Shown: positions 1 through 64,000 of the stretch, piece after piece
How the letters are laid out: each line of letters opens with the position of its first letter
Position numbering within the stretch: position 1 is the first letter of the stretch
DNA from: Adineta vaga
Lineage: Eukaryota > Animalia > Rotifera
Assembly (NCBI GenBank): GCA_021613535.1
Contig: CP075497.1
Coordinates: forward strand, 4,712,001-4,776,000
Length of the DNA: 64,000 nt
Direction of reading: 5' to 3'
Position numbers and translations under genes: made by a program
Notes under the pieces: generated by a model
The model's input: the letters and a program-made list of their open reading frames with translations, nothing else
What the model was told of the DNA's origin: nothing
The model's database searches: none

Positions 1-184
1 AACATAGGATGGTGTTGTTCGGTTACCTTGATCATTTGCAATAATTTCAACTTTACCATGTTGGAAGATACCAACGCACTAAAACAAATAATTATCGTTA
101 AAATAACTTTCTTTTTTACTTATAAAACAATGTATAACTTACGGAGTACGTTGTGCCTAAATCAATACCAATAGCGCGAGCCAT
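1..184 (-). CDS. HSP70: Cytosolic Hsp70/Hsc70, 5' part (runs off window start)
   Basis: Exon 184-143 MARAIGIDLGTTYS, GT-AG intron 142-79, exon 78-1 CVGIFQHGKVEIIANDQGNRTTPSYV, the Hsp70 N-terminal signature. Not in the ORF track. Confidence 0.97.
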
Positions 185-280
185 TTTTGTTTAAATGTAG
201 GTAGTAGGAAACGTTGAATTAGAGAGAAGGTATAAAAATTTCGAATAACAGACAATGTAAAAGTCGCTTTGTGTATAGTC

Positions 281-334
281 TTTATATAGGGTATAGAAAT
301 TTTCTTTCTGGTATAGTCGAGAACTTTCTCGAAG
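281..334 (-). promoter_or_regulatory. Hsp70 promoter: TATA box plus heat-shock element
   Basis: TATATAAA on the minus strand at 288-281. Perfect three-unit HSE aGAAc-tTTCt-cGAAg at 320-334. A further two-unit GAAtgTTC lies at 389-396. Confidence 0.8.
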
Positions 335-704
335 AACAGAGTAGAAGGAGAGAACGAAAAAGAAAAAAAAGGAAGAGAAGAGAATCAAGAATGTTCTCCA
401 ACATGGCCGATCAGTGAGTACAAAAAAAATAAGTTTTCTTTTGGTTTATTCCAGTGACACATCGAGTAAAAAATTTCCGTTTTTTTTCAGTCAAAATTAT
501 TTTCATATAAGTAGAATTTTTGAGACTTTTCGAAAAATAATACATTGAAATGATAGCGAGCGGCATCTGTCCGAACTATTCTTTTCTTTTTCTTCATAGA
601 TTATTGATTTCATTGAATAAAGCTGCATAAAAATACAAAACATCAATAAATTACAAAACAATATTTAAAAATTCTTGTCTTTTTTTCAAAATCTTTCATC
701 CTGT

Positions 705-1346
705 TTAATCTTTCGGTGGATAATGACATTCAAATGGCGATAAAACACTTCGAATTGCATTATTTTGTAAACAACCATTGATAAATTCTTCTTTCGATAA
801 AGATTGATTATGATCAAGATCTAATGTACGAAACATATCATAAGCAACACAGTCTGGTGACATTTGATTCATTCGATGAGTTATTGTAAAAAGTTTCTTT
901 AAAATATCAATCATTTCATTTATTTCAATTGTTTGAGATTGATCTTTATCAAATAATGAAAATGTATAATGTAATTTTTCGATAGGTTCACCACTGGATG
1001 TTAATGCATAAGCAATAAGAAATTCTTTAAAATCAATTCGTTGATTTCCTAGAAACAAAATATCAAATATTGCTTTATTGAAAATTAAATACAACAAACC
1101 ATTATGATCAAATGCTTGAAAAACATTCTCAGCAATACCTTCCACATTTTTTGTTGAAGAATTTTCTAATTCTTTATAAAATTTAACGAATTGACTTTTA
1201 TTCAATTGACCATTTGGACATAGAGCAACAAATTCTCGATACCAACCTTGAATAACATGAGGTGTTAGATGTGTTTGTTTCATTATATATCGATAATCAT
1301 TCAATGATAGATCTTCTTCCATTTGATGTGGATGATGATTACCCAT
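705..1346 (-). CDS. Neuronal calcium sensor (recoverin/hippocalcin/NCS-1 family) EF-hand protein
   Basis: MGN N-terminus, WYREF..CPNGQL EF1 motif and three EF loops. An in-frame 51-nt intron at 1099-1049 explains the LLYLIFNK... insert in the ORF track. Confidence 0.9.
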   Translation of the reverse strand: MGNHHPHQMEEDLSLNDYRYIMKQTHLTPHVIQGWYREFVALCPNGQLNKSQFVKFYKELENSSTKNVEGIAENVFQAFDHNGLLYLIFNKAIFDILFLGNQRIDFKEFLIAYALTSSGEPIEKLHYTFSLFDKDQSQTIEINEMIDILKKLFTITHRMNQMSPDCVAYDMFRTLDLDHNQSLSKEEFINGCLQNNAIRSVLSPFECHYPPKD

Positions 1347-2615
1347 CGTTATTATTTCACGTTGAAAACTTTGTTAATTCACAACAGAATGTATTAATCG
1401 GTTATGATCTTTATTAGTTAACTTGTCGGTTGATATACTTGTCTTTTTCAAGTTTATGTCTTCTATTAAATCTCACAAATAATAGAAAACTATGAAACGC
1501 CTCGTATGACAGCAGGAGAAAGAAAGAAGGCAAACAAGAAGATTGAACGAAGAAAAACATGGATTTTATTAATAAAATCTTTCTATAGTATGTTGGAGAT
1601 GAGAGAAAAAAATCTTACCACTTATTCAGCTTAGTCTTATTTCAATAGACGTCATATTACGAACTAGCAAAAAATGATCTTTAAATGTTCTAATGAACAC
1701 ATAAATAACCTTTATCGTTTCATATTTCCCACGTAATATTGAAAGAAAATGCAGTGCAGATGATGAAAGTTTCAAACAATGACGTTAGTTCTAAATATTT
1801 GTTTTATTTTATCAAAAAAACATTTTTGAAACACATTTATCCTACCTACTCAGGAAGTTTGAGATAAGCACAAGTGTTAATCTAGCTGAGCAAAATTACT
1901 AGTTTTATTTTAGAAATATACTTATTATTGTGCTTATTGCGTGTGTCAAAGCAGAGGTGTACTTTTCTCAACGTGTGATGCTTTTACAACACGATGAAAA
2001 TAGAATAACGGAAGAAAATAACATGAAAAATAAATATATGTATGTGTATAGATTAAGAAAATTTTAAGCACATTTTTGCTTCGTAAAAAAGATATCTACA
2101 TCGAACTTTGAATATATATATATATCATAAATGAGAATAAAATTTGTTCTCAATAATAGTAATATAATATTGGTGTTGTTTATACTAAATAAACTTCATT
2201 ATAAACCAATAAATCGTTTGATGTCAATTGATCATCTAATCAATGCATAAAGAAAGTGTCTATGATCGATGATGTTCTTGAATTAGACGACTTAGTATAA
2301 ATAATCATCAGTTATATCCTTGAGAAACAATGAACCGATCATTGAATATAGTCCATGAGACGAGTAATATGTAATAGACATAATCATTGCGGCTTTAACG
2401 TGTCAAAAAGACAGATGAGGGATAGACATGCAGGGTCAAAATTGAATCAAATCATTTGTACAATCTCCTTGATCATTATGCATATCATTTCCTTTCTTTT
2501 TCTCTTTAGTACTGCTTTACAAAAGAAGATTTCAAATAGAAAAATGAGATTCATTACTAAACATAATCTGTCTCTCTCTGTCCCTCTGTTACATCGATCT
2601 ATTATATTTCCAATG

Positions 2616-2616
<1 letters not shown>

Positions 2617-2646
<30 letters not shown>
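2617..2646. repeat. Compound (TA)n(GA)n microsatellite
   Basis: Direct reading of the sequence. Confidence 0.85.
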
Positions 2647-2908
2647 CGTGTTTGTATTTTCATAGATTATGTTTCTTTTACAAGGTTAGGAATATTTTAA
2701 CACCCATGGTTCTTTTTCACCTTCAGCAAAAAAAACCAGTCAGCCGTATTTAAGAATGATACACAGAGTGATTATCATTGATAATAAATCTTTTTTCTTT
2801 ATATAGACGTTACGACTTATTAACGAGTTGTAAAGAAAAATAACTAATATACTTGAGTCGTAATATCTGTTTATGCAGAAGAGAGAAACGATTTGGTTTC
2901 ATTAGCAT

Positions 2909-4864
2909 ATGGGGTGCAACAACGGTAAACAAAATGATGAGAAGGGAAATAATAACAATAAGCAATCAACAATTAAAAGAGTATTACGTTTTCCAAAACG
3001 TCGAACAACGAATACGAATCGACCATTGAGTTATACAGAAGCCACACCCCCGAATGATAATTATGATATCCCTATACGACCAGTATCAATGTTTGGTAAT
3101 CTTGAAATAAGTAAGATTATTGATTTGATATATCATTTAGTAAGAAAACGAATTTCTATGTTTATAGAGGAAACATCACTAAATGATTTTGATCATCAAC
3201 ATCAGTTGATACCTGATATAGATCAATCATCTCGTTCAATATCAAATGAATCACTTCGAACTAGTAATAAATCTTAATTCTATTTAAATTACTAATTTTC
3301 TTTTTTTCTTAATCGTAGATTTATCAGAACAGGATCGAACAAGTCTTACTTCACATTCTGAACAAACTTATGAAATAGAAGTCAATCTAATAATCATCAA
3401 CAAGTAGGTAAGTCACACATTTCTATTCAGATATAATTATTTATTTTCTAAATCAATTGGATTTCCAGTTCTGATGATATTATTCCTGAAGTATTTGATG
3501 AAAACAATTGGAAATATTACATTCCATTAACATTAGAAAAGATTTCTTCAATATCTTTCTTAAAAGATCTTATTTATTCAAAAATCAATAAAGAATTTCT
3601 TCATATATTAGATCGTTTAATTCGATATGAAAAATCGGATGAAAATGATGAATTTCTCGAATGGTTCCTTGATGAATTAGAATATTTCATGTCTTCCTGT
3701 GATACTGAACAAAATTATGAACACAGATCTTTACTTATCCGTTCAATAGAACAAGAAAGATATGAATGTTTAAAATATCTCTTTGATCATCAATTATTAC
3801 AAAGTAAACTTGATATAAATTTAATCAATGATCAAGGTCGTCATTGTTTATTAATGCTTGCACATAGAAATGGTCCCATTGATATAATTGAATATTTATT
3901 AACCCGTCATTTACCATGTCTTGATACGAATAAACTCGATTTGAATACATTTAATTCTTTACATCATGCTTGTCGAAATTTTAATTTATCAATCAGTGAA
4001 TTATTACTTCCATATACAAATAGAAAATCTTTACAAATCGAAAATTCTGAATTACATACGCCACTTGATTACTGGATTGAATGTCTATGTTCATTGAAAA
4101 AACTCAAACCTACACATATACAATATTATTCCGATTCACTTCGTCTTGATTACTTACTGAATGATACGGATTATCATTCGAATGTTTTCTTTTTTCAGAC
4201 ATTAATTAATCATGGTGGTCAATTAACAAAAATTCCATTACGTTATATACGTTCTATTTTACCACAATTAACTTTCGAACAAAAATTAGCTTATGTCGAT
4301 CATCATGTGAATCTTTGTTGTACTCTATATAAGAATCGTTTATCATCATTAATACATAATTATGATAATTTTAAGATTAGTATACAAGCTGGAGAGATTC
4401 TAACTGAATTTATTTATGCTTTAGGTACTGTACAACTTGAAGTACAAAATCGTTTAGCTGCACATGTATATTCGAATGTTTATGAAACGAATAATTCATA
4501 TAAATGTGAAGAAAATCCAGTAAAAAGCAAAGAACATGAAGTATTACAGACAACAATGCGTCTATTATATTTTAAATTCTTTCGTTTATTTCAATGTATT
4601 TATAATAATCCAGATGTAAATGTAAAGAATTTTCATTTTGAACATATTTTTCGTCGAGTTTGGGTTTATTGGAAGGAACCTGTTCGAGCATTCATTGCAC
4701 AATGTAAAGAAAAAAATTTGTCTTTAAAATCAATCTGTCGAATTGTCATATTTAAACGATTATGTCATTATCCAGCGGATATTCAATATTTACCAATAAA
4801 TCCGTTTTTAAAACAATTTCTTACTTTTGATAATCAGTTTTTTGTTCTTCAAAGAAAATATTGA
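2909..4864 (+). CDS. Ankyrin-repeat and SOCS-box (ASB-like) protein with MGC lipidation motif
   Basis: Four exons. Ankyrin-like repeats (GRHCLLMLAH..IIEYLL, NSLHHAC..ISELLL, HTPLDY) and a C-terminal SOCS box LSLKSICRIVI..IQYLPINPFLKQFL. Confidence 0.75.
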
Positions 4865-5241
4865 TTCAAAACAAGAATTACGTTATATTTTTTTTTTCAT
4901 AGTTTTATATCGTAAATAAAAACAAACACTTCGTTATCGTTAGTTATTCTCATTAAACTGTAAAAGATCGAATAAACTATCGTGAATGAATCTTGATATG
5001 AGTTGAAAAATCGCAACAATGATATCTACATATCATTTAAATTTATCTAATATTATAAAGTATATCTAAGAGATTCATTACACTCTAGCAGATGTCACTC
5101 GACTTCAATAGAGTAATAACTGAGGCGAAGTATACGAGAATCATGGCGATAACAAACGAAAATAGAAGTTATTTTAAATTTCGATCATCACGATTACGAA
5201 AATAAAAGTCAAGTCAGATTATTAATTGATAATTAACGAGA

Positions 5242-7827
5242 ATGAAAAAAGGTTCAGTATTTGCAAACAAGAAAGGTCCTTTAGGAAATACATTGGGTAC
5301 ACCAGTAAATAGTTCATCAACATCATCATCTCTATTCGATAGTAGTCTTCAACAACAGAATCGAAATTGGCAAGCTACACCGACTAATACACGTCGACTA
5401 CCTCCATTTCATGCTCAACAATTATTACATCCATCGAATTCTTCGACAAGTATTCGAACCTATCCTATGATTCCAACGACTGCAATCACATCAAATACAC
5501 CAAATTCAAGTGTAATCAGTCGAACTAAACCAAGTACATTACAAGGTCTTGTCGAAAATCTTAATGAAGTAATAAAAATCGTTGATCTTTTTAAAAATAT
5601 CTTTATTATTCTATTGATATTCATAGTTACTTGCTGAATTAGCCATTTCTCATTGCATACGTCACGAAACAAAATATGGATTTGAAGATATTCTTACTGT
5701 TCTTGATGTATGCATCTCTTCTTTTTCTAATCTTTATTATTTCAATCAATCTTTTAGTATTTAGCAAATCCGTCTCGATATGAAAGTGAACGTTTTCAAC
5801 CATTTCCTCCTCCTCCTCAACCCACGAAACTGGGTGGAAAAGTTTCATTAACAGATCGTTGGGCATATTTAAAACATGTTCTTCTTACCTATCGTCTGTC
5901 TACAACTGAACAATTAGCACGTATTAAACCAGATCGTACAATGTCCAATGAACATATTATGATTATGTTTGAATTATTGATACAATTAACTACATGTATT
6001 ATTAAAAGTGAACGAGAACAACAACGTATTTCAGAAAATAATTATCTACGAGAATTTAAATTATTAATGAGACAAATGTTTTGGATTGGACGACATGATC
6101 CAGTTGTAATGGAAGAATCAATGTATGAATTGAGACATCATATCTATGCGAAGGATAATCTTGAAATTGTGGATAAATTAAAACATGAAAAACAAATGAA
6201 TGAAATGAATATCGAACGTGATCAGCTTAAACAACAAGTAGAAATCAAAGATTTTGTTTTTGTTATTGAATATAAATTGTTAACTGAATATATTTAGTTT
6301 GAATTATTGAAAACAACATTTAATGAACTCGATCATGAATGTACAACACTTACAACAACAAATGAAAATGATTCAGTTGAATTGACAAAGAAACAAGAAG
6401 AAATCTCAGATGAACAAGCTAAATTAGTTGAATTAACACAAATCGTTGAACAAAAAGGTAGTCAGAAGAATAAAATTCCTTACAAACATAATTCTAATAA
6501 TATATTCATCGATTAATAGAAATGGATAAGAAACATTTAACTGATCGTAATCAAACATTATCGGATCGATTATTTACTCAACAAACTGATGCAGAATTAC
6601 AACGTCATATTCGTTCAAATAGTGAACTGAAACAACAACATGAAGTTCTTCTTTCTACACTTTTTCTTGAACAACAACTGCATTCAACAGCAGCTAATGA
6701 ACATAAACGTCTTGTCAAAGAAGTAATTAGAATTTATTTGTCGAAATATTGAATTAGTTTGTTTCAGTTACAAGAATCACTTGCTAAATATCAAATATTA
6801 TTGAGTGCTTACAAACACAAAGCACCTCGTCCACCACCCTCAGCTGTTGATTTTGATTTATGTGATATTATTGGTGATACAACATCGAATATCGATAATG
6901 ATTCTGTCAAACAAGCTCAAATAGTTATTGAAAATTTAACGAAAGAAATTACAACGCAAGAAATTGCATTGACACAACGTCATCATGATCTTGAACAAGA
7001 GTCGAAGACAGTATGGTTTTCTTTCGAATTATGATGAATAGAGAATTCGTTTCTTTTTTTTTCATTCAACATTTAGAAAATAGAAGAACTTCAATCTGCT
7101 GAACGTGAATGGAAAGCAGCTGCAAAAAATGGTCAACGTCGAGCAGCTCAACAAAATGAATTAAGTCGTTTTCAACAAGAAATTCGTTTAATTCGAACAA
7201 AACTTCTCGATATTGAACGACGAATTGAAGAGAAAAAAGCATCAACTATTGAATTAAAGAAGGATTGTGAACGAGTATGTTCCTTGTTTTCTATTACAAT
7301 TCTTTCATTATCTATCGTTTTAGATCAAATCGGGTATCGTCGAATTAATCTCACGATTCGAAATCTTAGAAACAAATTATCTTAATAAAGAAGACGAAAT
7401 TCGTCAAGAATTATCATGGTTCATATTTGATCAAACTCAACTTGCGAAAACTTTTCGACGTGATGTCGAGGAATTAAAACGTGTGCAACAAGAACATATG
7501 TCGAAATTAGAAATGCATTCAGTAATAGCATCATTTGATGAACTAATTCAACAACAAATTAATAAATATTATCATTTTCAACATGGTGATGATGAAGAAG
7601 AAGAAGATGAAGATGATTGTATGGATAAATCAGAGAAATTAATGAAAAACTTTGATAAATCACATGACGAACATGTTTCATGGTTGAAAAAGAAAAAGAA
7701 AAATGCGAAAATTACTGGTCCAATTGTCGAACGATTTCGTATGTTTAACAATTGAAGACTTTCAAATCATTATTAAATCTATTTTATTTTAGAGGAAATC
7801 TATGATCATCTACCAATGATTCAATAA
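5242..7827 (+). CDS. Long coiled-coil protein with S/T-rich N-tail; possibly a divergent Ndc80/HEC1
   Basis: Multiple exons join in frame through GT-AG introns to TAA at 7827. Disordered basic N-tail, then a small helical domain, then long heptad-rich coiled coil. The gene model is solid; the identity is tentative. Confidence 0.55.
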
Positions 7828-7982
7828 ATCTTTTCTTTTTTTTTTCTTAAATATTTATGTATTCTCAATTATTATGTCAGATGAATGAATTTATTTTTCT
7901 GTTTTTATAATATATTATATACACAGAATTCAAAGAGTTAATTTTAATATCATTTTTTCTAGATTCTTCGAGAAATAAAACT

Positions 7983-10909
7983 ATGACAGAATTAACTTTC
8001 GCAGTTGTAACAGGTATTTACAGGTTTCATGATTGCGTTGTATTCTTGAAACAGTAATAGTAATTTACAATGATTCTAGCAGCATAATTTCATTTTCATT
8101 CTATCGATCGATATTTCGATACATCTTTATCTATTTCAGTGAGTACCTCTTGTTATGAAGATCCAATTCGAGATCAGTCAGGACCAGCACTTATTAAATA
8201 TATGGCAGAGAAACCGAATGATACGTATGTTATTTAATTCAAGTTTGCATAGTTAATTATTTGTTTATTTATTCAGTGTACACTGGATACATCTAGCATC
8301 TACCGTTGTGCCTGATAATCAGAATCATCTTAAAGTATGTTAGAGAATTTATTGCATTACATCAGATTTCACTTGTTGACTTTGATAGGAAACATTATTT
8401 AAATTATGTGATGAATTAGTTCCAAGTTTAATTTTGACAACTGGTGGAACAGGAATAAGTCCCGATGATGTTACACCGGAAGTAAGTTTCTTGTTTCAAT
8501 CTATTGTCCTTCACTGGCAACATATCTTAGGCTACACGTGAAGTTATTACAAAGGAGATTCCTGGTATGTCACAAACAATGATATCTAAATCATTGGCAA
8601 TTACTCCAATGGCAATGATTTCAAGGTAGAATTTATTTGAAATGTTTTCTCTTTCTTTGATTTGAATTATGCATCTATCCAGGCCAGTATGTGGAATATA
8701 TCAGAAAACATTGATAATTAATTTACCAGGCAGTAGTAAAGGATGTGTCGTATGTATTGTTTATTATTATTATTATAGTTTGTTTTTCTTTATTTTGTTT
8801 GTTTTTTTTAAAGGAATGTTTAGATTTTGTTTATCCCATTCTTCGACATGCAATTGATTTAATACAAGATAAACGTACCGAAGTTTCTGTTACACATTCA
8901 TTAATGCAACAAAAAGTTCGAAAAGTTTTACTTCAATATAAAATCGTAGTTTAAGAGAGAAAACTTTTTCTTTTATAGACGGAGAGAAAACATCATTCTT
9001 GTGGTGAACATTATCATTATCATCATCATCATGGTAAAGTCTTATCAATAAGGAATTTTTAGAAGACTTCATTTCATATATCATAGCTGAGACAAGAAAA
9101 AAAGGTGAACGCTTACGTCAATCACCATTTCCAATGATACCTGTAGATGATGCAATGAAAATTATTTTCGAACAAGCTAAGAAAATGCCTATAATTGACA
9201 AATCTCTAACTGGTAAATATCCTTGATATGATCTATGTTTACAAAAATCGTCCTATTCCATATTTACGAAATAAAAATCTGATTTAGAATGTTTGAATTA
9301 TATTTGTGCTGAAGAAATTGTTGCTAAAGAACCCGTTCCATCTTTTCGAGCGTCTGTTAAAGATGGATATGCAGTGCGTTTATACTCCGATCGATCTCAT
9401 GAACAGATCTATGAAATTATTGGACGGTCTGACGCTGGAGGTGACAATGTAAATTCAGAATCAAATCTCATCTATCTATTTATTCTCAACTAGTTATCTC
9501 TTTTCTAGAATAATGTTTCACTTAACGAAGGACAATGTGTTATCATCAATACAGGTGCTAAATTACCGGATTCAGCGAATGCTGTGATTCAAATTGAAGA
9601 TACTCAAGTACACGAATGGCATCCAAAGAAAATCAATGATACTAATGAGAAAAGTATTCGTATTCTAAGTGAATGCACTATGAATCAAGATATCAGGTTT
9701 GTACTAAAATTTTATATTACTCGAACAAAGAAATATGTACAATAGATGATTTGTATAGAGCTATTGGAGATGATGTTAATGTTGGTGAACTTGTTTTGGA
9801 AAAAAATACATTATTAGGACCTGCTGAATTAGGTTTACTTGCAACAGTTGGTCTACAAACAGTTCGAGTTTATGATAAACCACATGTAGTTATTCTTTCT
9901 ACTGGCAATGAAGTTAGTTTGGTTGACTTTGTTTGATTGAAAAGAAATTGAATAAGATTGTTTCCAGTTAATGCCAATTGATGCTCCATCAACAAATATA
10001 GGAAAGATTCGTGATAGTAATAAAATTATGCTGATGAGTGCAGTACAAGATTTAAATATTCCATATGTTGTTGATGGTGGTACAGCAACAGACGAGTATG
10101 TCTCTTGTTTTCTTTTATATTTTAAATTAAAATATATTTTATTTCTCTATTGAAGTGAAGCTTCAGTGATTCAAACATTGAAATCTGCTTTTGATATAGC
10201 TGATGTTGTTATATCCACCGGTGGAGTTTCGATGGGTGATAAGGTATTATATTTACGAAACAGATCATTTTTTGAAGTACATGTAAATGTAAGAATCATT
10301 CTAGGATCTATTGAAAACAATTCTAACTGAAAAATTCAATGCAACAATTCATTTCGGTCGTTTACAAATGAAACCGGGCAAACCAACAACTTTCGCAACA
10401 TGTGAAATAAATGGAAAGAAAAAATTATTCTTTGGTTTACCAGGTCTACTAAACAAGAAATTGTTCCTTTCATTCTATGATATTTTTTCTCAGGTAATCC
10501 TGTATCAGCTTTAGTCTCCTATTGGTTATTTGTTGTTCCAACACTTAAACACATGATAGGACATCAACAAGCACATTATCCAATCATTCGTGTTCAAGTA
10601 GAATTTATTTGACATGAAATCAGAAAATATCGAAATGTTCGTTTCTTATTTAAGCTTGATCAACCAATTGCATATCTTGATCCTCGACCTGAATATCTTC
10701 GTGTCATTATCGAATGGTCAACTCGATCTTCAATTCCAATTGCACGTATTATATCATCAAGTAATCAATGTAGTTCGCGGTTGCTTAGTGCTCGACGTTG
10801 TACAGGTCTTGTACGTTTACCAAGTAAAAATGATGTTGATTCATCATTTTTTAATATGAAATCTGATGGCAGTGGTCAACAAGTTGATTGTTTACTTTTA
10901 TCTTTATAA
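7983..10909 (+). CDS. GPHN: Gephyrin (MogA-like G domain plus MoeA-like E domain)
   Basis: [23 protein letters not shown] (G domain); [55 protein letters not shown] (E domain). Many short introns. Confidence 0.95.
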
Positions 10910-11150
10910 CGATTATTGTTGTTGTTGTAAGAGCGTGAAATGAAGAAGATAAATATTTGAAGAGGAAGATCTAGTATTATGAAATGAACAGAATATACAT
11001 TGGATCATGAAATCAAGAATACATATGTGAAGAACAAAAACGAAGATATGAATAAAAGAACTAAAGAGGAAGACATGAGTTCTCTAATAGTTGTATAAAA
11101 GAAAAACAAAAACAAAAGAATTGTTTCTTATTTCCTGAATAAGCTAATGA

Positions 11151-12817
11151 TTATGCAGATCGAAAACCACCAACTAATAATGATAAATATGCTGATAATG
11201 CATTGGTATTTAACATATTCATTGGATTGATTAATGCATTATTATTCATATTTGTATTTGCATTTGTATTGGAATATTTTAATCCTAATGGAAGGCGTGT
11301 TGGAGAAAGTTTATTTGAATTGAGGTAAATTGATGATAAACGTTGATGACTTGTCGATGTTGTTGGAGACTTTTTTAATCCCATGGTTTTTTTAATATTT
11401 TCTTCAAACAAAATTGTACCTTTTGATTTCGATAAATGAGTTGAATCTTCAAAACAACCACGAATTTCATGCGAAATATTTGAATGAGATATGATGAAAA
11501 CTTTCAATTCAGGTGATGCCATTGCTAAAATAGAAAAGTTGAAGAAGAAAAAAAAATATGAATAGAAGTTTGAATTCATTCAACCTTGTAATAAATTATT
11601 TAATTTTTCCGTCTTGATTCGACTTTCATCACTTGATTGACGAGGAAATATTAATGAAATATAAACTTCCGATTGTGGACTGAGAGTTTTGGTTGTAACA
11701 ATTAATTCTTTGATTTGTTCACTAACTTCTTGTTCACTTAATTTATCACGATTCAAATCATTTGCACCAATATGAAACATTCTTAAAGATTTGTATACAC
11801 ATGTATAAAATAACATAAATCAAAAATCACTCACATTTTCTTTGTACCAATAAAACGTGTTGTTTGAATGAATTCTAAAGCTTGTGCTACACGTTTTCCA
11901 CGCTAGAAATAAAAGCATAGAAAAAGAAGAAAGGATAATCTCTTTGATTTACCATTGTTTTAATATATGTTTTTCTTTCGGCATCGAATCGAGCTGGATC
12001 AAGATATTTCAATGTTGAATCACCGATAAGTACATTTTCGAATGTTAATGTACGTTCTGCTCGATATTTTAATGAATTTATTATGTTTGTTTTTCCATTC
12101 GAATTGTTATCCAAAAGAATATGATTATTATTTTGAGCCATTGTATAATTACAAATTGAACTATTCGATGATAATTCTAAAGAAGAGAGAAATCGATTTA
12201 CATGATTTTTTTTTCTTTATCATTACCGATATTTTCATTGTTAGTTGGTATGAAATCGATTGATGTTGTTGATTTCATTTGATCACTTATATTGCTTTTT
12301 GTTGATGTATATTGTTCGGAAACAGCAATTTCATTCAATCGTCTTTGAACGTATTCACAAATCTTTGATTCCATTGTATTTTCAAGATTTAATACTTCAT
12401 AAATAAGAAGTGTTAATTGTTGTCGAAGTTTCGCGCAATTTTCACAATGATTTGAATTCTTATTTATGGAATCACCTCCACCACTACCAACCGCGAGTGA
12501 CTGATGAGTTGCTAAACATGTGTCACCTGTCGCTGTAATTAATGGATCTTGTATAACATTGGCAAGAGCAGCATGCACTGCTTGACTCAAAGGCGAAGTT
12601 CCCTTTCCATGATTTGCTGATAATGATAGGTCTGAAAATAAAAGGAAACAATAGTTTATTCTAATTAATCGTATGCTGATTAGATGATATCTATATTTAT
12701 CTTACCTCGATGTCCTGCAAGAAAATTCTCGATTTGTTGATGTTCTTTTATGATCAAATTATTCGAAAATGTATTTAAATTCGTTTTATCATCGGATGAA
12801 TTAATATTCGTCGACAT
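11151..12817 (-). CDS. Coiled-coil plus SGNH/GDSL hydrolase-fold protein (LINE ORF1-esterase-like)
   Basis: Six exons from ATG 12817. CENC followed by coiled coil, then SGNH blocks LIGDST, MRGKRV, HIGAND and FEDSTHL. Confidence 0.75.
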
Positions 12818-13038
12818 AATCGTTCGAAATGGATACAAAGATATATATTTAGAGAATAAGATGAATTGGATATTCGAATATGTTTTTTGTGTTTTCTAAA
12901 CTTGTTAAGTTAAATCGACAAAGAGTAGCACAGAACAGAATGAATTATAGAATGTACAAATGCGCGAATTTTAATTAATTATGTTTATTTTTATTTTCTT
13001 TAATAGAAATAAAGAACAACAAGAATATCTAGATGAAG

Positions 13039-15294
13039 TTATAATACAACAGAATTGGTTTGTTTCAAAAAATGAAATCCTTTTCGTTTCTTTGGATTAT
13101 CAGATAAAGATTTAATTATTGGAGTTAAACTTGTGCGATAAGTATCCGAATATTTCTGTGTTAAGAGTGTATTATATGTCGCAGAAGCTTGCAAATTGCG
13201 ATTTTTTATCGCTGTTTCTTGTGGAAAGGACACATTCGATGTACGACGTCCAATATTTGTACAGAAACAAAATATTTGTTTGAATGTATCACGAAATGCT
13301 CGTGACATGAGACAATAAAGAAGAAAATTAACTGAATTATTTATCAAAGCTAATATATCAAATGTATCACCTAAATACCAGAAACAGAATTTATTCAATA
13401 TGATTGATGTTTTGAAGAAGAAGAAAGGATAAAAAAGGAAGCAGAAAATATTTACCGAGATGTTGATAAATTTCAAAATAATATTTTGATTTCGTTTTCG
13501 AAAGAAATGCTAATAATAAAATTGCACCTTGAGGTAGTTCTGTAACGAGAAATAACACACAGACACTAACTAACATTAATGTTGTTCGACGATTTTCATT
13601 TTCACGTTTTCGTCCTCGTATCCGTCCATTACTCGATGAATTTTTTGTTGCTACTAATGAATGTCGATACACTTTTTCCGACTGTCGTAATGCATTTCGT
13701 AATTGTTGAACTAATAAAAAACTAAATAATAATAACAATGCACATGGTATTAATTTGAACATCACACTATGTAAAACAAAGACAGTTTCACGTAATGATA
13801 ACGAACGACTAAATTGAGTTTCTTCAAAACGATAAAAGACAATTGATTTCATATCTTCCGATGATGTATCGTTTTGATATACTTTAACAATACGATGTCC
13901 AACATAAGATGGAATACAAAGAATAGTCGATAGGAGAACAACAATACTAACACCTATCAAAGCTCGATCAGGTGAAGAAACATAAGCAGATAATGTTTTA
14001 CAACTAAGAAATACATAGCGGAAGGCAGCAAGAAATACGGTTAACCTAAAAAAGAAAAATAATTCTTCAAAATTTTTGTTTTCAATTAATATATATTTTA
14101 TCGACTTTCGTTATCGTAATACTTTAGAATAAATACAAATCCGTAGAAATTATGCTCATTATTTAATATGCACAAGAAAATGCTTTTCTCTAGTAAGTAT
14201 TTAGTTGTTATTTCGATTTATTTTATTTAATTTTCAGACAACATATTATCGGTCTCAAAGGATAAGTACTTACTTTTAAAATCTTCTATATCCGTTGAAC
14301 TTATTCGTCTAGTTCCATACTCAGAAAGTAAGATTTTATTAAGAGGGTTTCATCTCACCCTAAAGCTTTCTATATTTTCCGAAGCGAAAGAGATTAAAAC
14401 TATTGAATTGTAGGTTATCAGAAAACATTGAGTTCGTAAATTAGCTATTTACGATCTTGATTTGATCTATGTTTTCCGACAAAGTCATTATTTTTATCCA
14501 AAATGTGTGCCATTATTATTTTAAAAGGGCATGATTTCAAAATTGTCAGGATTCTTTTCTTCAAAGATGACAATCGATTTTAACGACAAATCGGAAATGT
14601 CAATTTATATCAATTTCCTACCGGAAACTAGAAAAACTAGGATTCACATTATGCTTATATAATCTCGGACGATGAATCTCATCATATCAACTTTCAGAAA
14701 AGCTGTTTACTATCAAAAAGATATTTCTTGTAACTTGCGTGAGATCCATTCATGTAGGAATTACTGACTAGTGTTACCAGTGAGATGAAAATTCCTTCAC
14801 TTGTCATCTACCTACCATGTACTAATACAATGTAATGTTAATGTGAAAAGCATATGTATCATATAAAATTGCACTTGAAAGTATGAGGTAGGATCCGGTT
14901 CACTTTTTAATTCACTCTTTGGTAAACAATAAAATATAATAACAGCTGGTAATACAAATAACATTTTTAATAAATCCGACAACGCTAATGATGTGAGAAT
15001 TGTATTTGTTGATGAACGCATTAAGGGACGTGTTAATACGATAATATTAAACAGATTACATGTTAAACCAAATATGCAGACGAAACTTGAAATTATTCCA
15101 TGATAATTACGATAAAGTAGTCTATAGCTTACAAGTGAATTGATATTTTCATCGGAAGCCACCGAAATCATTGTGGAATTTTCTGATAAAACTAGTGATT
15201 CAGTGATATTAGCGAGAATTTGTTGAACGATTGTTGAAGTTGAATACAGATAAGATCGATTCGAAGACATGGATGGAGATGAACGTAATGACAT
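13039..15294 (-). CDS. Class A neuropeptide GPCR, myosuppressin/DMSR-1/FMRFamide-receptor-like
   Basis: CIFGLTCNLFNIIVLTR, LALSD, spliced ISTWLTVFLAAFRY, FKLIPC, RTTLML..FLVTELPQG, DILALINNSVNFLLYCLMS..FR. Three coding exons. Confidence 0.9.
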
Positions 15295-18200
15295 AATGTC
15301 AAGAAATGAATCAATATACAAAGCTAAAGATAAAACATAGCATTTATCTTTGATGAAGTAAGAAGAAAGTATAAACATCAATACATGAGTTTGTTACAGA
15401 AAAGAACATAATGTAATTCCGGTTTAGCTAGAAGAGAAACGGTTAATCTGTCGAGGCTCTCTCTTTCTCTTTCTCTTTTTCTCTTTAACGCATTCATTCT
15501 TTCCCTCGCGTGTTTTCTTGCCGATGGCACAACGGAACTTTGATCGACAGGATTAATGTGAATAACAGCAATATTAACGTACAATGCAATGAGTTCCTGC
15601 GCTGTTCTTATATACTGTTTATGGAAGACTTCACATTCTTTGACAGATCATATTGGTAAATTACTATAAACAAACTTAGTAATATAATAAATGTCCGATA
15701 TACAGAATGTCGCTGAATAGAGAAAAAAAAAGAGTAAAGGAAATTCTAACATTTATTTCGCTTTCAATTATAACTTTACATAGCGATAGTTCATTTAAGT
15801 ACGTAGGTGGCAGATGAAAATAGAGAAGATATCCGTACTAATGACTATCAATCAAATCGTAAACAATAATTTGTTTGAACAAATTAGGAAGTGACGGTTG
15901 CAATAAATCATTCACATGAATGATAATTAAATCTGTCTCAATATCATTTCTAACACACACAGAGACGATGATGAGAAATTCTATTGCGTTTCTCTTCCCG
16001 TTCAAATAAATTACATGTTGAACACGATCAAATATACATCAAAGTACAAATAAGTCAATATCTAACTATTTCTAGTCTAGTGATTATTCTTCTTCTCATA
16101 TTTTCGATTACTCCCTTTTAAATATGTAATTTAATACGCATATTATTTTCAAATAAATACTTACGTTCAAGAAAAACGTCCTCCATGGGTTCACTGATCG
16201 TGATTTGAGAAAAATACGAAGAAGAAGAAGAAGAAGAAAAAGAAAATGTTCGATGTTTGAGCACAAAAGATCAAACAAAAATATTCCAAAAAAGGCATGT
16301 ATTATTGCTTTGCTCTCGACTTTTTTTTATTAACTAAACGAACAACACTCAAAAAAGCAAGTGCTATATTGACCAAAAAAAGTAAAGACAAAAAACAATC
16401 GGTCTGGAACTTTTCTCTGCAATTTTTGGATGTATTAAGAGGACGATGGGGAAAAGTGTGACATTCAAGACACTCTATAATTATCGTCAATCTCTCACAA
16501 AATACCAATCATATATCAATTTAGATAACTTAATATTAGTATTTAGTGTCGGAACATGGAAAACATGCATCATCTGCACTGAAAGTGTCTCGGATAACAA
16601 AAAATATGTGTGTGTGTGTATAGAGACAGAAGAAAGTGTGTTTAAAAAATGAAAATATTCTAATTCTCTAGTGAAATGCTTGAAAAAAGAATAACATAAA
16701 TGTGCTTTAATTACGGAATTCATTCGATAGTGTCTTCTATTGATTAGATTTTTATATTAGAATCTACTTAATTTGATATTCTGTTCTAGATTTAATGTAT
16801 GAATAGCGAAAAGAAAAGTTGCTTTGACTTATATTCATATTGACAAACTAAACGGAAGAAAACAAATGATGTATGTTGAACGAAATAAGAGAAAAATCCA
16901 TTAAGCCTACTTAAAATGCTTTCCTTCTTCTCATTATGCATGTCTACACATGAGAAATATGTCAAATGAAGTAACTTATTTATTTTTTCGGGAGTACAAT
17001 ATTATAATTACTTTTTTTTTCTTTTGAAGAAATACGAAAGTATATTTTCTATATTTAAAATATATTTTTAATTTACGACTGTCTTTTGATGAAAAATGCT
17101 CCTCAATCAACTGTCAAAAATATGCAATTATCAGATTAAATAGCTTTCAGAATATATCTTCGGTTTCATCTTTGATATAGTTAAGAGACTATTAAGAAAA
17201 AAATCAACATATTCTTTATTGGATCAAGTAAATCTAACTATTTTTCTTCTAGAAAACAATCTTCAAATTCTATTATAAACAAACTAATTATACGCGAAGA
17301 ATGATAATGAAATACTGTGAGAACTTTCTCTGCGCCTACGTTATGTATCAGCTGTTACCCATAATTTCCTTTCGCGAACTATCAGATGATTTCATTCTAG
17401 TCTGACGTAATAATTTATCTGAGGAAATCATCATTTTACTTCTTTTATACGAAATACAATAGAAATAGAACGAGATTTTTTCACGGTAGTTGAAACACTA
17501 TTAAAAAACTACTTCATTCCAATCAACATATCAACAAGAGATCTATGAAAAAAACAACTTACATTATCTTTATTTTACAACTGAATGTCAAGCAAAATAT
17601 ATGGACATGTGATGATGTAAATGAATGAGATAGTCTATATTTACCGATTGTTAAGAATTGATTTAATTGCTGATCTTGATATATAAATGAAATGCATTCT
17701 AATGAAGAAGAAAAGATAAAAAAGTCGACGGAGCATTCAAGTACCTATTGCTTCTTATTTAAATAAGATTGAAATATTAATTGAGAGACAGTGTTTTCAT
17801 GGATTAAAAAGCATAGTTTAGTCTGTTTTCTCAGCTCGTACGTACACTTATTAATTAGATTCTAGATATGTAAATGGTAAGAAAATTTTTAATAAATATT
17901 TAATAAATTAATGAAAATCTATTGACTCCTGTATGCATTTATTTATTAGAGATATATTTTTAATTCGAAGAAAAATATTCCATATCTCATTTATAAACTA
18001 CCTCTAGCGTCTTTGTTTCTTCATTAATATTAAAAAAAAAGAAGTTATTTTAGATAAAATCCATCCCCTTCTCATCTTTCACCTCCCTTTTATGATGATA
18101 ACTATCAAATGAATTAGCAGTAATTACTTTGACAAGATCAATCTTCGACTCTTTCAACACACTTCCCTTCTCGATATCCTTCCCGTCAGAAGTTATTATT

Positions 18201-19767
18201 CTGTCTTCTTTTTTTTCAAACTTATCTTCACAATATTCTTGAGTGCTCTATTCTTTACCTTTATTTCATTCTATTATGATTACAAAACTCGCACTGATCC
18301 ATTTCAATCTCTCTAACAAAAAAGCGGCCACTATTTCTTAGATTGCGTTTCGGCAAATCTAAAAATTGTCGATAAATACAGCACGTACCTTATATGAAAT
18401 TAATTGATTTTGATGAAGAAAAAAATCGAATCATATTTCAATTTCTTCCCACAATATGTATCTGGTTAGTTGAATAGAAAAATATCGATTAAAAATATTG
18501 TCATGTTCGATAATTTCATATTCTTATCGTTTTATGTGCTTGTCTCTAGTTCTATTTGATAGAAAATAACAAGTGAAACAGAGCAAAAAATAAAATAGAT
18601 TTTGTCATCTCGTCATTTCTTTTTTTTCTCCTATTTCCTTCTTGTTCTTAACAATTCTTATATAGAATTTTCCTTTGTCTGGTACACTTAGAAAACGCTT
18701 ATGCTTTTATACTTCAATCTACTTGCTATTCACTGATTTAGTGATTCAAACGTCATATTGATGACATTTACTATCAGAGAGTGCAGCACATCAGACAACA
18801 ATTATTTAGCTTAAAGAAAAACACGCAAAATCGCTATTTTCCAATGGTGATTTAGATACTTTTTTTAAAAATCAGTTCCTGTTTTTTTTGGCTTTTTATC
18901 CTTGATTGATTACTCCATTGCATGTTTGAGAATTTGATTAGAGAATAGAATATTCATAAGACAAAAAAAAGCTTTTCATCCGGAGAAAAAATTGCTTTCA
19001 ATCTAATGAAAGATGAATGACAGAAAACTTTTGATTTATCAGAAGTCAGGACTATTAGATATCATTTTTTAGTTTAAATAGATTTTTAATGTAAACTTCT
19101 TTTCTTTTTTATCACAGGAAAAAAAAACTTACTCTTAGACGATTTCATAAGGAGAAAATGTATTTTTTTTTTGAAAACTTCAAAACTTATGTTTACCTAC
19201 TTATGTTAAATAAGGAGTTAATGAATATTTTGTCAGTTGAAGTGTAAAAATATTTCCATTATATTTCACAAAATGTTCATACGCTTTCCAAAAAGCCAAT
19301 GCAATGGTTTCACAAGTCAAACAGTCCGTAATTGAGTGGTTAAGCTAAAAATTGTAAGAAAGCTTTCATAATACTTTCAGAAACGGATATTTTGATTAAT
19401 TAAGTCAATGGAACATGCCACAGGTTCAAAACAATATTTTACAGACATTAAACGCTTCAAAGAAGATTCTAGTGCAATCAATTGATTAGCTTGGGAAAAA
19501 AAACAAAACAAGAACTGAATTCATATTTCTAATGAATTTCTAGTAGTATCTCATCTTTTATAAAAGAAAATTAATTAAGTTACATTATCTTCTAGTCTAA
19601 TGAATTCTGAGAATGCGTTTCATATGATTAAATATTCTATAAGATCTGAAACGGTGCTTATTATTGAATTAGTAGTACCAAAAAATTTAATACGATTACA
19701 GATATCAATTCACACGCCTCCTTTTTTTCTCTCCATGCTATATTGTAAAGATACAAAAAAAGAAGGT

Positions 19768-21742
19768 TTAACGTGATTTACTATGCCAATGACTGTAAGT
19801 AAAATAGATAAGAAGAGAAATGAGAATAACACAAGTGTATCCTAACCAATCATGAGCATCTTGAAAAATCATCAAAAATATAAAGATTTTTATATTAATC
19901 AATGGAATTAATGGAACACCAGGACAAGTAAAAAGAAGATCTTTTGAATGTTTCTTTGGACGTAATAAACAAAAGATCAATGCAATTGTTACATTCACCA
20001 ATATGAATAGTATCACAAAAATGAGATGTAATGAAGAATTTTTGTTGAATATATAAATAAGAATAATAGCAAAAATTGTTGTATTACAAATAAAGATTAT
20101 TAATAAGATAATAGCAGTAAATTTTGGAGATAAATATGAATCAATTATTGGAAGATATGAACGACATGATGAACGAATTATTCGTGTTAAAAACGGATCT
20201 AATTCTAATATTGGATTTAATTCAATGTTTTCATTATCATCATTATTTGTTAATTCAAATCTTTCTTCTTCTTCTTCTTTATCATCGTCATTAGTTAAAA
20301 CAATTTGATAGGTTGAATGATGATTATATCGTTCGATAAGTAAACCAATTGATACACCCGTATAACTAAGTAATGCAGATATATCAGCAAAACCAATCAA
20401 ATCCTTTACATAGAAAAATATAAAATTAATTATTGAATTCTTTCATTCGAATTTAATTTACTTTGATATCGAAAAATGTTCCAAGAAGTGCAATAACAAA
20501 ACAAACTAAACATGTAGCCATCACAGGAACATGTCGTCCTTTACTAACAGAACTTAATTTTGAAGGTAATAATCCATCAGTTGACATTGCATAACTATAA
20601 GAAAATAAAAAATTAAAGTTAATATAAAAACTTATTTACATAATTCGAATGGTTCCATATGTTCCTGAAAGTAAATTTCCTCCAGCACTGAAAACAATCG
20701 CAAATGAGATAATATAACCTGCCCATGGCCATTTGGATAATTTATAAGCATTCGCAAATGCAGAATCAGTATCAATAGAATGATATGGAATTAAGTAAGT
20801 TAATGAAGAGCCAGCTAATGAATAGAGTAATGTAACAATGATAAGTGAAATAACGGTTGCTTGTGGAACTGTTCGAGATGGATTTTTTGCTTCTTCAATT
20901 GCTATTGTAGCCATTTCGAAACCAATATATGAATAGAGTAGTAATGAACTTCCACGAAATATACCTTCGACTCCAAACGGAAAAAATGGTTCATAATTAT
21001 GAATATCGCCAAGTATATATCCTGTGATACCAATAAAAAGTAAAGCCGACATATTGATTACAGTCAGACTATTTGTTAAATATTTCGAATTTCGTAGACC
21101 AACAAGCATTGCTATGAGAAGAAATATAGTGATGCCAAAAGCTAGAAAATCAGGAGATTTGGCAAAAGGTGCATGTGCATTGGGCCAGTGAAAAGTATGA
21201 TTTGTGAGAAAAGAATTTATTTTATGATCAAAAACAGCATCAAAATAAGCAGACCATACTCGAGCACTGACACCTAAACCTGCTACTCCACCAACAATCG
21301 ATGTAAATCCCTTTGAAAAATTTATAAATAGATGAGAAATAGAAAGTTAATTGATTTACCACAAGAAATGCAAGTAATTCTCCAATAGATTCATAGATAA
21401 ATATATACGAAGAACCAGCCCTAGGAATTCGTGCCGCAAATTCTGCATAGCAAAGAGCACCTACGAAACATAAAAGTAGAATAATCCGAATCGATGTTCT
21501 ATTTCATTCATTCATTATAGATTACCGAATAGACAAGAGATACCAGCAAGTAAATTAGCTATAATAATAGCTGGTCCTGTTTGACCTTTGGCAACAACAC
21601 CAGTTAAAACATAAATACCTGATCCAATCATTCCACTTACAGTTAAAAATATTAAATCATATAAATTTAAACATCGTAATAATGGTGTATCTAAATCGTT
21701 TGTTATCGCATGTTTTTTACGAAATAAATTTCCAAAAAGCAT
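19768..21742 (-). CDS. Cationic amino acid transporter (SLC7 CAT subfamily)
   Basis: LLRCLNLYDL, GSGIYVLTG, ALCYAEFAARIPRAGSSY, FFPFGVEGI, YIGFE..EEAKNP, YAMSTDGLLP, FTCPGVPLIP, YFTYSHWHS. Confidence 0.93.
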
Positions 21743-22386
21743 CTTTCTTTCGATCTAAAACAATACCAAATATAAACGATTAGCTAAACTTTATATATAT
21801 TAATAGAATTATGTGACGATAATGTGAGTACTGATCATGAAAGTATCGAGACAGGGTTGTTTCTGAAGATTTTCATGTGTACCGATACAAAAGAAAAGAG
21901 CAATTGTATTTATGTTAAATAATTGTATCTTTTCCATTTGTCTATAAAAACGAATAAATAATGATAAAGAAAACTGACATTAGAATGTTTGAATTCATTT
22001 CAATTTCGATTAGTATTTTATTTGACTAATAAAACTGTAGAAGTATTTTGTTCCACAGTAAAATAATCATCAATACATATTCAACTATTATTATGATGAC
22101 AAAAGGAAACATCACAAATGAATAAATGAACAAGTATTGATAAGGAAAAAAGAAAAAAAATATCGTAAAATTCAACATAAAAACTATTTTAAATTGAATC
22201 CATATTAAAGATCATTCCGTAGGATCAAAAGAAAGCAAAGATCTACATTAGGAAGAAAAAATTCCATTGGAAAACACTGTAAACAAAACATTGAAAGAAA
22301 ATTAAATGCGCATACACACACATGAATACATACATATATATATATGATTTTATCACAGAAATATACATTGATATACTGTCATTAAG

Positions 22387-23487
22387 TTAGATTTTTGATG
22401 AATATTGCTGTTGTTGTTGCTGTTGTTCGAATTCAATTTGACTATCACTATCATCATTCTCATGATTATCAATATTTATAATTGCATTGCCATTCTTTGG
22501 TTTTAGTAGTTTTAATTTATGATTATTCGATTTAATAACCGTTCCTGTTTCTTTATCTAATACATCATCATCATCATCGTCACCACCACCATCTTCTTCT
22601 TCTTCTTCATTAAGCACACTGTAATGATTGAAACCTTGATAGCGTCGTTTTAAAACCGACCATACAAATGCTGATTGAAGAAAAAGAAAAATACAAACTA
22701 ATAATCCAAGCCAAATAAATAGAACAGTGATTAGTAATATATTTCCATGAGTTTCTGTCCATCTCCAATATGGATCATTCGATGGAAAATACAGAATAAA
22801 ACCAGCTGCATAAAACCTAAAATCATTCAAATTAATTATTCAGAATCAAAATCTACATTCTACAACTAACCAAGCTCCTTGTAATAACGTTGCACCAATT
22901 CGACAATAGGTAGCTAAGATTTGATTCGGTCGATTATACTCCCAAATGCTAGCTAAGACACAAAACATGATATTATACACAAGTAATGTATGAACATGAA
23001 CATTAACGTCATCTTTTCCATGTAAATGAAAATGAAATAAAAATCCTTCAAGACCAAATGCAAATATATTAGCAGTAAATTCAATTCCCTTCGGTAAGCT
23101 ATATTTTGCGTGAACAAGTATTTCAATTAGTGCAGCAAAACCAAATGAAAAGAACATCGTGATATGTTGTGCATTAACTTCACCGAATATCCATACTTGT
23201 CGTTTCAATGTATCATCATATGGATGTTTAAGACCAGTCACAGCTTCACCTAAGATTCCAATACTGACACAGATCAATTTTAAACAAGATTCTAAAGGAA
23301 TTTGTCCGATTGATGATGAGCAGCATGAACATGAATATGTTGTTGATGAATGATAAGGAATTGGTTTACGAGTTTTTTTTGATGGATGACGAGAATGAAA
23401 ATGTTTTGCAGCAACACAGAAACCCCACCATATGGCGAACATAGCAAAGAATGTGCCGGGTACAATATGACCCATAAGTGAATCCAT
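22387..23487 (-). CDS. TMEM45: TMEM45/DUF716 family membrane protein
   Basis: GHIVPGTFF..IWW, QHITMF, EGFLFHFH..HVHTLL, LLQGAW|FY. Two coding exons and an acidic C-tail. Confidence 0.88.
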
Positions 23488-24003
23488 GATGATTAATACT
23501 ATTCAAGTTATCTGAAAGAAAAAAAAACAGACGATATTCACAAGTTCGATTTTAAAGATCATAAAGAAAAGATTATGACGTACAAAGCAGTTATTCATAA
23601 CGACATAGAATTTGATACCTTCGATAATAGTAATTATATGATAAATGACATTCTCGTCTAAATATAACAATACTTGACTCAGCTGTTGATCTCTTGCTGT
23701 TCTCTGACGCGTTTGACCGCTGTACTATAAGTAAGAGAACTATGTATAATTGTTGAACAATGTTTTCAATTCAAACTGTTGTTCATTCTGTCGACTAACT
23801 GTACTTTACTACATCGAACAAATATTTTTGTGTAGTTCTTACAAAGAATGATATTTAAAATATGGACTCGTTTACCTTCGTTATTGAGAATGAAAATAAT
23901 GAGTAATATGCACTCTCTAGTATCACAGAACTCCTTTAAAAATCAGTTATATTATATGAAAAAAACAATCATAGAATGACTTCATGAAGTCGAAGTTTAT
24001 AAT

Positions 24004-24785
24004 TTATAATTCAACAACAATTGCCGGTTGTAATGGTTGATAACGAAGATTGCACGTTGATGCGTTAACAAATATTGTTTTCTCATTATCTTGATGTTTT
24101 CCATATGCTTCATGTATATGTCCAAATACATGAAGTTTGGGTTTGATAAGTTGTACACGATTATATAGTGCCTTACAACCGACATGTTCTTGTCTTCGCG
24201 TAGAATCAAGAATTCCATAAGGCGGACCATGTGTTATTAAAACATCAGTATCTAACGGAATCTTCTTCCATACTGAATGAATTTCTTCACTATCACGTTC
24301 GATATTAAATGCCCAATCACAAAATGCTGGTTGCCATGGACTAAATTATGAGACTATGAAAAAAGCTGAGATCTTTCGAAATTTGTTTTAAAAATATACC
24401 TTCCATAAAATTTCAATTGAGTAACTGGATCAACATACGTTTGATCTTGTAAATAAATAATTCCATAATCATCTTTTAATGTTGGTTCTTTGAACATATC
24501 AATAATTGCTTGACTATCTTCTTCTTTCGTATCAAAATGATTCCAGTGACTTGCATAATATGTACGATCAAGTGTCACATCATGATTTCCAGCAATAAAA
24601 ATTTTTAAACGAAATTTTCTTAAAGTCTTTAACCAGGTTAAGAAAGTTTCCAATTCATCACGTTTACCTGTTCTTGATAGATCACCTGCGTGTACTAGAA
24701 TATCACCATCTGGTAAATCGAAATTATAATGTGAATGAGTATCCGAAATGCAAACAACACGTGTTGATGGTTTTGTTTGAGACAT
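24004..24785 (-). CDS. Calcineurin-like metallophosphoesterase (MPPED1/2, 239FB-like)
   Basis: ISDTH, HAGD, AGNHD in exon 1. Exon 2 carries SPWQPAFCDWAFN, ITHGPP, FGHIHE. Stop at 24004. Confidence 0.92.
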
Positions 24786-26095
24786 TCGATTGAATAATAG
24801 AACAGGTAATATCTTTTAATTGATGTAGAAACATGTCTTAACTTAATAAATATCTGACTCATTGAGAAAATAAATATTTTTTTTTTCGATGGAAAAGTTT
24901 TGATGTTATCATAGTCGATCCGACATATGTCAATTGTCAAGAAAGAAGGAAAAAAACGAACGAACAAACGAGAGGAAATGAAGATGTTACTACATAACCA
25001 ATCAAAATGTATTTCAAAAATTAATTCGCTTTAAGTTCTTAGACAATTATTTGATAGGAAAGAATTGTTCTGTAAGTATACTGCGAAAAACTTAAACAAC
25101 TTTTATTTTTTATATAAATCTGTAACTAGTGTCATCTATTGGAAAGAAATTATAAACAATACGATGTTGTTATTAGATTAATCTTGTGATATGAACTGGT
25201 TCGAAAAGTGTGGAAAAAAGCATTGTGATGTTTCCGAAATCATCGTATTCATTTGTGAATCTCTTTAACAGTAGCTTTACTAGGATTTCTTTTCTATGCA
25301 TTATGATTTGATATAAAAAGATGAAAGATCATAAATCCCAAAAAGTGTTGACACACATTCGTTCAGTCAAGTACATTTTCTTTATGAATCTATTTGCTAG
25401 TCCAATTACATCATCAATTGAATGTGTTCTGTTCATGATTAAGAGAACAACTAATAAGGAGTCTTTATTTAATAATATCGCTCAAATTCACAAGTTGCTG
25501 TGTTCATGACAAGAACGAATGAAACATAATAAGATCGACATTATTGAAGAAAAGAAAGAAAAGAAAAGAATTCGTGCAACAGATTGTACTTTCTTTTTTC
25601 TCGTCAAAGATGATTTGTTTGCTAAGACAAATATTGTAGGTTGATATATACATATGAGGATAAATTCAATTCAAAAAGTATAATAAAAAGCAAATGAAAG
25701 TGTTGTGATAATCGATCGAGACGAAAACAAGTTCCTGGTACGATTTCGATCAGTTTCATACTTTTCTTTTACTATGATTATATCTTTACTTTTTATTCTA
25801 TTCTCAATATGTACAAAGAACTAATAGCAGTTGGTGGTCGACAATTACGATTCAATTTATATGTCCCTATTCAATGCAAATTTTCATTCAACAATGTTAT
25901 TTTCTTTGATTTGAAATGTGTCACTTGTCATTCTTGGTAAAGATCGAATAAGTAAGTACTTTTAATCGAGTAGAGACGAAGAAGAAGAACAAGAAAAAAG
26001 GACAAGGATTACATCTTTTTTTTCTGGTGATTATGATATTTGATAGTAGTAGTATATTTAAAACTTAAATCGCGTGTGCTTGTCAATATTCGACA

Positions 26096-28016
26096 TTATA
26101 AATCGATGCATTTTGAGGCCGTATCAAGTGGAACATCACGTTGTTCAGGTTCTTGAGGAAGATATACACGTTTCCAATCAAAATTCGGTGAGTAATTACC
26201 ATCAGAACCATTACATGATAAATGAAATGGTGCTAATTCATAAAATGTTTGAAGAATAGCTGCAGTTAGTGGAGTCCAACGTATTGAATGATAATTGTCA
26301 TATATTGTTCGATCTTTACTTGTTTTCGCCAAATCATATCTAAGAACGAATTTGATTTCTTTTCTTTTTTTTTAATCTTATTATTATAACTTACTGTTTC
26401 ATTGTTTCAAAAAATTGATCAAGTTCATCATCACGTACACTTGTTTTACATAATTCTAACTCACTTCGTGGATAATAATGCATATAATTAACACACATTT
26501 CATCATTTATTCCATATCCACCGAATGTCATATTAGATCGACTTTCTGTATTGTAAATACATGTATGTAAAATCGTATCACCACGTTCAATTTGAAGTGG
26601 TTTAGGTAAAAGACGAATTTCTTGAAAATGAGGACTATAATGTCGATCGACATTCAATGTCACAATTTCTCCTGATTTCTTAATAAGACGAGTAAATGCT
26701 TGAATACCAGTTAGATGTGTATGTAATTGTGAAGCAAATACAGTAATACCTTTGCGTGGTAGTGTTGCTTTTGTACATTCACCTGTACAATAACCAGAAA
26801 TACGAAACGATGGTAAACCTGGTGGAATTGAATTTTTTGGATTATATTCAAGACCAACTTCCATAATTCCTGCATCATATTTTCTTAATGTTGGTGTATA
26901 ATATATTCGTATACCTGATTGATCGATAACACCTTTTTTCAAATATGGATTATTAAAATGTACTTCAAGAACAAGAAATCGTGATGATTTAGATCCACCG
27001 ATTAATCCACCTGCTTCGTCTGGATAAGTAAAATTTTCGGCACCCATTGCCCATGCACCAATAACACGACGACATGGTGTTAAACCCATTGGTTTTTGTT
27101 CACTTGTACATATTCCATTAAATGCCGGTATTTTCATACTAGGATCTACATCACAATGGAATAATTCCATATGATGAACGATACCTTCACTTTGTGGTGA
27201 AACAATACCATCAAAACGAATAATATGATGTGGTTTTGCCATAATCTGTCGTGGTAATTCAAATCGTGTACACCAATAAGTTGTTTCAACATTTGGAATA
27301 TGAACATCTTGATTGAGAAAGTCAATATGTGGTTCTGTATCCGGTATTGAAGTAAAACTAGTCTAAATGAATTTCATTGAGATAGAATTTAAGTTTAAGT
27401 TTTCAAATCTTACTTGACTTTTAAGTAATTGAACACGTTGTAATACTAATTTCATACGTTCCACATTCACTTCAATTGTTTTTCTTTGTTTAAATTTTTG
27501 AAAATCATCATTCATCATTAAACCTGTTAACAGATGTGTTGTACCGTAATCGATAATATAATTTCGATGTTGTCTATCGCATGTATCAAATGGCCGTGTA
27601 ATTTGTATTGTATATTTTTTCTTCTTACCATTTTCTACATTGACACGATTTTGTATCATATAATCTAATTTCACCGGATTCTCAGGAAGATTTAATAAGC
27701 TATTTTCATCTGTATATCCATTATAAAGTTTTTCATCACTACCAAAGATAATAACGTCTAATTGATTGGTATTTAAATCATGAGTTGAAAATGCAAGTAA
27801 ACCACTTTGACTATTTGGAATCGTAATATTCCAGTGAAAAATCAATTGCGTTTCATCATTTTCATCATAATCCCATTGAAGTGTACTTTGAAATACTTCT
27901 GCTAAACCTACCATATATCGTAATTGATTCTCATCATTCTCTTGTCTTCGTAGAAAATTTCCACCAAAACTAATTTCAATGAGAAATAGAATTGATAAAA
28001 CTCGTATTGACAACAT
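26096..28016 (-). CDS. DBH: Dopamine/tyramine beta-hydroxylase (DOMON plus copper type II monooxygenase)
   Basis: Signal peptide and DOMON exon, then TTYWC, VHHMELFHC, AWAMGA, LEVHFNN, SQLHTH, YSPHFQEIR, DEMCVNYMHYYP. Three exons. Confidence 0.93.
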
Positions 28017-29223
28017 GTTATACTTGTTTTCTAGTCTATGTGCACAACGTTTTATATCTCCTGATATGAGGAAATAAAAAAGAAGAAGAAAAAGAAGAAA
28101 GATTGTTTCCTTTTATGATTGTCTTCGATTATCAGTTAATCAGAATTCAATGAGAATGAGCACGACAATAAATCTTCAGGAACTAACATGTTTTTTCTAT
28201 TATTATTAGTTTTTTTTGTTTCTTATCATTCAGGATCAAACTGAGATTCATTTAGTTTACTGTGCTCTATTTGCATATATACATAGAACATCCGGATTTT
28301 GAAGCAAGCAAAATCAATCAGTCAATCAAGATTGTCAGGTCATTCGAGGCTCGATTTTCTTTTTTTGTTTCGAAAATCTTTCTCTAGTCTGTTGAAGAAG
28401 AAGAAGAAAAATCTACATATTAAAATAGTAAATCGAAAGGTGACAGCGAAATTGTAGATTAGCTGATTATATTTCATGTTGGCGTGTATTTACAGACATC
28501 AAAATACATCTATCAATGATTCAAGTAGCATTCATTTACTTAAATATATTCCACAGTACACGTCTTTTGTGTTGTATTTGATGAAAAACGTGTGATCACT
28601 AGTTGAAATAACAAAATAAAGCGCATGTGTATGTGTACGTAAAAATCCTTCTTAAATATATTTATATTCACGATTGGATGTAAGAAGAGAAAGAATCAAC
28701 AATAAAATATGAGAAAGAGAGGTTCTTCTCTGTGAGAAGTTCTCATATTTTTTAAGAGACTACCTGTTCTTAATCGTTTTTTTTTCTTTTTGAAAAAAGA
28801 AAAACGAAAAGAAAAGAAGAAAAGGATATTTATTCAGGAAATAAATGATGAATATGAATTTTCGATGTGTAAAATACTGTTTATTAATAGTGGAGAAAAA
28901 AATAATCAACATTTGATTCTTTTTTTTTTCAACTTCCAGTTTACTTCATTCAACTTGTAAGATTTTTTTATCTCTTAATCATTTTTTGCTTCTTCTTCTA
29001 GAAATTAAAACAATCAATCATAACCATAACAATCTGACAACATACTCATATAGATTTATAAGTAAACGCCTTCACCTTTTCAATTTCTCAATCGTTTTCT
29101 TCTACTCATGGTTATGATTAATACCAATAATAACTAAACACAAGTTAATCCATGAGAGGATAGAAAACAAAATCTTCGATATATATTGTTCGTATTGCTT
29201 CGTTCGTTTCTTTTCTCTCAATC

Positions 29224-31345
29224 ATGATTTATGAAGATCGATTAAATCCACCATCGAATTGGCCACCATTAGTTCGTTATCCAAAGTATTATTCTGATCG
29301 TGTAAGTAGATGTTTTTTATTCATTCAAAATTAACTGCCAGTCTACTTCACTTACAAAAGAGTGTAACAAATGGGTTTTTTTGCATTTTTACATTAAGGA
29401 AAGAGAAGAAAAAAAATGTTAAAGCTCTTAAATAAATTCACACGAAAATACAAAGATGATGAATTATAATGCAAATAGTATGTATCTTGAAAAATGAATT
29501 GAATCATAATCAGGCTAATTTTCCGCTAATCATTAAAAAAAATTATACAACAAAAATTTTTCGATTTCATTTAAAAGAAAAAGAACGTTGTAGAAGAACA
29601 ATTTGTAATCTAGTTTTTTTTTCAATTTTTTGTTGTTGTTATTGTTGTTGTTTCATACGTTTGAAGTGAGCGTGAACAGCGCAGAAATCCTAAAGGGTAT
29701 ATATGCATATATATGTTTGCCGCAAACGTTTCAGACGACTTTAAATGACTTTAAGGTAAACTGTGCGAAGACCATTTGTTAAATAAATATACATAGAGCA
29801 ATAGTCTATGCTGACGATCAAACGACATATATTTATGGCAAGAAAGATTTTTTTTATTATCTTTTGATTTTCTTTCTCTTTTTATAGCGTTTAAGTATTC
29901 TCTGGTTTCTTGCATTTGCTGCACTTTCATTAATATTAAGTGTGATTGCATTGATTATTGTTTTCGCTGTTGAAAATGCTTGGTTTCATGATAATTTCGA
30001 AAATTCGCTAACTAGATATGGCCTTTGGCGATTATGTTTTGTATCAAATAATACATGTGCAAGTTGGTTTGTAAGTGATACGACAAATGGTGCTCGTGTT
30101 GAGCGACGTCTCAGTCAATCTAAAGGTAGGAAGACGAAAGAAGAATTGAAAATATTCATGTGAACTAGTTTTCAGCGGGTATCAATGCATGGCAAGCACT
30201 TGAGATTATTTTTCTATTTTTAACAACAGCAACATTGATTATTACTATTGCTTCGATTATTTGTTATCGTCTACGAAACAGTCTTCATTATTATTTGGCT
30301 ATTCTTGCCGTATTTTGTGTTTGGCCTGCAGGTAATTGATAACAAGATCATGAAAAAACAAATTTCTGTATTCTTATTTAGTAAGTGTTGGAGTTTCGGC
30401 ATTATTTGTTTTTGGTTTTGCTGTATACAATGTTGCGACTCAACCACGAGAATTAGATTGGTGTTTCTATGTGAATTTAGTAGCTGTGATTCTAACACTT
30501 GTTGCAGCGATACTTTTATCGATTTATGATGCACTCTTGAAAAAACCAATTAAGTATGTTTGTGATAAAGTTTTTTTTTTCTCTCGAATTCTATCGGTTT
30601 GAATTATTTCGTATAGAAATATTGATGATGAAACTGTTGTTGAAACATTTGCTGATATCAATGGTTATCCAGCAAATTTAAGTCCATCAACATTTGTTGT
30701 TGTCAGACGTAATAAGAGAAAACGAAATAAACCTTATGATTATTCACAAACACTTCATCCAACTCGTTATTTTCCAAACACAACAACAACAACTAATCGA
30801 GTGATAACTAATGATCGTACTAATCCAAATCATCAAATGCTTACACCTTATACATCTGTCATTACTACACAGGAAACAAATTCAAATATTCAACAAACAC
30901 CATCCATACCTTATCGAACTACTGAATATAATCGTTCAAATCTAATAACATCACCATCAACAACAACGACAACAATTACACAACCATATCGACCACCTGC
31001 ACCAATTTATCAATATGAAACACAATCATTTCCAACAAATTTTCATCAAACAGAACCAGATACATTCAATCGTACGATAGGTTATAATTCGCGACATAAT
31101 AATGATTATACACAACATGGTTTTTATAATCCAATTCGAGCGAATACTACGAACGAACTGTCGAACAAAAACATGAACCACGTGTATTACATTATTATAC
31201 AGGTTATGATTATTTTGCTACAATAGATCCATCTGATACTGCCGTATCAAGACATCATACACTTACAAATGGACCTGGTACAGCAATAAGATACGGTGCT
31301 AATCCTTCTTATCATTCAAATGAATATATCAAAAGTACAATGTAA
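29224..31345 (+). CDS. Claudin/PMP22/EMP-superfamily 4-TM protein with long Tyr/Thr-rich tail (apparent frameshift near 31140)
   Basis: W...YGLWRLC..C motif, four hydrophobic helices, in-frame splicing from ATG 29224. The tail either stops at 31226 or, after a -1 shift, continues to TAA at 31345. Confidence 0.75.
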
Positions 31346-32182
31346 AATGAATAGACAGAACAATCAAAAATCGTCTATGTATTAGATATGAAGTAGATAA
31401 GTTATAATCATTTTTCATGTTTTTATACAATTAAGTTGTATCTTTTATATTGGATGCTTTCGGCAATTATATAGTTCTTTATCTTATCATCTCACTTTTT
31501 TTGTATGTCTTTTTTGCTAAAATGAAATCTTTTGGGGAAATGTTTGTTTTTTCTTACTCTATTTAAGTATGCTTATGTACGAAAGAAATCATTTGTCGCT
31601 ATTACATTACATGAAGAGGAATTCATTTTCTCCTCCTCCTCCTCCTCTTCTTCTTTTGCCCATCAATTGCAGTTTGGTATCTTTTACAATAAAAGAATTG
31701 CTTAGTATGAAAAATTCAAATATTTATTCGTAAGAAAAAATAAATCTCATCTTGTATTCATTTAATTCTCATTTCACTTCAATAAACTCATTTGTATGTT
31801 TTTCTTCTATCCTAAACGATCTATTTAACATTAATGATTAACATATTTTATTAGATAATAAACAATTCCATATGTGTGTAATCATATTCAGAGAAATTTT
31901 AGTTTACTGATTTGAATCTACATGTTGATATTCTTCTTGTCTTTATAGTCTCTAATTTATCTATATAAAATCTTGAAAAACATTTTCATATTTTATTAAT
32001 TTTCATTCAAATAATCTGATGAACAATTTGTACATACAACATCAAAATTAGAAAAAAAAACATGCATACTCTTATGTCATAAAATAGCTTGATTAGACAT
32101 GATTACAAAAAAAATATCACATTTGATTTCTTATTCATTAGAAAGACGCATGGATAAGAAGAACGATGATTTCCTAGCTGAA

Positions 32183-35100
32183 TTAACTTTCAAGTAATTT
32201 TCTTTTAATTTCATCGAAATCTGATTGTAATGACATTGTTAATTTTCGTAATTCATTATGAACACGTGCATTAGCTTTCTCAAAAACATCACGTAATTCA
32301 TCTGTTTTACGCATTAAACGTGTATGATCATTCTCTTGTAATAAAGGTTCACCCGCTCGATCAATATGATGTCGATAATATCCAACTTCACAAGTGACAA
32401 ATTCTCTTGTTGCATGATGTTTTGCAGCTCTTGCTGATTGAATGCTACTTTGCAATTGATTATTACTATTTCGATATGGTAAGACAATTGTTGATTGAGG
32501 AAGATCAACACGCGATAGGCGTAATTCTAATTTCCATAGGTAATATTTTCTAATTCCATGAATTTGTGTTACACGACTTTGAAAGCGTGGAAAAAATGAA
32601 CGTTTTGATAATGCTAAAACTAATCGAGAACATGTTTCACAAAGTAAACCAAATTTAGCTTGTAAACCAAGACATGTTTCAATACGTGCACGTAAATGTT
32701 CACGTTTTGCATTCAAACGAAAACGTTTGACATCAGATACGGCTAAACCAACCTAAATCAAACAACAAATATTTTTTAATAGAAACAAAATATAATTGAT
32801 CATACCATTATATTCATAATAACAATATTCATTGTAAATACAAATGTTGAATAAAGTACCATTGCTGCTTCACTACCTTGTAAAACTTTTCCATGTGGAA
32901 AAAAGAGATCATCAAAATCATATTCTCCTGTTAACATTGCTAATGTTTTTGGTATAGAGTAAAATATAGATGTAAATTGTGGTTTCTTATTTACAAATAA
33001 CATATGAAAAGCAATAATATATCCAATCCAGATAAATACATAGATAAGACAAAATTTCAGAAATGTTAGAAATACACTAACAAATAGTAAACCATATTTA
33101 CCGATTTTTAATGCATTCATAAAAACAAGTAATAATAGTGTCCATACACTTGCCATACCCAAAGCACCTGCTTCCCATTGCCATTTACAACGAAGACCTG
33201 TACGTTGTGAGCAATGATTAAGATCCATAGCGAATAGAATAGCACAGACATACGTATGTAATTCTAGGAAATTGACGAAAAAACCACGAAAATATTTTTC
33301 ACGTTGTGTAATTAATTGAATAAATTCTTTTAATAATGCAATACCCGAACAAAGCAACAGTAGAGCACGAAGAAATCCTAAATATACATGTATTCCATGA
33401 AATAAATCCAACTTTTCAATAAATATCAAATCAAAACTTACGAAGTAAAACATTTCCTGGAAGAGGATCAATTGGATCCATTGTCAATTTGTCACATAAC
33501 TGTTTACAAGTAATATTTAATTCATCATAGTATGAACGTGGTTGTAGGTGAACCTAATGCAACACCTGTATATAAACATACAAAGAATACTTGTGCACAT
33601 AGGATTAATAAATATAGGAAATTTCCAAATAATTGAAATTTTAAATCAACACACATTTTAACAACATCATGATCATAAACTGGTGCATGATTGGCTTCAG
33701 CAATTAAAGATAATGGATGTTGTTTTAACCAATTCGATGTTGAAAATCGTTTTGATCGACCAAATATACAACGATGATGAGATGGTCGTGCTCGTAAACA
33801 ATCGTCAACTACGGATAAATCAACGCCATCTTCACCAACAAATTGTTCGAGTAACAGTGGCACTAATGGTAGCATTTCCGTCTGATAATAAGAACAAAGA
33901 AAAAAAAGAACCTAATTGAGTTATCTATTCATAATTTAATCGTATATGAAAGACATTATTTCCGCTTTTCTAACACTAATTATTCACATAGAAACAGTAC
34001 TTTTCTTAAAATTAGAGATAGATCAATCTTATTGTATAATATTTAATCGATTCGACTGAAAACCATATAATATGATGGAGTGAGTAAATATATCAATTAG
34101 AGAAGAGAAAAAATGACTTCCTATGTTTTATTTTGTACTCGATGAACTTAGCGTTTGTAAACTTACCATTGTTAACATGCGTTGTACAGGTGTTTGATCA
34201 TAACTTGAACCGGAATAGGCAACATTATAATGTTTTAAGAAAGTTTTATACGATCGATAAAGTTCTCGTTCATCTCCGGGAATTCGTACACTAATAAATG
34301 TTCGAACGAAATCTGATTTTTTCAATGCTATTGAATATTCAAGAACATTATATCCACGACCGTTGACATCGATTTGTATTTGAATAATCGCAGCAAAACG
34401 TTGAGTATCCGAAACAAAAAATGATGCAATATCTAATTGATCTTTATCAATAGTTGTCTTTAATGAATCAGCATTGATAAAATCAGTTACATCAACATTT
34501 CGATGTAACCATTTACTACTTAAGATATATTTAATACATTTTAATGATCCTTTTTCAATAGCAATAACAAATGGTGTTTTACCATTGGAATTCTTTTCAA
34601 TCAATCGTTGAAGAGCCTACAAAACATTTTAATTTTTGATTATTAAAAAACAGAATGATATTAAATTGATTGGACTTACTGTCCCTCTTGCAGCACTCGA
34701 ACCCAGTCGTTTCAATAATGATATTGCTCGACTTAAAACAATATCATTTCGTTGTTCTGTTGCATAATGAAATACACTCGAACCTATATTATCTTTACAT
34801 GTTAACGACAAAGGATCTTGTTCCATTAATAATGTTGCTGTTGATGTTGATCCAGCTTCAATCGCACAAAGTAATGGAGTTTGTCCACGTGTATTTAATA
34901 AAATACTAGCATGTGATGTTTCAGTAATTAACATTCTCATAATTTCTTCATGACCTAATCGAGCAGCTAGATGTAGTAATGTTTGTCCTTGAGATTCACC
35001 TGTCTCAAGACTTCCTTCTCGTTTCGATGTTGTCGCCATTGTCGTTGCTGTTATTGGTCCATGATCAATCCCGTTCGATTGTCCACCAGGTAAGTCAACA

Positions 35101-35953
35101 ATGGGCGCTGAAACTATTGCTGATACAGTTGAATGTAGATTTTGTACAACACCTTCTTGAATACGAGCTAATCGTTCTTGAAATTGCCTTTGTTGACGAT
35201 TACGAATGAAAGCTGGACGGCGACCATAAGGTCGATCTTCATCATCCCAATCAAGTAAACTATCAATAATTGGTTGTGGTGGACTGATACGAACTGATGG
35301 AATTGCTTTTGTAACTGTTAATTTATTTTCACTTGATGATGTCTGTTCCAGCAATGGAGTACTTGGTACTGATTGAGAAACTTTCTCGTCTCGAGTAGTT
35401 TTATCACTATTCGACGATGTCAGTGGTTTATGTGTACGAGATTGTTTTGGTGGAATGATAAAGATTTGAGTTGGCATTATAACCTAGCAACGAAAGAAGA
35501 GATGAGAATTCTTTTAAAACGAAATATATTACAATAAAAACAAAACAATTAGATTATGATTTGATATATTAAATTACTCATATATATATACAATTATCTA
35601 GTCGAAAAATATTGATATTGTAATATGATCATAAAACAATTCTACTTCCCTATTCCGCTGTCAATAGGTTACAATCAATATGAGTGAAAAAGTTGATTCT
35701 TTTCCATTTCTTTTCTAGTCACTACGATGTGTTTATGTTAAAGAAAATATATGCCAACATGTTAAATCAAGCGCATAGACAACAAAATGAATAAAAACAT
35801 CTGGATCATTTTTTTCTTAATTAATTCTATCTGTTTACAACTAACTATTTGCACTTATCTTTGGTATTTTTTCTATGAATAAATGTCTATTGAGAGATGT
35901 ATATAAGCATTACTTACGCCACGTGCCACTGTATATTTTTGAAGATTGCTCAT
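32183..35953 (-). CDS. TRPA-family ankyrin-repeat cation channel (apparent +1 frameshift at ~33542)
   Basis: Exon 1 MSNLQKYTVARG (35953-35918). Ankyrins (GQTLLHLAARLGH, GQTPLLCAIE, GKTPFVIAIE), S1-S6, pore KTLAMLTGEYDF, S6 IMNIMVGLAVSDV, TRP-like helix and C-terminal coiled coil. Confidence 0.9.
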
Positions 35954-37031
35954 AATAAACTATTTCTAATTAAACGATTTGTAAAATATAAATAATATAT
36001 AGAAGAAGATAATGTCAATCAATGTATGATGTAGAAAAATAGATTCTCTCAGAAAAATTCGTGAATATATAAAGCATTGCAGATATAAAGAAATGCATTG
36101 GATAATCATATAAACATTAGTTGCATTGAATAGCTGATTTGTTTCTTTGGTTTTTTTTATTTTACTTATTGCTCTTTTTCACTTCAGTGAAGAGAATAAG
36201 AAGAACAAGAAAAAAGAAACGACTTGCATTTTATATATACTCCAAAGAAAGAAGAAGAAGAAGAAAAAACATAAGACCTTTTTCTCTTTCTCGTCTTTTT
36301 TCTCTGATTCTCACTGTTCTATTCGTTTTTTCCCTCTGCCTTATCCAACTGTCCCTCTTATACGCTTTCTCATTAAGACAAGTAACTACAACGCATAGAC
36401 ATCATACATGTTTGTATTCTCTTCGTTGATTTAACCCGATCTAATCTTTCTTTTTACATTGATAAGAATTGATGTTTAAACACATTTTTTTTTCTTTTTA
36501 TTTCTACATTCATTTTCGTTTTTGAGAAAAAAATTCTCTTCGAATGAATGGGTAAGATTAAACTGACTTTTTTTTCTCTGGTATTCATCACGATATAAAA
36601 AATTATATACACAATTTACTTCTAGTCACTTATGCATATGATAGTAACCAGAAATATGTACTTCTAATCTTTTTTTATATTCATTTGGGAAATAATGTTA
36701 TTTCATTTATCAAAAGTACACATATAAAACATTTTTTATCAGATAACAAATAACTTATCCGAAAAAAATGATAACTAACTTCTGCCATTTTCGACAAAAT
36801 ATAAGAAAGTAATCTTCAATACATATGTGTATTGCATATTTATTCTTCTATTTTCGTCTTAATGAAGAACAACAACAAGAAGAAAGATCGTTCTTAGTTC
36901 TATGTATTTAGCTTGTATTTTTTGGCAAACTATCTATAATATCATTCGGAAGAACAACGAATATCTTTGAATAGGTATATAAAACACAACAATAAAGTAA
37001 AATAAAAACATAGAAAGAACAGAAATTTTTT

Positions 37032-40000
37032 TTAAATATTGACCATTGTATCCGAATGTTGTGGAATAAGTTGTGTTTTTCGTCGTTCATTCGGATTTTC
37101 ATTAATATTAGTTGGATTATTTTCATGAACAGTTGATGATCGTTTTTCGACCATCATCGGTAGTTTTTCTTGTTCATCTGATGGATGGTTATTTACACTA
37201 GTTGTATGTATTTCTCGTGTTGGCCAAAGTATTGCTTGTATATGTCGTAAAGGTGTACGATATTGTCGACCTTGTACGGCACCAATTGTTTGACGACGTC
37301 GAAGAGTTTTAGATTTTATCGATGTTCGATTTAAAATAGGTGTAGTTGGACGGATAGAATCAATTGGGACTGAATTTTCACGTTCATCATCATTCCAATC
37401 GTTATTATCATCGTCAACATCGGGCTGTACATGAGAGAGAGAGAGATTAGAATGTTTAGAAAATATTCACCATATGTTTGATTAGTCAGCAAAAAGCAAA
37501 TTTTAATATTAAAATCCAGACAAAAGATTGAGTTAATCATGCAAACATGCAGCAAACAATCAATTTATCATCCATTAAAAATAACCGACACTGACAGGTT
37601 TTATTTTGTCTAGTTAGAATAGCGACTTACACTTACATTTATTTACAGGTTCATTTCTTTCTAGAAGAGTGATATATTTACGATTTGATTCTTTTTCGAC
37701 GAATCATCTGTTTGTTTTTATGAATAACTTATAGAATCATGTAAAGAATTTACTTTTGTAGATCATTGTTTAAATAAGTAACAATTATGTCGAAAAAAGT
37801 ACTCATTATTCAACATTCATCAGGTGTTCGTCCTGCCTATGTCACTGAATTCTTCTTAGAACATGGAATTCCGTTTGAAATTTTACCTATTTACGAACCT
37901 GATCGTGAAGAAGACTTTCCTGACTATCAAACAAATGCCTATTCAGCTATAGTCAGTCTCGGTGGTCCACAAGGTACTTATGAAGATGAACAATATCCAT
38001 ATTTAAAATGGGAAAAATCTTTTCTTGCTGCTCAACTTGCTCTTCAAACACCTATTCTTGGTTTATGTCTTGGCGCACAACTCCTTGCTGATGTCATCGG
38101 TGGACATGGTCATCTAGGAAAATATGGTTATGAAATTGGTTATGTTCAATATAAACTAACGGAAGAAGGTAAACAAGATTTGATTCTCTCAAAATTATTT
38201 GAAGCACAACAAGATAAACCTTTACTAATTATGCATCATCAAGATTCATTCGATTTACCATCGAATGCAACGATATTAGCTTATACGTCAAATAAATATA
38301 TAGCTGCATATCGTTTTGGTTCTGCATATGCAGTACAATTTCATCCGGAAGCATCATTTACTGAATTTGATGAATGGGTACAACGAACACGAACAAAACG
38401 ACCAGAAGCATATAAAAATCTCGATATCGACGAAATCTTACATCAAGCTAAAATAAACGAATCAGAAGCGAAAAAATCAAGACAACTATTTTTTCAAACG
38501 TGGTGGAATATGATTTCTAAATCCTAATTTTTCAACTTTACAATAAAAAAAATCTTTCTCAGTAAAGAAATTTGTTTTTCTTTTTTTTTGTTAACACTTA
38601 TTTATTCCATTATTTTCGATAATCATTCATCAACTTAAGTAGATCTATCTCATTCTGACAGTTCTATTAAGTATACTTATAATAATATGCATATCGTTAT
38701 TTTCTTTTTCTTTGCACATTTATTGTGTTTCAAGCATAACTAATTAACACGCAGATTGTCATATCATTAGATTTATGTACGCTCTTGTTTTCTAAACTTC
38801 GAATGTCATCAGGAGAGTTGATGTACAAAAACATATGGTCGAAAAGATCATATTTAACGATCGCGAATGTCATTCAAAGCCGTAAAAACCAAGCTTATAT
38901 GCATTTCTCTCTCTATTATATGTTTTATTCAATTAATAGTAATGTTTTGATGACTAGATTATAATTGTGCTGATTCAACGACAAACAATGCAGATAATAA
39001 AAGAATGACTAGTATGCAGAGAAGAAAAAACAGAGATATGAGCAAACAAGTCAATAGGTAGCATACAGCAAATAGGAATATGTGCCAATCAATAGAATAC
39101 ATCTAATCAATATGTGCTATTACTTACTAAACTGATTGCATCCATAGGCATTGCTAATTCATCGAGTCCAGTCGTTGTAGTTGGCGAATTAACACGCTTA
39201 TTAGTTCCTTGTGTTTGTTGATTACTCATCGTCGATGAATTATGACGATCATTCTTTCCCCATCGTAATCGATTAACATTTTTGAAAATATTCTTCGATC
39301 GTTTCGATGAACTTCCTGTTGTTGCTCCACCAACAGCTGAATTACTACTTGATAAGCCAGTATTTTGATGTCCAATTGCTAATCCATTTGTTGAATGACT
39401 TATTGCATCTTCCATTTGTTGTTGATCGAAACTATTCATTCGACGAGTAACTGGTCGATGTTTATTTGTATCACTTAATGCTCGTGGTAATTTTCTTTTG
39501 GCTTTTAAAATAATATTTTTTCGTGCATTTATACATCGAATATATTCATCACCAGTAGCATGAAGAAATGGTATACTACCAACCGATGCAAAACTTGTAT
39601 TTCCATCACCATAACAAGCTAATTGATTGAAATCTGTTTGTTCATTGACACCATTTTGTAATTGAGTAACAGGATCGATGATTACATGAATAATTTCTCT
39701 CCAAGCAATATGAGGTTGCCAATCAGGATTCGTTGAATTTTGATAAGTTTTATACATTGTTGTTTTCATATTTGTCATTAATTGATCGAACACATTCGCT
39801 AAATTTCTTACAACACAATAAGTTAAAATATTATGTCGAATATCACTAGGTTTTGTTCGACATGAATCATAATAGATTAAAGCATGATTTTTAATTAAAT
39901 AATCTAATTCAATTTTCGCATTACGACGTACACAACATGCAAATGCATGAACAAATATACGTTGAATAGTTGCAGAATTCTCTTCAATAAATGGATCACC

Positions 40001-42486
40001 ATCGACTTGATAATATCGACTTAATGTTGTACATAATGCTAGAAATGTTGAACAATTATTTTTGATTTGTAAAACACCATCTAAAAAAGATCCCGGTCTT
40101 ATGATTATTTTTATGAAATAAAAACAAATTGATTTTTCTTACCAAAACAATGTTCTAAATGTTTTTCAGATATTGTACCCCAACAATGAAGATTTCGTCG
40201 TTTAAAAAATGAATCAAATATGATATCCATCATTATGGTTGAATCAGTCATGCATGAAATATAAAATGGCGTTTGATAAACATTAGCTAATGCATCCGCG
40301 AATGGATCACCAAATGTTTCGAAAAAATAATAATCAACTTGCATATATAAAGAATGTCCTGTTTCAGAACTTAAACGATATTTAACAATCACTTCCCAAG
40401 TCACATCACTACGTTTACGTGATGAAAGCACATCACCATCAGGATATAAGATTGTTGGTCGACATCCAAGTGCATTTTCTAATTCAACAAAATGTTCTTC
40501 AATATTTTCACGTAATAAATGAAAATCCCAACGTGGATATTGAAGAAAAATATCGCGAAGAACAAGTACAGTTAGAAAACAACGAACACTAATTGGTGTT
40601 TCATTTGGATGATCATCATCAGACGCAACTGATTCATCATTTTTTGATGTATTCAATGTCACTGATGAACCTGACATTGCACCCGACACGGGTTTAACAT
40701 CTTGATGAACAATAAATCCATCAAATTGATAGAATATAAATGCTGATGGACCTTCCGTTTCTGTATCACGATAAACTTGAACATGTTGAAATGATGCATA
40801 ATCTTTTTTATGCATATAATCAAGTACACGACTAAGAATACATTCATGATTAAGACCATCAAATTCCACTAAATGTGAATCAAGTAAAAGTCGAACAACT
40901 TCTTCATAATCAGTTCTATCACCACATGTTGCTAAACATGCAAGAGTTAATGGTGATGGAATAAACATTTGTTTCGTATCAAATCCATGAAGAATTTTTT
41001 CAATAAATTCTTCACGTTGAATCAATGGTAATGAACTTAATTCAAGTTCATCAGCATCGGGAATATCACTATCATTTGTTGTATTATTCAATGTTCCAGT
41101 ACTTTGATGATCATCTGTTGCATTATTTGTTGCTAATGATGGTTGATCTCGTGCTGTATGAGAATCCATATGTGAACGAAATTTTTGTTGTAAATATTGT
41201 TGTCTTATCATTATATTATGACTATCTAGTGACAATGATGGTTCTAATGATGGTAATGTCTGTTTACGTTGTTTGGTTGGATGTGTATCACGTTCAACAC
41301 CACATGCTTTCAGAATATATGCACTAGGATTGTATTCAAATTCTCGTTGTTTAAATGTAGGTATTAATAATGATAATGCATCAAATTGATTTGGTAATGT
41401 TAAAGATGTTAATGTATCACATATTGTTTTAACCTACACATGAAGAAATTAAATTGATTGTCTTATTTTCAATATAAGAATTTAAAAAAAAATAACTCTA
41501 CCGTTTCTTTATCACCAACATAAGCTGCATAATGTAATGTTAACCATCCACGTTCTGTCACAGAATTCAATGACATATCTAACCAAGTGCCTGTGCCATT
41601 ATACAATTTATCTAGTAAACTTGCTCTTTTATGTGCTATTGCAAAATGTATTAAATCACAATATTCATATCGACATAATTTCATGAATGATGTTTGAAAA
41701 ATATTAAATATTTTTGAATTCTCACTAATAATTGGTTTATCTATTTGTTCCATATATAGATATGTATGTAATGATGTGTAGGATTTAAATAATCCATGAA
41801 CTGGAGAATGAAGATATTGTTGTTCTAATTGAACTTGTTCTTCGACTAATGTTGATATATTTGATGTCGTATCAATCAAATGTTCAAGTGCAGAAAGAAT
41901 ATGTTGACGAGAATTATCATTATCTATTATAAGATGTTTAGCTGTGAGAAGTTTCTTTTTTATACGATGATACCAACGCCATAGGGGATAACGATCTCGA
42001 GTGTAACCATGAGCATCATATAATAAAAATAGAAGGAAATGAAGATTATTGAAATGATCAGGTTTTCTTATGACACCATTTTGAATTTCTTGAAGAAGAT
42101 CAAGTAAAAGATTATAAGTGAGTTCTTCTATTGGCAATTCTTGATTACCAATTGATGTCATTAATGTTGGCACACGATCTAAATTCAAATCATTTTATTA
42201 AAAGTTCGTTTTTCTTAATCGAAAAAAATTAATATTAAACAGATTTTTATCATCAATCTAAATGATTCATAATGTCATTTTCTATACATTTAGACTTCTC
42301 TATTCTTATGGTAATCATCAAATGATTTGATGACGTTAAATAAACTTGACTATATTCTCATCATCTGTTTATTTTCAACTAGAATAATGATAATTAACAT
42401 TAAATGTAAAGAAAAACAAACTTACGTGGTGATAAATAATCTTTGCTTATATCTTCAGCAGATGCATGTAAACGTAATGTATTCAT
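37032..42486 (-). CDS. Large uncharacterised protein with ankyrin-like repeats (host gene of the nested GATase)
   Basis: Five exons join in frame from ATG 42486. Ankyrin-like GWLTLHYAAYVGDKETVK and PSPLTLAC..VVRLLL. The last exon 37424-37032 (131 codons, missing from the ORF track) is joined by the phase-0 intron 39127-37425. Confidence 0.75.
37787..38527 (+). CDS. Stand-alone class I glutamine amidotransferase (GATase1/GMP-synthase-like), intronless
   Basis: VLIIQH, SLGGP, PILGLCLGAQLLA (Cys nucleophile), VQFHPE (His-Glu). Single 246-aa ORF. Confidence 0.93.
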   Translation: MSKKVLIIQHSSGVRPAYVTEFFLEHGIPFEILPIYEPDREEDFPDYQTNAYSAIVSLGGPQGTYEDEQYPYLKWEKSFLAAQLALQTPILGLCLGAQLLADVIGGHGHLGKYGYEIGYVQYKLTEEGKQDLILSKLFEAQQDKPLLIMHHQDSFDLPSNATILAYTSNKYIAAYRFGSAYAVQFHPEASFTEFDEWVQRTRTKRPEAYKNLDIDEILHQAKINESEAKKSRQLFFQTWWNMISKS

Positions 42487-43919
42487 TTTTCAGTACGAAA
42501 ATTTAACCGATAGGATAAATTGTCTTATACTTATCATACAATGTTGTTCCTGCAAGTATTAAGAACATGCGACAATCTCCAATGAATCGACTTCACCACA
42601 CTATGTTTCTTACTACTACTACCATGACTCGTCGTCATCTTCTTCTTCTTTTTTTCTTTCTCTATATTTTGTATATTTTCTTCTTTCCGTTCTTCTTTTC
42701 ACACTGGTCTGCTTCTTTTTTTCTCCCCTTTCTCTCTCCTACCATTACATATACTTATTGAGAAGTTTCATATGATGCGTGCAAATTCTTTTCTTTTCTT
42801 TCGTTCGTTCTTTCTTTCTTTCTTTCTTTTTATTCACAAAACATTTGCTGTTTGTTCTGACACGTACTGCATGCTTTTTGAGGTGATTACATGCATTGAT
42901 TCAATTCTATCTACTTAAAAAGAAGAACTAAAAACAAAATTGCGAAGAAAAGGTCAATGAAAATGCTTTCTACATTTGACGTGTTTTTGGTGCCTTGCTT
43001 ACATTTCCGTCAATCAGACAAGGAGAAAAAAGAAAAATTTATTGACAGTTACTAATAGTAAATAGCGATGGAAAAGATATAACGATAACTTCCCAAATAT
43101 TTTTATTATGCAGAGGAGATAATATACAACGAGTCTTATCAATAATATGCATAACCAATACTCAAACTACGTCTTTCTCATGATGAAATATTTCTTTAAC
43201 AAGATGTTTGCTCGTTAATTTCAACTCCTATAAGAATATTCAAGATACAATATACATACATTCAAATACCTTTATTTTTATTTCACTGTTTGATTGGATT
43301 CTTTCTTATCAAAACATCGATTCACCTTTTTTCCCTTTCTCTCTCTCTCTCTCTGTGTCTGTCTCGTAAGTGTATTCTAATGTTTGTTTCCACCTATAAC
43401 GAAAAACAAATACGAAGTAGAAAAAATAATATTTATATGTACACCTTTTCAAATATAGTCATGTGATATTCTTTGTATAATTCACATGCAATCATCCGTG
43501 TAAATGAAACGAAAAGAAAAATATATTCTGATGTAAGAAATATCACTTCGTGGTAAAAGTTAGATGTACTACTTTGACATACCAATGACTCCTCAATATT
43601 GCTTTTTTTTAAATCGAAACAAACTGAAACTCATATCATGAAAGATTACGACTTTATATCATGTTGTTTCATATTCTCTTATCAATAAAATATGTAAAAG
43701 TATTTACGAAAAGAATCGAACAAACAGTCTTACATATGACATGATAGAATAATATCGTCTGTATTCAAAATCAATAATAACCAAACTGAGTGATTTTCAT
43801 TGTTTGTTACTTACGTTCTTTCGATGTTGTTCCTTAATAAATTGATTCAACGATTCAGAAAAAAAAGATGCTACTTATATAGGCAAAACCGAATAATTGA
43901 TTTTTCTTTCTAGTTCTAG

Positions 43920-44480
43920 TCAACACTCAGAGAACTTCATCAACATGCTGATCACAGCCCTTCTCATTTCCTTGTATTTAGAATAGGAGAAAGCAGTTTT
44001 TATCCGTTGGAATAAATGTTTCACAACACTTTCTCTAGCGTATCTTGTACATATTCAAGTTTTATCATTTGATTTGTATAAACCTTCAGTTTACTCTCGT
44101 CTATTCATTGGAAACCTTGTTTGAGACTATTCTGAAAAAAAGTTTTCTTAATTGTGTTCGGCCAAGATCAGCAGGAAGTTTTGCTTCTTTACTTCCTTCT
44201 TATCTGAAAGAAACCAGAACGATTCATGAGCCATTAGATGTACAGAGGAATGTCCAATGCCGCCAGGAATAAAAATCAATGTTGACTTGACATAATTCAT
44301 CCTATAAAGAATACAAATAAAATATAATCTTACGCTAAGAATAATATACCACAGCGGATAGAAATGTCACACAAAATATACATGCATCTTCATGACTAGT
44401 CTGTGTTGACTTTTCCAATAATGCGTCAATTTCTGCAACAGAATATTGTTGGAAAGCTCGTCATCGAGTTTATACTATCA
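43920..44480 (-). pseudogene. Possible degraded coding remnant
   Basis: Less AT-rich than the flanks. Broken frames such as RAFQQYSVAEIDALLEKSTQ.. and ..IFIPGGIGHS.. are separated by an intron-like segment at ~44303-44349. Identity unknown. Confidence 0.25.
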
Positions 44481-44937
44481 TTGATACATCTATCCCAGTC
44501 TTCAAGTACTTTCTAAGTATGAATTTAATCATGTTATGAGAGTATGTGAGTATTATCAATATAGTATTCATTTTAAGTCTGTCGATATGTATTTTTGATG
44601 ATGGAAATAACCACGAGTTGAAGATCGAAGTATCAGTATACGAATATCTCTAATAATGAAAATACAGAGGTCACTAATCTACGGTTGATATGCATAAAAA
44701 TCAATTTTTCATCTTTTCATTTCATTTCGACCACTAATATGCTGTCAAATCGAAATAGGTCTCCTTCGAATGAATTACAAATACGAATTAATTAGCTTTG
44801 ATAGTATAACTTAAAACTTGATTTTTTTTATTATATCTGTTGATAAATTATTCACCAAACATTTAGAACCATGTTCTATATCTAAAAAATAGTTGGACTT
44901 TATCTTAAACTATTTAGATAACAACGAGTAAGAAGGG

Positions 44938-46287
44938 ATGAATTTCTTATCAAAATCACCTTCGTTTGCTCGACAATTATATTGTACAATAGCTGTGCAA
45001 CGTTTGAATACGATCAATCAATCCATTCGTTTCATTTCACAAAATGTATGTAATACAAAGTTTGACCTACTTTTGTTTTTGAAACTCATTGTTATCTTAT
45101 TTTAGACAACAGCAACTGGTAAAAATAATCAACAGCCATCGCAATATCGATATACTTTACCGAATGGAAGTTTATCGAATGAACAACGTGAATCTTATGA
45201 AAAAAATGGTTTTATTGTTATTCGTCATTTAGTTAAACCTGAAACACTTGATCATTTTCGGTAGAAAAAAAAAACCTTGTCACATGGAAAAAGTATTTTT
45301 ATTTCTCTAGTCATCGTTTTCAAGAAGTATGTGTTGGAAAAGTTAAAGTGCCAGGCATGACTGTCATGAAAGATGTTGCTATTGCTAAATCTGAATTTGC
45401 TGATGGTGAAAAAGCAATAACAAAAATTCAAGATTTTACATTGGATGATGAACTTTTTAAATATTGTTGTCTACCAGAAATTGTTGCATACGTCGAAAAT
45501 TTTACGGGTCCAAATATCATGGCTATGCATACAATGGTAATTATTTTGTTTGCACATGAAAAGTATATATCGTTTTCTTTAGTTAATCAATAAACCACCT
45601 GATCCAGGCACACAATCATCTCGACATCCACTTCATCAAGATCTTTATTATTTCCCATTTCGACCAGCAGATCGTATTGTTTGTGCATGGACTGCAATGG
45701 AAAAGATTAATCGAGAAAATGGATGTCTTGTGGTCATACCAGAATCACATCAAGGTGAACTTGAAGTACATGACTATCCTAATTGGAAGGGTGGAGTCAA
45801 TAAAATGTATCATGGAATACAAAAATACGATCCAAATCTAAAGATGGTACATTTAGAAATGGAAACAGGTATAATTTCTGATCAAAAAGTTAACTTATGA
45901 GATTTTATTTCGATTAGGTGATACTGTTTTCTTTCATCCATTACTTATTCATGGCAGTGGAACAAATCGATCAAGTAGATTTCGAAAGGTATTTACATCA
46001 ATTATAAAGTCAATTTGTTATATGTGTTCTATGCTATCGAATAGGCTATTTCATGTCATTATGCTGATTCTGCATGTGAATATATTGAATGTAAAGATAG
46101 TGTACAAGATTTCATTTCGAAAGAAGTAACAGATATCTTTCGACGACGAACTGGATTTACAGATGCACGATTCGAAGTAAGATTAACTATGAAAGTTTCA
46201 TTCATATAAAATTTATTTCAAAATAAAAAATAGGATGTTTGGAGAATTAAAAGTCGACTTGTTAATGGTGAACGAATCAATTTGTAG
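44938..46287 (+). CDS. PHYH: Phytanoyl-CoA dioxygenase
   Basis: [61 protein letters not shown]2-like RLNTINQSI in the N-terminus. Confidence 0.95.
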
Positions 46288-46461
46288 ATGAAAACAAGAC
46301 AAAGCCAATATCAATTCATTCTTTTCTTTTTTATTCTATACCATCAGTCTTTCTTCTTTGTAATTTTCATGGAAAAAAAATAAAAGCGATTTACTTAAAA
46401 TTCAGTAACGAACGAATCAATGACTAGCAAAAGATGAGTCATAGATAATCATTTTCTTTCG

Positions 46462-46492
46462 TTCTGTCTGTCTGTCTGTCTTTCTTTCTTTT
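46462..46492. repeat. (TCTG)n(TCTT)n microsatellite upstream of U1
   Basis: Direct reading of the sequence. Confidence 0.75.
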
Positions 46493-46570
46493 CTATTAGC
46501 ATGTTAGTCTACTGTGCAATTTTTGCAGTATTGATGTGTATATAAGAATAGAGAAGACAAAACGATAAGC

Positions 46571-46731
46571 ATACTTACCTGCCACGGATGCAATAGCGCT
46601 CAGGAAGGCTAATGCTCCAGGTCGAGGCGCGGGCATTGCACATCGCCCCCGTTGACGCCTGCGAAAAGTCCACATCGGGCTTTCTCGAGTGGATAATTTG
46701 TTCCGCGGCCACTTGCGTTCGCGCATTGGCC
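46571..46731 (+). ncRNA. U1: U1 spliceosomal snRNA
   Basis: 5' ATACTTACCTG; helix H CCAC/GTGG; stem-loop I with a 10-nt loop; U1A loop ATTGCAC at 46635-46641; Sm site AATTTGT at 46695-46701; terminal stem with UUCG tetraloop. A GC-rich island of ~160 nt. Confidence 0.95.
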
Positions 46732-46952
46732 ATTCTATTAATTTAAAATGAAAATTCAATTATTTCTCTCTGTCTCATAGAATTTACAAATAAGAAAACT
46801 TGGATTTGTTACAGTTCATAGTTTTCGAAAGAAATATCAATGAAACAAATATGATAATCTCTAATAACTCTATGAGAAAATTTTTGTGCATAGTTGTTTT
46901 TGTTGAATATGTTGATTGCATTAAAAATTGAGCGCCTTTAATAGAATTGAAC

Positions 46953-47270
46953 ATGTATGTTAATAATAGTTGTACAAATGAATATGGGTATTCGACAGGT
47001 TTCAATTCTTGTTTATATATTCACGGAGAATCGCTTCGCATAGTATTACTAGTATGTTTTATTTCAATCTTTACACTAATCTTTATTCTACTTTTGATGC
47101 TTATGATTGGTAACAAGTTATTGTCAACTTTAATCAAAGGAAAAGATATTCATTCACATCGATTTCCTTCCAAGCAAAACTTAACTCACAATGATAATGG
47201 TTCAATATCATATGACGAAAAGCAATATTCAACGGACATGAAATTATCTGAACTAAATGCAAACAGTTGA
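46953..47270 (+). CDS. Small intronless single-pass membrane protein
   Basis: 105-aa ORF with an N-terminal NNS sequon, one long hydrophobic helix and a polar tail. AATAAA follows shortly after the stop. Confidence 0.5.
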   Translation: MYVNNSCTNEYGYSTGFNSCLYIHGESLRIVLLVCFISIFTLIFILLLMLMIGNKLLSTLIKGKDIHSHRFPSKQNLTHNDNGSISYDEKQYSTDMKLSELNANS

Positions 47271-47614
47271 GGAAATAATAGTCTATTTTGTTCTTAGAAT
47301 AAAAAGACTGACAACTAGCGTCCTCTACTACACTAGTAAACAAGTGTCAGATGATTTTTACTCTAAGTATAAATATTTTCCAACGTCAATCTTAAGCGAA
47401 TTGAAATAATTGATAAAAAAATCGAGATATTTCATTAAATATGGTTAAAATATTATCCAGTAAGAATAATTTAGTCACTAACCAGCCAGTTAGTTTGATT
47501 TGGTTGTATACATCTATACAATAGAATAATAATAATAATAATATTACAATATATAATCTACTTTATCTTATATATTGTTCAACATTCTGTTTGTTTTTTT
47601 CAGACTGATTAAGA

Positions 47615-48097
47615 ATGGTTGCTGACAGTCATTCAGCTGGTGGACATCATTCAGCACATGGTGGTGCTGGAAAAGCAACAACTGCTTATCCAGATCGTGC
47701 TCCAAATGCTTGTGAATTTCGTATCCCGGGTTTGTGAAAAATCATAGTCCTTCCATTTAATCTATTGCATTAATTCATAGATTGGCGTTCATATAAAGTT
47801 GAAGGTATACCTGAATTAGAAAGTCATCGTTCGAAATTATCTAATAAAGGATTACGTGATCCTTGGATTCGAAATCAAGTCTGGCTATATGATCCAAAAG
47901 TTGGTGCTTATCCACAATGGCGAGTCAGTTTTCGTACAGCTTTCTTTGGCTTTCGTTATGCTATGGTTGCTTTGGCTACTTGCTTTATAACAGAAAAAAT
48001 ACTTGAAAAAGCTTTTCCACCATTTCATGAACATATTCATCTATACAATCCCGATAAACCTCATTCACATGATCATCATGGCGATGATCATCATTAG
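47615..48097 (+). CDS. NDUFB3: NADH:ubiquinone oxidoreductase subunit B12
   Basis: His-rich N-terminus, spliced IPDWRSYKVEGIPEL..KGLRDPWIRNQVW, one TM helix and a His-rich C-terminus. One coding intron. Not in the ORF track. Confidence 0.93.
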
Positions 48098-48889
48098 AAA
48101 CTTTCCTCTAGTTATAACCTTACCGTTCTTTTTTTTCTTCGTCTGTAGATTTTTGAAAAAAAGAAAACATCCATTTTGATCCTTTTATCTTGTTCATTTG
48201 TTTATTTTATATAACAATAATTGCATCGAGAGAATATTTATATCGACTATGATGTTTTGATCATATCAAACCTCTACTATAAGAGTATAAGATCGAAATT
48301 TGTCATTCAATTTTACATGTTAAAGTACTTGACAGTTCAAACAAGGTACATTACATTTGAACAATACAAAGAAATGTCAGATAGAGAAACTTTTGATGAT
48401 TGTTTCGTTAACATAGAGATACATATTGTTACCAACATTCAATGCATCTTAATAAGCCTATTTACACTGTAGTGGAACTTTTGTGTAAGTAGTCGTCACT
48501 CGAAACAGACATGTGTCTCGCCTTTTGTCTTTATAACTATACAATAAAACTCACACGAAGAATCTGTATGAAGAAAATCAGGCAAAACAATAATGATAGT
48601 TTAATTCGTTTCTTTTTTCATCGAGGGTAATTTCTGATTTTAATTCAAATTTGTATTACTCATTTTTTTCTACATTACAATTGGACATGACTTTGTCTTT
48701 AAATGACGTCAAATAAATGACGAGAAGCAAAAAATACTTTCATCTATTTTCTGTTCTGTTTTACAAAGACTCTCACCAACGAAAGTCAGGCATAGAGAAT
48801 ATATATTTGCTTTCATCAGGTGAAAAGAAAACGACGAACTTCACTATTCAGTTTCATTTCATTTTACGCGAACAAAAATAAAACAAAGA

Positions 48890-49796
48890 ATGCAAAGTAT
48901 TAAATGCGTTATAGTCGGTGACGGTACTGTTGGTAAGATAAGAATGAATTACGTTTGCATTTATAATTTTCATCGATTGAATAGGAAAGACATGTATGTT
49001 AATAACATATGCATCAAATAAATTTCCAACAGCTTACGTTCCAACGGTAAGTTTTCTCTTTCAAAACTTTACATATGAATTAGTGATGAAAGAAAACAAA
49101 ACGATTTCTATAGGTATTTGATAATTATGCTGTTACAGTTAATATTGATGGACACCCTCATTCATTAGGTTTATTTGATACAGCTGGTAATGATTTCTTT
49201 TCAAAGATTTTATGTATGATTGACAAATTTGTTCTTTGGTTTTTGTGTCTAGGTCAAGAAGAATTTGATCGTCTTCGTCCATTGAGTTATAATTCAACCG
49301 ATATTGTTTTAATATGTTTCAGTGTTGTATCACCATCATCATTTGGAAATGTTCGCGAAAAAGTTTGTTAAATCTATTTCTATCAAAATCACCGCAAATT
49401 AGTAATATATTTTCTTTTCATCTTTCTAGTGGGCACCTGAAATATCACATTATTGTCCAAAGACACCATTTTTACTTGTTGGAACACAAATTGATTTACG
49501 AGATGATGCAGCAACGATTGCTAAACTACAAAAATCAAATGAAAAACCCATTACACAGAAACAAGGTCAAAAATTAGCGCAAACTATCAAAGCTGTACAG
49601 TATGTTGAATGTAGTGCTCGTACTCAAGTGAGTTTAATGTTTAGATTTTGATCATTAAAAACAAAAGAGACATTTTTCTTTGATTTTGATTTTATAGCAA
49701 GGATTAAAAAGTGTCTTTGACGAAGCAATTTTGACTACTATAAAAAAGAAAAAGCAAGGTAATACACCAACTGAACGCAAATGTTTCATACTGTGA
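48890..49796 (+). CDS. Divergent Cdc42 paralog
   Basis: Six exons: [76 protein letters not shown]. Confidence 0.92.
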
Positions 49797-50113
49797 TATT
49801 TCTTTTTTTTTATAAAACACTTTGATATTTTTTGTATTCATATACGATTTATGAACAATTTTTGTTAATTTTTTATATGTCAATAAACAATGATCACGCG
49901 TAATATAAAACACGACAGAGGTCACTAATCAACGAATATTCATTTCTTTTTTTTTTCTAATTGGTTCTTCATTGACATCCATTTTTCTTAATGTTTATCT
50001 ACGTGTATTTATTTATTTACTTTACTCAACTTAAGCTCACATCGAACTAACGTCGTCATTATTCTTCTAACTTTGTTAGATAATTTTACGAATAAATTAT
50101 CAGATTATTGACA

Positions 50114-50974
<861 letters not shown>

Positions 50975-51350
50975 ATGAACAATCGATTGTGCTAAATGAA
51001 AAAATACCGCATAAAACTCCTTTTTTACATTCTTATCCGAATTAACCATTTTTTGTCTTATCTATTAGTGGTACGTTTTACATTTTTTTGTCGAAGTATT
51101 ATATATATATATATATGAATGTTGTCGTGAAGAATCTATTATTTGCTATAGATTTATGTGTTTTTTGCTGTATAATAATCTCATCTATTATCATGCGTGT
51201 TCCATTCTATATGTTTTTTTAAAATAATTTGTATAACAATATATATATATGTAATTCTTGCGTTCCTTTTTTTCAACTTTAATAATATAATGATTATAAA
51301 AAAAAGAGAGAAAATAGAAATGTTTGTTTTTTGTTTGGAATGTGAAGGAA

Positions 51351-51598
51351 CTAACCAGTACGAGGTGCACGAATGATTTTGTTGTTATCATCAACGAATA
51401 AACGAACACGATCGAGACGATAATCACGAGTACATGGTGATCCATCTTGTTTAATTTCAACATTAAAACCTGATTGAATAGAATAGATCATTTTGAATTT
51501 CAATGATTGTTTTATATACCTTCAGTAGTTAATTGACTTTCAACTTCACCAGCATCTTTACCAACAAATTCCGGCCAAGATTTATTTTCATTCGACAT
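51351..51598 (-). CDS. Potato inhibitor I (I13; eglin c/CI-2) family serine protease inhibitor
   Basis: Exons 51598-51520 and 51469-51351 give MSNENKSWPEFVGKDAGEVESQLTTEGFNVEIKQDGSPCTRDYRLDRVRLFVDDNNKIIRAPRTG, with the WPE.VG, DYR.DRVR and PR.G signatures. Confidence 0.92.
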
Positions 51599-52109
51599 GA
51601 TTGTATTCTATCACTTTCACGTATGATATTAATGAAGACTACATAGAATCGATCTTTCTATTTATACCATATCGATGCAAGTCGATATTTATCTATTGTG
51701 GGTGTGTGTTTTTTCTTCAAATCATTCTTTGGATACATGATAATCTAAGTAAAACAAAAGCTTGTTTGATAAAATTGATTTGATGATGAATAACAGTTGT
51801 GTGTATTTTGATTCATAAAATGACTTATTCTTATTCATGAATGATGATGTTAGTATGTTGGTAGGCACAGGTGTTCCTGAAGATAACTAATCTTCGAAAA
51901 CATTTTGTTTTTTGAAATCAAAATCAATTGATCTTATCGCTCGATTTGACTTGAGTCATATAAATAAATACAGATGTGATAGATCATGTTAATTCAGTTG
52001 TTATTTACAAATTAAGATGAAATATCAATTGACTATGTACTCAAACTTTTCTATTTCCTAAAACATACTTCATTTTATTTGAAATAAAAACAAAATAGAG
52101 ATATTGTTT

Positions 52110-53721
52110 TTATTTGATCACTTTAAGTTGTCGACCAACTTGAGCAAATGCATCGATACATCGTTTTAAATCATCTTTTGAATGAGCAGCTGATACTTGT
52201 ACACGAATACGAGCACGATCTTTCGGTACCTATGCATCAAAATATAACAGCAAGTTTCCCTTATATAAAACTTTCATGAGATTATTTACCACTGGATAAC
52301 TAAATCCAATGACATAAATATTTCGTTTAAGCATTTCTTCAGCAAATTGACTGGCTAATCGAGCATCACCAAGCATAACTGGACAAATAGGATGTGCATC
52401 ACCCAAGATCTATGAAAATGTTATATATAGATGAATCTTAAACTAATGAAATTTTATTAATCAATACTTTAAAGCCTAATTGTTGCATTTCTTCACGAAA
52501 ATATTTCGCATTTTCAAGAACTCGTCCTGGTAAATTTGTATCATTTTCAATTAAATCAATTGCTTTCATTGCACTTGCAACAATAGCTCTATGAATATAA
52601 GAAAATCAGTCAGATCAAATTGGTCATTTTTCATTATACGAACGGTGGTAATGTATTAGAAAAAAGATATGGTCTTGAACGTTGTCGTAATAAATCAATA
52701 AGTGCTTTTGGTCCTGTTGTATAACCACCAGCTGCTCCACCAAGTGCTTTTCCAAGTGTCGAATTGATAATATCAATTTTTCCAATCATTCCAAAATGTT
52801 CTTCAGTACCACGACCTGTTGGTCCAAAGAATCTATTTTTGTTTCATAAAACAAAACATCTATATGTATGAAACTTGTCTCTACAAATATATCATTACCC
52901 TGTTGCATGACATTCATCAACAAAAACTAATGCTTTATATTGATCTGCTAAACGGCAAATTTCTGGTAATGGTGCAATTGTTCCATCCATTGAAAAGACT
53001 CCATCTGTAGCGATTAATCGAATTATATTCTCATTTTTATCATTAAAACTTTCTTTTAATTTTGCTTCCAAATCAGCTACATCTTTATGTTTATAACGTA
53101 ATCGTTTTGCCTTACATAAACGTATACCATCGATAATTGATGCATGATTCAACTCATCCTAGATAGAATCATCAATAAAGAAAGAATTTCAACATAATAC
53201 TTACACTGATAATATAATCTTGTTCTTTTAGTAATGTTTCGAATATGCCTGCATTTGCATCAAAACAAGATATATATAGTATAGCATCTTCTCGTTGATG
53301 AAATTTAGCAATTCGTTGTTCAACTATAAATTATCGAAATAAAAAAGCTTTGATTTCATTCGAAAAATATCATTGTTTTACGTTGTTTATGTATGGTTTG
53401 TGTTCCACATATGAATCGTACGGAACTAAGACCAGCTCCATAGTCATCAATAGCTTTTTTCGATGCTTTAATAATATCTGCATTATTGGCTAAACCCAAA
53501 TAATTATTAGCACAAAAATTCAATAATTGATTCGATGAATGTTCAATTTTGATATGTGCACTCTGACTAGTGGTAATAATTCGTTCGGATTTCCATGTAC
53601 CGGCTTGTCGAATAGAATCTAATTCAGGATTTAAACGTTTCTCAATCACATTCGTTAGTGTTGATGCACATCGTTTTGACGATCGTCGAACAGTAGAGAG
53701 AAGAAATCGTGTGCGAAACAT
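52110..53721 (-). CDS. GCAT: 2-amino-3-ketobutyrate CoA ligase (glycine C-acetyltransferase), mitochondrial
   Basis: Arg-rich presequence, [57 protein letters not shown] (PLP Lys), ARIRVQVSA. Confidence 0.96.
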
Positions 53722-53861
53722 GTTCGATGTTTGTCTCGTTTGTCTTTGATTTCACTTTTTTTTGACGATTTCAAATCTGAACTTAAAAGTGTTTATTTAA
53801 CCGAATGTATATTTATTTAGCATAAAAGATAAACAGAACGTCGACACTCCTTTTTTTCTTT

Positions 53862-54303
53862 TCAGTTACAATTATCAAGGGAACAGAATGTAATACAATC
53901 AAGACTATTTATGCTCTTTATGCATCCACTCATTTGTTCTCCAATGATTTCTTTCATTGCTTCGTATGTCTCCATATCTTTTGAAATACAATCACGTTCT
54001 ATTCCAACTTCACTACCTAAATACATATGTACAAGATAGAAAATGTTTTCTGTCGAAATCATTCAATACCTTTACGATCAAACCATGTAAAGCATAGGCT
54101 TTTGTCATCTTCACAAGTACGAATTTCGATATTGTTCCCTATTAAACAATCACGATTATCTTTTTGACATACTCTGCATTGAAGACTATTATCTAGGATC
54201 ATCTTGAAAATGAGATTATCTTTCGAAAAATTTGAAACTTACTCAAATAGAATGAACAGATAAAACAAACGATTTGAAAAACAAAATATTGCTTCATTAT
54301 CAT
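53862..54303 (-). CDS. Secreted Ly6/uPAR three-finger protein (quiver/sleepless-type Cys pattern)
   Basis: Exons 54303-54243 (signal peptide), 54192-54070 and 54016-53862. Mature LQCRVC...CITFCSLDNCN* has 10 Cys. Confidence 0.85.
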
Positions 54304-55198
54304 TGTTAGAGAGTAGACTTTTAGATAATATGAATAAGAATGTTGATGAGTTCGTGACTTTTTATCTTTAATTAGAAAACTATTTCTTCTAGTTTCAGAC
54401 GATGAGAAAATAAATTATGTCTCCAGATGCCGAACAACCGAGGAAAAAAACTAATAATCTCTTTTCTTGTTGTGATAGATGAGAGTATGAAGAAAAATAC
54501 TTGAGATCTAAGAATAAATTGATATATTCCATAACATTCAATGATTGACATTGATTCATCTGACATCGATTGAAAAAGAAGAAGAAGAAGAAGAAGACGA
54601 CGACGACGACGAGTTGTTCTTTCAATTATTCGACATATTTAGTTGTTTTCATGTTTTGGTCACTAACCCGAAACTAATCTGAAAAAAACGTGTGGGTTAA
54701 TCGGTTCTTGAGTGTCTATTAAGGAATTCTATCATGATGTTATTGTTGTTTAAAATGTCAAAATATCGATTAGATATTAACAAGAAAACACAAAGTTTTC
54801 CACATAGTTAATGATTGAGATAAATCTTCATCTTTTCCATGATTTGACAAGATTATTCCATCGAAAAAAGATTTCATCTTTCGTAGAAAAAACTATTACT
54901 AAGAAGAAACCATTGTGTAAATAATTACTTTCTACATCAGTAACAGAATCAATATAAATTTACTTATCCAGATTAGAAATATTTCTAATGAAACAATTTC
55001 TCAATAAGAAATATCAAAAAGAATTGATGTATATATGCATGTAATCTATACAAAAATCTGTTCTGTTTTATTCGTTTTTTTTGTCGCACACAGGCAAAAG
55101 AAGAAAAAAGATTTTTCGAATGAGAAAAATGAGAACAAAACGAAAAAAAAATATATGTATAGAAGAGAAACAATGATGAAAGATAAGTAATATTATTG

Positions 55199-58100
55199 TT
55201 ACACTTCTCTAAAAAATGAAAATAGAAATTTAGTATTCAATGAATTTTTTATGATAGAATTATCTTACGTTGCATCGAGTGTAGTATTTAGTAATAGATG
55301 ACTTCGAATATCAAATAATTTTCTTGCTGTAACAGGATCTTTTCGATAATCGATGATATTTGTTGGCGTATTATTGTCTAATTTCGTTGCAATCTGTTGA
55401 CTGGATGTCGATTGAATAGAATTTGTCGAAGATATTGTTTGATTATCTGACTGTAGATTATTATTAGATGTCATTCGAATATCATCATCATTATCATCTG
55501 ATAAATCAACACGTGCTTCTGTTGAATCAATTTCATCATCATCAGGATTATGAATAGTCGAATGAATATTTGAATTATTATTAAGAACAATTTCATTTTG
55601 ATCACCCAAAAGAAGATCATCGGTACGTGTTAATTCATCAGACTGATTAAAATCATTCACCGGTATTTTATTAGTTCGTGATGATGATGTATATCTTGAT
55701 ATATTTGCATAATTATTACTTGTTTGATTATTATCATAATCACTTTCATTTCCACTACCAGCAAATGAAGATGATAGGGTATTATGTTGTTCATCAGATG
55801 ATGGCACTGTTCGTCGAATTGGAATTGGTATTGAAGAAGTATTATTAACTTTTGAAGAATCATAAACAATTGTATGTGTTGAAGATCGAAGATCATTTTC
55901 ATCAAATATTCGATGACGACGAAAAGCTGGTTGTTGATGTTGATGATGTCCAAGAGCACTTCGATGATGTGTATGTGTTTGATGACGTTTTTTTACACTC
56001 GGAAATGGTGTTCGACGTAATGATGATTCTGGTGATGATGCATGAGTATTATTTGGTGTTGTTGATTCTAGAAAGGAAAGATGATGATGAATTTAAATCA
56101 AAATTAAAAATTTATTCTTTTTAATATACCATTTGATGATGTGACTGTATTTGTACTTGATGATGATAATCTACTGACTAAATGTGGACTATTCGATTGA
56201 TCAATCATATCACTATTCATTAAATCAACTGGAATTTCTGTTAATAAGATATTTTGTCGATGTGATGATATGGGATTTGATAAATGTTCATAATCATCTG
56301 TACCAATCACAGTTGATGATGAACTTTTCCCATCAATTTCATCGAGTTCATCTGTTATATCATCAATTTTATTAGTTACCGATGGTACGAGAGCTGGTAT
56401 AGATGATGATGTTGTTGTTACTAATGATTCTTCATCAGCACTGAAGAGAAATGAACCAGTTGAACTAACACCACTCGAACTATGAACACTACGAAATGAA
56501 TTTGTATTGCTCAAGTCATTTGTTGGAATTGTTGTTGAATCATTGGTTTTAATTGGTTCATTGTTCCAAGACATTCGTTTTATAATTGCTGTTGATGGTG
56601 TTGATTTCATTGATGATGGATTGATTGATGATGAAGAAGATGATGAGGACGATGGATTTGGTACATGTGTACCTGTACCATCAGCTGTAAAATATCGACC
56701 ATAATTTTTATGATCAGTTCGAGAATTTCTTCGAGCTTGTTCCACAGTTTTAAATACATCTGATTCAATTTTTGATGAACGTCGTTCCGATTCAATAATA
56801 TTACTGATAACAGGTTCTTCTATAGATGAACTATCAAGAGATGCAACATCATGTTTAACTGCTGATAAATCTAATGATATTTCCGATGTTGATGATAGAC
56901 TAGGTAAGGATTGATGTATCGTAGGCGGAATTGAATTGGAAGTAGTTAGTGATATTGTTGATGATGATGATGTTGGATTTGAATTGATTATTGAATGATT
57001 ATGTGCATTTTGTAATTTCATTTTCGATTCTTCCATTAATAATTGAAAATTTGATTTTGTTGAACGAATATTTTCAATCCATTGTTTACTTAAATTCGTT
57101 TGAAATAAATATCCACATTCAATTAAATTATATTCAGAAAAAACGACAATAACAAATGATGCCTAAAACGAAATAATACTACATTCTTTTTTTTCACATT
57201 TATTTCTAATCACTTACAGTATTTGGTTCATTATTACTACCACGTCGATCAAATTCTCGAACATCAATACGATCAATACGTATAGGTGGTTTAAGAATTT
57301 TATTTGATGTCGCTGATGCACTACGACTCGATTGTCCATCATTAGTTATTGATGATAATGATGATGCTGTTGACGATGAAGAATTTATTGTACCACTTCG
57401 TTTAGCAGCTTTTGTTATAAGAAACATATCGGTAAATAAATAACAATAAACATCTTGACTATTTTTGGCATCTTTCATTTTCATCGGTCCTTGTTGAATA
57501 ATCTGACGACGATAGCCTCGTACAAATAATGGCATATCACGAAGAAGATCCAATCGATGAGAACATGAATCACGATTATATTCTTGGAGTATCTAATAAA
57601 AGAGATGACATTTCGAAGATATAGAGAACAAGAAGGACGATATTCTGAGTATACATACGGAAGTGATTTCAGGCGGTGCTGAAACATATTCATATGGACC
57701 AATACGATCACATATCTGACGTACACGTTCTTCTTGTTCTTGACTATGCAACTTTGAATTGACTCGATTAACAAAACTGGCCACATTTTGAATCTAAATA
57801 AATAAGTTGTCTTTTACTTTCATATATAATATCATATAGAATTCTATCTATCTATCTATATATATATATATATATATAAATATTTGTCTTCAATGTCAAA
57901 AGTTCTGATGTTTTCTTCTAATTCCTACGTATGCCGAAGCGAGAAAACATTGATATATATATATATATGTTTTTTCCTTCATCATTCAGCATAAGTCCTA
58001 CAGTGACATTAATTTCGTTACCATTTCATATAGATCATTTCGTTGTTGATTATCTTGTGTTCGTTTCTGTATTGCTTCAAGCAATAATTTATACTGTGTA

Positions 58101-61100
58101 AGTCTTTGTAATGGTTTAATCGTAAGATCCGGAAATGACAAACGGTTTGTAAAGTTAGCTTCAATCCACTAAATAAACAAAAAGTAATCTATCTGTATAT
58201 ATTGATATTTCATTTCCTTACAGTAATTAGATATTGAAAAAGATCATCTTTAGCAAGTTTTTGTTTGAAATATTCTGCACTTGTTTTTTGATCAAGTACA
58301 TAATGAAGATATGATTGAAAATAAATATCAAACTAAAAACGTAAGAGAAGATAAATCAGATGTATTGTTATTAATTATTTTGATCTTATGAGAGAATTGA
58401 GAGGGAAAATATCTCAAGACGCGTAGGTTGACACTCGCGTAGAATAAATAACAATCATCTTAATGTATGAGATGACATTCTATATGTAGCTACTGTTTTC
58501 CTTCTTTTTCATCTTGATTGGCATTTTTCATCAAAGAAATAAACACAAAAATACGCATAGTTATACGCATGAAACTTTACCTTAAGGAAACCTTGCTTTA
58601 AATGAGATGGATTCATTGCACAACCTGTTTGTTCCAGTTTGATTTTAATTGGTAATAGAATATCTTTCCAAAATGTCAAATTTGCTTTTAATACATCTTG
58701 AATATTTGAAAATAATTTATCCATATCAATATCATTGAGAAGTCCATCACGTTGAGATGATTTTAATATCATTACACTCGTCATAAATATATCAGTCATG
58801 GTTAAAATCTGACGTATATAGGAGACTTCAGTTGAAAGCATTTCATAGATTGCTTCTTGTTGAAGTTTGATCGATTCCGACATGAACTAAAGAAAATCAA
58901 GTGTTGACACCTTCATAGAAGAAGAAAAAGAACAAGATAAGAGAAGTTTTCGTCACTTTCTTGTTGATAGTTCATACAATGCACGAAGATAAATCGAGTG
59001 TAGATAGATATCAAATACGATAGATGAGAAGAGAGTTCAGGGTCTAACTTACTGATTTAGCTTGTTCATTTAAAAATGGTTGCCATTCTTTTTCTATCTT
59101 TAAATCACATTCCTCAATTTGTACATTATAATTTTGTAACTGAGCTAATTTGGGTAAACCATGTATTAACCATTCATCACATTTACGACGAACAAATGCT
59201 AAATTACTTTCGGGTCGTTCATTACTGGAATCACTAACATCCTAAAGAACAAAAAGGCAATGTCGAATATATCTTAGGAAAATTGATTTAATCATCATAA
59301 CAAGGAAAGACTTAAGTACCGGATTACTCGCTATATTTCCTGTATTAGTTCCGGAAGGGGAAGAAGATCGGTGATCATTTTGAGATGATATTGAAGTTAT
59401 TGTATGCTGTCGTAACAGTCGACTTGCTGCTCGTTGCCAACGTCTTGTAGTTGGATTTTGATGGTTGGCAGATGATGCTTCTAGTGCACGCCATAATGTA
59501 GCTGTATCATAAGTTGTGATCGAATTTGCTTTCGATAGACGTCGATTCATGATTGACACCTCTCGTACTGTGCGACAATTGTTGATTCGTAATGATATGA
59601 CCAAATAACAAAGGATAAAAAGAGAATGGAGAAGCAGAGAAAAAGAAGAAAATGGTTAAGAGAACGACGTGAAAATCGGCTTTGTGTATATTTCTTTTTC
59701 CACTCTCGCTCGATGTTTTTACGCTTTCCATTCTGAGAGGAAAATATCGAACGTTCTTCTTCTTTTACTGTTCTGATTATGAGATAGATGTCGATAGGAC
59801 TATTAATTTTTGTTTTCGCCAGTAACCCATTATACGTCGAATAGTTACTGATAATGAGAGGGATGGAGTGCCACCATATATTTACATATAGCAAGAACGA
59901 ACGAAACAGTAATTTAATCCACAACATTATTTCATCTTATGACCGTTATTGTTATTACTCTTGTCTCACAAAAATACACATATAAACACGCATATATATA
60001 TATATATATATACTTATTCATTGTAAATAACATTTTCCTATTTTTTTCTATTAGATATTAATCGTATTCAGTAAATGATGGATTAGTTAATTGTTCACTT
60101 ACAGAAATATAGAATGTAGTTTGTTTAGGTTTTAGTGTTCGCCAGAATGAAGCAATCGATGATGTTGATGAACTCGTATTTGATTTATAATAATTAGGTA
60201 AAGACGTTTGATGAGCTTTATCAAACATAACTTGTGAAAAAAAAACCAATTTGTTTTTTTTCTCGTTGTCTCAAACTAGCATAGACAGTAAAGAAGACTT
60301 CTTTCATCGAAAAGTATCATCTATGACTTTTTCTCTATCATTTGTTAACAGATAAGAAATTTCAGTTTTCTTTTAAAGAAAAAAAAACTATGAGTCATAT
60401 AATTTCTCGTTTTACTTTGAGTACACACCTCCGTGCACAGATTTTAATCAAAACGATTAGAATGTCGAATTAAACTTAAGGCATGAACATGCAATTCATT
60501 TATAAGCAACAATTCTCCTAAGACTCTTACAACATTTTTCTTTGTTCACGTTCATACACGCAATTACAATTGTTCATTGACAACAAGATTTAATTCTTAT
60601 GCGAAATACGATGGAGAAAATCCGTTTTCTCATTTTATGGATAATAAGGAAACTATAGTTCGCTATTTTTCTTCGTCTTATTTCCTATATAAACATACTA
60701 TAAAATAGGAATTAGCGGTCAAACTGACACATGTATATACGCACACAGAAATGTGCAGATAAAAGAACATTCCTTACTCGAGTAAAAATGCTGCCAGTAA
60801 AAAGACCGGAGCGAATTGTTTTGCTTAATTTGACATGTTGTTGTGGATTTATTGATTTGAATTCTTGATTATAATTATTATTATTGTTATTAGTTGAGAA
60901 TGTATCGTCATTTTCGGGCACCATGCATTGACTTGATAAACGTTTATTTGCTATTGATGTTGATTTTGAAGTCTGTGAAAAAGAAAAAAGAGAAATTAAA
61001 ATAAAATATTAATTAAAAACATCGTCTTTTTTTGCTTCTCTCTTAACTAAAAAAACAACAACAACAGATCTGGGTAATAATATTGAAAACAGATGAAAAT

Positions 61101-63980
61101 CATTAGAGATGCGTAGGTTTGTTTTTTTAATTAAGCTAGGTAATCAAAGAAATAAAAGGAAATATCATTTCGACGAACGACAATATCAAACTTTATTTAG
61201 TAGAAGACTCCAAAATCTTCTATAGAGATATCTGATCAACGAGAAGATATATTTATCGGACTTTTATATACCAAGCACAAAAACAAAAACAGATAACTCT
61301 ACAATGAGATCTGTTTATTGACAGTAAACAATTATCAAGCTTCATTCTCTGGTTAATATACAGATGTTAAAATAACATAAGCATCAAACTGAAGAAATGA
61401 TATTAAGATGAAAATTGAGACTAAACATTTTCTTCTTGTTAAACTATCATATAAAGTATAAGTGGTACTTATTATTTTTTTTCTTCGATAATAACATCAA
61501 GCAAGACGAAGAAAACAAACGAACAATATATCTGTGATATCCATCGCATATAACGATTAGATATGCTCTAGGGAATTGTCTTCTCTTTCGGTTATGATTA
61601 TAACGATGGCAAACAGGTGGGGTTTTGTCAAGTCCTGTAATTATGTTTTTTTTTCTTCATATGAAAAACAAAATACGTAATAATGATCACCAAATATCTA
61701 TCAACCATTACATACAACTGTCTACAATATTTTATTGATGATTAATTTTACTTACGGCTATTAAAATTGCTGAACCTGTTGAATTTCGTTTATCATTTCG
61801 TTCTTTTCCAACTGAAGTCTTTTCTAATGCGCGATGATTCATACGTGAACATGATGTTAAGCCATGTTCTTTTTCTAAATGAAAGAAAAATAAAAGATTT
61901 AATACATATGGATCAATATAAAAGATTTAAATTGAAATAAAATAAAGAAAGAAGAGAGAAGAAATGAGAGACCATTTTGTTTCAATTGATAGGATATTGC
62001 AGCAGATGTAGCCGATGATGGTCCGTTGACACAGATTGTCTGTTCATCTCCGCTTGAAGATAGAAAGGCTACATCGTCACAGCTGACACTTTTTTGCTTA
62101 AGCAAACAAGCTGCAACCATTGATCCAGTGATTTCTCTTGTATTGATAACATTTGGATCATCAGAGAGGCCATTTTTTCTTGTTCGTAATTGATGTTGAA
62201 CTGGTAAAACATGTAAGTCTTCATTCGATGACGATCCAGGTGGAGAATCCACTTCAGTGAGAGCACAATTCCAAACAAATGTAAATGTTGATGAAGCCGA
62301 ATTTGTTGTTGTTGTTGATGTTGGCGATGGCGAGGGTATATATGGTAAATGATCGCTACTATTTGAACAATAAGATTTTCGACGATATTTCAAAACATCG
62401 GATAATTGACGACAGATTGATAAACGACGAAGAGGTGATACGAGAGGTGGATGAGAACCAGCTGATGCTACTCCTTCGTTAGACATCGGAATTTGAATGA
62501 ATGAATAAATGTAACGATGAATATTGTCTTCTGTTTCTTCTTTTTTTTTGATAGACAATTCATTCACAATAGAGTTAAAGACAAAGAATAACGATGCAAT
62601 TTCTTATTCTTTCTCTCCCGTCGATCTCTCTTGCTTAGATTTTTTTTGACAATAAGTAAGAGACTATGTATGCCGCAGGGTTGACAATCACTACTACTAT
62701 ACTACTACTACTACTATTAGTAATAGTCGAAGAAGAGAAATTGTATATACATAGAGAAGTTCGATAGAAAGAAGAGAAAAAAGAAATTATATAACATCAT
62801 CAACTAGAAAATGCGACAATAACAATAACAAGCGCGACAATAGTATTTCTAATCAAGGAGGAGTTTCTCTCATTGAGATTTGTCTGATTTTTTTTCTATA
62901 CATCAATAGCATATTGTCTGGTATTCTGGTTTTTTCATTTTTTTTGTTCTTTAGAGATATACTAATTCAATTTACAGATATAGTTTAAGCTTCGATAAAC
63001 AACAGAAGCAATGATACATAAAGATTCTTCCAAATGTTGCATCATACATTGAATATGTATGGATATTTCGAGTGTATGTACCAAGTGATTTTGAAGAGAA
63101 AGAAAGAAAGAAAGAGACAAAAGAGTTTTGAGCTTTAATTAGAAGAGTAGAAGTTATGTCATGAATCATTTGAGTTTTTCTTAATACCTGTAACGACTAG
63201 ATCATTCAACAGCAGATGTTTGACTGGTTGATCCAAGGACAATGGTAAAGTTGGTGCACTTCGTAGACAAATATTACATCTTTCGATATTCAATTGATAT
63301 TTTTCGAATAATTGTACTAAGATTTCTCTAGAAGAGAAATATTTATAACATTTTGATTTCTATTGATTGATTATTTATCATTTACCTTAATGTTGTATTT
63401 TCAGATAGATCCGAATATTTCAAAGATTCACGAAAATTTTGTCCATTTACATCAATAAAATAAATATAAGTTCCATCCTAACAACAAGACAATACAATAA
63501 GACATAAACATTACCAATTAATCTCAAGGTCAATATATTTTTCTCACATATTCACTATATTCAATTTGCATTAAGAATCACAACCACATCAATTGAAAAC
63601 CTCTCATTTCTTTCTATTAATTTTTTTTTGTCTACCCAAACAACACATACTTATAGCTGTAATTTGACCTTCCCAATAAACATCTATTATCAAATAAATA
63701 ACTCTCCCGAATAAAGGTAAATCAAAACGAAGGTTTTGAATATAAGTCACTCAAATCTCATTGATTTTCGTTTATTGGTACAAATACAAAAAACCTTGAT
63801 TTTGCGAATCAAACTTACTGTTGTTGTTGGTAAATTTTCTTCCGATAAAGCATGCTTTCGTTGATCAAGATGATTCACATGTGTCGAATCATTGCTCATA
63901 GATGAAGTCGAATGATTTCGATTTGAACCGGTTGATGTAGTTAGATTAATAACTGAAACACTAAATTGTTTACCAGCCAT
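55199..63980 (-). CDS. PLEKHG5: DH-PH RhoGEF, PLEKHG5/Syx-like, with N-terminal RBD-like domain and C-terminal PDZ-binding motif
   Basis: QQEAIYEMLSTEVSYI, LFSNI, KPLQRLTQYKLLLEAI (DH); YCYLFTDMFLITK..KPPIRIDRI (PH). The C-terminus IRSHLLLNTTLDATEV uses a micro-exon at 55208-55199. Confidence 0.88.
57843..57878. repeat. (TCTA)n(TA)n microsatellite in a RhoGEF intron
   Basis: Direct reading of the sequence. Confidence 0.85.
62691..62716. repeat. Imperfect (CTA)n microsatellite
   Basis: Direct reading of the sequence. Confidence 0.7.
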
Positions 63981-64000
63981 ATTTGTCTATTTAAAAATGA

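What the first reader, a model, noticed from the sequence alone, without database searches (positions are those of the whole stretch)
37425..39127. Intronless bacterial-style glutamine amidotransferase nested antisense inside a host intron
Seen: the minus-strand ankyrin gene has a GTAAGT donor at 39127 and a pyrimidine-rich acceptor at 37425 that join in frame (..AISL|PDVDDD..). This 1.7-kb intron, huge for this window, fully contains the plus-strand GATase, which has its own AATAAA at ~38542. It is the only enzyme gene here without introns, yet its codons match the host. Known: stand-alone GATase1 proteins of this type are typical of bacteria, archaea, fungi and plants, and bdelloids carry many foreign genes. 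Inference: a horizontally acquired gene that landed in an intron and was ameliorated.
Basis: partly seen in the sequence, partly recalled or inferred. Interest (0 to 1): 0.75.

Follow-up and report, generated by a model that had tools for sequence, protein, structure and literature searches.

The report
Foreign enzyme nested in rotifer intron
An intronless glutamine-amidotransferase-type enzyme gene, likely acquired horizontally from a microbe early in bdelloid rotifer history, lies backwards inside a spliced intron of a rotifer gene, next to a stop-carrying mini-exon, and is found in only one of the two ancient duplicate copies of that gene.

Summary
RNA-type contigs join 39128 to 37424 across the GATase. 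The 246-aa GATase has an intact Cys-His-Glu triad, no introns and host-like codons. The nesting is old: it is seen in 4 independent metagenomic bdelloid loci, and the enzyme and host records are neighbours in five named species, including early-branching Didymodactylos. The duplicate host copy is empty: 6 independent loci have a 51-236 nt intron and the same cassette exon. No named non-bdelloid animal relative appeared. The nearest relatives are not named bacteria but an unnamed, protist-like environmental clade (37-44% identical), beside Acidimicrobiia. So foreign origin is likely, but 'directly bacterial' and 'landed here' are unproven, and the empty copy may reflect a loss. The enzyme is probably a stand-alone glutaminase or gamma-glutamyl hydrolase (untested). 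Ancient foreign genes are common in bdelloids and nested genes are common in animals; the filled/empty pair is a useful natural experiment. Interest is moderate.

The parts
37787..38527 (+). Intronless class I glutamine amidotransferase-like ORF, 246 aa, triad C94-H186-E188
   Evidence: (PF00117, 1.6e-18); covered by RNA-type contigs with no joint inside it
38542..38547 (+). AATAAA, likely the GATase polyadenylation signal
   Evidence: an X6 contig ends at 38565 (weak hint)
37425..39127 (-). 1703-nt intron of the exon-skipping host isoform
   Evidence: joint in X1, X2, X6; GT..AG
37661..39127 (-). 1467-nt intron upstream of the cassette exon; this is the intron that holds the GATase (51-236 nt in the empty host copy)
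   Evidence: joint in 4 of 4 runs, three studies
37637..37660 (-). 24-nt cassette exon with an in-frame stop (KEMNL*), predicted to give a 999-aa host isoform
   Evidence: joints 39128/37660 and 37637/37424; a stop-bearing candidate counterpart in 10 of 10 related loci examined
37425..37636 (-). 212-nt intron downstream of the cassette exon, with two TGCATG (RBFOX-type) motifs
   Evidence: joint in X2, X6; TGCATG in 9 of 10 homologous introns and 0 of 13 other window introns
37032..37424 (-). Last coding exon of the host (130 aa); the skipping isoform is predicted at 1124 aa
   Evidence: homologous exon in the duplicate host copy
39128..42486 (-). Upstream host exons (42486-42426, 42178-41502, 41433-40143, 40080-39128) of a protein found only in bdelloids or unnamed records, with a weak ankyrin repeat
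   Evidence: joints
39107..39127 (-). Six-codon donor read-through ending in a stop (VSNSTY*), conserved only in the GATase-bearing copy; candidate third isoform of 1000 aa
   Evidence: 5 of 5 filled loci against 0 of 6 empty loci; the 6 named filled-class proteins end the same way
38924..38929 (-). AATAAA 199 nt into the intron; candidate intronic polyadenylation signal of the host
   Evidence: at +162 to +199 in 5 of 5 filled loci; not shown to be used
38600..38700 (.). Conserved non-coding block just past the GATase 3' end (approximate limits)
   Evidence: aligned in 4 of 5 filled loci; no Rfam match at E<=1

Best explanation
An intronless class I glutamine-amidotransferase-like gene, likely acquired horizontally before the sampled bdelloid lineages split, lies antisense inside a spliced intron of one of two ancient duplicates of a bdelloid gene, and it is predicted to act alone as a glutaminase or gamma-glutamyl amide hydrolase. 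The family likely arose in bacteria (nearest named relatives: Acidimicrobiia) and probably reached rotifers through, or alongside, an unidentified protist-like lineage. The gene appears to be transcribed as its own unit: a start near 37770 and a polyadenylation signal at 38542 are inferred. The host spliceosome removes the antisense copy either in a 1703-nt intron (long protein) or in a 1467-nt intron ahead of a stop-bearing cassette exon (short protein). That cassette exon is shared with the empty duplicate, so it likely predates the split of the two copies, and it is probably RBFOX-regulated. Shown: splice joints, ORF, triad, fold, nesting in relatives, filled/empty pattern, tree grouping. 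Inferred: transfer, donor, activity, regulation.
For: Splicing. Nesting between the same host exons in L001, L006 and L011, and up to the cassette donor in L012. GATase and host accessions lie within 9-20 numbers for 29 of 32 GATase accessions listed for five named species; two models of one gene differ by 17-19. Filled loci form one host clade, 98/95. Bdelloid GATases are one clade (100/100) and group with the unnamed clade (99/95) to the exclusion of 20 bacterial-side rows; the result is the same with 45 GTDB rows. No non-bdelloid animal is named among the 120 + 120 hits listed. The model (pLDDT 96) is closest to stand-alone enzymes: DnfC Z 29.6, TM1158 28.5, MsGATase 27.0, GGP1 25.2, against GMP synthase domains at about 19-20. 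The triad is intact in 49 of 52 bdelloid-clade proteins.
Against: The nearest clade has no taxonomy; 'protist-like' rests on long low-complexity extensions and on absence from the prokaryotic rows. Only about a quarter of database hits carry names. The GTDB scan covered 13 of 64 parts. The AU test does not reject the unnamed clade being monophyletic without the bdelloids (p 0.215), so direction and donor are not shown. The runs are 'RNA?' guesses and unstranded contigs, and most joints have a 24-nt short side. No enzyme assay exists. No A. ricciae GATase was named among the hits although its filled-class host was; this is unresolved.
Confidence: 0.72

Rival explanations
1. Direct bacterium-to-rotifer transfer: the unnamed neighbours are unsampled bacteria, or separate recipients of the same bacterial gene.
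For: The nearest named relatives are Acidimicrobiia at up to 35% identity; the nearest Atlas clusters are 91-100% bacterial; the AU test leaves a sister position open.
Against: None of 45 GTDB rows falls in the unnamed clade. Its members listed come only from ENA, JGI and Logan contigs of at most 13.4 kb, none from NCBI genomes. Many have eukaryote-like extensions.
Confidence: 0.2
2. On polarity only: the GATase was already in this intron before the host gene duplicated, and the empty copy lost it (rather than an insertion into one copy).
For: The Didymodactylos host, which neighbours a GATase, is equally distant from both copies (66-72% and 67-72%; 73% between the copies). D. carnosus is sister to the other sampled bdelloids (PMC7943196, passages).
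Against: Five of six empty introns are 51-94 nt, an ordinary size with no visible remnant. Tetraploidy is thought to predate the family split (PMC5916493, passages). The Didymodactylos branch is long and the tree has no outgroup.
Confidence: 0.45
3. The nested copy is a secondary relocation (retro- or DNA duplicate) of a foreign gene that first landed elsewhere in the genome.
For: Rotaria carries further GATase copies with no listed host accession nearby; the P0044/P0050 lineage branches early among bdelloid copies; the gene is intronless.
Against: The host-linked copy is the one shared by all five named species tested, including Didymodactylos, and no second Adineta copy was named.
Confidence: 0.3
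4. Vertical inheritance of an old eukaryotic gene lost in the other animals.
For: The closest clade may be eukaryotic and is unnamed.
Against: No named animal, choanoflagellate or fungal sequence is among the listed hits. The clade sits among or beside actinobacterial sequences. It would need many independent losses.
Confidence: 0.07

Closest known systems
Stand-alone class I GATase-like hydrolases: Alcaligenes DnfC (8khs), Thermotoga TM1158 (1o1y), M. smegmatis MsGATase (7d54); NCBIfam PRK07053
   Same: Same fold over 229 residues (Z 27-30, rmsd 2.1-2.8), same triad, single-domain size. DnfC hydrolyses glutamine and glutamate gamma-hydroxamate (PMC11440038, passages).
   Different: 24-28% identity in the structural alignments; below the PRK07053 cut-off (119 against 250 bits). 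No partner synthase or dnfAB context in the rotifer locus, and no consistent synthase beside 8 actinobacterial-side relatives.
Arabidopsis gamma-glutamyl peptidase GGP1 (MEROPS C26)
   Same: Fold Z 25. Triad and S1 residues match by motif (Q98, Q152, D153 against Q104, Q156, D157). An Arg lies 12 residues after the catalytic Glu (R200; 39 of 50 bdelloid proteins), the same spacing as GGP1 R206, which is needed for glutathione cleavage (PMC12958103, passages).
   Different: About 20% identity and a separate lineage. The Arg match is by spacing only, with no residue-level alignment seen, and it is absent in 28 of 28 of the nearest non-bdelloid proteins.
Ancient horizontally acquired genes of bdelloid rotifers
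   Same: Non-metazoan affinity and presence across genera; about 80% of tree-supported candidates are shared by four species (PMC5916493, passages).
   Different: This one has stayed intronless in its coding region and is nested in a host intron, in one duplicate only.
Nested antisense intronic genes of animals (recalled; no call)
   Same: An intronless gene on the opposite strand inside an enlarged intron.
   Different: The nested gene is likely foreign, its start lies 94-145 nt from a regulated cassette exon in four loci, and an empty ohnologous site survives for comparison.
Foraminiferal class I GATase acquired from bacteria (bioRxiv 10.1101/2023.01.27.525846, section 23 read)
   Same: Same Pfam-level class; reported as repeatedly transferred into and between protists.

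Membership tests
Class I glutamine amidotransferase-like (PF00117) | Profile match above the curated cut-off | tested here: met
   67.5 bits against 22.8
Class I glutamine amidotransferase-like (PF00117) | Cys-His-Glu triad with nucleophile elbow | tested here: met
   GLCLGAQ and QFHPE in the window and 5 of 5 filled loci; C94 and E188 invariant in A3
Class I glutamine amidotransferase-like (PF00117) | Glutamine or gamma-glutamyl hydrolysis | not testable with these tools
   needs an assay
GMP synthase glutaminase subunit (automatic database label) | Curated model score; fused or paired ATP-pyrophosphatase domain | tested here: not met
   TIGR00888 54.5 against 172 bits and NF001975 46.8 against 198; the ORF is single-domain; lower Z to GMP synthase domains
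PRK07053 equivalog | Score above the cut-off | tested here: not met
   119 against 250 bits
GGP1-type glutathione gamma-glutamyl peptidase | S1 glutamate-binding residues and the S2' arginine | tested here: inconclusive
   S1 motif present; the Arg matches by spacing only
Nested intronic gene | Whole gene lies between spliced exons of another gene | tested here: met
Nested intronic gene | Independent transcript from the opposite strand | tested here: inconclusive
   RNA-type contigs cover the ORF but are unstranded
Horizontally acquired gene | Groups with non-metazoans; no metazoan orthologs | tested here: inconclusive
   No named animal hit outside bdelloids and the nearest named relatives are bacterial, but the sister clade is unnamed
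Horizontally acquired gene | Integrated in the genome, not a contaminant | tested here: met
   inside a spliced intron, conserved linkage in five named species, collinear neighbours in L011
RBFOX-regulated cassette exon | Alternative inclusion and a conserved downstream UGCAUG | tested here: met
   both forms in X2 and X6; motif in 9 of 10 homologous introns; the motif's meaning is recalled
RBFOX-regulated cassette exon | Inclusion depends on RBFOX binding | not testable with these tools
   needs knockdown, CLIP or a minigene

The most novel reading that the evidence does not exclude
The foreign gene rewired its host. Only the GATase-bearing duplicate has a conserved six-codon read-through ending and an intronic AATAAA that would stop host transcription about 360 nt short of the GATase's 3' end. 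In the same copy the cassette peptide lost its conserved sequence while the GATase promoter came to overlap that exon. Host isoform choice and expression of the foreign enzyme would then be coupled, and the enzyme may have become a glutathione-cleaving peptidase through a bdelloid-specific arginine.
Probability: 0.2. Interest if true: 0.72.

Novelty: new member of a known kind. Interest (0 to 1): 0.47.

Why it matters
It is a checked case of how a likely foreign gene was integrated in a gene-dense animal genome without breaking its host. The filled and empty duplicates, kept across Adineta and Rotaria, allow a direct comparison of an intron with and without a nested gene. Public gene models of the filled copy all stop at the donor (6 of 6 named filled-class proteins), so such nestings are probably hidden in current bdelloid annotations. 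It also warns that a 'bacterial-style' bdelloid gene may have its closest kin in unsequenced microbial eukaryotes.

Tried and rejected
No whole genome is held for this window, so the window's own duplicate locus could not be read as DNA. No run is on record as RNA; the runs were judged RNA-like because they skip GT-AG introns in several genes. A possible 52-nt 5'UTR intron in the GATase, suspected from the sequence, had no joint. Rfam gave 0 matches at E<=1 for 36700-39400. A viral scan gave only distant GATases (best E 1e-18 at 28%), with no sign of a viral vector. The host fold was poor (pLDDT 40), with no Foldseek match at E<=0.001; the Atlas gave only weak ankyrin-like leads. Neighbourhoods of 8 bacterial relatives (54 ORFs scanned) gave no consistent partner: 3 of 8 lie beside an AMP-binding acetyl-CoA-synthetase-like gene and 2 of 8 beside pur genes. 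The GGP1 residue alignment could not be displayed. L005 was rejected as an independent locus (99.1% identical to L011 over 6.5 kb); L010 and L014 were counted with L009; L007 is cut before the intron. Evidence for the read-through isoform from contig ends was rejected: the X6 end at 38914 coincides with a variant site at 38913, and an X5 contig runs on to 38825. Four look-ups of earlier findings returned nothing. Literature searches listed no paper on this gene or nesting. Supplements of PMC3499245 (9 files) and PMC11258130 (12 of 16 files) had no 'amidotransferase' hit; tables keyed by gene id could still list it as foreign.

Full report
The observation. The window is bdelloid rotifer DNA; from the relatives found it is most likely an Adineta (inference). 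The plus strand carries an uninterrupted 246-aa ORF at 37787-38527. It matches PF00117 at 67.5 bits, has GLCLGAQ and QFHPE, and is followed by AATAAA at 38542. On the minus strand a GTAAGT donor at 39127 and an AG acceptor at 37425 bound 1703 nt and join in frame. Of four RNA-type runs laid on 30000-46000, three (X1, X2, X6; two studies) join 39128 to 37424, and all four (three studies) join 39128 to 37660. In a second laying, X2 and X6 join 37637 to 37424, X5 does not, and X12 covers all 30 bins with no joint. The runs are labelled RNA by guess only, are unstranded contigs, and most of these joints have a 24-nt short side (54 nt for one in X5). They do skip canonical introns in several neighbouring genes. 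So the 1.7-kb intron is real but alternative: a 24-nt exon at 37660-37637 reads KEMNL-stop. The predicted host proteins are 1124 aa (skipping), 999 aa (inclusion) and 1000 aa (donor read-through). Codon use of the GATase is host-like but at the edge (GC3 0.138 against 0.07-0.13 in 9 stretches; GC-rich bacterial relatives 0.70-0.90).

The arrangement is old. The GATase has 51 full-length or nearly full-length relatives at 57-78% identity; the named ones are Adineta steineri, Rotaria species and Didymodactylos carnosus. The host has 19 long relatives, all bdelloid or unnamed, in two clades. For five named species, 29 of 32 listed accessions of the main GATase clusters lie within 9-20 numbers of a host accession of one clade: A. 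steineri 8/9, R. sordida 9/9, R. sp. Silwood1 4/4, R. socialis 6/6, D. carnosus 2/4. Two models of a single gene differ by 17-19 numbers, so these are consecutive records. Silwood2 and R. magnacalcarata were not testable. This shows adjacency, not nesting. Nesting was read from DNA. Of 14 metagenomic host loci, 5 have an antisense intronless GATase after the penultimate exon (L001, L005, L006, L011, L012), 8 have none (L002, L003, L004, L008, L009, L010, L013, L014), and L007 is cut. After merging near-copies there are 4 filled and 6 empty loci. The filled loci, the window and the GATase-adjacent named hosts form one clade (98/95); the empty ones fall on the other side, with weak support (73/87). 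L010, L011 and L014 were left out of that tree as near-copies. L011 (filled) and L010 (empty) share the window's downstream neighbour gene, as expected of ohnologous blocks in a degenerate tetraploid (PMC5916493, PMC7943196; passages).

The cassette exon belongs to the host, not to the insert. A stop-bearing candidate exon of 22-65 nt lies before the last exon in 10 of 10 related loci examined; these were picked by eye from the sequence, without RNA support, and the L011 acceptor is uncertain. In empty copies it encodes a conserved peptide (DERxLxHS-stop type in 5 of 6) behind an intron of 51-94 nt (one of 236). In filled copies that intron is 1047-1467 nt and only the stop is kept. TGCATG occurs in 9 of 10 downstream introns (chance 0.003-0.17 each by shuffling; homologous, so not independent) and in 0 of 13 other spliced window introns. 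From recall this is the RBFOX element, which promotes inclusion when it lies downstream; I saw only a search listing on this. The GATase ATG lies 94-145 nt from the cassette acceptor in four loci (22 in L011), so its promoter likely overlaps the exon (inference). Filled copies alone keep a six-codon read-through with a stop at codon 7 (5 of 5 against 0 of 6), with synonymous changes and a TAA/TGA swap, and an AATAAA at +162 to +199. RNA support for this third ending is weak, and general conservation of the intron start could explain it.

Origin. No non-bdelloid animal is named among the 120 hits listed in each, but only about a quarter of records carry names. A search of all cluster representatives puts the best non-bdelloid relatives at 37-44% identity. 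Ten of these were looked up and none has a taxon. The best GTDB matches reach 35% over most of the length and are mostly Acidimicrobiia; 13 of 64 parts were scanned. In a 117-row tree (45 of the 80 GTDB rows) and a 48-row tree, the bdelloid proteins are one clade, grouped with the unnamed set (SH-aLRT 98; 99/95) and with no prokaryotic row inside. The best trees nest the bdelloids inside the unnamed set, but the AU test does not reject a sister position (p 0.215). Many unnamed members have long low-complexity extensions, so I read them as microbial eukaryotes; this is inference. A Rhizaria preprint reports a class I GATase moved from bacteria into several protist groups (section 23 read); I could not test whether it is this clade. 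Foreign origin is likely (about 0.9). Passage through a eukaryote is somewhat more likely than direct bacterial transfer.

Polarity is open. The Didymodactylos host neighbours a GATase but is equally distant from both host clades, and that species is sister to the other sampled bdelloids (PMC7943196, passages). Either the gene entered one of two existing duplicates, or it preceded the duplication and was deleted cleanly from one. Rotaria also has free-standing, tandem and fused copies, so this intron need not be the first landing site.

Function. The model (pLDDT 96) is closest to DnfC, TM1158, SMU.1228c, MsGATase and plant GGP1 (Z 25-30), and less close to GMP synthase domains (Z about 19-20). 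It misses every NCBIfam cut-off, so the automatic label 'GMP synthase' is not supported. The triad is intact in 49 of 52 bdelloid-clade proteins (two lack the searched motif). The glutamate-binding residues described for GGP1 (PMC12958103, passages) match by motif. I commit to a stand-alone cytosolic hydrolase of glutamine or gamma-glutamyl amides (about 0.7). A glutathione substrate is a lead only: R200 has the spacing of GGP1 R206 and is present in 39 of 50 bdelloid proteins and 0 of 28 of their nearest relatives.

Verdict. Its ingredients are known: ancient foreign genes in bdelloids, and nested antisense genes in animals. I found no paper on this locus (two sets of supplements searched, four files of one not searched, preprint supplements closed). 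What is new is the documented case: a filled and an empty duplicate kept across genera, next to a conserved alternative exon. New member of a known kind; interest 0.47.

Noticed in passing
L005/L007/L011:4099-6894 and L009, L010/L014:4039-6927: In these loci the host introns at window 41434-41501 and 40081-40142 are absent (one ORF spans three exons) in both duplicates, and the neighbouring gene in L010 also spans several window exons. This suggests an intron-poor bdelloid lineage that still keeps the GATase intron and the cassette exon.
   Followed up: no
L005:6474-8512: L005 matches L011 at 99.1% up to inside the GATase, then continues into a different GATase 5' end and unrelated DNA: a chimeric assembly or a recombinant with a paralog.
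   Followed up: partly
window 38600-38700: An AT-rich non-coding block conserved in 4 of 5 filled loci just past the GATase 3' end, with no Rfam match.
   Followed up: partly
proteins P0015, P0017, P0044, P0060 clusters: Rotaria has extra GATase copies: tandem ones, 459-461-aa forms, and a partial copy fused to an NAD(P)-binding domain. P0017 and P0024 lack the searched QFHPE motif.
   Followed up: no
window 35483-32186 (-): The downstream neighbour is a multi-ankyrin gene with a membrane-like C-terminal part (TRPA-like by my reading; only the ankyrin repeats were tested). It is syntenic in both duplicates.
   Followed up: partly
proteins P0121-P0124, P0131, P0136: Public models of the GATase-bearing host all end at the donor read-through and omit the last exon, while 8 models of the empty copy (plus P0135) include it.
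   Followed up: yes
protein P0121 cluster (A. ricciae): A. ricciae has the filled-class host, but no A. ricciae GATase was named or 37: a possible loss, or hidden under an unnamed representative.
   Followed up: no
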